DNA from: Rhizodiscina lignyota
Lineage: Eukaryota
Assembly: GCA_010015805.1 (NCBI GenBank)
Contig: ML978126.1
Location: forward strand, 930,001 to 994,000
DNA: 64,000 bases
Reading direction: 5' to 3'
Shown here: piece by piece, positions 1 to 64,000 of the stretch
Layout of the letters: each line of letters opens with the position of its first letter
Numbering within the stretch: position 1 is the first letter of the stretch
Translations under genes and position numbers: made by a program
The notes under the pieces: model-generated
Told to the model about the DNA's origin: nothing
The model's database searches: none
What the model saw: only the letters and a program-made list of their open reading frames with translations

Positions 1-534
1 TGCGAGGCTGGACGTGTTGATCATTTCAATTTATAAAGCGTTGCCCTGAGGAGCTTGACCGAGGAGGCGAAGCAAGCCAAGACGAGAGATGGACGTTGTG
101 ACTTGGAACGCCAAACGCGTGGGGCCACAGGGCGAAGTAGGTAGCGAGGACGGGTCCCACCAATGTTTTGCCTGTCGCCGGCGCCCACCCGACCCGCCAG
201 TCGGCGCAGCCAGCAAGCGCGTGCATGAGGCTTTACCTCCGCCAGCGGCTACAAGCATTCGCCCGGCAGATGTGCCCCTTGACTAACTCGTCGTTCTGTG
301 GGCACACGTACGGCCACATGCGCGCAGCCTCTGGCCTTGGGGATTTCGTAAAACCAGCTCATCAGAGCTTCCTGTTGCCATCTTCTACCAACATCTCCAG
401 CCTCTCTCCCCCAAGCGTGGGCGTGGCCCTTTGCGGCACACTTGAATGCGCCCACACAACCCCGCATCGGCACCAACATCGACAATTTCGTTTTTGCCCA
501 ACGCTCGGCCCTTCCGGGGCCAGAGCACTGCTAA

Positions 535-3182
535 ATGTCCTTTGGCGTTGGATATGGCGACGTCGTGACTGCGTTTCGACAGGGCAAGCAGGTGTGGGAC
601 AGCTTCTACGACGACTTTGAAAATGCGCCAAAGCAGGTTCGCGAGCTGTTGGAGATTGCGACTTCGGTGCGCGAGTCTGTCGTCTCGTGGGCAGAGTTGG
701 TGAAGGGCTGGGGTCAAGAGCTGCCGGGACTGGAGTCGATCAAGAAAAAGCTGGATGAGGCAGACGATTTTGTGAAGAAGTACAGCGAACTTGTCCCGGA
801 GCAGCCGGGCATCTTCTCCATAGATGCGAAGCACCGCGCAAAGCGCTTCTTCAAGACGTGGAGACATGCATTCGATGAAAGAGCGCGGCATATCAAGGAA
901 GGCCTGCAGTTGCAGTTGCAGATGCTTCACGATAAGGTCTTTCTCATCGCATTGTATGTGTGCGAGCCACGGCAGATAAGACGTTTACTTACATTCCACC
1001 CAGCCAAAATGCCCAAAATCGAGTTCCCGGTAGCACCTATGGCTACCCGAGCCGTGATGATGTTCTGAATGACGCGTCACTGCTTCTCCAGAGAGCACGT
1101 GAAGAGCGTAAGAGAATCGAATTTCAGGCAAACCGCTTACGGATCGAGCCAAACCACACGCACAGCGACAACCTGATCCTCCAAGCGGAAGAGATTCTTC
1201 GAGGCCGACTCAGACTTCCGCAAATCGAGGATTCCCGGCCGTTGCCGATTGACCAAGGTGGTCCAGGCCTTCTACCGGCCAACTTTCTTCAAGGAATCGT
1301 CCTCAATCACGACAACACTCTCCATGCACCGCTTCGAAGAGGAACGGTGGAGCCCCAGGTATGGACGATGCCTTCGAGTCCTATCGAGTCACCGTCCGCT
1401 CACCCGTCGGTTCAACCGTCTGCTCAGCCTTCGGCTTTGCCTTCGCCATACATACCGGCAAGTGAAGTATCGACTCCGGTGACAAGAACACCCAGCATCG
1501 CATCGACTATGCGGACGACGACGACAATGACTCCCAGCACCATGGTCACAACGCCACTACCACCAGCGCCAAGCATCAAAGCACAAGACTCGGATGCTAT
1601 TCCTCCGTGGCTTGGCGAACCATCACTACCTACCCATCGCGCAACATTTGCCCCTAAAGATTCAAGCAAGCGTTTCAAGCTGGACACCTACCGCTTCATA
1701 GCAATCCCAAACTCGTCGCGGGGTCGATATCTGGAATGGAGGGGAGAAAACCCTGCTCATGCTCTACGACACGTTATTCCGACGCACACCCACGATACAT
1801 TCCCATACACGAAACATAGCACCTTCAAAGAACCGCGGCGTGTGACCTTCGGGTCGCCGCATATGTGCACTGTGACTGACAACGGCAAACGCATTATGCA
1901 CAAGAAGTATGATGTAGAATACCGTTTTACGCAGGACGAGTTCCTTAAAGTGTTCCAGAGCGATGTCCGGGATAAGGACTTGATTGGAACGTTTGAGGCG
2001 GACACCATCAAGACCAAGCATGGACGCCATCAGAATGAACATATCAAGATCTGGAGGAGCCGCGAGATAGATCAAACAGCCAGTCTCACTTTCTTCCCGA
2101 ACGGCGAGGAGCAACTAAGGCATATCGAGTGCGCTTTGAAGTGGTTCACGGTCCCATACAAGAAGGACGAGAACAAGAAGATAATGGTGCTGGAGTTGTC
2201 GAAACCACCGCCTGACCCAGGTCCTGATAGAAAGAAGAGTATCTTCCGCAGAAAGTCCAGCGCGACGCAGAGTCCCAATGAATCGGGTTTGCCACAGTAT
2301 TTCGAGCCTGCTTCGCCTTCGCTTTCGAAACGTGGGTCCACAGCCACATTCGACAGCACAACAAGCAGCCTCGCAGACTCTGAACTCCCTCTCTACTGTC
2401 CGCAAGAAGTCTACGAGAACATCCGCTCTCTAACAATTACCTTCTCTTCGGATAAAGACTTCAAGGACTTCACTGATGCCTTCAAGTCTGCACAGATACC
2501 ATCTACTTCATCTTCACGACCTGGAACAGGTATGACAATGTATAGCTCAGGTAGTCGGCAATCCTACGCTTCGTCCGCGTTTGACCCGATTGCCGAGCTT
2601 GGCGACCCTGCTGTGAGCGGAGCGACAGCATCTCCCACGCAAGGCCAGTATGCACAGCCACATGGCAATGCACATGAGCTTGCTGCATCGACACCGGCCT
2701 CGCGCCTGTTCGGCACAAGCCCCGGACGTGTTCAGCATGCGCACGGCTATCACGAACTGTATGCACGTCAGCCGCGACTCACGCCACCGAGTCCAGGTGC
2801 CGTCTCCCCCCTTTCACAGATGATGCACACGCCCCTTCCAGGCGCCGCCCTCGGCACCGGCTATGGCGTCCCAAATCCCGCGCCCGGGTCTATCGAATTG
2901 GCTGCGGAGCGCGACCCGGCAGAGCTGCATGAGCAGACGCGCACGGAGAGGTACGAGATGGACGTGTCGAAGGAGACGGCGCGCTTCGAGCTGCCTGGTC
3001 GGATGCGCACGGTGCGGCATGAGCTTGATTCTGGGCGGACTGGCTCGAGGACCAAGCCGGTGGATATACCGGCGCCGAGGGAGGGCGCGGTAGAGGTGGA
3101 GGGGAGTAGTCCGCCGGGCGTGAATGGGCATTCTGCGAGGGTCGTGACGGGGCAGAGGTATAGACCATACGGGCCCAGTTAA
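535..3182 (+). CDS. Uncharacterised fungal protein: N-terminal SesA/HeLo-like helical domain, P/S/T-rich linker, central globular domain, low-complexity tail with repeated xEL motifs (exons 535-953, 1004-3182)
   Basis: ORF 535 begins MSFGVGYGDVV, resembling the MSFGFGxGD start of fungal N-terminal STAND-associated domains. A GTATGT donor at 954 and CAG acceptor at 1001-1003 (50-nt intron) join it in frame to the 740-aa ORF. Confidence 0.75.
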
Positions 3183-4208
3183 ATAGCGTTGGGAGTAAGA
3201 AGTTCACACATGCGTTGTAGATGGATGGGATGAGTGACGACACGTTTTGGAGAGCAGGAGTGCTCCGTATAATAGCCAAATGCAAACATTCAACCAACAT
3301 GTTAGGGCCTCCCGTCTTTTACACGACTTTGCTTGTGACCTGAAAGAAACCGAGCTGAAGTGCACACGGTGCCAGAAATTCCTTTCTGAAGCGCAGTCTC
3401 TTCAGGCATTGACTCTTGAATACACACGGTCCTCCCAGTATTTCAATTTTGCATCTCGAGACACATGGCATCATCATCGTTTCGTACCGTGACAGGCTGC
3501 TGAAGGAAGGTACAAATATGATATAACCGGCTCATCCACAATGAGCATCATCCCCAACGAATTTGAAGTCGGTAACAGGATATTGAAGGCTGATGGACCC
3601 GTCACGGCACCTAAAGAACACCAATTCTGATGTCAGGAGGAGTACTTTGCCGGCATCAAAAAGGATAGACGATGATCAACACCCCTTTCACTGAAGGGCG
3701 GATAGACAGGATAGCCTCATCAGGAGCTATGTGCTCTCTATTACCGTAATGCATCTCGTTCTCTAATCCTGAGTGCAAACATTCAGAAACCAGAGAAATC
3801 AGAGCATGCTCTTCTATTTGTTCATCGCTTAATACGAGATCAGTGTCGGCGGAGAGATATTTTCCTGAGCCATCGCCGTCATTTTACCTGTTGGTCATTC
3901 GGGAGACTGTAGGGAGCATGTTCAGAAAGTACGAAATATATTCTGATCTTGAAATACAGACGGAAGTTTGAGCTCAGTTCTATTAGGTTGTGGTGGGCCG
4001 TGGCAGTTTAGGTGTCGCCGTTGAGATGGACGCGGACTTTGTATTCCGCTGCAGTTAGGAATCTAGCTCTATGATGCAATAATCTGGGTTTCGCCGCCAT
4101 CCATTCCCTTTACTAACCATCGACCTTGGCACCTCTGTCTCTTAGACACTCAAAAGGCTGGAGAGACTGCGAAATCTGCAGCAAAAGGAGGGTTGAAGAA
4201 GCGCAATC

Positions 4209-4774
4209 ATGGAGGCTGCCTTGAGGACGTTCTTCTCGTCTCCGCGATTCGCAGTGGCAGGGGCAAGCTCAGATCCGAGCAAGTTTGGCCATAAAGGTGC
4301 GTCTTCGGCCTTCCTGCAGGATCACGTCTTCAACGACATGCCTATCCAGCGCTAATTGATTTGAGTTTCACAGTATTCGCCTGGTATCTCCTCCACTCCC
4401 TTCCTGCAACGCCGGTGAATCCTCGCTGCCCTTCAGTCAACGTCCTCTCCCGCTCGCACACCACCGTACCTGGTCCATCTGCTCTACAGTCTCCATCTGA
4501 GACGTCGCTCTCAGTTATAACACCGCCTCCTGTAACCCTTAAACTGCTCAAGGAAGCGAAGGAGGCGGGTATTCCAGCAGTATGGCTACAACCAGGTTCG
4601 TTTGACGATGAGGGGCTGGCATATGCTAGGAAGGAGTTCAAGGCGGCAATAGCTGGAATGGAGCCTGGCACGGATGGATTGGCCAGTGTTGGAGGAGAGG
4701 GTTGGTGCGTACTTGTAGATGGGGAGAGAGGATTGAGCATTGCTGGGAGAAAATGGGAGAGACTGAAGCTGTGA
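4209..4774 (+). CDS. CoA-binding domain protein (YccU-like Rossmann fold); exons 4209-4296, 4374-4774
   Basis: Spliced product MEAALRTFFSSPRFAVAGASSDPSKFGHKVFAWY...TPVNP...VWLQPG...CVLV carries the hallmark motifs of the CoA_binding_2 family. Intron GTGCGT..GCTAAT..CAG. Confidence 0.85.
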
Positions 4775-5568
4775 GGTTGCAGTCATCCGGAGAAGAGATG
4801 AATATCCCTCCCGACAGTCTACCCATAAGAGGACCATGAGCATCTAATCTAGAAATTTCTGGCAACATGCCACACAGGCTTCTCGGCCGACATCATTTAG
4901 GCAACATTTTCTCCACATGCTCGACATTACAAGTCATGGGCCACAAGATGAAGACGCAATTCCCAAGGCTTGGTGGACACAGCCACTCTATCAAGCTTAG
5001 GAACATGCATTTGGTAAATATAATACGCTCCATCAGAGGACGGCAACCACGTATCAAGCTCGGGACCAGGAAACTTCCATGGGATTTCCGTGGCTGCAAG
5101 ATCATAAATCTAGATTAAACTCACGGATTTCCCCTCAACTGCCGTCTGTCCATCCCTTCGATGTTGGTTCGGGGTGTTCTCCGCGCTCGTACTTAGATAT
5201 TCCCTCATTCGGAAGCATCAGAGCGTCGTAACAATTTGTAGATGACGCCTCACAGGATGTCAATTTTGATTGGTCGGACGGGGACTTACTTCCGGTTAAA
5301 AGCTTGGTTCCATACCCCACGGGGACGCACACGGGGAAGTATTCAGCAGCTCAAGCAAAATGATTGTATACGGACTAAAGGCCGATGCGATTATGCAGGA
5401 ACTTCAAATTCGCGGACGATTTTGTTCCACAGGTCTGGATGATCCCCAGTATGCTGATCACTCTTATAAAGAAGTCAGCGTTTCAAATTCCCGTCCTTGT
5501 CTTTCTTATTTGTGTTGTTGTTTCTTCCGTCACATCTAGCTTGCAAATTCAACGAAGGAATTTCAAAC

Positions 5569-7086
5569 ATGGCTGCTGAAATTTCCAGCGATCCCAACAA
5601 GGCCGATAACACGCATATCGAACTCGAAGACAAGCTTGATTCCGCAGTTGAAACGACCGGAAAGACCGCCGAAGATGTCGCACGTCTTGAAGCTGTTTCG
5701 TTTCAATACACTAAGAAGGAGGAAGATAGACTGCTCTTGAAGCTCGATGTAATTGTTCTGGGTTATGTCTCTGGGGCATACATGTTGGCTTATATGGACC
5801 GTGGAAATATCGGAAATGCCAATACGGCTGGCATGTCTAAGGATCTCCACCTCAGCGACAACCAGTATCAATGGCTCTTGACGGTGCTTTATCTGGGGTA
5901 CATGCTGTTCGACTGGCAGACCGTCTTCTACAAGATCCTCCCAGCTCGATACTATGTTCCTACCGTCATCTGTATCTGGGGCGTCATCTCGGGATGCTGC
6001 GCTGCCGCACAGAACTTCGGCGGTATGCTTGTTCTGAGGCTGCTGTTGGGAATATTCGAATCATCGTACAGCCCCGGCTTGGCCTACTTCTTCTCTTTCT
6101 TCTACTACAGGAGAGAGATGGGTAGGCGTCTCGGCTACTATGTGTCCATTGCACCTCTGGCTGCCTCATTCGCGGGCGCCTTCGCCTACTTTGTGACGGT
6201 CCATAAGCACGCGCTTGCCGGATGGCGTGCCCTGTTTCTCGTGGAAGGTCTTCCTGCTGTTGCCATCGGTCTCTTTGGATACTGGTATCTTCCAAGTAAT
6301 GCTCAAGACTGCCAATTCCTGAGCGAGAAGGAGAAGAAAATTGCCGCGGCTCGAACTGTTCGTCAAGTTGGCGACAGCACCCGAGACAGGAAGCTCAACC
6401 TCCGATTCTTCTTCCAGAGTCTTCTGGATCTCAAGAACTGGCTTCCAACTCTATGCTACTTCTCGTTCAACGTCAGCTATGCATCCCTTCCGATTTACAC
6501 ATCAACGATTCTGGAGGGCATGGGGTACACATCGATCAATGCCCAGGGGCTCTCCGCACCGCCGTATCTGTTTGCTTGCATCGTTGTTCTGATTATTGGA
6601 CATCTGTCTGACCGATTCCAACGACGAGGTCTTTTCCTTACCCTGTGCAGTGGAACCGCTGCTATCGGATTCTTGATCCTCTGTCTCGTCCGTGTCGTCG
6701 GCGTCAAATATTTCGCCTTGTTCCTCGTCGCAGGAGGCTTGTATCCCTGCATCGGCCTTGTCCTTTCCTGGGTCGCAAACAACAACGGCAGCGACAGCAA
6801 GCGAGGTGCTGGCTTTATCTTAATGAACTTCGTCGGGCAGAGCGGCCCACTCGTTGGAACACACATCTTCCCTAAGTCCGAGGGCCCTCTTTATCTCAAA
6901 GGCTTCTGGATTTCCTTTGGATTTTGCACATTCGCAGCTGTCGTTGCTCAGGTTCAAGTCTTCCATCTCTGGCGTCTTAACAAGAAGCTCGATGCTGAAT
7001 TTGGACCCGTTCGTACCGCTCTTCACGCCGAAGAGGAAATCGGCGAAGAGACTGATGACAGCGAGAACTTCAGATACATTCTTTAA
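5569..7086 (+). CDS. MFS transporter, anion:cation symporter family (Tna1/Dal5-like, nicotinate/allantoate-type); intronless
   Basis: Motifs LLLKLD, YMDRGNIGNA, RLLLGIFE, FFYYRREMGRR, WRALFLVEG, SDRFQRRG, WVANN; about 12 hydrophobic segments. Confidence 0.92.
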   Translation: MAAEISSDPNKADNTHIELEDKLDSAVETTGKTAEDVARLEAVSFQYTKKEEDRLLLKLDVIVLGYVSGAYMLAYMDRGNIGNANTAGMSKDLHLSDNQYQWLLTVLYLGYMLFDWQTVFYKILPARYYVPTVICIWGVISGCCAAAQNFGGMLVLRLLLGIFESSYSPGLAYFFSFFYYRREMGRRLGYYVSIAPLAASFAGAFAYFVTVHKHALAGWRALFLVEGLPAVAIGLFGYWYLPSNAQDCQFLSEKEKKIAAARTVRQVGDSTRDRKLNLRFFFQSLLDLKNWLPTLCYFSFNVSYASLPIYTSTILEGMGYTSINAQGLSAPPYLFACIVVLIIGHLSDRFQRRGLFLTLCSGTAAIGFLILCLVRVVGVKYFALFLVAGGLYPCIGLVLSWVANNNGSDSKRGAGFILMNFVGQSGPLVGTHIFPKSEGPLYLKGFWISFGFCTFAAVVAQVQVFHLWRLNKKLDAEFGPVRTALHAEEEIGEETDDSENFRYIL

Positions 7087-7506
7087 TTGACTGTATGATG
7101 TGACGAACTGATGGGCGATACGAAATGCACTGCAGGGTCTCCCCGTCACTATTGAAATGTATCTCGAATCTTCACGATTCCGCACAGCACAAATAATTGA
7201 TGCAAGCTCGCGGAAACACTCATAGTACAAAACGGTGCAAATGAACTTCACGCATTTCTGATTTTCAGTGAGGCCATCTATGAGCTCGACATGTGCAAAG
7301 GTTTTATCCCAGACGCCTCCCCGATTTTGCAAGATTCTGCCCGAGAATTTGTGACGCCGCCCCCAAGACGCCATCGCCTGCCAGTGCCCGTTCTCGTCCT
7401 CATTTGTCTGGCAGAGCGCGATCCCAAGCCTTAAACCATACCGAAAATGTCAACGCCACCACCTTCTCCCCTCCAGCTTCTGGCCTTGTCTTCTCAGACG
7501 TTCAGT

Positions 7507-8319
7507 TCATCCTTCTATGGAGTATCCGAAGTACCACGGCACTCCATCCTCCTGATATGCATAAGGACGTGACTCGTTTCCCTTCACCCAGTGTGGCTGT
7601 GTGATGTGCTCTCGAATAACCGATTCTAGTGATCGTATGACTTCTTCAATTTCGCAGTGGTAATCCGGATCCGGACCATGGTATATTTCCTCTGTATCCT
7701 CGAGACAGGTGTACGACGATAGATGGAAGCTTTCCAGTCTGAGCTTCAGAAGAGTTTTGATCAGAGAGGGGACAAAAAACTCTCGAAGCCACTGTGCAAG
7801 TGATATACACGGATTGGTCCTTTCGTAGCTCTCCAACTCGTACTCGTCAGCGGGGCAAGGGAGTTCCATGAGAGTCAGATGCTTGAGTTTTGGTAGTGAC
7901 CATAGTGCATCCAGCAATGTCTGACTCTGCTTCCAAAATTCGATACCGCCACATGCGATGACTAGCTCCGTAATGTGCAGATGAATCGAAAGGTGTGGGA
8001 AACGCAAGACTCTCGTGAGGTACACAAGGTGGATGTATACCTCTCTTGTAGCAAAGAGGTGGGAGAGGTACTCATGCTGGAACCGGTGATTTCTAACTTT
8101 GGTTGCGACTTTTAGTTGAGGCCTAACATCTAGCCGATTGAGATGGCTGTCGATCACGAATGCGCATCGTGGTGAACCCACGCATCGTCGTGGAGTGATC
8201 ACCGATTCGTAATTTTTCGGTGGAAATGAGTACTCGTAGATCAGATCACGAATCTCTGCTGGCAGGTCGAAGAAGCCGATTTTCCGTTTCAGTGGTTTGT
8301 TCGGCATTCCCGAAGGCAT
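7507..8319 (-). CDS. Hypothetical protein with N-terminal F-box-like motif
   Basis: 270-aa ORF containing GFFDLPAEIRDLIYEYSF, the fungal F-box-like LPxEIRxxIY motif. Confidence 0.65.
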   Translation of the reverse strand: MPSGMPNKPLKRKIGFFDLPAEIRDLIYEYSFPPKNYESVITPRRCVGSPRCAFVIDSHLNRLDVRPQLKVATKVRNHRFQHEYLSHLFATREVYIHLVYLTRVLRFPHLSIHLHITELVIACGGIEFWKQSQTLLDALWSLPKLKHLTLMELPCPADEYELESYERTNPCISLAQWLREFFVPSLIKTLLKLRLESFHLSSYTCLEDTEEIYHGPDPDYHCEIEEVIRSLESVIREHITQPHWVKGNESRPYAYQEDGVPWYFGYSIEG

Positions 8320-8934
8320 TTTGTACGGCGACGGTGTTGAAGGAGGTTCAAGCTGTCAAGTACGAAAGAATGTAGATGAAGGTTGTTAAAGTGCCTGTGT
8401 TGTATGTGACGAATACACGCCTTCACTGATAGAGTGAAAGTTCTAAACACGCACCGGGTGTTGCTGGTGGCCGAAAAGCACAACGACGTGGAAGTGGGGG
8501 CTAGGAGAGTAGGAGAAAGTAAATGGCAAGCAAAATAAACTTCAATAGCACATTGTTGCCTGGAGAATACGGAAGTTACTACGGACTATTCGTTCACTAT
8601 TTATTCGTTTCATCTCTGCATATGTCTACATCTTAAGCAAACCCTTTCAGAGTGACCATAGACATACTTATCTGTTGAAATGCTGCAAGCTTCGTACTTC
8701 TTGAAGGCTAGATCCAGAAATTTTGAATTTCCCATTGCAATAGTTGAGACCATCGTCCAGTGCTGAACGGCAGACGGATATCGAGTGGAGAGCCTACTCT
8801 ACGGAGACCTCCGTGCAAATCCTTCACCACCTCCTTTTCTCAATCCTATCCTCCGTCAGCCGCCCATAGTCATAAAATGATCCCTACGCCTATTAAAAAT
8901 GACATTTCAGCATTCTCCATGCTCTTTAGCGTCT

Positions 8935-9030
8935 AAAAAAAAAGAGGGGGGGGGGGGAATTCTACAATATCCAGTCTCCCTCACAACGAAGTTCAAGTCC
9001 AGCAGCAAAGCTATGCAGCAAAGCTATGCA
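8935..9030. repeat. Poly-A and poly-G homopolymer run plus a 13-bp tandem duplication (GCAGCAAAGCTAT x2)
   Basis: Read directly from the sequence at 8935-8957 and 9002-9027. Confidence 0.8.
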
Positions 9031-9557
9031 ATGACGAATTGCCATTGACAAAATTCGGAATACTGGTAGTAATAATGGACAACAGCCTTTGAACCTGGAT
9101 CTACATGTTCTCAAAATCTATTCATGCCAGCCTCTTCATCTCCAAACCGCAACATTGTTCCCGCGCGATCTCATTCGGACGATCTCCGAGACGTTCGGCA
9201 GTTGAGATGTGCCCCATCGTGCCGTGGAGACCCCACATCCATCCAACCCGGTGGCTTTTCACACCGCACTTAACCCCAGACCACTGTACTTCATTCCAAT
9301 AACGGTCGATCTTTTTGAGCTCGGATTAAGGCATTCCTCGGCAGTTGTAAATGCACCGTGGCCAAAGCCAAGTCGGTTCAACCATGACATCGTATAAACG
9401 AATCACTCGGCGTCCACGGGCCAAATACCGCTGTCTAAATCTAGATCCGCGATTCCAAACTCACTTTATCACTGTTCACAAGGTTGCTATATTATCATTT
9501 ATCAACTTCGATCAGATGTAAATTTCTGGGCATAGGAGACAGCACAGCGCATTCAAC

Positions 9558-11498
9558 ATGCCCGCTCAGTCTTCGGTACCAATTGAAGTCACGGTTGGAA
9601 GTGATGCAGCCAGTGTAAAGTTTGCATCTCTCTTGTTCAAATTCGTAAAGAATTATTTCCTGCTTATTCTCCCCGCTTTCGTCGTCCTCCGTTTCCTGTA
9701 CCGCCGGTATGCCTCTCCTTTGCGCCAGTATCCTGGGCCATTCTTTGCAAGTGGAAGTCGCTTGTGGAAAAGTACGTACCAATGTCGACTATCATAGCCT
9801 CAATGTGCTGGGCACTGTCATCTCCAAATGCGCGTATAGATGGCAGATAGCTCCGCTCGATTATTGGACATATTGGCAATGTTGTTTATCGTACCATTGC
9901 TTACGGTTTGCGCAGCTTATATTACATGGAAAGGCCAGACACCATTCGATTTCATCGATCTACATAAGAAATACGGTACTTCTCCCAATTCGACGCGGAG
10001 AACTTTGCACTTCTAACATGATGCAGGCCCAATCGTTCGTATAGCGCCAAACGAGCTTTCGTTCTCTTCACCAGCAGCCGCAGCAGATGTGTTTCGAGCA
10101 GGGAAGGGCTTTCGTAAGACCGACTTTTACTGGGTGTTCCCGCCGCCGGGGAATCCAGACATGTGAGGGACCTTCCCTTTACAACTAAGAGCTCTACTAA
10201 TATAGTCCGCTTGGCATAGCTTTACGGAGATTCGTGAAGACGTACACGCGCAGAAGAAGCGCTTCGTGGTCACGCCGTATTCATTGGCCGCCATGAACGG
10301 GCTAGCCAGCTTTGTTGATGATACCGAGGATCTTCTGTTCAACAAACTCGACGGTTTTGTAAAAGAAGGGAAACCGTTTGATTTTGGTGCCTGGCTGCAC
10401 TACTTCGCCTTCGATGTCCTTGGCGAGGTAGCCTTTAGTCGGAAATTCGGCTTCCTTGACGCTGGTTATGATATCGAAGGCTGCATCAAGACGATCGATG
10501 ATACTCAGTGGTATGATGGCATTGTGGGTCAGATTCCATTCTTGGACTACTTCTTCCGCCGAAATCCGCTTTGGCAATATATTCCGGGGCTGAAGACGAA
10601 GGATGCGGTGATCACGAGAATCGCTCTCCAGGAGATGGAAAAGAGGAAGAAGTATGGAAGCAATCAGATTGACAGAAAGGACTTGATGAGCCAACTACTT
10701 GTTGCGAGCGAGACGGCGCCGGACAAGTTTGGGGTTGGCGATGTCTTTGCAGTTGCGCATGGTGCAATGTGAGTTGATTTAACTGAGATCCGAAAATAAT
10801 ATTTCGGGTAACTGATGGAGATACAGCTTTGCGGGATCTGACTCGACTGCTTCCACAATGCAGTCCTTCTTTCATCTCGTACTTTCCAACCCCAACGTGT
10901 ACAAGAAGATCTGCGATGAGATTGATGAAGCTCAGTCTTCGGGAAAACTCGGAGACAAGATCACCTTCCAGGAAGCGCAGCAGCTCCCGTACTTCCAAGC
11001 AGCTCTCAAAGAAGCCATGCGCATGCGCCCTGGTGTTGGCCTCAACATCACGCGTCACGTCCCCTCCGCAGGGGCGGAGATTGATGGAATGCGATATCCT
11101 GGTGGCACACGGGTTGCATTGAATGGATGGGTGCTGCATCGGGATCGTGGCGTATTTGGCGAGGATGCGGATATCTTCAGGCCAGAACGATGGCTTGATG
11201 CAGACGAGAAGCGGATAAAGGCAATGGACAGAAGCATGTATCAGGTAAGCATTCTCGGACGTCTCGATGAAGTCTGTCAGCAACGCGAAACTAACTGAAC
11301 GTGCCACCTCAGTTTGGCGGCGGCTCACATCTCTGTATTGGACGGAATCTGGCAATCATGGAGATGAACAAGGTGCTGCCGCAGTTGCTGCGCGAGTACA
11401 GCTTCAGGCTCGCCTATCCCGGTCGTCCGCTGAAGAGCAACAGCACATTCTTCGTTGTGCAATCCGGATTGGAAGTGTATATTGGGAAGAGGAGGTGA
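9558..11498 (+). CDS. Cytochrome P450 (pisatin-demethylase-like group); exons 9558-9771, 9916-9975, 10027-10162, 10220-10768, 10827-11244, 11313-11498
   Basis: Spliced protein has an N-terminal TM and YPGP, KYGPIVRIAPNELSF, I-helix FAGSDST, EAMR (ExxR), FRPERW and heme motif FGGGSHLCIG. All five introns are GT..AG and keep the frame. Confidence 0.95.
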
Positions 11499-11703
11499 TT
11501 AGCTCCTGATAGTGTCTTCTGTGTGTCTTCTCGCTTGCGGGACAGACGGATCAAACGAACAAGTTGCCTGCCTCTTTTGACACTTCTCCGCGTCACTTCC
11601 ACCGACGAGCCGCTATGAGGGAACTTATACATTATTGATTCTGCTTGTGACCACGATAGCCAAGCCTAAGAATGGTGGAGATCTAGACAACACTATTTCC
11701 GCC

Positions 11704-12170
11704 GGCTATATTATAGCCTTATACATGTTTTAGCGCCTACATCGACTTTCCTGGCATCCGCATGTCCGAGTTGGGCTGTTCGATCCAGTAATTAATATCA
11801 GGCTAAATGCTTCCCGCCAGCCCCCTATGCACCCCGCAAACTTTAAATTGCGGCTGTAAAGTGGGTCGCTGCGTTACAGGTTGAAAGTTTCATTTTGAGA
11901 CACGTCTGCCCTACCGCAAGCCCTCGTGGCCGTTTCCATCTTGTTTTAATACCGCCAACCCGGCATATCACATCGAAAACAGGGCGCATTGATCTTGAAA
12001 TCATCATCTCCTATACGCGGAACAGCTTCGTTCATGCCGGGACAAGCTTTCCACATCCAGCATGTTTCGCGCCCTGGGCCAGGCCCGCTGGAATAGGAGA
12101 TGACGATCACATCTCATCTACTAAACGGTTCAACTCAATCAAATCAATTTAGCCGGAGAAGTGTATAAAA
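11704..12170 (+). promoter_or_regulatory. Xylanase promoter with XlnR/Xyr1-type sites, a CreA site and a TATA box
   Basis: GGCTAA at 11801, TTAGCC at 12149, inverted GGCTATA-T-TATAGCC at 11704-11718, CCCCGC (SYGGRG, reverse) at 11832, TATAAAA near 12164. Confidence 0.6.
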
Positions 12171-12253
12171 TGGTGGGCTGTCGTCGGCAGTCTCTAACCT
12201 AGGTGACTGCTCTGATAGTCACAGACAATCAGGACTCATAATCCATCACCATC

Positions 12254-12981
<728 letters not shown>

Positions 12982-14868
12982 GAGGCACGATATCTCGGAC
13001 CGGGATGGGTAATGGTGCTGGTTCGACACTTCTTGTATATATTTTCCTTCTTTCGGTAGTTCTCGGACAAATTGTTGTCTTTGCAGGCTCGTGCATGGCA
13101 ATGGAAGAAGCCAGATTGCTGCTGACCCGCTCTCTACCATGACCTTTGTTGTCGCTGCCTTGGTGCCTGTTCTTCGCGAGTATTGAGTGATGACGACTGC
13201 GATGACACGCTACGATTCGGGAATTCCGACCAATCCAGACTCTGAAGTAGCGGCAGAGGTTGTGAATTGCGTTGAGGTTGGCTCGTATCTCCTTCTGTCC
13301 TGTGAATGCTGCATTCCACTCGTTCCGGCACATACCGCTGATAAGGCCCATGATGCCTAAACGCACATGCTCATGGACAAAATGAAACCGAGGCGACACA
13401 GCATAATTACTGAATCTGTTGAGCAGCTTCAGTGTGCATGGGTGGGATGCATGCGAGCAGGATCGGATGGGATCATTCCGAAACGATATTCACCAGATGT
13501 GCTATTGCACGATCTCGCGTGACGCTCATGGATCATGACTCTGCCGCGGCCCGAAAACAACCCCAAGAGCAGGACTAGTCAGAACAACGTTGAGTAGCTT
13601 CACTAAGGGAAAATTTCGGTTGAACGCGAAAACAAAGGCACGAGAGTGCTCTAGTTGCTGTGACATCGAGAGTTGAAGGGGTGCACGGAAATGTCTAAGA
13701 CGCAATCCGGAGAATCATTGCCGTTACAATACCGCATTAAACCTGGATTGATAGACTGAAAACAGATTGAAGGCCTCTGCGAAAGCTCTCTCACGTCTTT
13801 CAAGACTCGGCTTACAAGCCGCGATCGTCTTAGATGCCGCAAGGCGGCAGGATTTATGGTGTGATCGACAGGACACGATATTCTCGACACGATCTCAAGG
13901 CCACTACCGGCACTGGTAGGGAGTAAGGAGCAAGCACACAGTAGAGTGTGTGTGGTTGGTACAGCTGTACATAGAGCTGCGTTAGATATCCATGACGTCG
14001 ACAAGACAGCTTCAACGAATGAGGTAGAGGCTCTGTTGGAACTACGAGGACAACCCGGAGCTCTGTTGCAGCTGCCTGTCGCCAGCTTTATCAGAGTACG
14101 GCCGCAAGGAGCCTCGCTCGGCCGGTCAACACGTGAAACGAGTTGGGATAGAGGTGTAAGGGAAAAGTGGACATATCTCAACCTTTGCTTGCTGTGGTTG
14201 AGGATGCGAAGGCCGACGCGTCCCAGACGGATCCAGTTTTACGGAGGTACATTCTAGCGTCCGTTCTAGAAAGAAGCCCAGCCATTCGATGGGCAGTGCC
14301 CGCGGCGATAGGCACGGAGTTCTCGTGGCGATATCTGCTGCTCTGCATTCGCTGCACCAACACTGCGAGGTGTAGTGGAGCAGGAGATGATGTGCTTGCA
14401 GCATAGCCAAATGACGGCAGTCCCATTCCATGCATGCCACAATGCCATGCGTGTGCCAGGTGGAATGAAATGTTGACAGCCTCGGCCGGCGGTGGGAGAG
14501 TCGCGTACCTTGCAGCTAAGGGGCGCTCCAGCCAATGAGCGGCCGGCGGAGTCCCAACAAAGCGAGAGCTTCTGGCTTCGCTCAACGAATTTCTCGCCAT
14601 CAAGCCACCGCTCCGCAAATTTCCTCCCCCACATTCTCCTACCGACCCTTCAAAATACCCAGACTCCCTTCCACCTCGTCTGCTTCTCCTACACTCCTGT
14701 CAGTCTTTAAATTTGTGCAAAGCAACTCGGCCCGCTTGAGCTTCACGACCTCCGGAAGGCGTGCCTGAGCTCACACGACCACAACACAGCATTGCGTAAC
14801 CACCTCACACGTCCTCACCGACATATATAAAAGAGCTCGCCGGTAGTGAGCTCTACTCCTCACCCAAC

Positions 14869-16415
14869 ATGCCTTCTCATCAACCTACTGCGGGCGACGC
14901 TGCCGTCGACCCTCAATACCTGTCCTCACAACCGTCTCCCATGGCTTCAACATCGGAGCCGAACAGGTCGAAATCGTACGAGCCACGCAAGGTGCACATC
15001 ACAGATCTCCCCATGACGAGTGAGAACTGGTATAAGTGAGTATTCTTGCAATTGGACTCCAAGACCATTCGCTAACAACTTATAGGCACATCAACTGGCT
15101 CAACGTTTACTTCATTGTCCTCTTCCCGCTGTCTGGCCTCGTCGCTGCTTTCTGGACACCTCTCCGCCTCGAAACCGCCATCTGGGCAGTACTCTACTAC
15201 TTCGCGACCGGTCTGGGAATCACTGCAGGCTATCACAGACTCTGGGCACACAAGTCATACAATGCAACCCAGCCACTTGAAATCTTCCTGGCTGCCGTTG
15301 GTGGTGGTGCTGTCGAAGGATCAATCCGCTGGTGGGCCCGCGATCACCGTGCTCATCACCGCTACACCGACACTGAGAAGGACCCGTACTCCGTCCGCAA
15401 GGGCCTGCTCTACAGCCACATGGGCTGGATGATCATGAAGCAGAACCCTAAGCGCATTGGCCGTACCGACATCTCTGATCTCAACGAGAGTGCGATCGTT
15501 CGGTGGCAGCACAAGAACTACTTGAAGGTGGTTATAACCATGGGTCTCATCGTGCCCTGCGTCGTGGCTGGCCTCTTCTGGGGCGACTGGGTTGGCGGCA
15601 TCGTCTATGCTGGCATTCTCCGTATCTTGTTTGTCCAGCAGGCCACTTTCTGCGTCAACTCTCTCGCTCACTGGCTGGGCGAACAACCATTCGATGACCG
15701 TAACTCTCCTCGCGACCACGTCATTACTGCACTTGTCACACTTGGCGAGGGTTACCACAACTTTCACCACGAGTTCCCATCCGACTACCGCAATGCGATT
15801 GAGTGGTTCCAGTACGATCCCACCAAGTGGTTCATCTGGTACGTTACATTCATCATACCTCTATAAATATCAGACTAACAATTTTACAGGACCATGAAGC
15901 AGCTCGGTCTCGCCTATGATCTGAAGCAATTCCGCCAGAACGAAATCGAGAAGGGTCGTGTCCAGCAGCTCCAGAAGAAGCTCGACCAGAAGCGCTCCAA
16001 GCTTGACTGGGGTGTTCCTCTCGAGTCTCTCCCCGTCATGGAGTGGGACGACTATGTCGACCAGTGCAACAACGGCCGCGGTCTCATCGCTGTTGGTGGC
16101 GTTGTCCACGATGTGACGGCCTTTATCAAGGAGCATCCCGGTGGCAAGGCCATGATCAGCAGCGGCATTGGCAAGGATGCCACTGCCATGTTCAATGGCG
16201 GTGTCTACATGCACAGCAATGCTGCGCACAACTTGCTCAGCACAATGAGAGTCGGTGTCATCCGTGGCGGCATGGAGGTTGAGATCTGGAAGCGCGCCCA
16301 GATGGAGAACAAGGACGTGCAGTACGTCAAGGATCCCAATGGCAACAAAATCATTCGAGCTGGTGGCCAGGTCACCAAGCTTCAGCAGCCGATGGAAAGC
16401 GCAGATGCTGCGTAA
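14869..16415 (+). CDS. OLE1: Delta-9 acyl-CoA desaturase with C-terminal cytochrome b5; exons 14869-15035, 15086-15838, 15890-16415
   Basis: His boxes HRLWAH, HRAHH, HNFHH and cytochrome b5 HPGG motif. TATA box near 14824. Confidence 0.97.
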
Positions 16416-17218
16416 ACGATGCGCCAAATGCAGTTGTATTGATGAGGCATGATGCAACGAGAGGCTACTTGAGAGTGGCAAACTTTTATCCTTCACTGAA
16501 AGCGTTTGAAGCGTTGGGAGGGTCTTTATTCTGAATTGGCGTTTTGACGGCGAAAAGGTGGTCAACACCTATATCCTCCACTCGGCATGGATCCAATGAA
16601 AAGAAATGTAACTAGCTGCAGAGCTTAATGCTGGCACCTTGCGATAGAATAGTATCCCCTGCGCGAGTGAGCTTCAACTCGTGGCAATGATATTTTAATT
16701 GGAATATTCACAACATCTGATGGCTTAACGGTGTCGTCTGTGTCATCCCCCTTCCGGCTAGTCTTAATTTATGGAGTGCGGTTTCTCAACGGAAGATTTT
16801 CAACAACTCCGTCAAAGACGTACGTCAACCTTGCATCAATTTTTCCGTCCACATCTTGCATCATGCCAGTATGCTTAGATCCGGCTAACTGCGATCGAGC
16901 TCCTCTCCACACGGGGGAGATAGAAGCCACTGTCGATCGTTTCCGTACCAAGCTTTTGTGCCTGAAAACGCTCCCTTGCAACTCCAGAGCTCCACCAGTT
17001 CGCTCACCTTCTCACCGAATTGACGCGGGGAAGCTCAAGTTTGTACGCGATTGAGCAGTAATTTACGCGTCAGGGCCATGTAGGAGTAGGCAACTTTGCC
17101 TGGAGGTAGGCAATTTAGGATATACGCGAAATGCCGGTCATTTATATGCCTTTTGTCCCACTGAATCCAACTGAGAGCTGCGAGCACTCGTAGGTATTAC
17201 TGTTTACTACATTTAATC

Positions 17219-18681
17219 ATGCATCCCAAACTTCTCGCCTTTTTGGCGATCGGCTGTCTGCTTCTCGCTCTTGTCGATGCTGGTCGTCCAAAGATCACCT
17301 ATGCGCCCCGTAAACCATTCAAGCCGATGAAACCGTCTCCGCCACGAAAGAAGACGTGTGATGTCAAAGCAAACGGCTACGGAAGAGATGACTCGCAGAA
17401 CATTTTGTCTGCGCTGAAGAAGTGCAACAATGGCGGAACGGTCGTGTTCAAGCCCGGCACGGTTTACACGATTGGCAAGGCTCTGGACATGACGTTCTTG
17501 AAGAGTGTGGATATCGGTGGGTTCATCTCAACGCCAGCAGTTCTGCTTCAAGGCTGATATCGTTGCACAGATATTCAGGGCACCATCAAATTCACAGACG
17601 ACATAGTTTACTGGGAGGGCAACAGCTTCAAGTACGCCTTCCAGAACCAATCCTCGTTCTTCCAAATCGGCGGCAAGGACGTTAATGTCTACGGCGGCGG
17701 TACGCTCGACGGCCAAGGCCAACCCTGGTGGCAGGCCCTCCAAACCAACGCTTCAATCGTTCGACCAATTCTCTTTGCAGTCATCGGGCTGGAAGGAGGC
17801 ACCATCGCAGATATCAACCTCGTCAACTCTCCGAATTGGTTCAACATCATCGCCAACAGCAGTGATGTCACTTATGACGGTCTACACATGACTGCAGTGA
17901 GCACAAACTCCAGCATCTTCCCGAGCAATACCGATGGATGGGACACTCTGCGGTCTACGAATATTGTGATCCAGAACAGCCACATCAATAACGGAGACGA
18001 TTGCGTGGCGTTTAAGCCAAACAGCACGGACATCCTTGTGCAGAATCTGTATTGCAACGGTAGTCACGGCATCAGCGTAGGCAGCTTGGGACAGTATTTG
18101 GGCGAGGTCGACATTGTAGAGAATGTGGAGGTCTACAACATTCACATGAGCAATGCATCTGTACGCGTACCACCTCGTTTGAAGCCCGACATCCATCGCT
18201 AATAAATAATTCAAGGATGGTGCGAGAATCAAGGTGTGGCCAGGATCTCCTCCAGGCGCTGCCTTCGGTACTGGTGGTGGTAGCGGTTACGTCAAAAACA
18301 TCGTGTACAACGGCATGCACATCGACAACGACCAGTGGGCCATCGAATTGACGCAGTGCTATGGCGTAAGCAACGCATCTATATGTGATCAATATCCGAG
18401 CAACATGACCATCTCCGAGATTCAGTTTACCAACTTCGACGGCGTCACGAGCAAGACGCATGAGCCGGACGTTGCGACTGTGGTGTGCTCGAGTCCGGAT
18501 GTGAGTTTGTTTCTTCTGATCTCTGTGTTTGGCATGGAAATATATACTGACGTTTTCTTTATAGGTATGTTTTGACATCCATGTCTCGAATTTCTCGGTT
18601 GTGAGTCCGGAGGGGACGAACGACGCAGTGTGCACCAACGTCGATAATTCGACGCTGGGCTTGAATTGCACATCTGGATAA
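17219..18681 (+). CDS. GH28 exo-polygalacturonase (pgx-type); exons 17219-17516, 17571-18160, 18216-18500, 18565-18681
   Basis: Signal peptide; GH28 motifs NTDG, GDDC, GSHG and RIK (after splicing); N-terminal basic/proline region and CNNGG typical of the exo-acting subfamily. Confidence 0.95.
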
Positions 18682-19165
18682 AATATACTGTGCTCCATAG
18701 AGAACGCAAATTACGGTTATATGAAGAAGCAGGTCTGACACTGATGTGACTCGATTCCAGCTCCGTTTGTTTAAAATCTCTACTTCGTAAACCCATTGTG
18801 ATAAGATCATCAGTAACTCCACCAAACATTCCGTTCTCCGCGACGCAGCCTCCCCGGAGCCTTGATCCCAGAAAATTCGATCTGAACCTGCATTAGCGTT
18901 CTTCTCCGCACCCGGTTATCTTCAAGGTATATTGGAGCGACCTAGCGCAGGGAGACGAACTTCCCACGAACAAGCTTTCAAGATTCATGATCAAACCCGA
19001 AGAGATCTTGCATCGCGGCGGACCAGTTGCTCTCCTTCCACTCGCTTAGTAGACGAGACCAGCCTTACGATGAATGAAATGGATATTCCAGGATGAATTA
19101 TATCCGCGGGAGATCTGCCACCGAGTGGAGATCATCACTGCATGATTCATGTCTGATGATATTTC

Positions 19166-19174
19166 TCCTCCAAT
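19166..19174 (+). promoter_or_regulatory. Galacturonic-acid responsive element (GARE, GaaR site) upstream of the pectin methylesterase
   Basis: TCCTCCAAT is an exact match to TCCNCCAAT, 204 bp upstream of the ATG. A second core, CCACCAA, lies near 18819. Confidence 0.6.
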
Positions 19175-19377
19175 TATGTAGCTAACAGAGTATTGAGTTG
19201 ACAAGGTAGAATGCTATTACCATTAAGCATCGAGCTAAAAAGCGCGTCATGATTGCAGAAACGCATCCGGCTGACAGCATGATTCTCATTGCCTCGACGA
19301 CTTTAGAGGCTGCTCCCCTATTGAATGGAGGCTGAGTCGAAATAGTCAACAATTGACACTATTCCGGCGTTCTCAAG

Positions 19378-20657
19378 ATGAAACTCTGGCCTTCTCTCCT
19401 GCTGGGTTGTGCGGCCCTATCCAAAGCAGCACCAGCGACAGACACCTCCATCTCAGGCTCTTCACGCAATCTGTGCCAGGCACCCACAAAGAATCCCCTC
19501 GAAGGCTGTCCCAAAGGAACGATTCTCGTCTCCGCAACAAGCTCCTCTGCCCACTACAAGACGATCCAATCAGCAATTGACTCTCTCCCTCACGACTCGT
19601 CCTCGCACACCATCCTCATCGAAGGAGGCAGCTACTTTGAACAGCTCAACATCACTCGCCCCGGTCCCCTGTACCTCCTAGGGCAGACGTCCCACCCGGA
19701 CGACGCCACTCGGAACGAAGTCACTGTCCTCCAAGCGAAAGCCAACAACGCCACCTACCCGGACAATGTGTACGCGAGCGTGCTGATCGTCGCGCCGACG
19801 CTAAACGCGAGCCTGACGGGAGCTGGGCCGAATGGGTATCCGCTGCCGGCGAATACGCCGTTTGGATGCAAAGACTTCCGGACGTATAATATCGATTTCC
19901 GGAACGTGGCAGCGGAGCAGAGCGCTGGGCCAAGTCATGCTGTGAGCTTTAGTATGGCGAATGGGGGTTTCTACTTTAGTGGGTTCTATTCGTATCAGGA
20001 TACTGTAAGTGATTTTTTGCTTGTGATGTTGTCTCTGCAAACTGAGATGTGAAATGGGAATGGCGATATGAAAATGGAGTAAATCATGCTGACGTTGAAT
20101 TAAAGGTATACGTTGGCAAGAACGGTAGCGCCTACTTCTACAAATCCGTTGCAGCAGGACAGACCGATTTCCTGTACGGCTTCGGAACGGCATGGTTCCA
20201 GTCGTGCGATATCCAGATGCGCAACTGTGGAGGAGGCGTGACAGCTTGGAAAGGCACGAACACCACATTCCTCAATCACTACGGTGTCTACATCGTAGAC
20301 TCGCATCTCGCCGCAGCAAATGCAAGTATTGCGCCATCCATGGTCGGCATGTGCGCGCTGGGACGTCCATGGAACTCGAACGACCACAGCATCTTTGCGA
20401 GGACTTATGAAGACGCGAGTATCAGGCCACAGGGGTACATCGAGTGGTCGAGTCCGATTGACAACTACACGCTTATGGCGGAATATAAGGCTTATGGGCC
20501 TGGCTTCAACAGGACCGGCCGGATTGAGGGTGGCATCGACCACCTGTTAACGGATAAGCAATACGAGCCTTACAGTACGCCGGCGAAGGTATTTCAGTAC
20601 TTGGACGGAACGTTTGGAAATGACAAGTGGATTGACAAGGCCTACTATCCAAAGTAA
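19378..20657 (+). CDS. Pectin methylesterase, CE8 (PmeB/C-like); intron 20005-20106
   Basis: Signal peptide; YKTIQSAI, GSYFEQL, YSYQDT|VYVG, GQTDFLYGFG and LGRPW pectinesterase motifs. Confidence 0.95.
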
Positions 20658-21178
20658 CAGTTTTGGAGTCCGAAGACCGAAAACCCGAATAAAAGGAACG
20701 CCAAGTAGTTGATCTGAGATCTTTAAACGGAACACGTAAACGAGCCACTCAGTCGGAGATTTTGAGATCTGATACGAAGTGATTATGCACCATATCCCAC
20801 AGCAATGAGACCTTGAAGTGTCACACGTGGACTGTCCACCCTTAGCAGGTGATTATTTGATGGTAAAGAAGCAAAGAAACTCGTACGTTGCAACGTGTGA
20901 GAATTTAGGCTAAAAACACGCTTGGAATGTCAAGAGAGCACTAAAAATCTAGACCTGTTACATCAGCTGCACGTGAGAGCGTGATAATCATCTCATACAT
21001 GGATTCGCGAGCTCACCGCTCCACGTACCCATGTAGGTATCGTCTCAACATATTTCCATACCAGGCGATCGTCTTGTCCTCCACAATGATCCCCCACTTC
21101 CCCAGTTTCAATATATTCCAATATCTCCCTCTCTCAAATAGAGTATTTCTATTCGAAGTCGCTGTAAATTTACAAGTC

Positions 21179-22024
21179 ATGGAGGGCCCGAAAGGACACG
21201 CAGGATGTCAAGTCTTCGAAACGTTTGAGCTTGTGGAGCTTATTCTTTCCCACCTCACCCTCCTCGAAATTCTTCGAGCAGAGCCGACCAGTCGCAGTAT
21301 CTCTTCAGTCATTCATTCTTCTCCAACTTTGAAACGAAGGTTACATTTCTCTCAGCCGCGCAATGGAGATATCAATCGGTGCATGGATTGCTACGGAACG
21401 CCGGTGCCACGTCACGACATTCCCAGCGATGCTTTCATCCCATATGCCGCCTTCTCGGGGCCGATGACAACTTTCATAGACGCAACGCTCCTCAACCCGT
21501 TACTTCCGAGGATATTCCCATGCCATCGCACTAATCCGCTCGAGCACGGCTGGTTGCTACTCGTTCTTCGCGATCTGCCGGACCTACCTGACAATAGCCG
21601 CCCATCATGGGCGTCCATGCTATTCACAGCACAGCCTGTAAAGAAGCTCCGTATAGAGCCAGCAACGATGCTCCGCGAATCGCCCAACTCGTGCGCCCCG
21701 ATCCGCTTACCGCCGCCGGATCCCGCGGAAGCAGACCGAATAGCGGCACTGCACGCGCGTCTATCAACCACCCGCACTCGGACGGATCTTAGGCCTGCAG
21801 AGTTTCCAGTCAATGGTATCCGGCGATTGGCTGCAGCCAGAGGAGAGGCGAGTGCTGATGGATGGGTATGGGGAAGTAGCTTGGATCTCGTAAGAGGGAA
21901 AAAACCGAAGCCTGGATACGAAAAGAGTCTTCTCGTGAATGAGGATGGCGTGAGAATCGGGCAGATCGAGGAAGTGGCAAGAAAGGCGAAATGGAACACC
22001 TGGGTGTTGAAAAAGCTGGAGTAA
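21179..22024 (+). CDS. F-box domain protein
   Basis: VFETFELVELILSHLTLLEILRA...IHSSPTLKRRLHF, LNPLL and SWASMLFTAQP, typical of an expanded fungal F-box family. Confidence 0.75.
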   Translation: MEGPKGHAGCQVFETFELVELILSHLTLLEILRAEPTSRSISSVIHSSPTLKRRLHFSQPRNGDINRCMDCYGTPVPRHDIPSDAFIPYAAFSGPMTTFIDATLLNPLLPRIFPCHRTNPLEHGWLLLVLRDLPDLPDNSRPSWASMLFTAQPVKKLRIEPATMLRESPNSCAPIRLPPPDPAEADRIAALHARLSTTRTRTDLRPAEFPVNGIRRLAAARGEASADGWVWGSSLDLVRGKKPKPGYEKSLLVNEDGVRIGQIEEVARKAKWNTWVLKKLE

Positions 22025-22574
22025 ATATGGAAAAGCCTGCTCGCAAGTAGATACCTTTCCGCTGCTCGAGCTTCACTTCCTGGGTTCCTCCGGCGCCTCT
22101 AGGATCACCACAGCGATTTTGGCCCACATTGCACTCCGACTTGATCCGGTCGGAAATCAAGCCCATGATATGCTTCTCAGCATCTCAGAAGCTCAATGAC
22201 ATCGAACTAGCTTTCTCAGATGACCGCACTTCTGTACATCTTCAGTGCTATCTATGCTAGTGTGATGAAATCTTCGCGAACTCGCCTTTTTGGCTCGTTC
22301 GCGGTCATGAATAACTCCGAGGGCCGAGGTGTAGCATACGCATTATAGGAGGTATCTTCCTCGGAGATATGCGGACCGTTGAAGTGTAGTAGATGGCGAT
22401 GTCATGTTGCTCTATAGAGCAGAGACAGATGCCGTATGTAGTAGTACTAGTCGATTACACTTCTTCATGTAGAAGGCTAGTTTCGGCGGAGTCTAATCGA
22501 AAATTCAAGAGGGTATCCAATAACGCAACGCTATTGATCCAAACGCCGCGCCATGCTCTTGACAATAATTCAAA

Positions 22575-23542
22575 TCACCAATCGTAAGCCCATCCAGAAC
22601 TATGGTCCCAAAAGTCATCGCAAGCCTTCTTCAAGGCCAAGTTCGGTCGTAGCTCGTTGACAGAAAGCGGAGTTCGTGTAAGTGGATCTAGCGCGCTTCT
22701 TTTTAAGTGTTCTACCAGCGTAGCCCTTTCATAACTATGGCCGTTTTTGGTCATAACGGCTGAGAATAGTCAATTACTATTTGGTCAAATAACTGTGCGC
22801 GTGGACTTACGATCATGCATTATCTCGAACGATATATCGTCGATTAGGTATTCCGGTACCTCTCTTTTTTCTAAGTTCTTCGGATCCGCAATTGCAAATA
22901 CGTTCCGCAACTCGTCCATCTTAGCGGCATACTCTTCATCAACCTCTTTGCGGCGGTCCTCCGATTCTACTCGCCCAACCAGCCCCTGTCTTTCTTTGTC
23001 CTCTATGTCCTGGAGCTCTCCAATTCGATCCTTCTCCAGCTTCTCAAGAAGCTCAGCCAGCAAATCAGACCGTTGTCGTATCCTCTGTCGTTCCCGAATG
23101 TTCCATTTCTCGATTTTGCAGCGTCGTACCAGCTGTGCGATAGTGAAGGCTGAGGAGGTTTGCGAAGGGCTACTAGTACAGAGTTCGTATGCGGTCAAAG
23201 CACTAGATAATGCTTCGTTCGGGTGGTGGAGTTCCAGTTGTGCTTGTGCTGTGACGGTTATCAGCAGGTTAGCTCACCAACCGCAACTGTAGAGCACGAA
23301 CCCAAGTAGAAGAAAGCTTTCATATTGTCTCTCCGTAGCTCGATACTCCGCAGACAGTCGTCAATGACGTCTTGCCACTGATGTAGCTTTAATCGCGCAT
23401 TTGCTCGGTTGGTGTACAGCAACGGGTTACTGCTGTTCTTCTGGATAGCCTGGCCATACAGGGAGGCCGCCTCCGCGTAGTCGCCGTTCTTGAAATGTTT
23501 GTTACCCGTCTCTTTAAGCTGTTCAGCAAGGTAGGAAGCCAT
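22575..23542 (-). CDS. CHIP/STUB1-like TPR + U-box E3 ubiquitin ligase; introns 23249-23301, 22760-22810
   Basis: TPR (AEQLKETGNKHF..YTNRANARLKL); U-box VPEYLIDDISFEIMHDPVMTKNGHSYER...DPLTR...LRPNLALK; C-terminal GWAYDW. Confidence 0.93.
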
Positions 23543-24186
23543 GACGAAGCTGGTGTGATCGTAATTCGGAGATAGAAGCGGTTAAGGCCTGCCGGGGAAG
23601 TTGCGCCAATTGTTTGTCCGGTGACGCTCCGCGGTGATTAGAAGGGTATAGTAATTAGCTTGCTACGTGTACTGCTTCGCATTTCACTTCACGAGAAAGA
23701 TATGGAACTTCAGAATCGCGGACATTTTCTTCAAGCTCCAGCTGTCGTCGTCCCCACGGAGTGTGGAGATGGAAGCTACTAGAACACCATATTCTAAGCG
23801 CTCAATTGCATCCCGGTTCCGCCGTCGTTGGCGAGAGCTCGGCATCGGAGAATGTACCGCGGTAACCCAAGCAAGGTGCAATGCTTTCGCGACATCATTT
23901 AGCATCCACCATGCCTTCAGAGACGATGTTCAGTTCGTCTGCGTCAAAGACAGGAACTCCACTTGATGAAGTAAGCTTTGAGGTCACGTGCGCGGGAACC
24001 ATGATGTATTTCCATTTGACGTCTCCTCTGTTCAACATCGCTTCTCAAGACAACTCTAGTAAGTAAGACTAAATCTGTCTGACATAGGCCAATTGAGGGT
24101 ATGCTGCTTTAATTCGGTCGTTAAGATCGCCGACTCCTTCTGTCCTACGTTATTCTATCGAGAAAGAGAAAGGGTTAATCTCATCG

Positions 24187-24200
24187 TCGGAGACAACCGA
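24187..24200. promoter_or_regulatory. UaY-type binding site TCGG-N6-CCGA upstream of the purine permease
   Basis: TCGGAGACAACCGA is an exact match. GATA (AreA-type) cores TTATC occur at 24264, 24713 and 24747. Confidence 0.55.
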
Positions 24201-24888
24201 GAGTTAAGTAATGTTCTGAGCAAACGTTCGTGGCGCATGATTGGCTGTATGCAAAACTTTTCCTTATCAGACGCCGTGCCGTCATGGGTGGAGAGCAGAG
24301 CTACCGCAGCATTAGAGCGGGCCACGGCGACGTCCCGCATCTCATCTTGCAGAGGAGCTACTCCGACCCTGCTCTCAAGCTCTTCCCATGGCCCAGGAAG
24401 GCCTGGAGCTTATGCTTTGGTGGAGCTTAGCGAACATATCCCACATCCGGAGTAGTACCCGGCAACGGGAGTCTCCTAAAGAAATTTTAACGAGGGTTGA
24501 TGAAAGAGAACATATATGAGAGGAAGCAGCTGTTGCCATGATCAGATACTGACCACCAACAAAGGCTTCGATCAGACGGAAAGATATCTGCGGGGCAAAG
24601 GCTCAATCGAAATCGACCCAAAGCTACAGAGATCTACCGAGTCCGAGGCGCGCATCACCAAGACCGCTCAATTTTTGGCGCACACGACCATCTTCGTTGG
24701 TCGGCAGCTCGTTTATCTTTGCCAAACTGCATCCAGTCCAAAAACCTTATCGACGTCACGCCGCTTTCGTTTTTCTGATATCTAGATCTTGATATACTTA
24801 AGTCGCGAGATCTGACGCGCGATCCGTGCAGTCGTTGAAAAAGGTTCCACCAAACCCTTCTCAAAAGTGATCCAGCAACACAGCAGCA

Positions 24889-26953
24889 ATGGACGAACCG
24901 GGACCAGATCAGATCGTTCCCTCCAATGAGACTCGTCTCCAGAAGTTTGCGGGCAAAGGAAAGCGTTTATTCAAGGCGTTTACCACGAAGTATGTGAATC
25001 TGCGTACTCGATGATCCCTTTGAACCAGCCTCTTTCCATAATAATTTCTTTGGCACGCCCATTTGAAGACAGAGATGCTAGAAGCACCATTCTATTCAGC
25101 AAATAAATGCTCATATGAACAGGGACGGCCTGGTTGGTGATTACGACTATGCATTTCTCTTCAAGCCGAACATCCCTTTCATGAAGAAGGAACGCCGCGC
25201 TGCGCCATTCTTCGGATTGAACGATAGTATGCCCGTGGTTCTGGCTTTCCTCCTCGGTTTCCAGCACGCATTGTCGATGTTGGCGGGCATTATCACGCCT
25301 CCGATTATCTTAGCGGGAACAGGAGGTGCGAATCTCCCTCAGGAGCTGCAACAGTACTTGGTTTCGACATCTCTCATCGTCTGTGGTATACTCTCCTCTA
25401 TCCAGATTACGCGCTTCCACATTTACCGAACACCTTACTTTATTGGCACCGGATTGATCTCAGTCGTCGGAACGAGTTTCGCCACTATACCAGTTGCAAC
25501 GGGCGCTCTGGCGCAAATGTACTCGACGGGGTTCTGCCCTTCTGATGCGAATGGGACTCCACTCCCGTGCCCAGATGGATATGGTGCGATCATCGGAACT
25601 GCATGCTGCTGCGCGTTACTTGAAGTGCTCATGAGCTTTACGTCTCCCAAGTACTTAAAGAAATTTTTCCCGCCTCTTGTGACGTAAGTTCGATCCATAA
25701 GCTCTGCGATGGACGTTATACTAACAGATGTAGTGGCCCAACTGTAACTCTCATCGGTATGAGCCTTGTCACCTCCGGCTTCGAGGATTGGGCCGGTGGC
25801 TCTGGAACATGCATGTCTCGACCAACGAGTGGACTCTTCTCAGAGTGCCCGACACTTGGCTCTCCGCATGCCCTGCCTTGGGGCAGTGCCTCCTTCATCG
25901 GACTTGGATTCCTCGTATTCGTTACGATCATTATCTGCGAACGTTTCGGAAGCCCAATTATGAAATCGACAGCTGTTGTAATTGGCCTCCTTGTGGGCTG
26001 CATCGTAGCTGCAGCATGTGGCTACTTTGACCGCTCTGGAATCGACGCGGCCCCTGCAGCATCCTTTATATGGGTTCACACTTTCAAGCTCAGTGTTTAC
26101 GGTCCAATCGTGCTGCCTCTCCTGGCCGTATACATCGTCTTAGCTATGGAGGCCATCGGAGATATTACAGCAACTTGTGATGTGTCCCGCCTTGAAGTTG
26201 ACGGCAAGCTCTTCGACTCCCGTATCCAAGGTGGTGTGTTGGCCGATGGACTGAACGGTATCATCGCCGGACTTTGCACCATTACGCCCATGAGCACCTT
26301 CGCCCAGAACAACGGTGTCATTGCTTTGACCCGATGTGCAAACCGCAAGGCCGGCTACTGCTGCTGTTTCTGGCTCATCGTTATGGGTATCTTCTCCAAG
26401 TTCGCGGCAGCCTTGGTGGCCATTCCAAGTCCAGTTCTAGGGGGCATGACAACATTCCTCTTCTCCGCTGTGGCAATCTCCGGTATCCGCATTATCTCGA
26501 CGGTGCCATTCAGCAGGAGGAACAGGTTCGTCCTCACAGCAGCAATGGCTCCTGGCTTTGGCGCTACGCTCGTGCCCAAGTAAGTAACCCCAGGCCTAAT
26601 CAGATATCCCTTGAGCAGGAGCTGATATGAAATTTAGCTGGTTCTCCTATGTCTTCACCTACAGTGGCAACAACCATGCTCTTCTGGGCTTCTTCAATGC
26701 CATCGTGCTCGTGATGGAGACCGGTTTCGCGATCACCGCATTCCTTGCTCTTATTCTCAACCTGATCTTGCCAGAAGAGATCGAAGATGAAGAAACGCCG
26801 GAACTGACAGCCAATGATGTTGATGCTGAGAAGGACCAAGAAGAGTGGAATCGCATCGGGGGCAAGTCCGTCGATGTTGAAAATGGCCATGTAGGTAGCG
26901 TCGACGCCGGGTCACCGTCAGAGCTTGCTGAAGATGGACAAAAGAGGGACTGA
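24889..26953 (+). CDS. Uric acid/xanthine permease (NAT/NCS2 family, UapA/UapC-like); exons 24889-24989, 25123-25683, 25734-26579, 26638-26953
   Basis: GLVGDYDY N-terminal motif, LGFQH (TMS1), MEAIGD and NAT signature FAQNNGVIALTRCANR. Confidence 0.96.
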
Positions 26954-27674
26954 AATGCGCAAAACACGAAGCGGTAATGGATATATGCCCTGCATTTGTA
27001 TATATGGATCGTTGGTGAAGAGGTTATCACCATGTAGTCGTGATTGATTGAGCGGATGCTAGAAGCGTTGCGGCAAGTTTTGCTACTCGAGCGGATTATT
27101 TAATACCCAATGGAACGTTTATGACCATTTTACCTCCGGAATTGTACCCTTTCGATGTGCAAAGCTTGCTCAGAGTACATCCTTTCTCCAGCGCGGCAAT
27201 CCCCCAGACCACATCCAACATCATCAACTTGTCCACTTTTCGTAACCATCATCCACTGCTCCTCTCCCGGATGTTCAGGAACAGAATTCCCGTTTGCTTA
27301 ACTACCTTGTGTTGGCCCATTTATAGAGTGAGGAGCGTTTGAACTCGGGGAGATGAAGCTTATCGCTTCGACATTTGTCATCGCTAACATGCAACCGACA
27401 CACGTTCACAGCATCTCAATGTCAAAAACTCCCTACGTCATTGAAGGAATTTCAACGGAAGCACTTGGGAGGAGACAAGAAAGCGCCGTTTGGCAAACAC
27501 ATTCATTTACGCTGAATTACTGTCCGAGGTTCCATTGACATCATGAGGCGTTTTGAAGGTGCATCTTCCGATTGAGACAATCAATACAACTGTGGAGACG
27601 TCGGAGAGATGGTGTGGTACGGCGTTTTTATATACCGTAGAAGATATACAAATTTTGAGTTACAATAAGTCACG

Positions 27675-29530
27675 ATGCTATTACTTATTTCTATAATACT
27701 CTCAATTACCCTCCACTCAGTCTCTTTTGCTCCCTCTATCACCGCCGAAGCGCAAACGAAGAATGGGACAGTCGCTGGCATATACAATCCATACTACAAC
27801 CAAGATATTTTACTTGGTATCAAGTTCGCCCAAGATCCTGTTGGTGACTTGCGATTGAGGCTGCCTGTGCCAGTGAACACATCTTGGGCGGGAACTAAAG
27901 ACGCGACGAAACGCCCCGCCACCTGTCCCAGGTACAACTTCGATGACGGGCTCACCATAGGGGAAGATTGTCTCTCTTTAGACGTAGTACGCCCTGCGTC
28001 GACGAAGGCCGGAGATGACTTGCCCGTGCTGGTGTAGATTTATGGCGGTGGTGTGTCCTGCCAGTTCTGAAGTGCGGCAGTTCAGACTAGTAGTACCAGG
28101 CTACATTGGCGGAGGAACAGCGGATCCTCGATTCAATGGCACATTCCTTGTCCATGAGTCTGTAGAGATGGGATCACCTATCGTTTTGGTGGCAATCAAC
28201 TATCGCGTTATGGGCTTTGGATTCCTCGCCTCGAAGGAAGTTGTTGAGGCGGGTATTCGTAATCTCGGGTTCCAGGATCAGCGACTGGCGTTGCGATGGA
28301 CCCAGGAGAATATACGGGACTTTGGAGGTGATCCGGACAAAGTGGGTTCATCGTGTCGCAGAATGAAACTTGGAACTGATATCAGTTGAGGTCACTATTT
28401 GGGGTGAGAGTGCCGGAGCGACCAGTGCTAGCTTGCAACTGTTGACAAACGACGGTGATAATGAAGGCCTCTTCAGATCTCTAATCACCGAGAGTGGATC
28501 GCTCGTGGGAGACCATTGTGAGTTGCTTCGGCTGTATTCCGAAATTGTCTCGACGTTGAATTTAGCCTATCCGGCAGTCAATACCGTTCTGCAGCTTGCT
28601 TCGACTTGCCAGCTAGTGTACGACAATATCACCAAGGTCGTTGGTTGTGCTAATGCCTCAGATACGCTGGACTGTCTCCGCTCTGTTCCTTTCGATATCC
28701 TGATCCAGTGATGCGTGTGCAGATGTTCCCCATAATTGACGGGACGTTTCTCAAGCATTTGCCCTCGGAATCCTTTGCTATCGGAAAGATCGCCAAGAAC
28801 GTTGCTATCCTCATAGGATCGAATACGGATGAGTGTACTCCTCCTTGCTTCGGGCCTCGACGCATCTGAATACTAATGCGGACGTCCATAATTGGCTCGC
28901 ATCGGCGGGTACTCTGAATAATGCGAGTATCGCAGTGGCGATAGAGCTCTACCCCAGACCATCCTGTTCTCGGCTGTCTGTTCGGAACTGGAGAAGAGCG
29001 CTTCGCTTCTGAAGGCTTCCAATATAAGCGAGGGGCGGCTGTGGAGGGGACTTTTCCATTCATGCGGGTAGACGATAAATGGCGAGGTATTGATCCAAGG
29101 AGAGTAGCCAGCCAGTCTACACGTTCAGGTTCGACACCGTGCCTTGGAACGGGAAGGAGGACCATATAGACACAGTTCCTCATATATGTCACCTACTTCA
29201 GCGAAGTAAGTCCAGTTTCTGACCAAGTATTGTTGATGATTCGTGCAGATTGTCCATGTTTTCCACAATTTCTAGAATAACACCGACTAAATAGGGCCCT
29301 TTCAGCCTTATCGGGATTTGTCAACTGCAATGTCGCGCTCCTGGTTGTCCTTCGCAGCGTATCAGGACCCAAACCGACATGGAGTGGCGCATGTTCCGTA
29401 TTGGCCGCAATACAGAAACAGCGAGCGAAACATTCTTTAGCGGGCTAGCGGCATAACGACGGAAAAGGATGACTGGCAAGAGAAGCAGTTGCGCTTCTGG
29501 CCTACGGTATGGAAAGAACTGAAAAGTTGA
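27675..29530 (+). pseudogene. Disrupted secreted type-B carboxylesterase/lipase
   Basis: EDCLSL, LPVLV*IYGGG (TAG at 28035 where W is expected), GESAG nucleophile motif. Further stop plus frameshift at about 28709, frameshift and stop near 29045-29078, and YVTYFSE where the catalytic His is expected. Confidence 0.88.
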
Positions 29531-32500
29531 ATATGAGACACAGAACGCGCTGAAGATGCATATCATGGTTGCATTGGCAGAAGACAACTTGACTCTGCCA
29601 TCGACACGCAGATAGTTGGAATTGCACTTATTAAATGCCCTTGCGAATTTATGTGCCTAAAAGCTGGACGATCCGCTTGGAGTGGTTGTAGGACGTCCTC
29701 CCATGTGCTAGGTATAAAGGGCCAAGGCGATTCCCTATTCTCGACCTCAGCAGAATTGAACCTGGGCAATCACCCCGTCGAGCCTCCAGCGGAGTTCAGC
29801 ATTAGTCTCGACAACAGCTTTAGATCATCATTGTACATTAAGTAATGCTCAAAATCAAGGTGAAGAGATGCTGAAGATCATCATTGCATGTCCGTGGTGT
29901 AGAGCGCGGTCGCGGATTGATCGCCATCGCTGGCGAATTCTGCAGCTTGAGAAATCTGTTCGTTGATTCAACGAGCAAGCGACGAGCTGACGAAGGATTT
30001 GCTCCATTTGGAATTCGCCATGTGCAAGTCTGAGATCCATCATCTTCCCATAGCTTTTATGTTTACTCTCTTGCTCCGTTACCTGGACGTAGTCACCGAA
30101 TGCTCCCGAGCTTGCAAATGTCATCATTGCGGAGCGCTCGTCTCGCTCGTCGTCCTCCACTACATCATGTAATTGTCTTGTCACCATGCTCGTAAATTGG
30201 ATACCAGACTGGCTGAATCGGTTTGTCGGAACGGTTTTCTATATGGAAGATCGCGAAAATGCCATGATTCTTACGGATGTGTATATCATACTCTTCTCCA
30301 TGGTGTGTGGGATTCGTCTGAACCTCTCTGGATATCTGGATTCACATGAAAAAGCAGCCTCTTGCAAACCTCGAGCCGTACCTTACCGTGAGCGATACAG
30401 TAATCAGTGTAAAGATGCGAAGGATACTGCAAACGTGAGGAAGTTGTGTCTTCCCTATCATCGGATCGGACACTATCGGAACAGGCCCCGATTTGCTCGA
30501 TCGCGCGGTCAGTGAGACAAGCCGTTCGTCTTTCACATGTCTTTGATGTCAGAGCGCTTCTCAACGAATCTCCAGCGTATGGGAGTTCTGCGGAGCTTCT
30601 GAGCTCATGATGCTTGGCGGAGAAAAGGAGATCCACAAAAAGGTGAAAAGTCAATTTCGTTGCCTCCGACGGAAAGGACATTGGGAGAAGTTCGAAACCG
30701 GAGATTCCCGCAGTGTAACTTTCCGTGGCGCGGATTTCCTATTCTGGATAGAGGCGAAGACACAAAGAAGTGCTCTCACAGAGTCGAGACCCCAGGAATC
30801 AGATCACGAGGATCATTGTGGGGAAGCAAAGCCGTTCCAGAATCAAGCCTCACGATGAACGAGTCGCGGAACTCTTCTCCAGAGTCTAGCAGTGAACGTA
30901 CGGGACGGTCCATTAGACTTCGTCCTGAGTTGCCTTCTCGGTCAAGCGATACGGAAAGGATATGTAGCAACAGTTAGATCGACAGGAGGCGGTTAAACCC
31001 TCATGCAAGCCAAATCTACGAGTCTCGGTTGACCATGCAGGGCGAGCTAGAGAAGAAGAGTCATTAGTAGAGCGCAGAGCAATGGCGACGGCGTCAGGCG
31101 CGACCGAATGGCGTGCTCAGGCAACTGCATGGAAAGAGCCGCACCACCATGGCACGATACAAAGTCTGCCGCAGATTCTCAATCAAAGGGCCCAGACCAT
31201 ACGGGTAGTTTGAGCTCTAGAGAACACGTGCGCGTCCTAGTTCTGAAAACTTTGAAATGAAGTGGAACCCGGATACGACTGTTACGGAGCACCAGAATTC
31301 GCGATGAGAGCCCGGCGAAGAGGATGAAGCTATCTTAGATAAAGCGGATATCAGCTTCCACTCCATCGTCAACGTTTTCTCGCCCGGAGTGACTTTCGGT
31401 GCGATTGGATGTACCCGTCGGATAAGACTCGGCAGACCGAAGTTCAACAAATTTTGTTCTGGGGTACCCTTAGTCCCAAAGGTGGCCTCCATCTCGCGAT
31501 GCTATTCGTGTGCCTGGCTGTGGGGCCGATGTCTTCTCCATAAAAATCTCTTTCAACGTACAAACGCGTCTGCGTTCGCGTGGCTGGTGACGGCAATGAT
31601 GCAACGTCATGAGCATGTGAAAGCCGGGTATATGACGGCAATATTCGTAAGTGGCAGTAAGCGTGATGAGAGATGGCGATAGTTGGAACTGTTCGAGCTG
31701 AAGTCGCGGTCTTGACGCGATGGTGGCTAATTCGAGTTTTTCCGGCGGCGAGCTTCGATTGTTGGGGAAGGTACCCAGTACAGGTGCGTCACGTATTTTG
31801 CCGTGTGGCGAGCGGTACCTCTACCTCCATCGCTCCCTTTATCGCCTGCGACGCGAGTCAGTCAAGGATCTCACTCATCAGGCGCTTACAGGTTCCCGGT
31901 ACTGGTACTCTAGCGCGAGGCTCCCTAATCACTTTTCTGGGGACGGCTCCTGACGTGCATGGCGGACATTCCAGCTGTCGTAATTCGACTTCCTTTTCGT
32001 ACAGTGGCCTCAACAGCTTTCTGTCGTCGGCCAGCGCGGTATTTCCAAATGCGGTGTGAGAATGAGCTATTTCGAGCGGACAGGCATTTCGGCGCGCACT
32101 CCCGCATATCGATTTAGGCCCAAGCCACGCCGCCACAAACGTGGCCGAATCGCGTCCTAAAGTCTGGGGTGACGTGGGGGTCGCGATATCAGTCTTGGTA
32201 TCATGGGCATTCTTCGAATTGAAAAGGCTGCAACAACGCCGCTAATCGAGTATTTCTTAAGGTGTTTCGATATATATCTCTCTTGAACATGTTGCTGTCT
32301 GCGTTGGTTCCAGTGTATAGCGAACGTTTGCTCATGAAAATGATGACGAGAGCCTAGAATACAATTGAGCTTGATTCCCTCAAGTAATTCATTACTCCGA
32401 GCTTTTTACCCTGTCTCCATTATCTACTCGTTACAAATTGGCTCTTTGGAGCCTTCGTATTTCGTGTTTGCGCCTTCCGTAATTGAGCAGGTGTGGTCCG

Positions 32501-34929
32501 AGTGAGATCGTACAATAGTGAGGCTTCTTTTTACGCCGCAATGAACGTGGGAGTTCATTGAACCGTTCCTTTCGCTTGTCACGTCAACCTCTGCGTTTCA
32601 ACCTGCGTTCGAGGCGGACCGGGTGCCGCAGACGAAGGGCAGAGCCTAGAACTGGCCGTATGGTATCATAATGTCCGATCCAGAGGGGATGAACGCTGAA
32701 AGCTTAATCACGTTACACCTGCCCCAAAACCTGAAGAAGGCGTCTCCTGCGATCCAACAGGAGCGCTCGGTGCTGCTTCGTTGCAGCTCCAAATCAAGCC
32801 CCCGTGTGACACGACTTACCATCGGTGCATTTCGCACTGCTCATAGGTCATAGAGAGGCGCCTGCAACCAAGTTCGTGGAACATTTCTCCACGCACTCCA
32901 GCTGAGCATATCTTTTGGTTGCTTATTGCGTCGGAGTTGTTGGAATGCGACGGGAGGAACAAAAGAAATATATTGGCGGCAACCCCACATTCCACGACCT
33001 CCTTCGTGAGCCCGAGATAGTGGTGATTGGGTCCTGGTGCAGGCGCCTCCGTCTAAATTTCTCTGACATGAGCGTGTGTGACGGCTGTGCAAAGGAGACA
33101 CGAAGCACGACTTGCGACAGTCGGTTGGACGCGGCGAGCAGCACTTTGGGGGGATCTCCCCAAACAACCACCATCCATGCAGCCCGTCGCAGTCCGTTCC
33201 AAGAATGACGAGTGGTAGGATTCAAGGCTGGGGCGCTCAGACGGAGTCCGCAAGACAGGCATTATTAGTGAATCTCAGTCAATGATCAGCACCAGCCCGA
33301 GTCTTAGCAAGGACGAGAGGACACGGCTCTTGGTGCTTGACAGCCAATAGACGAGTATCTGCGGAAGCGGCGCCAGGCAGCAGAAATGCAGGAAGGCAGA
33401 CAGAGAGGGAGAGGAGCGGATGGAGAAAAGGTGAAAAGAATGTGACAGCGGTGGAAATGGTGACTGATTGCAATGCCATGTAACGGAAGCCTGGCCAGCG
33501 GCGCCTGCCTGCCTACCCCATGCTTACAACCCCAGATTCCTTCACCACATCAGCCGCTGGAGATCAGCAGTGACTTCATCTCGATGCGCGCCCCTTTCGC
33601 TGGCCTTATCAAGCAAGCGCACAGGTCCGAGTCGATGAGCACAGAGGCCCACTGCCGCTGACCCTCCGCCAGCTGGCTTGGAACAAGATACGCCCTGTCT
33701 CAAACACCCTCTCCCTGCTTGCGCCTGACGAGAACAAGCACGACGCTGGGCACGAAGGCAGCGATAACGGGCTTAAGCAGCACTTGTCAGTACTGCCCTC
33801 TCTATACGCCTCTCACCGCCCCGCTGCCCAGCTGCCAACCGCTCCGATTGTCGGTGTCGCTGTCTTTCCACCAACGGCAGTCTGCCCCCAGGCCGGCGTG
33901 TTCAGCATCGCAGCTGCATCCGCGCATAACATTCCTGCATTTCTGAGCTGTCTTATTAAGTGGCCTCTGTCCCCACAATTACCTTTTCTTGCAAAAGTGT
34001 GGAGACCACTCGATTCTGCGACATCGACCCAAACCAAAGCATCACCCTCGGCAAAGCGCTGCGTTGCTCGATAGCGCACGGCCAATCTCATCGCGTCCGG
34101 CAGTGGGCACAGGCGCTTGTCGGGTATATCGTACCTTGGTACCATTTGATGTGCCTCCGTACGGTACCATTCAGCCAGATCCAGCGTCTGCAAGCGTCAA
34201 ATTTTACTCTGCGCCCGGAGTGTGCACAATTCTCCACGCTCACTGCCACCTCCAGGTGCGACGGACGCGACGAATCTCCCTTCGTGCCTCCACGCGCCAG
34301 AGTCAGCTCATCAGCCGTGGCACCACAAGACGTGTTGGCCTCCATCATCAGCCTTCGACTCAGCCTCGTTGTTTAAGGTTCCTGCGTGGCCTTCCTCATT
34401 CACTGCCCCGGCCCCCCAAATCCCCCCAATCCCACGCCTGCTGGGCGCAGCGAGCACCTGGGGCAGCCGGCAGTACGGCCTTTTTCCCACTCGGGCCCAG
34501 GCACCACTCCTTTCACCCTCTACCGCGGACTCCTGGCCGGGCGTCCCATCCCACGCAGCGACCGTCGGGAAGGCACGGCACCTGGCTCTGAGGTACGGAA
34601 CACGTTCCCCACAGAATCGCCCACATCTCGCGCTCCCTTTCTGGCGCACGCACTACGGATCTCCTTTTCTAGGCCTTTCCCTCTCCTCCCCGGTTGACTG
34701 AGTTAGCGCCAGTCATCTCTTACTCGTACCGGCGCTTCCCACCTCACTGTCACTGCCACGGCGCCCACGATATTTCTCTAACCCACCCCCCATCATTCTC
34801 CACGTTTTCTGTCTCCGTTTTCTCCCACACACCACCAACCTTTTCGCTCCCACGCAATCCTACATTTGCCTTGCATATCTTTCTGCGTCACGTCAGCTGC
34901 ATCGCCTGACGTGCGCGGGTGCGGATCAC

Positions 34930-36258
34930 ATGCAAGCCTCACAACCCTCCGTCGATTTTCAGAAACTTCTTAATCCAGAGCAAGCCACCTCCGCCGCCGG
35001 CGTGCAGCAACAACAACCACAACCACTCCAAAATTCGGAACCCGCCCAGAACACCTTCTCGACGCCTACTGGTACCGGATCAAACGATCAATCAATCAAT
35101 ATGGCTACGGCCACCGTTTCCCTCATGACGCCAATGCTACAAAACTCCCAGGCCAACCACGACGAGGCACGACAAGATCTCCCTCGACCATACAAATGCC
35201 CTCTGTGCGATAAGGCATTTCACCGGCTGGAGCACCAGACGAGACACATAAGAACGCACACTGGTGAAAAACCACACGCCTGCCAATTTCCAGGGTGCAC
35301 AAAGCGCTTCAGTCGATCAGACGAGTTGACGCGGCACTCAAGAATACACAACAACCCCAACTCAAGAAGAGGAAACAAACAGCATGCCGCCGCCGCAGCA
35401 GCAGCAGCAAATGCTGGTCTTCTTGATGCTGGTAGCATCGCACACATGATGGCGCCGCCGAAAAGTATCTCGCGCTCTGCACCATCTTCCAACATCGGTT
35501 CACCCAACGTCTCTCCTCCTCACTCTTTCGCCACTACCTACACAAGCAGTCTTTCTCCATTTAACAGGAGTAACGGTGGTAGCCCGAATAACAGACCTCT
35601 GGATATGAACCTCTTGGTTTCTGCTGCATCGCAAGTCGAGCGAGAGCAGAACGCACCGAATCTGCCGTCCGCGCTTACCAGCAGACACTACAACAATCAC
35701 CAACATTTACATCATCCTTACCACAGTAGTCCGCGTCTTCCTGGTTTGGCGCAGTATGCTTATTCATCGCAACCCATGTCAAGATCGCACTCGCACGATG
35801 AAGATGACCAATACTCTCATCGCATGACGAAGAAGTCAAGACCTGCGTCTCCGCAGTCTACCGCACCGCCTTCTCCAACGTTTTCGCACGACTCAACGTC
35901 GCCGACGCCTGATCACACTCCTCTGGCGACTCCCGCGCACTCACCAAGACTGCGACCGCATGGATTCTCGGACTTCCACTTGCCCCACCTGCGACAGCTG
36001 TCCCTGAGCCATGCACCCGCTCTTGCACCCATGGAGCCTCAAGCAGACGGTCAACAGCCGTACATACCGAACAACAATCCTACAGTGAGGATCACCGATA
36101 TCATCTCCAAAACAGAAGGAGCGCAGAGAAAACTCCCCGTCCCGCAAGTCCCCAAGGTTGCGGTTCAGGATCTCCTCAACACCGGAAGTGGCTTTTCGTC
36201 CGGTGCATCTTCCGCAACTGGTTCGATTGCTGGAAACGATCTCATCGAGCGATTCTGA
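34930..36258 (+). CDS. creA: Carbon catabolite repressor CreA/Cre1 (two C2H2 zinc fingers); intronless
   Basis: [60 protein letters not shown], poly-Ala, SHDEDD acidic motif, [38 protein letters not shown]. Confidence 0.98.
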
Positions 36259-39200
36259 CTATAGATGACAGTCGATTGACGTACACGATCATCAGTCGAT
36301 GGTGCAGGGGCTGTTGCATAGGACTGGGGTTCAAAACTTCGGGCCACTCTTCGTTACACCTGTTGCCTACACTTTCGGGCCTTTGGAATTTTTATTTGCT
36401 CAATTTTTATTTGCTCGTACGGAGTTTTTAGCGCTATAGACTGGCTGGGCAAATGGGAAGATGGGCGAGCAGCCCCCGATAGACGGACGAAAGGGCATTC
36501 GCAAGAAATCTCGATCAGGAGTTTTCGGATCCGGGGAACATTTTCTTTCAACATTCATGTGCTTTTTGCTGGCCCTAGTGTATATGTTTGCGTTGCGTTG
36601 CGTAACGCTAGCAGGCCCGTCTTGTTTATGCTCTTTGCTTAATTGGTTTGCCTGGGCTTCCCAATACTCATATCCCCTCTGTTCTGCGTCATATCCCCCT
36701 TAGCGACGCCCTGCTATGCAGAGCGCGCACGACGTGTACTTTATGCAAGTTCAACAATTAAACCACAACAATCTCATTTGTCCCAGGCACTATCATCCCA
36801 GCTTCTGTCTCCGCAATACGAGTGTACTTGTGCAATGCGGATAGCATCCGACCCCCTGGCGGAGAATGTCTTCCTGGTCGATAACGTCGATCGTCACCAA
36901 CACGTCGGAGTCACCTCCCTCTATTTTGCATGCGCAGTGACGGCAAACAAGTTGTCGGCAGCGGCACTGATGATCCTCCACAATTCTCCCCAATTCCACC
37001 CTGGTGTCCGCACTCTGAATCTCGTTATCTCCCACCACCACGAACCACGTGGGGATACAAGGCAACTTTCAAGCCACCAGCTCTTCATGAGCGCGAATGC
37101 CCCTGAACAGGCCATTTTCTCGCAGCCATTGATCCTTTCGTGAGAAAAGTAATAAGTGCAATTCCCCACACGTTTGAAACGCCGCGCAAACCCGTCTCCA
37201 ACAGGCCCTAGTCCCCCCATCCCCACAAACCCTCGCGCGTCACGTATTGTCATTTGCCGTCGCGTCTCAACAATCACGAAGTTGGCTATTTGCGTCACAT
37301 CGCATCATATCTCCACCCCTGCTTGCTGGAGCCTCAGCTCCACGCCCGCGAAACCGCCCAGGATTACATCCATCCCCCCCTTTGACTTTATTTTTTGGGC
37401 CATTTCCTATCGCTCTCACAGCAGTTTTGCATTGCTCAAAGCGGCAAATATCCTAGCTCAGTGCAGCGACTTCACAGCTCGGAAAGCTTATTAGCGAATA
37501 CCTACAATCGCTGCATGACTCGCGCGTAGCAAATCATCATGCCGGACTGCGCTCCGCTGGATATGGTTTGACACTCTCCTCCTTCTCTCCGCCTTCAATT
37601 ATCGTGGTAACCCTGTTCGGCTGTCCGAAAGCGCTGTCTAACCTCAGCACGTCATGACTTACAGACCCCAGATTACGCCGTGTGGTATTCGCTCAACCAC
37701 AACCACGGGTGCCTGTTGTGTAACCCTCACCCTCACCCTCTCACACCCCCAATATTCGTAACCTGGGGCCCCGCGATTCCGTTCCTCCACGGCAATATGG
37801 AAAAGACGTTGGACTAATGCCCGCCCATGACTTAGCTTACCACCTCAACTGCCCAACCGTGCCGATTGGCAGCGGGGTAGGCATCCAGCTTCGTAAGAAA
37901 CGGCACAACGGTTGACAGGAATCGGACGCTTCATCCGATGGCCAGCCGGGCCGAGTTGTCGAACCTCATGTTGACACTCCAAATGCACTGAGCTGAATCC
38001 CAAGGCGGCCCGCGTCTTCCGCGGCGGGGAAAGACGAGCCCTGTACTCGTAGGGCTCGAAGATATCAGCCCGTGTTTCATATGAATCTTGTTGGATTGGT
38101 TCTGTTGGAGCTGAACACGAGTTTGTGCTCCTGTGTGACGGCTCCTTAAGGAGGTGGAGGGCCCCCACATCCTCTACCTATGGCTCTGTGTCGATCAGCG
38201 ATGTGAAGTTGAAATGGGACACTGCAAGTGCGCTATTCCCGTTGCAACTCCAGACTAATCTTCATCTTCGTCCACATACATAGGAGTAGTTACGTTTTCT
38301 ATGCATCTATATGGCCGCCAGCCAATACGCTACGAGCTTGAAAGATACAAGCTGTAGGGCGCCACTGTGGCGCACCACAAGTCATGCACCACCTTTTTGA
38401 CAGCCGCGCCCGCCTATCTCGCGGACCTTATAATTGCGTCTGTTGTCTAGACCGACATGACTCTGAGATGGAAAGCACATGATGTCCTCGATCTTACGAT
38501 ACAGAGTGCTCGAGTCCCCCACAGGGCTCTCCAGACTCTCGCGGCACTGCATTAAGCATTAACCCCGCTTGCGCCTCGTGCATCCTCTCATCAACCATCA
38601 CTTCATATTTGCATCTGTGCGGAGGGCACAGGAATCCTAATTCGCCCACGATGAAGCGCGGACAGCACCCCGAGGGCCATGGCATGGCGGCATCTTCCTC
38701 TAGCCTGTGCACCGCAGTGGAAGTCGAGAGACACGAAAAGAAGGTTTTCGTGCAGGACGCTGGCTGATTTTCCTCACGCTGCTGCACCCCAGATTTGCAT
38801 CTCCCCGAGACTCCGCCGGGCGTGTGAGCTCCCAAGGGTTGTTTCTGGAGATCTGCACAAGGCTCTGGAGTGAACGAAAATGGCCGGCCACGCTCCGTCT
38901 TCCTCCGGAACCGTATCACGTACGGAGTGTCGTACCTCGTTATCCGGGCCCGCGGCTTCGCGGATAAGATGGAACTTCTGACTACAGTACGGTAGGGCTA
39001 TTATTCTCTGGCATAAAACTAGTCAAACGGGCTTGCTGAGATAAGTGCTGAGGAAGCGGCATCATGAGGCCTTGTGAGACAACAGTTTTCCCCCGGACTG
39101 ACTTGCCACGTTCCGGCTAAAGTCGACGAGGCGTTTCGAGAACGCGTTCCAGAGCCTGGGCCTGCCACCTGCTCTAAGTGGCTTTGCCTTCGGTACCTGA

Positions 39201-42177
39201 TCGTATCTGGTGGAGGTCGGTCTGTAATTCCGACGGGTAGCTACGGAGGTACTGGAAAATAAATCCGCCAGTCCAACGAGAGTCAGTGCCATCGTTCGCA
39301 AGCGAACGAGAGGCAATTTGAGGCACAATCAGCTCATCGCGATTCAGAGTAGCCATTGCTAAGAGAGATCCAGTCTATTGGTTTCACTTCCAAGGACAAT
39401 GATTACCGGTGTCGGAGAGCAGCGCACCTTACTCGCACGATTGTCGGATTGACGTGCTACAGGCACCGAATTGAACAATCCTTCGTGATCGCTCGTGATG
39501 TGCGCAGAGCCTCCGGCTTTCACAACCCGATATCCCAGTAATCTTGTTCTCCAGACTTGGTCCTGAGGCCCGAGGGCAATTTGGCTCTCCCTGATAGAGG
39601 CGTGCACCGCGATATCGTGACAACCTACCTAATAGAGGAGGAGAGTTTCCTTCCCTGGCCGGTCTCGAAGTATTGTCATCCATCCCACTCCACAAATAGA
39701 TCCTCGACATCTGACAGGGTGCCTCGGTCAATCATACAAAGGAGTGTCCGGGGTTGGAATTGATGTTCATCCCTCCAGCTGGGGTTCTCCCCGCGATAGT
39801 CCTGATCTGCGGAGGATGCGGAGCGCATGAAGCAAGAAGCCGCCCGAGAGATAAAACGAGCATCCTCCAAATCGAAGGGAAAGGTACGCGATCAAAGAAT
39901 CAAAGCATGCGGCATGACTCATTGTTCACCGCCACCGTCTCTCTGCACCATTTCCATGGCAGGAATTACTTCATAGGTGCTGCTGTTTGCAAGATGCATT
40001 TCCGAGAATTTCCGGGCACCTATTGCAAGCGTTTATCGCTGTGTGTGCATGCGATGGATGGATGTCAACAAGTTAGCCAGCAGGGTGACAACATATTGCC
40101 TAAGAGCGTAGGAGGCAATTGAAACAAGCAATGAAATCTTATGCAATCGCGACGATACCCAGACTTCCACCACCCACGTCACGGTCGTTATTCCCGTATT
40201 CAAGCATGAATGGCAACACTCGATACGAACACGTTGCGTACACCCCAATCTTCCTCCACATCCGCCGGGTCAGAATGGGAGTGCCGTAAGGCTCACCCCC
40301 AATATCGCTTGTCCTTCTGCAAAGAGGCATGCCTATAGTTTAGGCCGGTCACATTTCTGGGCCCGTTGGGGGCGCAATTGAATTATCGTCAAAATGCGCA
40401 GAGTTCAGCGCAAGGCGGCCGCCAATGTCAAGGTTGGTGTGCTAAGATGCCGCTATCCGCGGGCTCGTTTCCCCCAGTCAATTGCGGAGACCCCACACAC
40501 AGCATCTGCAGGATGTATCATGTCTTGGTTTCGGCATCTTAACCATTACGCTCGCAGGATTTGCTTACACATGAAAGCCAAGAAAGCATAGAATGGGGGA
40601 AATCGCTGGTCCATTTCAAGCATTTCGACGCTAAGATTTGTATCGGGCAACGTTGCAGATGTATACTTTTAACGATCGTATTTCTTTTCTCGCTTGGCCC
40701 TAGACACACTTGGAATAAAGCGTGGGCATTCCAGTTTTGCCAGACGCAAGCCTGAGAGATGGACAGCACAGCGAAATAGAAAGTCGGTATGTTTACTTAT
40801 CGACAAGGTCTCCTCCGCTGTTGCTATGCGGAGCGGCTGCATCCGCGGCGATGACCAAAAAGAGAGTTCGGCTTCTTCAGATTCAGAATCGGCTATGCGG
40901 AGATGCATCTCGCTGAGTATCCTTTCCTCCTCCGGCGAGATCATTTCCCAGGATTGCGATGACAAACAGTAGCCGTGATAGATGCGCATAGAGTTGTCGT
41001 ATCGACTCTAAACTCTACAAATCATTGGATAGCCAGCACCATGACCCAGGATATTGGATCATGATGCGCTGGAGATAAGAACGGGCAAAGCCGATTAGGA
41101 GTCTGATGCGTGCGGGGGCAGATTCTGAAGATTGACTACGATATCTTGTGCTTGCCTATTCAGTACATCTATGCCCTTTTGATGGCTGACATGAAATCGG
41201 AGCTGGCCGAGACCGGCTGCCAAAAGAAGGTGTTTTATGGAGGGATTCGATAAGCAATTCTTTGGCCTGGTTAGAGTATGTTGCTGTCGCACAACTATCA
41301 TCGTCGCAAAAGAGAAGCATATCGATTACGCAAAAATCTGCGGAAAGGCGGTGACGTGCAGTGACGTGCTGCTGGAGCTGAAGAATTGTGTGGAGAGCAC
41401 ATGCGAGTGTCCGAAAGCCTGCTTTTTCAAGCAATTTGAGGAAGAAATTTGTTGAGATGCAGGGTCTCTCCGGCGGACACTTGTCGACAAGGTGAGCACG
41501 CTTTGGCTTGCATGTGCTGACCCATCTCATGTGCGCTTTCTCACGATGCATCCCGCCCGTGTACCGACTGTCTGGAGTCGAAGGTGCAAGTCGGCGGGAT
41601 GCATGCGTCTCGTGAATTTGAGTCTGCTGCTAGGGATCACCTCCTGGAGCGGTCACCAGGGAAAGAATGCGCCTGCCAGTGATTGATGTTATTGCGCATC
41701 ATGAGGATAGATGGTCATCTGAAGCAGACAATGCCAATAGAAGTGATGTGTACCCCCACGCGAGCAAGCCACAGCAATCCTCTCGCTGCAGAGCAGATAC
41801 AAGCGGCTCCGCATCCCGAAGTTACCGGCTGCTTGGATCTAGACGTTTCCCCAGACTTTGTATTTTGCCAAAAGATACGACTTGCTTTTTGGGGAAACCA
41901 ATCAGACGGTTCGGGTACGCGTGTACAGCTGTACTCAGCAAGATTAGCGTTCCTTTTGTTTCTGCGAGAGGCGAGTGGTACAAGTGGTACATTCGTGCAT
42001 ACTTGTACCCCTCGGTGAGCGGATTTTCCACGAATAGGAACGCCAAGAGTCTCCGCATCGCGATTGTCAGTCTATGTACTGTACGATCCCGATTCATTAG
42101 CGAAAATCAATGTCAAATATGGCCGCTCCTGCTCGCGTGAGGACATGCTTCATCTTAAGGCTCTCCTAACTTCCAAG

Positions 42178-43626
42178 TCATGCGACCACGACGACTTCCT
42201 GGTCATGCTCGGTGAGGGCGGCATTTCCATCTTCCGCAGGCTCGATAGATTGGCTTGTATCTTCAATGAGGGTTTCTGCGGCGATCTCATCATCGTCGCC
42301 CCAACCGTAGTCATCTTCAGAGCCGAGCTCCTCGGCATCCGAATCTGCGACCTCGTACGACCGCTTCAGTGGACGAGCTGGAGAGGAGAGAATTGGGGCT
42401 GCTATTTCATCGGACGCAACCGTTACTTCAGAAAGGCCAGTCTGTGGAGCGGTTAGCATCGGACCCTAGTGCTGCAAACGATCCTTTTCAACGTCGGTAG
42501 ACAAATCATGTTACACACCTGCTTAACTTTGAAAGGGATAATTGCACCCACACCGCCATCCTGTGCCACGAGAGTCATGCCTCCAGCTTTGATAACGCCC
42601 AAATAGCGAATTCGATCCGTTCTAGAATGCTCTGATAGACCGTTCTTGGCATTCCTCGGAGGCCAATCCATGAACATGCAGAGCCGCGTGGAGATGCTAG
42701 CCTCCCATTCGTGCCCAGATATTGCGGGGAGAAGCATCGCCGGTGCGCCCTGGCGCAATTTCGTGGAGGTCTGACATATCAGAATGACTGCGACATTGTG
42801 AAGAGCGGCCATCTTGCCGAGTTTGTTGATCAGTTCGCTCATAACTGCAAACTTACGGCTTGCCGCCCACTTGGCCGAGTCGGGATTCGATGTCGGCCGT
42901 CCAGAACGCTGGTATGCATTCTCGAATGGAGTCGATATGTTGTCAATGACGATTATACTTGTTCCTTTTGGTGGAAACGACTCAACTGGATGTGCAAAAA
43001 GAGCAAGTAGATGCGGAAGGGAAGGTGCAGGAAAGCGGTGAAATCTTTCTGTAATGATCGCGTGACTGGCTTCATTCGCAGGATTTACATGCTCTTCGGA
43101 CAAGGGATCCTCGAGACGCTTTGAAGCAAGGGGCGTAGCTGTATCTGCTCGTACGAAAATATCAACAGTTGTAACTCTCAAAGGCTGAAATATGCACTCA
43201 CCGACCCACACCGCTCTATCGCCTCTACGCAATGCAGATGAACATGCTTGCAAGCTACGTGGTTTCTATTCAGCTTGCCTCCTCCTAAAACTGGGTGTAG
43301 ATTTGGTTTGTGGCATACCCCAATGTTGTTTTTCCTATACCAGGTGGTCCATACACCTCAGTTATTTGGCCACGTACGATGCCTCCAGATATGTTCACAG
43401 GAACTTTCGCTGTTCCGTGACCAGCAAGAATTGTGTCGAGTCGTGTGAGGCTAGTGGAAATCGCGTGAGGGCCGTTTGAACGGAGCTTTTGTAATGCCTG
43501 AGAAGCAGAGAGCGTTGGCAGTCTGTCTAGTACAAAGTAAGTTTCTTTTTGTGATCATTGGGGTGAAAATGAGAGCATACGAGTTGTTGAGAATGGCCCG
43601 TCGTCATCGACATCGGCCATGGTCAT
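42178..43626 (-). CDS. rad55: Rad51 paralogue, Rad55/Rhp55-like DNA repair protein (multi-exon)
   Basis: Minus-strand exon reads RLPTLSASQAL...ISTSLTRLDTIL...GGIVRGQITEVYGPPGIGKT (Walker A); IIVIDNIS (Walker B); acidic C-terminal exon. Confidence 0.8.
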
Positions 43627-44007
43627 CGCGAGTCGTATGAAGCGCGATAATTTCCTGCAGGTCCTTTAAGACGTGTCATTATGGACTTTTCTCGTATGGA
43701 CGCAGTCAAGGTATGCTCATGACCACTGTCGATGAAATTGAGACGCGTTTTGGTGTTGGGACGAACAATGATGCAATGTCGCGTGTCGCTTGCGGAGAGT
43801 TCGTATTGAAATTTTTAGCCGCCGGAATTTTAGCGTCTTTCAATCAAGGGTCAACTACAACCTCAACGATAAATTTCACAATGAATTCAAGCAGAGCTGC
43901 AGTGAATTAGCCCTGGAACATTCTGCTCTGATATGATACATTCAGAATTCGTTGTGCAGACTCCAAAAGCCACCTCCTAATCGCCAACGGCACGCAACAC
44001 CTCCAAG

Positions 44008-45490
44008 ATGCCATTTGGAGTAGAATGGGACCAAATACCATGGAACATGGACAATCCCTTCTATATGGGATCTCTCCAATTCATTCCCATATTGACCGCT
44101 CTCATTATTGGTTGTATGTTCATCGGAATCTTCATAAATGACAATTGGGATATTCCTCATCCTCTTCCAACAGCATGTCGGCGAGTGGGCCTCACATCAC
44201 CGAAGAACCTCGAGGACGAGCGGGATCCAAAGTACAGCGGCAAAGATGCGTCTAAAAGCACAGTCAGTCGTGTAAAAGGCCTTTTCATATATCCCGTTAA
44301 GAGCTGCATGCCGGTGGAGCTGGAGGAGGGCGAGATTGTGCCCACAGGCATGAAGTACGATCGACAATTCAGCTTTGCGCAACTTGTCACGTCGCGACCA
44401 GAGAAGCAAGCCGATGGGTCGGAGAAGACAGAGCATCAATGGCGATTCATAACGCAGCGCGAAGTACCTCGTCTTGCGCTTGTCAAAGCTGAGCTGTATG
44501 TGCCCGACCCTACCAATGTGGCGTATCACCCCAACCGAGAGGATGTCAAGAATGCTGGCTGTATCATTGTCTCCTTCCCATTCAGGTCGGAAGTATCATT
44601 CAGCTTCAAGGGCCTCAAAGCCCTTAATGAGATTCTGAAAGCGAAATATCTGGCTCGAGATTGGTCCGTCGAACCACGCATCGCGTTCAATATCCCTTTT
44701 CTTCCAACGACAGAACGCATGAAGCGGAAGAATTACCCTCCAAAGGAGAATATGGCGATCTGGAAAGAGAACCCAGAAGCGATCAACATGAGCAGCGAAA
44801 TTCCTAGTGACGCAATCGAGAAGTTGAAGTACTTCTTGGGTGTTTCGAACCCTTTGACCTTATTCCGCGTGGATGCATCAAATTACCGCGAAGTTTTCCG
44901 CTGTGCCCCCAAGGAAGATGAAGTTGGTTATCAGCCAGTTGTGGGCTTTGCTGATGCTGTGAGTATCCAAAAGAAGAAAAGTACACGACTTCAATGGCTC
45001 TAATTCATATACTCCGTAGTACCCATTACACATCCTGAATATTGCAAGTGTGCAGGATGTTGCGGAGCGTCTGCCAGCAGAGCAGGCAAAGGACTTCGCC
45101 GCGATTCGTTTCCGCGCAAACATCTACCGTAAGTCGCCACTCTAGATTCCTAATTCCTGTTACGCGTAATATTGATCCATTGCAGTCACAGGACCGCAAG
45201 CCTTCGCTGAAGACCACTGGAAGCGCATTCGTATCGGTAAAAGCGAGTATCATGTCTCTTGCCGCACCGCGCGCTGCAAACTTCCGAATGTGGATCCCAA
45301 GTCTGGTGTGCCAGACCGTAATGAGCCGTATGCGACAATGGCAAAGTATCGTCGTATCGATGAAGGTGCTGGGATTTACCCTTGCCTTGGTATGCAAGTT
45401 ACTCCGATGGATGGAGAAACCAATCTGATTAAAGTTGGAGATGAGATTGAGGTGCTAGAGACGGGTGAGCACTTTTACATTAAGCAATAA
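44008..45490 (+). CDS. MOSC domain protein (mARC-like) with N-terminal TM; introns about 44959-45019 and 45129-45185
   Basis: LFIYPVKSC, YDRQFSFA, FITQRE, FADAYPLH, RFRANI, EDHW, CRTARC..PNVDP, GDEIEV. Confidence 0.9.
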
Positions 45491-45597
45491 GACACATAGT
45501 ACTTAGTGTCATTGGATACCTAACGTACTCCGTCTATATAATGGAATGATGACTCCTGTACAGATACCATTTTGCTTCCTTCTTCACAAATTCGGAC

Positions 45598-48102
45598 TTA
45601 GTAATTGCACACATCCTTGCCTGAGAGTATCAACGCCTTCACTTCCTCAATGACCACGTCTGCGTCTTTCAACTCCTTGTCACCCTGTTCATCAATGAGT
45701 TCCTGGAACCTGACACCTGCATGTTTGAGGCAGTGGATGCCCCTCCGACACCACGACGAGTCCTTGCAATTTTTATTTTTGCGTCCCTTCGCATATGCAT
45801 GTCCATTATCAGCATACAGGATAAGCCGTGCCAGGTTGCTGATGAACTCAATCTTAAGATCCCTTGGATGCTGCGCGGATCTTGGGGAAGTCCAAGGAAT
45901 CGGCCAGTGAAAGTGACTGTCGTCTATGGCGGTAAGATCTCCTTGGATTTTGGTTAGGAGTCCTACTCCTTTTCGCACCATGGCGAGCATGTCGAAGTGC
46001 AAATCATTGTCCATCGCAACATATTCATCGTGAAAGGCATGAAAGATATTGTAGACCCAGTTACTCGTGCCCGGATCCCAGTGACTGGTGCTGCCCCCAG
46101 CTATTGAGACGAACGTTTTGACCGACAAGACTTGCGTGGAGCCTAGGTTGGCCTCAAATCCAGCACCTGCTGCTATGCACCACCGATGTACGACGAACTT
46201 CAACTTTCCAGGGTCCTCGAGATCCTTAACTTCGGCGCTTCTATTTATGCGACCATTGTGACGATGGATGGCATCACTGGAGCATGTAAGCATAGTTCTA
46301 TATTTTGTGCCTGCGTCTCAAGGTACTTACGGCGCCCAATCTCGTAATTTCCCGCCGTGAACCATGTCAAGTCGCTTGTAAAAGTTCTCCGCCAATGTTG
46401 GAGGAGATCCGAGGAAGATATTCTGATTGCCATAAAATGCTATCAGGTGTTCCAGGTCAGGCCATGCAGACGTTAAATCCAACTGCTTCGCAGCATTGTA
46501 TAAATGCATCATGTCAAGTAGCAGGTGACGATCGTTGGAAGAAATTCTCGCGCTCTGTTGCTGTGCAAACAGAATTCCAAAGGTCAAAGTTCCACACAGC
46601 ATTGGATGTGAGTGGAGGAAATGGCTCTGCTCACGATCCTTCTTCATACCAAAGCATTTGTCTTTGGCTTTCGAGACTGGATCGTTCAGAACGTATGTTG
46701 CAATCAAAGTAACAACGTCGGCGCACATCGTCCGCGCGTCACTATATCCACAGCAGATACGGCCCCAGTCAAACCGTAAGTGCTCTCTGATCTGCTTGAG
46801 AGCGCGCTCTGATTCCAGGCAAAGGATTCGGGATGCTGTTCCAATTTCTTCTGGAAGATATACGGTGCATACGAGAACGAGGCGCCAAGCAAGAACCATC
46901 CAGGCTTCGACTCTGCGATCATCGAAGAGCAGTTGGAGCGCGCTAATGCTCCCCTCCGCCATGGGGATCCTGCCGTTCGTTTTCAGGAGGAGGATGGCGC
47001 TGAGCATAATATTGCTGAGTCGATCAATGAGGCTTGGATTGGAGTATTTAAGCTCGTGCAAACCTACGCCCAATGTGAAACCGGGGTGACTTAGCTCCTG
47101 AATTTCGGGCATCTTCTTCTCGAATTCTTGCAGAAGCCCCTTGAGCAGCTTCGCAATAGGCTCGATGTAGGGGTCATTGAAGGTTTCACCGAATGCGTTT
47201 ATGGGCCCGCAAAAGCATGAGAGCAGGCCGTCGGACACCTCCTGACAGGTCATCTCCGGATGAAAAGCGCTACGGATCTCGTCTTCTGTCTGTCGGAGCG
47301 AATCGATTGTCATGTTTATCGTGAGCGACATAGCGACAAGCGTACCTTTTCCGTCTCTGAAATCTTTGACTGCTTCGGTGGAGAAACAGAGAACCTCCAA
47401 CCACTGAGATGCGTAGAAAAGAGCTGCAAGAGAGAACTCGCCAGCCGTGTTTTCTTCAAGGTCATATTCCACATCTGCTTTGGTTGCTGAAGCTTCCTTC
47501 TTCTTCGTCCTCTTTTTCGCACCCGACGAGGCTGGTTGGACTTGCGAGGGAGGTACAAAAGAATCTGTGTCGATAGCAGAAGTTTCCTCGACTTGCAGAT
47601 GAGCAAACATATTTACCAGTGGCGGAGGTGTGGCTGGCGTGCTCTCTCCTGAGCCATTTCGAACAGTGTTTTTGGCAGCCGTTGTAGCGATCAGGCCACC
47701 TCCTGTACTCAGTGATTCTCGAAGCAATTGCAACATCTGCTCCAATACACCAATGAAATATGCATGGCTCTCCGAGCTCTTGGCGCCGTCCTGATCCTCC
47801 AATCCACTGTACCATTCTGCACACATCTTCCGCGCTGAGATAACATCCTCTAACGTGTTGATTATGCCCCTAGTGATGATACGCTGCGAGCTGGGCGCAT
47901 GAACAATGTCCCTTGTGATACGCAGTAGATCAGCGCAACCAATGGTGCATTTCGTAGGAGTTGTGGAGGAGGATGGTCGTGGTGATCGCTGTTTGGGGAT
48001 ATCAACACATAAAGTTGTGGCGGATTCGACGAGCCATGTGGCAATTTTGGTTGTTCCTCTTTTGTATTTCTTGTAGACTTCAACGAGAGGGTCTGAGTCC
48101 AT
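45598..48102 (-). CDS. Uncharacterised fungal protein with a DUF6604-like N-terminal domain; intron 46277-46330
   Basis: YKKYKRGTTKIATWLVESA, VISARK..EWY, SHAYFIGVLE, NMFAHLQVEE, HPMLCG, HLYNA, WPDLE. The intron joins the two long ORFs in frame. Confidence 0.8.
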
Positions 48103-48391
48103 GACTTCGAATTTTCTTGCTGCAGTTGTGAATTGCCAATGTAGTTGTAGAAGATGGTATAGTGAAATGAACACTGACGTTGAAGAATTTATACCGGACT
48201 GGGAATGAAATCCCATCCTGTGTTTTCTTTGACGCGTCTAACTAACACGTGCCACTGACGCACCACACTGCTGTCTGCAACATGTCTCGGGTCCGCACGT
48301 TGGTAAACAATGCTGGTTTAGGTCGGGATCAGCAAACACCGAAACACACAGGTGTAAATGCACAATATCTAACGCCATTGCGGGTATCCAC

Positions 48392-49468
48392 CTAGACAGA
48401 CATCTTCATTTGAATGCTCTTATGCGGCTCATAACCCTTTACGACAAACTCTTCCGCTTTCCATCCATCAACGCTTCCACCAGTCTCCCTGTTGATCTCC
48501 AAGACTGGAAAACTTTTTGGTTGCCTGGTCAATTGCACCTTCAGCGCATCGACGTGATCAAGGTATACATGAGCGTCACCCATAGTGTGTGTAAAGGTCC
48601 CTGGAGTCAGATCGCACACATGAGCGAGCATGTGTGTGAGCAGTGCATAAGACGCAATGTTGAATGGAACACCTAGCCCCATGTCGCAAGACCTTTGATA
48701 GAGAATCGAGTGCAAGACTCCTCGCTTGCTAGGTTGTCCATCTGCACTTCGCGGGAATGAAACATAGAATTGAGCAAACATATGACATGGTGGAAGAGCC
48801 ATCTTCTTGAGATCTGCTGGATTCCACGCGCTAAGGATGATGCGCCTGTCATATGGCTTGTTCTTCAGCTTGTCGATGACCTCGGCGAGCTGGTCGACAC
48901 CTTTGCCAGTGTAGTCAGCCTTGGCGTCGATGTATTCAGCACCGAAGTGCCGCCACTGAAAGCCATAGACAGGCCCCAGGTCTCCTTCTTCGCGATGAGA
49001 CAGGCCGACGCTATCGAGGAACTCGCGACTGCCGTTGCCATCCCAAATTTTCACACCTTGTTCGGACAGAGGCTTCGAAGATGTGCAACCGGATACGAAC
49101 CAAAGCAATTCCGCGATGACAGCGCGGAGGAAGACGCGTTTCGTGGTCAGCAGAGGTAATATCGGAGTTGGAGGCTCTGATGGATCGATCGACGGCTTGG
49201 AAAGGGCAAATCGCATTTGCGGGGGAGCGAATATCGAATACGTTCCAGTGCCGGTCCTACAGAGGTCAGATTCAAGGCGTGCCAAAGAGAAAAAAAACTG
49301 TTCGTACCGATCAGGGCGATGCTCCCCATGGTCTAATATATCGCGTATCAAGTCAAGATATTGATATTCTTCGTGTGGAATCCGTGGTTCTTTACTTGGT
49401 TGGATTGGTTCTTCAGCCTTGAGCGTAACATCTGGGCCGCTGGCAGGCCCTATCGCTATTGGTGACAT
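48392..49468 (-). CDS. CDC21: Thymidylate synthase; intron 49257-49307
   Basis: [45 protein letters not shown] (catalytic Cys), [24 protein letters not shown]. Confidence 0.98.
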
Positions 49469-49650
49469 GATTCTGAAGATGATGTGGTAGTTGTTCGGAT
49501 GAGACCTGGTTTGACGTAGAAGACGAAAGTCGCGCTCACGCGATTTGCAAGGATGTCGCGTTCACGTGCTAGCGCGTTTTGTTTGGCGTGTCACCGCCGA
49601 TTACAACCTCCCGCTTAATGTGTCGAGGAAAACTTGGTCAATACAGTTCA

Positions 49651-51242
49651 ATGGACGACCTCCTGCGGGCTCTTAAAGCTAGAGACATCGCCCTAACTCG
49701 GGATGATGTTCAATGGGCTTTTGACTCGCCACAAACCAAAGATGAAATCACGGCTTGGGTTCGCGAATATTTGAAGCCCGCTACCTTACTTAGCAAAGAT
49801 GAAGTGAAGCTGTACGTATATTATTCTCTCGGACAAGATACTGTTCAGAAGATTCGCTGCTCATAACTACCAGCCACGAAAACCTTCGCAGACAAGGGAT
49901 CCAACCCCTTACACCCGGAAGCCATGCAGTAAACGAGGATGATCTCTTGTCGGCCATTGAGAGCTTGGAAAGTTCGACCGCTGCGATTGAGAAACATCAA
50001 AAGGTGCTGGAGGGTCAAAAATCGGCCTTACAGCAGCTAATCGGTCGTAATTTTTCTCATGAGTCGGTTGAGACCGAACGGGACGAGCATCCTGGGCTAC
50101 CGGATGCTCACGAGTCCAGCCGACTCAAAGTTGCCGTCGAAGAGACCGTGGAATCAATCAACGAAGATGTTTCCACCACTTCAGATATGGTTACCTCTAC
50201 TGTCCGCTCTCTCGCAACATATGCATCGGAACGCCTTTCCTCAGACGATCAAACATTAGAAGCCATATCAAAGCTTGATCTGCAGAACTCTCAGGGGCCA
50301 CAGATGACAGACACTAAAATCATTGAGCAATGGTGTCGCTCACTCGTCTCTTTCCGTACGGCCGAAGTCAAAGCACGGATCGAGTCGATCTATAACAGCG
50401 CAGTTACAGAAGCGTCTGAAGGCGCCGTTGACACATCACTGGATTCAAATTCCCAGCAAGAGAAAGATGCCCTGCAGTCCGAGCTTCAGACGCTGCGAGA
50501 AGAGATTGCATCTGTTGCGGAAATGGTGGTTGAAAATGAGTTACGCAAGCCCGTCGTAACTTTCATTGAGCGGTCAGCGAGCGAACGAGTACGAGCACAA
50601 CGAGAGTGGCTTGACTATGTATTGTCATCGTTCAGATATATCATTGGACGACTGGACTGCTTGGAAGCTTGTGCATCTGATCTTAACGTATTTCATTCGG
50701 CGCTGCGTGAAATCAACGAAGCACTCGAGAGTAGTCAATCGGAGAACATTTCGGATGCTGTGGCCACACCGACGACCAGCCACAAAACTAGGCACACTTC
50801 TGCGTATTCTGAAGTCATTCGCGCCGGCCGTAAGGGCTCTGCAACCTTGGACGATGACGATATCCTACGATTACTCCGAAATCTCGATATCGATATACCT
50901 TCCAAGACGAACTCTACAGCGCACGCAATCGTCGCAAACAGTCTCGCATCGCGATCTACAAGATTACAGACACAGTTCACCGCAGCCGAGTTGTCCACAC
51001 TGCAGACGTTAGGCGAGTATCTGGAACATCAAGATGCCAATGCACAATCAGCGCTTAGCACATTGTATGCAAATACCGCGTACTGGACCAAGAGCCTCAG
51101 TAATCCTTTGTTGGGGGCCGAAATTGCTAGTTTGGAAGCAGCAATGAATGGCGTAGGCACATCCATTTCAAAAATTGAGGGCAATCAAGGGGATGTAGAA
51201 CCGGTTGGACTTAAAATTATGAGGAGAAAGTGGAATAGATAG
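49651..51242 (+). CDS. Coiled-coil protein, probable augmin/HAUS3-like subunit; intron 49812-49873
   Basis: N-terminal DDVQWAFD..ITAWVREYL..ATLLSKDE resembles the HAUS3 N-terminal domain; the remainder is long coiled-coil. The family call is tentative. Confidence 0.6.
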
Positions 51243-52777
51243 GCGGGCTTCAGTGAAGCTCAGAAAATGGAATTTGAAAATAATGATCTTTAAATGTGTC
51301 TTCGTTCTAGATTCGCTCTTCTCCAGCCTCGATGCAGTGCTTGAACATCTGGAAATACAAAGGCAGACTGTTCTTCCGTAAGGTCTACCCAGCTGTAATA
51401 ATGTGGCTTTGAGCAGAGATGGCGCTTGTTCTACGAACTAGACGCAGTCGCTCAAGCATTAGAACATTGTGTTATGGTTGTAGCTAAGGGTGTGCAGCGC
51501 TTCCGAGAGGCCTTGCACATCGTCATTATTGACTCCCGATGGCCAACAAACTCGTACTACGCCGCTTTCAAGCTATTTTCAATGCAAGCTTGCCATCTAT
51601 AGTCTATCCAATGACGGTGTTGCTGACATTTACCTTGAGGGTGCCATGTTTGTTGAATTGCTCTGGGTCCATAAGGTAATTCTCGTGTCATTTGGCGAAC
51701 GTTCTCATGAGATGATCATACTAGTGCTTCGTTGACCGAAGAGCTGGGAAGGGTTTGCGAGGTTCAACCTTCTGTGGCTTGATTTCGGCGTATGAAGGTT
51801 GATCTGTCCCATATCTGTGTGCTGGGTGTTGGCTTGTTGCATGTCCTGCCGAGAAGAACGCCGCATATCTGTGGCGCGTTTCGCACAAATTGGCGATCAG
51901 AATTTCGACATCGCCCTCAACGGATGGTACCAACAAGGCTACTCTTCTTTTTACAAGACCCGGCTGAGGGCGGGGGTGAAATCGTAACGCAAGAGCTGGG
52001 TGCCTGCACCTCTCGCGAGCGTCCGCAGGCAGCATGTTGGGACTCGACGGTACGACGCGCGTAGTGAGTCGTCCCCTTCCCGTACGTCCTCTGACTTAGA
52101 GGCGTTCAGCCATAATCCGGCATGTTGCAGATGAAAAGCTCGTAGTTGAACCTTGGAGTGGGCTGAATGGAACTTGGGACTTTGATGGTCAGAGATGAGA
52201 TGAGATACCTGACGTCGTTCTGTTCCTGTTTTGAGTCGGATGTGTGCGATGGAGAAAAATTAAGAGAAACGACAGAGGCCTTAAATGGTGGGGCGCGAGG
52301 GTCAAAGATCAATCTTAAAAGCCGCTTTACATTTGTAGTGAGCTCAAGTCTAGAAATCGAGCTGTCGTTGAGATTCGAAGACCGGTCAATGGTCCACCTG
52401 TTCCGGTAGGCCAAGATGTTTTTGATGACTGTTGAAGCTGAAAGCACATCTTAAAGAGGAAATCGGAATACAATCGAAGATAGATTACTTGGCGCGCAAT
52501 GCAAGAGTGGTAAACACGTCAATATTTACTCACGTCGGGCTGATACATACATCGAACTTGACATTTCGCAAACCAGGTCTATTCTAGAATCCAATCTTAG
52601 CCCATTTGCACAATCAATCGCGCTTCCTGCATTATATTTCAGTAACGCCGCGTGCCAGTCCATGCTGAGTAGAGTCATAATATCGATGCATGCTCTTGAT
52701 CCAAATCTATTCGAACGCCGAGTCGCCGCCATTGTGGAGTAAACGAGTCGATGATCCGATATCGGTTAGACAAAACC

Positions 52778-54272
52778 TCATCTTCTGGCTTCCATAGGTT
52801 CACGATAATCAACCTCCTCGGAGCCACTGCTCGTCTCTGACTCTGTCGCAACCCGTCCAATCGAGCCGACATCGGTTTCATCGTCGTCATCGAGATCCTT
52901 CTCCTTGTGTGTGGTGCCTTTTCGGAAGAAGTCTGTCGTCCTTATCCCTCGTACTTGCCTCGGATCTACTTCCCGAAGGCGGCCTCCCCGCGTCTGCCGA
53001 CTCTTGATGTATTCTCTCACAGGAAACATGGCAGCATCTCTGCACGCTTCCTTGATGTCACTGCCGCTCATGCCAGCGCTAACGCGAACAAGATAGTCGA
53101 GGTCGAAGTGTTCTCGGTCAACTTTCGTTCCACGAAGAATAAGCTTGAAGATGCGGCGGCGTTGGGAGGCGTTCGGTAATGAAACGGGGAACTTCTTGGG
53201 CATGCGCCGTAATATTGCTTCGTCGATGTCCTGAATGCGGTTTGTGGCGCCGAGAATACATATCCGCTGAGGAGTGCCCGAGGCATTTGTCGAAGCCAAG
53301 CCGTCCCAATGGGTCATGAATCTGCATGACTGTGTTAATAAAGTGTAATTCCATGCAAAGACTAAGAAGTAGCAAGCATCGTGGAGAAAGAAGAACATAC
53401 TCTGCCTTGACCATGCCGCTCGCCTCATGCTCTCCTGATCTCCTCGTTCCAAGAACAGCATCGATCTCATCGATGAAAACAATTGCAGGCTGCAACTTTC
53501 TCGCAAGAGAAAAGACAGCGCTGACGAGTTTGTTCGAGTCGCCATACCACTTCTCTGTCAAAGTGCTAATGTGTAGATTGATGAAGACGGCTCCGGATTC
53601 GTGCGCTAGCGCTTTCGCCAACATTGTCTTTCCACAACCAGGAGGACCGTACAGGAGAACACCAGAAGGCGCAGAGAGGAGGGCGGAGGAGTGTGCGTAG
53701 AGGTGAGGCATGGTGAGTGGATATATGACGGATTCTTTGAGCTCTTCGATAATGTCTTCCAAGCCACCAATATCTAAAAGAAGGCATTAGAATTCTGTGA
53801 TCCCACATCCACTCGCTCAGAAGCGATGGAAAACATACCTTCAAATGTGATGGGTATCTCGTTTGGCGCGACTACCTCCATCGCAATCGTCTGCTCGTAC
53901 GGCGTCAACTTCAACTCTCTCTTCGTCGGTCGATCGTCTCCAAACGACAGCGAGTCGTCGTCATCATCATCCTTCGTGCTCTCCTTGTTTGCTAGTATGC
54001 CATCAATCTTCCGTTTCGCATCATCCGCTTTCCTTTGGGCCTCGGCGCGCGCGGGTGCTTCGGTGTCCAGGCGAGAGAGGAGCGTGCGGACGACCCAATA
54101 TGCGAGTAGAGACTATATCCAATTAATATCTATGCTTGACAGCGACTTGGATACAGATTCAGAGGGTTGATGGTCGAAAATGCACGGCGTCATTGGTGTA
54201 ACGTACAGTTGAGGCGGCAAAGACCACTTCGGTCAACAGCTGGCGAATGCGGTTGGAAGTGGTCGACGACAT
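52778..54272 (-). CDS. MSP1: Mitochondrial/peroxisomal membrane AAA+ ATPase Msp1/ATAD1 (multi-exon)
   Basis: N-terminal [72 protein letters not shown]...RRMPK. Confidence 0.95.
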
Positions 54273-54553
54273 TTTGTCGATCTAATATCCTGCGTGCAGG
54301 TAGATGTATGAGCGAAGAACCAGTGAATGCAATCTGATTAATATAGATTGAGCATTTCGAATTTGTACACCCGGAGTTTGTGAAGTTGTGATGTTTGCGG
54401 AGGTTGGTCGGGTGCGATTAGACGTGGCGGCACGAGAAAGCCACATGCCACGCCACCGCAGAGCTAGCTGCACCCAAGCTCGATGTGGGGAAGCTGGTGT
54501 TGTCCGTTCTACACGATCACTCTACACTTCCGTGGACGGACGACTCATTCACA

Positions 54554-55345
54554 ATGACTCTGTTATTGCGGCCGCGTGCAAGCCTCTCATTAGTACTGCC
54601 TTCGACGTGCTTATGCAGAGTTAATCTTCGTAATGGAGCTCTATCAGACATTGCCGCGAGCCGACAGTATGCAACCCAAAGCTCATTAGGAGGAAATCCC
54701 AAGAACTCGTCAGGCAGAAGACAGGTCACAATCGCCAGTGATGATGGTCGAATAAATTGGAATGAGCTGAGTACGAGAGAGAAAGCTGCTAGAACGACGC
54801 AGCAGAGCTTCAATTTATTCGTCATTCTTGCGGGTGTGATCATGACGGTAAGTTTTCTTGAATTTGCACCGCTTTATTATGTATCAAGGTGACGGCTGGT
54901 TAATTTTCAATTTCTTCAGGGCGGGGTCGCGACATATCTCTACCTAGACGTCTTCAGCGGCTCCTCCAAGACCGCACACTTCAACCGCACCGTCTCACGC
55001 ATCATCTCCGACCCGCAGTGTCTCGAAGTCCTCGGCGACCGTAAATCCATCCGCGCATACGGCGAACCAACCTGGAACCGGTGGACGCGAAACCGCGCTA
55101 TTGCGTCCAAGCTGGAGAGAGACAAGATTGGGACAGACCATTTCCACATGCACTTCTATGTCGAGGGGTCTCTGAACAAAGGCACGGTTAATTTGCATAT
55201 GAGCAAGAGAGCGGACGAGGCAGAGTGGAAGTATGAAGTGCTGGCGCTGGATGTGCCGGGACGAGAGCGGATATACTTGGAGAAGGCGGCGACAGCGCAG
55301 GACTTAAAGGGCTCAGGGAAGATGTTTGGCGTTCGGTGGTGGTAA
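54554..55345 (+). CDS. TIM21: Mitochondrial import inner membrane translocase subunit Tim21; intron 54848-54919
   Basis: Basic presequence; DDGRINWNELSTREKAARTTQQSFN, TM helix, IRAYGEPTWNRWTRNR, HFHMHFYVEG, LALDVPG..RIYLE. Confidence 0.9.
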
Positions 55346-56063
55346 TTGAAGGGTCGTCTTTCGACGAATATCATTTGAAGATTTACCCATCTTCAATGAG
55401 AGGTGGGGTTTATTGCTAGGCCTAGCCGCAGCTTTATTTTCCCAGTTGTGGGCCAACCCCAAAGAGACGCACGGCAAGGAGGCGGAATGGACATATTCTG
55501 CGCAACCGTTGGCCAGTTGCGGCTGGAATGGAGTATCATGATGATTCAGAGATATCTCCGCCATGACGGTACCGAGTAGTGCGGGGAACTCTTCTGGTAG
55601 AGGCAAGTCGAATCTGTGTCCCAAAATTGCTTCCCACCTCGAGGATGCTTTGTTTACAAGAGGGTCGGCTGGACGTCGAACAAGTCTTGTCTTTCGGCTT
55701 CGGCGAGAGTGTCGCTGAAAGCTCAGTACGGTATGCTTTGGCCGGAGGTTGTTCTGGTTGCACAGCTTTCATACACATAATTTATCTTTACTGAAGCTGC
55801 TGTGCATTTCGAGCTCGACGCATTACAGTCAAATGCTCAAATACTTTTGATCACCCTGGAGAATGGGGAGCCACACAAGATGGGCAACAGTCAGTATGGC
55901 GATATTGACATATTGTATTTGGAAAGATGCAGCAGTCTTTTGATTTGACTTTCCTGGTTGCTCGAGAAACAAGTCACAATGTATGCCAAAGTGTCCAAAA
56001 CTCCATGAATCGCTCTCCATCATACTACGCCACCTCGGTGAATCAGATGCGCTCTCGTAATTT

Positions 56064-57840
56064 TTACTCCTCTCCGATAAGAGTCTGTCCCTCGCGCAGG
56101 CCCTCAACAACCAGCTCGTGGCCCTCAGCACGCCTGTAGATGTCTCGGATGTCGTCAGTAGTCGTCTCAAAGTGGCTCGTCGCGTCATAGCTCTTGCTGA
56201 TGAAAATGCCGTCGTTGACGCCGCTCTCGAGCGGCTCGTACAACGGGATTGGGGGGCCCATGAACTTCTCTTCGATGCGGCCGAGGCGGTCGAAGCCGGG
56301 TTGAAGCTCCATGTGGTGGTTGCTGTCGCCTTCCGCGATGGTGCTGAGAATGGCGATGTAGTAGCCCTTTGGACAGACATTGTGGGCTGATGATACCACA
56401 GCGATATAGATATCTAAACAATTCAATCAGCAAACATAATTCTTCAGAGGACGAAAAGTTGACGGTTCGCTTACCATGTTTCCGGCCAACTTGCGATTGC
56501 GGAATGATCAGCTGCAACGAATCGCTGTTGTCTGTGCGATCGACGGGATGGTTCAAGATGCAAATCGCCTTCAGCAGATGCCCGACCACTTGCGCCTTTC
56601 CAGAGAAGTAGCTCGGATCTGCCAAAATCTTCTTGCACTTGGTCTCGAACTTCATGCCGTCGCCCTCCTCGGTCTTATCCTTCATCGTCGCCTTGATACC
56701 GCTGACCTTGCCGTTCTCGTACAGAACTTCATCGACATCGGTGTTCAGCATGTACGTTCCGCCGTAGATGGCTGAGAGGCGAGCGAAACCCTGCGGCAGC
56801 TCGCCGAGGCCGTACAGCGGATAGATGTATGGAGACTTGCCGTAGCGCGCCATGCTGTTAACGTACAGTCGAATACGAGCGACGGCGTCCTGCGCCATGC
56901 CTACGGAATTGATATAGTCATCGGTCTGGTAGAGCGCCATGCTGTGGCCGATGAAGTCGCGAGTTGTGGCCTCGAGACCGAACTTGTCGTAGACATCCTT
57001 CATGGTTGCACTGTGGAGATTCAGGCCTACATAACTTTTGTTAATAATCATATCGTTCTTGTCTTGTAGTACGATAGGTCTCCGCTACCGCGCTATTGGC
57101 ACTGCACGTACCATTATGTGTAGCAGGATCCTCCTCCTTAAAGGCTCCCACCCACTCCAAGAACTTCTTCGCCCTCCTCTTCTCGAACAGCCCCATAAGC
57201 GGACTCCTCAGTGCTTCGGTTGCATCACTCGGTACCTTGGCCACCGTCGCCCTCGCACCACTTCCTTGTTGTACATAGCTTCCTGCAATCTGCTTGAACT
57301 CGAGGTAGCGCGTGACATCGGTGGAGACGAGGATATTCGTGAGTTCGCCATTTGACATGAGGAGCTTTGGGACGAGGTCGATGTTCCAATCGTTGGGCCG
57401 GCCGTACTTCTTCCACGGCTCTTCGCCAGGTTGGTAATTTTGGTACTTCTTGAAGAGCTGGAGAGTGTAAGCAGTTTGAAGAGCGAAAGCCGTGCATATG
57501 GCATACCGATTCAATATTCACGGAGGCAGCTTCTCTATACAGACGTCATTAGTTTACCTCCCACGGATTGATCAAGAGTGCAAAGGCCCTTACCCGCCAT
57601 AGTGGTCATTGCGGTCGATGTGCAAGACTTTCTTGCCCTTGACGCTCATCACTCTGCGTCATTGTTAGCTGCAGCTCTCCACAAAGCGCGCTCAAGTCTT
57701 GTGCCTACCCAGAGAGCACGCATTCTGTGAGACCTAAAGCTCAAAATCAGCCACACAAGCTCTATCGCGGGGTACCTGCAGCAGGAGTAAATACCCGTTC
57801 CCATAACCACGACATCGTACTCGGGTGCGACTTCTTCCAT
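56064..57840 (-). CDS. GDI1: Rab GDP-dissociation inhibitor (multi-exon)
   Basis: YDVVVMGTGLTECVLSG, KKVLHIDRNDHYGG, DWNIDLVPK, SPYIYPLYGLGELPQGFARLSAIYGGTYML, SYDATSHFETT. Confidence 0.97.
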
Positions 57841-58094
57841 GGTGGATAATGCAAAATATTGGGAGCTCTAGCAGGTTGTGGAGGAAGTTGGCGGGTAGAG
57901 GTAGTGCAGGATGTGGATTGTGTATTTTGGGCAAGTTGCGGTGATGAAGGTGAAGCTTAGCCTGACGTGTGAGTGGGCTGTCTCAACACCCCCTGTAAGG
58001 AACACGCGCATAACGTCGGACATGAAGGAACAGCAATCCCGGCTCGTTCTGGCGTCTTTTATATTTACAAGTAACTATACAGAAAGGCAGGGGT

Positions 58095-59184
58095 TTAAAC
58101 ATTCGTAAGAGGCTTCGTCTCCTTCGGATTGGCCTGAGCGCCACTGAAACCGGTTGGCCTCTGCTGCTCTTCCCGAGCTTCAGATTGCCCTTGAATATTT
58201 CTTTGCATATTGCCATCCTTATCCTGTAATACGGGACCATCGTGCTCCATTTCCTCCGCTTCGTCTTCTCCATACTCATCGTCCTAGGCTTAATCAGAAT
58301 CTGGAACAACAAGATGAAGGGTGGCATTTACCTCAATTATCCTAGGCTCGTGAACCAACTGGCCGACCCTTCGTAAAATGTCCGGGTCCTCTTTAGCTAG
58401 TCGTTTGGCCTCTTGATATCCATTCCAGCGCTCGATTAACGTTGCTCGAATGCAGTGCATTGTCTCGATAACCTATGAAGCCATACATTAGAGGACGTGT
58501 ATCAACCAGCAACGTCTTCACCAAAAGTAACATTGGCTTAAAGATGAAATCCAAACAAACTAACCGTCTTATCTCTCCCGTTCGCTTCGTATTCGCCATA
58601 GCCAGGTTTGAGTCTCAGTCGTTCCGCATGCTCTGTGGCCAATCTGTTCCTCTCCTTCACACATACCCACCACAGCATGTGTAAATCGTCAAAGCTCTTG
58701 TGCCGCAGCTCTTCAATAGTCCATGCTCGCCCTGTGTCCATATTGATTAGATTGATCCGCTGAGACGGTTGTATTGTTTACAGAGCATACCGTGTGCCAG
58801 GTCTTGCTCTGGTGTAGAAAACGGTTGCTTGCTCTTGCCAAAGAAGCCCCATAGCCCATGATCTGGGTCTGATTCATACTTTGTGCCCTCCTCTCTATCG
58901 AGAACTGGTTCTGGTATAGGCAGGTTCCGGACGGAAAGAGTTTGACGGGGACGTAACCCAGTCCCTCGTAACGCAGAAAGCCCACGGAGGGGGTTGTTAT
59001 CGTTTCGTGGGCGTTTTTTTCGCTTCTGTAGGGATGCCGTCGTGGAGAATTGGGCATGAGCGGTAATCGCCCCAGGAGTAGGTATCGGAAGATGGAAGGA
59101 TGGAAGGGGATGAGGCAAGAGACCCGTCGAGTTGTTGGTGGAGCATGCTCTGCAGAGCCTCTGACTTCTTGCAAAGCCAGACAT
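58095..59184 (-). CDS. MRPL4: Mitochondrial ribosomal protein uL29m (MRPL4/MRP-L47), 4 exons
   Basis: [68 protein letters not shown]. Confidence 0.93.
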
Positions 59185-59465
59185 GTTACAATGGAAACAA
59201 TTTACATGGTATGGAGTGGAACTGGTAGGATCAACTTCGTGCATGGAAATTCTGCGCTACGACGTACAGCAGAGCCGCACCTTATTTTCGCGTTCGCGCT
59301 AAATCGACAGGGGTGCGGACTTCAAGTGAATCGACAAGGCGTGGGGCACGCGCTTCACTCAGCTTCACGTCCGACTCTTCACTCGAACCATCCTACCAAA
59401 CTCTCATACGCCTTAATTCGAAACGACCAAGAGCGCTCCGCATCTACGAGCGGTCCATTGACACC

Positions 59466-61893
59466 ATGCAACGACCTGGTGAGTAGCACTTCCCTACATC
59501 CACCCATTGGAGGCACAGCAAGAGCACATGGGAATAACGGCTGGCACGTCGATACCACCCTTCAGGCAGCACTAAGCATCCGTTATAAAGAGCTAGGTGG
59601 CAATAATCTCATGTATGCTTGTGGATGTCAGAAGAGAGACTGACAAGATGCCCTCTCCTGCGCGTGAGGCTGAACACGTCGTGTGAAACGCTGTCTTTCA
59701 ATTTGCGCAATCCCCATCTGAATCAGATCTACACTTTCATGTCTCTGACATCTATACCACTTCAGGTCCCGGACCGCAACCCCTTCGTAACCTCCCTGGG
59801 AACGTCTTTGGCGGCCAACAACAAAATACTGCAAACCGAGGCACACCACTAGGCACAGGAAGGTTACAAAATGGGAAATTAGGTAGGTCACGTAAAACTG
59901 CGCTTGCCACGCTAAGGCAACACTACGGCAGCTATTGTTGACTAAGTGATCTCATTGTGAAGGTGCCAACGCAGGCTGGGGTTTCAGCATGCCGATGGGC
60001 AACACACAAGGCCTCGCCAATACGCAATCACGCGGAGGTCTGGCAAGTTTCGCGCAAACTATTGGCGGGGGCCAAAACCAGGCACCCCTCGATCTCTCGT
60101 GAGTATTTACCTTTGTTAACAATTTTGTGCCCACCTTTGTCTTTACACTCTTCTGCACACTTCTTGCTCCCCAGCGCTCTACAACATGGCGAAGAAAAAG
60201 AATCGCAAATACGTTCCCTTCGATCAGTTTGAGGCTGCCGGAGGTGCAGCTGGTGCAGCTGGTTCGGCGCATCAAGATCAGCCACAACCTCAACCCCCAG
60301 AGGTTGGCTTGGATGCCGAGGTTGCTGAGCGTGTTGAGCCTGTCGAGCACGTCGAGCCTCCTGATCGTGCTGCCGACCCTGCCGAACACGCTGAGCATCC
60401 ATCGGAAGTGCGGTATTGCCTCCTACCGATTGGCTACTTTAGAGCAATTCCTCAAAAGCCTCTTCTCCTGTTTTCCGCCTTCCTCCCACGTGACACGCAT
60501 GAACGGTATGCATTTACGCCTCATTTGAAGATACTAACTTTACCTCCCCTCTCGCAGCGAATTTCCTTCTCTCTCGGGCGCGCCTCAGCAACAACAGCAG
60601 CCAAACGCGCAAGCTCAATCTCTCTGGGCAAATCCCAGCATCCGCGCTACGCAGCACACTCCCGTGCAGCGCCCACCGCAGTCTCAGAACGGTCCGCAGA
60701 ATACCCAACAGCAAGGTCAGCAGGGTGCACAGCATCAACCGCAAGAAGAAGTTCCGCCATTCGGACAAGGCTCCGCAGACGACTATCACTTCGGCGGACA
60801 AGGCGGAGTCGGTCAGCTCTCAGGCATGGGTCAACCACAGACTGGCAATATCGAGGAATTCCCACCACTTGGCGGACTTGGAAATGGCGGCGAGGCTGGT
60901 CAAGATCGTAGAACTGGCATGATCCAGAACGCGGCATTTGGAGGTGGCGGTGGTGGTCAAGCAGGGCGTTTTGGTGGCAACATCACTCAGGTGCGCACAG
61001 GATTGACGAGTCCCGACGGACAGCAAGAGCGAGGACCGATGCGCTTGGGTGGCCAGCGCCTGCCGAGCGAAGAAGCTGGTCGAAGTGGAGTTCCGCCGTC
61101 AAGCCGTACTGCCTTTCTGGGCCAGCAACAGCCAATCGGCCAACCGATTTCTCAAGAGCAAGGTTTCAGCGGCGAGGTGCATGAGCCTGAGCAACCACCT
61201 CAGCAGAGTGGTCAGCAGAGCGGCCAGCAGCGTCTTACGGATATGTCCGAGTTTGATCGATGGGGTCTCAAAGGCTTGCTGGCGATGATCCCAAGTGACA
61301 GCCCAGACCATAGCTCCCTCGCTGTCGGCCAAGACTTGACCGTCCTTGGACTGGATCTCAACAGACCTGACAACTCTCCACTCTATCCGACATTCGGTGT
61401 CCCTTTCGGTGATCACAGCAACGGTGCCAACGGCATGCCTCGCCCGGTCATTCCCGACTACACGCTTCCTCCCTCGTACGCGGTCACGAACGTGCCGCCC
61501 TTGAACAGCAAGATGCCGAACTTCCATGATGAGACCTTGTTCTACATCTTTTACCAGTATCCGCGCGACATCATCCAAGAGTATGCGGCGGCGGAGCTAT
61601 ACGGTCGGGACTGGCGTTGGCACAAGGTGCTGAAGCAGTGGATGATGAAGGATATGCAGTACGGTGCACCTCACCAGATCAACAGCAAGCAGGAGAAGGG
61701 CTACTACATCTTCTTCGATGTGATGAACTGGCGCCGTGAGAGAGTGAGTCTATCCTTGTGTTTGATCGTTCCATGGGCTGTTGAGGTCAGGGACTAACTC
61801 GTATTGTTTTTGCAGCGCGACTTCCTTCTCCACTACGACGATCTGGATCAGCGTCATGGTTCGTCTGTGCAACTAGGCCCGCCCACTCTCTAA
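59466..61893 (+). CDS. NOT2: CCR4-NOT subunit Not2 (NOT2/3/5 box); exons 59466-59478, 59766-59882, 59963-60098, 60558-61743, 61816-61893
   Basis: DRWGLKGLL, LAVGQDLTVLGLDLN, LYPTF, FHDETLFYIFYQYPRD, AAAELYGRDWRWHK, GYYIFFD..NWRRER. Upstream exons splice in phase to give PLDLS|EFPSLS. Confidence 0.92.
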
Positions 61894-64000
61894 TCCCTTT
61901 CCTCTTCACTCGGCCTATCTTGCTTACCTCGATGCACTTACAATCAACTAGCTCTAGACAACGCGAAATGGCAGGAGATTGCGGAGAAGCTTGCAGAGAA
62001 GCTTGCGCAGGGCGAGATATCTCAGATGTCTTAGGGCAAGGGGTTGTGAGTTTCGGGATGCTGAGAGAGATCAAACGAGTCGATAAGGGAATAGGGGAAG
62101 TTGATACCGACGGTGGCGGATTTGCTGAAAGTCCTCATAAGGGACAAAAATGCTATCAAATAAATAGCAAATACCAAAGTCTCCGATCATGCCCTCTTGA
62201 AACTGTTGAATTTTGTGACTCTCTAATTGTTTCGCCACTATACGGTGTTTCGAGTATAATGGAAGAAGCTGATAGGTACTGAGAAGGATACACCCTGGCT
62301 GAAGGGATAAATATCTATTCCATGCCATACTATGTCATTCTGCTTTAGAACCATTCACGAGTCTTCTTCACTACATACCCGGTGAATCTCGATAGTAGCT
62401 GTGAGTCGAACAATGGCGTGTGCTCCCGCGAGCTGTCATGGATGATAGGGAAGAGGAGCTAGTGTACACGCGAGAATGAGTGATTGTCGAATTTAGGAAA
62501 CAGCTGACGTGCGATCCAGAGGAGGTTAACACGCGCTGGAGCAACAGCCCTTAACTGCCTGTGGATAAGCGAGCCATCGCCATCCAGAACCTTCTCCCAA
62601 ATCCTACCATCAAATGGATTACTCCCATACCACAAGACCTTCGGATGATGATGACTGTGATACTCCAATGCCCATGCCTGAAGTTGTTGCATAGTCAACT
62701 CGGGCTTGTCGTAGAGCAGATCGTCCAAGCGGTTACATTGAGCAGTAAAGAAGCGGGTGAGACGGTTGAAGCTGTCCGTCGATATCGAAGTTCTGGCGCT
62801 AGCCACTGCTAATGGCGCCTGATTAACTCAGCTAGCGAACAGGGTCGCTTTAGCCGCGCCTCAATCAGTAGATCTCTTCGTATAGTACTGGCGCCCACGG
62901 CTGTCATCCATGGTGTGACGTCGAGTAAGGAACTGAATTCAGTGTCAATTAAAAGTGTCTCGGGCTCCTCGGCTCAGAGATAGCGGAGAAATCTAAGACA
63001 TATCTATAGGTGGCTTGATGATTCGAAGGCATCCCGGTTTGGAATCAGATCCTCCGGGTCGATAGTCACTTTAAACCAGCTCGGCTTTAACGTAGCCACA
63101 ACTTGTTCAATAGCGAATAACAATGAAGTGAAATCTACCCTCATACAAAGGTCTTTCCGGATTTGAAACTGAGTTACGTAGGGGTAACAATGTGAGCAAT
63201 GAGTAAGCAGCATGAGCTGTGGCTGAGCAGGTCTGAGTTCGCCGTGAGCGAACTTGAGCCAGCGTGATTGTGCCTGATTTTGTTCCGAGAACCTCATGCA
63301 CGATGATTGTTCCTGATTCCATCCCTGAGCATCGTGAAGAGGGCCCGAAATTGGCACCGTTAAGTCGAAAATTCGCTGGTAGTGAATCTTCCCGCCCGGC
63401 GATTTTCCTCGCTCAGCGGTTTCCCCAACTCGTGATTTTTCGCGTTCAGCGAATCTTCTCACTTTACGATCTTTCGCACTTGGCGGTTCTTCTCACTCAT
63501 TGATTATTCCCATTCAACGATCCTTCTCACCCATCGATTTTTCTCATTCCAGCCTGACTCATGGTTTTTTCCAAAGGTTATTATGTAGAAGTCATAAGCC
63601 CGGCTTCCTCTTCAGGAGCAGATCCTCAGCCTCTTCGATTTCATCCTCTTAGGCATTCCACAAAGCCATAGGTGGCAACCCGTAGTGGTCGTAAGCCCAT
63701 CTTTTCCAAACCTGCGTACGCCATCAAATGGACTGAAGCCGTCAAGCAGGACACAGATCTTATAACATTTTATTAAGTCATTCTCTTGGGGCTCGCATCC
63801 CGCGCCCGTAAGTCATATGCCATTTCTACAATCACCCCACGGCCAACTCGAGTGGGAATGCGACGCGTTCAATGAGATATCCCAGAGCCGACACGTAGGA
63901 AGAGAGCGCTGTTGTCGTCGAGTGAGATTCTGGGGTTTTAAACGGAGACACGGCGAGTGTTCGGAAGAGAGCTGGAAGTTGACGTAGCCGCTGTTTCAGA

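Follow-up and report, generated by a model that had tools for sequence, protein, structure and literature searches.

The third intron of the NOT2 gene of Rhizodiscina lignyota contains a candidate alternative first coding exon, which on balance we take to be the local version of an alternative Not2 N-terminal coding segment kept by many filamentous ascomycetes. In related fungi, the ATG-initiated open reading frames (ORFs) that enter exon 4 in frame, together with purifying selection, argue that a second Not2 N-terminus encoded in the orthologous intron is a real and recurring feature. Because an intronic coding start appears to be kept by many related fungi, it is probable that CCR4-NOT contains Not2 with two distinct heads. 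Not2 belongs to the core of this complex, the main deadenylase and a regulator of gene expression in eukaryotes. It is required for growth, sporulation, and virulence in plant-pathogenic fungi (PMC5025516).

NOT2 and the anatomy of its third intron

We analysed a window of 64,000 nt from R. lignyota contig ML978126.1, in which similarity identifies the gene at 59466–61893 as NOT2 (CDC36), subunit 2 of CCR4-NOT (Table 1). Its product is similar over its full length to fungal proteins named NOT2 (527 matches at E <= 0.001; 60% identity and 100% coverage for the top match), and the highest NOT2 identity to database relatives is 60–73%. The canonical N-terminus aligns with Dothideomycete NOT2 proteins, and the exon-4 product carries the conserved NOT2_3_5 domain (PF04153; residues 293–395, 105.7 bits versus a cut-off of 27, E 2.2e-30). 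Intron 3 extends from the GTGAGT donor at 60099 to the CAG acceptor at 60555–60557. A first-pass annotation of this DNA had proposed this 459-nt intron, with splicing from 60098 to 60558 and the product LDLS/EFPSLS. The proposal is borne out: the exons join in phase 2 (TC/C, encoding Ser), and the five exons, when joined by script, give one open frame of 509 codons.

The same annotation had noted an ATG in good context within the intron, opening a stop-free frame. We confirmed an ATG at 60186–60188 in the context ACAACATGG, with A at -3, followed by 106 open codons. The pyrimidine-rich tract described ahead of it is also present (72% pyrimidine over the 80 nt preceding the ATG), and the nearest upstream ATG (59995) lies 191 nt away with no other between them. 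The encoded peptide starts MAKKKNRKYVPFD. Its composition agrees with the head of about 107 residues, basic and then acidic, that had been predicted: K/R account for 5 of the first 15 residues, and the P/A-rich middle (residues 16–75) has 14 D/E versus 2 K/R. The last third of the nested ORF is pyrimidine-rich and intron-like.

Direct read-through into exon 4 is closed by TGA (60526–60528) and TAA (60535–60537). The TAA lies in the branch site, and a nested mini-intron is therefore needed to join the ORF to exon 4 in this species. The last 150 nt of intron 3 contain a single GT with G at +5, the GTATGC at 60506. This putative donor is in phase 2, identical to the phase of the end of exon 3, and the alternative coding sequence (nested ORF plus exon 4 onward) is open over 527 codons. 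What had been claimed of the donor's phase, of a 52-nt intron using the same acceptor, and of a TACTAAC within it (60532–60538) held up. Its description as a consensus donor calls for caution, as it has C at +6 versus T in 19 of 19 orthologous intron donors.

Table 1. Features of the R. lignyota NOT2 locus and of its third intron (window coordinates)
Feature	Position	Strand	Remarks
NOT2 exon 1	59466..59478	+	ATG plus 10 nt, phase 1; N-terminus as in homologs (MNRPG...)
NOT2 intron 1	59479..59765	+	287 nt, GTGAGT...CAG; also long
NOT2 exon 2	59766..59882	+	Homologous to NOT2 N-termini
NOT2 exon 3	59963..60098	+	Ends ...APLDLS, phase 2
NOT2 intron 3	60099..60557	+	459 nt, GTGAGT...CAG
Pyrimidine-rich, ATG-free tract 5' of internal ATG	60126..60185	+	Putative internal transcript start region
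CAG, possible acceptor of 76-nt intron	60172..60174	+	Poison-exon reading; stop after 19 codons
Candidate alternative first coding exon	60186..60505	+	ATG, 106 codons plus 2 nt (CG)
9-nt tandem repeat GGTGCAGCT	60243..60263	+	2.3 copies, within nested ORF; period a multiple of 3
9-nt tandem repeat GAGCCTGTC	60327..60359	+	3.7 copies, 75% matches, within nested ORF
Nested mini-intron (predicted)	60506..60557	+	52 nt, GTATGC...CAG; branch site and acceptor are those of intron 3
TACTAAC branch-site consensus	60532..60538	+	Contains TAA 60535-60537
NOT2 exon 4	60558..61743	+	EFPSLS... to ...WRRER; common to both predicted isoforms; NOT2_3_5 C-terminal domain
NOT2 intron 4	61744..61815	+	72 nt
NOT2 last exon	61816..61893	+	Includes stop codon

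The orthologous intron in related fungi

The start of exon 4 was present in 38 of 52 metagenome loci. Removal of 11 near-duplicates left 27 loci, which were sorted by eye into 19 lineages; the canonical upstream exon was confirmed in 16 of these, and per-lineage counts used the first member of each lineage. The intron preceding the EFPSLS exon occupies a conserved position, with a length of 162–620 nt in 16 of 19 measured loci and 74–114 nt in the other 3. An in-frame ATG-ORF of 22–84 codons that crosses the acceptor and continues into exon 4 is found in 12 of the 16 independent lineages. Of the three frames, the one used by exon 4 stays open longest in 13 of 16 lineages (binomial p = 1e-4); across all 19 lineages its median open length is 59 codons, versus 2 and 14 for the remaining two. 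Shuffle tests for in-frame ORFs, Fisher-combined across lineages, gave p = 1.5e-5. In several lineages the internal ATG lies only ~20–55 nt into the intron, so a strictly intronic promoter cannot be general.

The intronic ORF is under purifying selection in two groups of species. In the group formed by L022, L024, and L026, dN/dS was 0.12–0.23 and substitutions at codon positions 1/2/3 numbered 4/5/17, 3/7/19, and 1/2/13. Their 191-nt ORF has no gap columns versus 1–2 in the 41–42 nt preceding the ATG. The second group (L025 and L028) had a dN/dS of 0.17, 11/7/25 substitutions, and 0 gap columns in the ORF versus 7. Changes at the third position prevail in both groups; binomial p-values ranged from 1e-3 to 2e-6. 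The comparison of L012 with L006 yielded a dN/dS of 0.25–0.31 with dS saturated. Furthermore, two pairs of lichen fungi share 63–65% identity in the intronic N-terminus, with one single-residue gap each (counted from alignments).

Database proteins also include intronic starts. Among 120 homologs, 15 start in frame inside the intron (as ORF calls or gene models) and 87 have the canonical junction only. The nearest relatives whose N-terminus shows the exon 3/4 junction (P0003, P0005, and P0011; 59–60% identity) all have in-frame ATG extensions. The cloned Not2 gene of Fusarium oxysporum has, in the available text of its description, a single intron of 819 bp (PMC5025516), a possible counterpart of intron 3.

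The in-frame ORF is missing or broken in L002, L003, L004, L009, L018/L019, and L032 and is therefore dispensable in some species. Loss is seen in L032, which has a 30-nt deletion and a nonsense change, and in L002/L004, which differ from L005. L018/L019 were considered as another instance of ORF shift and rejected, as the long open frame is canonical exon 3 and the intron is ~110 nt without an ORF. No nested mini-intron was found among the relatives examined. Most relatives need no mini-intron; the R. lignyota layout is derived and its donor is the weaker one.

Losses of this kind are consistent with a decaying relic in R. lignyota, in which an indel would have moved a former in-frame head out of frame, its product would have been lost, and the phase of the 60506 donor would be luck. 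The two stops that close the read-through frame, the C at +6 that makes the donor weaker than all of its orthologs, and the intron-like last third of the ORF point the same way. However, the 106 codons are still open, neither the ATG with its context nor the N-terminal motif (next section) has been lost, the sole donor with +5G within 150 nt of the intron end falls in the one correct phase out of three, and the repeats within the ORF keep a period of 9. We regard such decay as unlikely. An independent small gene nested in the intron, with a product separate from Not2, is highly improbable. The unspliced ORF from 60186 is open to 60911, but over exon 4 it simply reads Not2 out of frame, the searches gave neither a homolog nor a Pfam family for it, and the intronic ORF of relatives is always in frame with exon 4.

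Sequence links of the intronic peptide and the case for chance

In several lineages, the intronic N-terminus begins with basic residues and goes on with a [KR]-Y-x-x-hydrophobic-[DN] motif; both features are present in the R. lignyota peptide. The pattern [KR][YF][VTMN].[LVF][ND], which was tuned with the R. lignyota peptide in view, had a single match, at residue 8 of the nested ORF, among all six-frame ORFs of the window (104,578 residues). In the loci, apart from the alternative N-termini of L006, L011, and L012-14, which match by construction, 451,316 residues yielded 3 background matches. P0005, a protein not used in building the pattern, also matched, at residue 10. In addition, local alignment of the first 24 residues with L011 gave p = 0.0035 by shuffling. 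The second Not2 N-terminus put forward in the first-pass annotation is partly supported, by in-frame, selected ORFs in the intron of relatives and by the basic start and motif that the R. lignyota peptide has in common with several of them.

Wider similarity to the R. lignyota peptide was not detected. Pairwise alignment of the N-termini gave no significant score in 9 of 11 cases, and an HMM of the other lineages' N-termini scored the nested ORF at 1.2 bits (approximately rank 36 of 1933) and did not single it out. The anticipated conservation of the ORF in orthologous introns is seen in position and frame. In sequence searches, blastn and tblastn with the intron and the peptide against the 52 loci returned nothing below E 0.02. 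When the 106-residue peptide was run with phmmer on 1.84 billion representatives, no homolog emerged. The one match, P0123 (E 3.6e-4), was judged to be chance, as it is a 496-residue tandem-repeat protein with ~35 residues matched in each repeat. None of 1915 candidates reached E <= 10 for the peptide in a word-based search for longer proteins, Pfam assigned 0 families to it, and a protein atlas search gave no usable match. Among the relatives, a query with the 135 intron-derived residues of P0003 retrieved P0003 as the sole match, and BLASTP of P0001 versus P0003 gave none. A search for fungal contaminant contigs in prokaryote genome contigs found none.

The lack of a sequence homolog and the outcome of the HMM search would suit an ORF that arose by chance in a long intron rich in GC and bearing repeats, its length being owed to an enhancer, an RNA element, or regulated splicing. 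Four of six frames are open in 60120–60430, so that openness by itself is weak evidence, and a 203-codon open frame also spans the NOT2 promoter and intron 1. The codon usage of the nested ORF is weakly coding-like (0.18–0.20 bits per codon, reached by 5 of 97 shadow ORFs), and a synonymous-only codon score provided no discrimination. The codon-usage score had looked strong until it was set against other long open frames. Several results nonetheless argue against chance, which we consider improbable as an explanation. Dinucleotide-preserving shuffles of the intron 3 interior reproduced the layout in 7 of 5000 trials (0.0014), counting any ATG-ORF of at least 106 codons that ended in phase at a GT[AG]NG donor placed 45–150 nt from the acceptor. 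The single motif match in the window falls exactly at the N-terminus of the peptide, and the orthologous intron is demonstrably coding in other lineages. As for an RNA element, Rfam (E <= 1, 59000–62400) assigned no RNA family to the intron and gave one weak lncRNA match outside it.

The first-pass annotation had also read the intron as a poison exon, and its claim that the CAG at 60172–60174 leads to an early stop is correct from the sequence (19 codons, frame f2). Exon 3 would be spliced to this CAG, the 331-nt piece 60175–60505 would be included, and the early stop in the exon-3 frame would permit autoregulation by NMD. Both introns that this splicing entails are allowed by the sequence, a 76-nt one (GTGAGT, a TTAAC-like site, a pyrimidine tract, and CAG) and the 52-nt one. 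A poison exon, however, accounts neither for the internal ATG, the 106 codons open after it, and the motif nor for the amino-acid selection in relatives, and we find it very unlikely as the explanation of the intron. The poison-exon and alternative-head readings are compatible and do not exclude each other.

A probable second Not2 head and its relation to known systems

In most relatives, the intronic ATG opens a frame that crosses the branch site and acceptor and continues into the EFPSLS exon. Its continuity with exon 4 means that an mRNA containing that part of the intron would encode a different Not2 head. The R. lignyota segment lies in another frame and can be joined to exon 4 only by the removal of 60506–60557. 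We infer the start site, splicing, translation, and function of the alternative head in this species by what seems the most likely route. A transcript would start in the ATG-free region 59998–60185, probably within the intron, and AUG 60186 would be its first AUG. Splicing of the mini-intron (60505>60558) would then produce a 527-residue isoform in which the 89-residue G/Q/N-rich head gives way to one of 107 residues, basic and then acidic. The NOT-box region, which places Not2 in the CCR4-NOT complex, would be retained in both isoforms, so the difference between them would be in complex partners or location. An NLS in the alternative head, or a switch of localization or partners by it, is speculation. 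We hold more tentatively, as a real possibility, that NOT2 is two-headed across several classes of filamentous ascomycetes, with two kinds of CCR4-NOT and a dual-use intron whose 3' half, together with the branch site and acceptor, also codes for the head with the basic start and conserved motif, and that R. lignyota has a nested intron rescuing the head after a frame change.

Alternative-start isoforms are a known phenomenon. The Delta-N isoforms of animal p63 and p73 use an intronic promoter and a short unique first coding exon that replace the N-terminal domain; as proposed for NOT2, the rest of the protein is common to both isoforms. The animal introns are very long and the unique exon is spliced normally, whereas most fungal NOT2 genes would use a 5' extension through the splice acceptor. 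In Neurospora, splicing of a start-codon-bearing intron of frq sets the long and short forms of FRQ. This filamentous ascomycete thus provides a likeness to the NOT2 proposal, with the keeping or removal of an intron deciding the choice of AUG and of N-terminus. The frq intron, however, lies right at the beginning of the ORF, and the FRQ proteins are nested, whereas the two heads of Not2 are unrelated in sequence. The brlA alpha transcript of Aspergillus nidulans begins inside the intron of brlA beta. Alternative transcription starts in fungi, such as those of brlA alpha/beta, yield N-terminally different proteins ('echoforms') according to the accessible part of their description (PMC12810187). 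As there described, they resemble the NOT2 proposal in that one gene has two starts, the downstream one giving a different N-terminus. The NOT2 case differs in having its second start in an intron deep in the coding region, after three coding exons, in replacing 89 residues rather than gaining or losing a targeting signal, and in an alternative coding sequence that shares nucleotides with the host intron's branch site and acceptor.

Two N-terminal forms have also been described for Not1/CNOT1, likewise a core subunit of the complex; as far as the available text of a 2025 CCR4-NOT review goes, they alter module docking and one is a truncation (PMC12746107). The literature searched, including that portion of the review, held no description of a fungal Not2 isoform, and we found no report of the fungal Not2 case. 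In Drosophila, intron 4 of regena (NOT2) gives rise to a stable intronic RNA, sisR-1, and an intronic promoter was excluded there, according to the accessible sections of the report (PMC4621838). Regena thus offers another NOT2 intron with a function of its own. On that account, processing of the pre-mRNA releases a non-coding RNA, whereas the fungal NOT2 intron is under protein-coding constraint.

Fungal introns are usually short, and an alternative head would explain the unusual length of NOT2 intron 3 in fungi. In relatives, the intron would be a clean case of a sequence that doubles as splice signal and codons. Annotation with one model per gene hides the alternative head, and the 15 homologs that start in the intron look like mis-annotations. 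If the second conserved N-terminus is true, these fungi would have two CCR4-NOT populations, possibly differing in partners or location.

NOT2 and the open frame in its third intron

The window carries a NOT2/CDC36 homolog whose exon 4 encodes the NOT2_3_5 C-terminal domain (PF04153, 105.7 bits). It matched 527 fungal homologs, the best 120 of which come for the most part from Dothideomycetes, Eurotiomycetes and lichen-forming fungi; the closest among the matches listed share 60% identity at full coverage and 73% over 77% coverage. Residues 1-89 of the canonical protein can be aligned to the N-termini of homologs. Intron 3 is long, as is intron 1, which follows a first coding exon of 13 nt.

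Features of NOT2 and its third intron (window positions)
Feature	Position	Strand	Description
NOT2/CDC36 homolog gene	59466-61893	+	homology and domain
Canonical exons	59466-59478, 59766-59882, 59963-60098, 60558-61743, 61816-61893	+	one open 509-codon CDS
Open frame over promoter, exon 1 and part of intron 1	59032-59643		203 codons
Intron 1	59479-59765		287 nt
Intron 3	60099-60557	+	459 nt, GTGAGT...CAG
ATG-started frame in intron 3	from 60186		106 codons plus 2 nt
Exon-4 read-through frame	60103-60528		141 codons, until TGA at 60526
Nested intron	60506-60557		52 nt, donor GTATGC
TACTAAC	60532-60538	+	sequence reading

The first-pass annotation had proposed an alternative first coding exon inside intron 3, and every sequence element it named was found on re-reading. 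The ATG (ACAACATGG) opens a frame that runs to a GTATGC donor, which has the phase in which exon 3 ends and lies 52 nt upstream of the acceptor common to intron 3. Joining this frame to exon 4 gives an alternative CDS that is open for 527 codons. The encoded N-terminal part, or head, starts basic, with 5 K/R among residues 1-15, turns acidic over the following 60 (14 D/E versus 2 K/R), and contains a KKNR that fits the minimal nuclear-import pattern (K-K/R-x-K/R). The +6 base of the donor is C, versus T in all 19 orthologous donors listed.

Long open frames do arise by chance in this DNA, since one of 203 codons spans the promoter and part of intron 1; in the central part of intron 3, four of six frames are open. 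The layout of the window was matched by 7 of 5000 dinucleotide-preserving shuffles of the intron interior, counting ATG-started ORFs of at least the observed length with an in-phase end at a GT[AG]NG donor 45-150 nt from the acceptor. A chance ORF is, in our assessment, improbable. Codon usage does not settle coding status: the score of the ORF, 0.18-0.20 bits per codon, compares with 0.127 +/- 0.038 in true coding windows, but 0.184 is also attained by 5 of 97 shadow ORFs with 100 codons or more, and scoring synonymous choice alone was uninformative. The exon-4 read-through frame has a codon score near zero (0.02) and no basic start.

Orthologous introns in other fungi

P0003, the closest full-length relative in the databases, is an ORF called from genomic DNA and reading into the last intron. 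The 134 residues upstream of its EFPSLS motif differ from the canonical N-terminus and include an internal M with a stretch rich in K/N/R after it, which prompted a reading of the orthologous introns in the frame of exon 4 in other fungi. Scanning metagenome contigs with a NOT2 alignment yielded 52 loci, which were located through C-terminal peptide patterns and so picked independently of the intron. The exon-3 end (LD[LP]S) and exon-4 start could both be placed in 19 loci, all of which have the intron at the same codon position, with lengths of 620, 382, 353, 263, 256 (three loci), 243, 232-234 (four), 191 (two), 187, 162, 114 and 74 nt (two). The cloned Not2 of Fusarium oxysporum f. sp. niveum is reported to have one intron only; at 819 bp (PMC5025516), it is very long for the genus.

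For the counts, 38 of the 52 loci contained the exon-4 start (in the other 14 the contig was too short or a second motif missing). Removal of 11 near-duplicates left 27, sorted by eye into 19 lineages; 16 of these, which exclude L040/41, L042/50 and L043, have a confirmed canonical upstream exon, and the first member of each was counted. An ATG-started ORF of 22-84 codons runs through branch site and acceptor into exon 4 in 12 of these 16 lineages. Furthermore, in 13 of 16 neither of the other two frames is as long as that of exon 4 (p = 1e-4 if one third is expected, 0.011 if one half is). Combining the shuffle tests by Fisher's method gave p = 1.5e-5. The recurrence of in-frame intronic ORFs in relatives is well supported. 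The four lineages lacking one are L002, L003, L009 and L018, with short introns in L009 (74 nt) and L018 (about 110 nt); L005 has an ORF that its relatives L002 and L004 miss. In L032 (68-229), compared with its close relative L030 (160-350), the ORF is broken by a deletion of 30 nt and by a nonsense change, GAA to TAA, and the intronic substitutions (7/1/3 by codon position) have no third-position bias. In that lineage the second head seems either to have been lost or never to have been in use.

Of the best 120 database homologs, the canonical junction is present in 87, the motif is missing from 2, and 15 start in frame inside the orthologous intron (P0003, P0005, P0011, P0027, P0037, P0063, P0066, P0067, P0070, P0072, P0082, P0088, P0101, P0114 and P0121), these being ORF calls or automatic gene models that show ORF presence only. 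The other 16 are truncated, intron-retaining or further-downstream-starting models. Many genomes have unstable gene models at this intron: among the NOT2 models P0055, P0100, P0032 and P0073, the annotated ones of a Pleosporales species and of Aspergillus flavus NRRL3357 retain the short orthologous intron in frame (21-22 extra residues), and other junctions appear in those of Kalmusia and A. wentii.

Coding signature and shared starts

Judged by their substitutions, the intronic ORFs of related-sequence groups evolve like protein-coding regions. For example, the ORFs of loci L022, L024 and L026 have dN/dS of 0.12-0.23, substitutions of 4/5/17, 3/7/19 and 1/2/13 at codon positions 1/2/3 and no gap column over 191 nt, versus 1-2 gap columns, one frame-shifting, in the 41-42 nt upstream of the ATG. 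L025 and L028 behave similarly (dN/dS 0.17; 11/7/25; 0 versus 7 gap columns), and binomial tests of non-synonymous versus synonymous changes gave p of 1e-3 to 2e-6. Between L006 and L012-14 the peptide is still recognisable at saturated synonymous divergence (dN/dS 0.25-0.31), and two lichen-fungus protein pairs share about 63-65% identity (hand count) in the intron-derived part, with one single-residue gap each. Retention of the intron in a product begun at the canonical start cannot explain this signature, because most of the introns are not a multiple of three and reading on from exon 3 usually meets a stop inside the donor.

In orthologous introns an ORF of this kind is kept by position and exon-4 frame; the peptide of the window, for its part, has no detectable homolog by phmmer over 1.84 billion representatives, bar one chance-like match. 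That match (Y..LP..FR..QKP..L.S), which we discounted, is to P0123, a 496-residue protein of roughly 64-residue tandem repeats that looks like a translated DNA satellite. Nor did the peptide match longer proteins, a Pfam family or the protein atlas, and Rfam found no family over intron 3. A separate gene nested in the intron is very unlikely.

Some heads share their starts. Those of L006, L011 and L012-14 read M-[GA]-(P)-K, a K/R-rich stretch and [KR]-Y-x-[ST]-[LV]-[ND]-[LF]-[DE]; the window has MAKKKNRKYVPFD, which does not match the strict pattern. A loosened pattern, [KR][YF][VTMN].[LVF][ND], derived with the window in view, matches once in 104,578 residues of window six-frame ORFs, at residue 8 of the ORF. 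In 451,316 locus residues it finds, apart from three unrelated places, five alternative N-termini, which it hits by construction; it also matches residue 10 of P0005, outside the defining set. Local alignment of the first 24 window residues was equalled by 0.35% of shuffles against L011 and 3.4% against P0027; 9 of 11 pairwise N-terminal tests were not significant, and an HMM of the other lineages' N-termini failed to single out the window ORF. A second lineage group has a different start, MPPK.S.TWAELV or S/T-W/Y-A-E/D variants (L020, L038 and L044, about 70 nt before exon 4; also L036, L039 and L043). The DNA directly upstream of its ATG is conserved among three species, and dN/dS is 0.32-0.43 over just 22 codons.

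A predicted second head of Not2

In relatives, translation in the frame of exon 4 mostly turns the branch site (CTAAC or CTGAC) into Ala-Asn or Ala-Asp (GCT-AAC or GCT-GAC). In the window this frame is closed twice, by the TAA within TACTAAC and by a TGA that precedes it by nine bases, and the conserved-looking ORF lies in another frame. The nested intron is therefore its only route to exon 4, and no second example of such an intron was found among the relatives compared. A relic of a second head, no longer joined to exon 4, is a minor though real possibility. We favor the window ORF as a local form of the recurrent second head, a predicted isoform. The mRNA 5' end would most likely lie between 59998 and 60185, a stretch free of ATG, and the nested intron would be removed before the ORF is translated joined to exon 4. 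This internal start is favored over retention of intron 3 in a full-length mRNA because the canonical frame would run for 90 codons before meeting a TGA in the donor, and an ORF of that length makes re-initiation inefficient. The poison exon suggested in the first-pass annotation, reached via the CAG at 60172-60174 and leading to an early stop, is compatible with the internal start and seems quite unlikely.

The L006 contig (1781 nt) spans a single NOT2 gene. The 59-nt intron that follows residue 228 of exon 4 in its relatives L012-14 is absent from it, whereas the long intron holding the alternative ORF is present. The contig could be RNA-derived, a hint of intron-containing RNA, or equally a genome that lost the other intron.

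As far as titles, abstracts and selected passages of the literature searched go, N-terminal isoforms are known for Not1 (PMC12746107), a Drosophila NOT2 intron has an RNA product of its own (PMC4621838), and alternative start sites in fungi yield different N-termini from one gene (PMC12810187), as proposed here for NOT2. In the same material we found no description of a second Not2 N-terminus in fungi, which is apparently new, alternative-start isoforms as such being already known. Because the NOT box is in both, both predicted isoforms should enter the CCR4-NOT complex.
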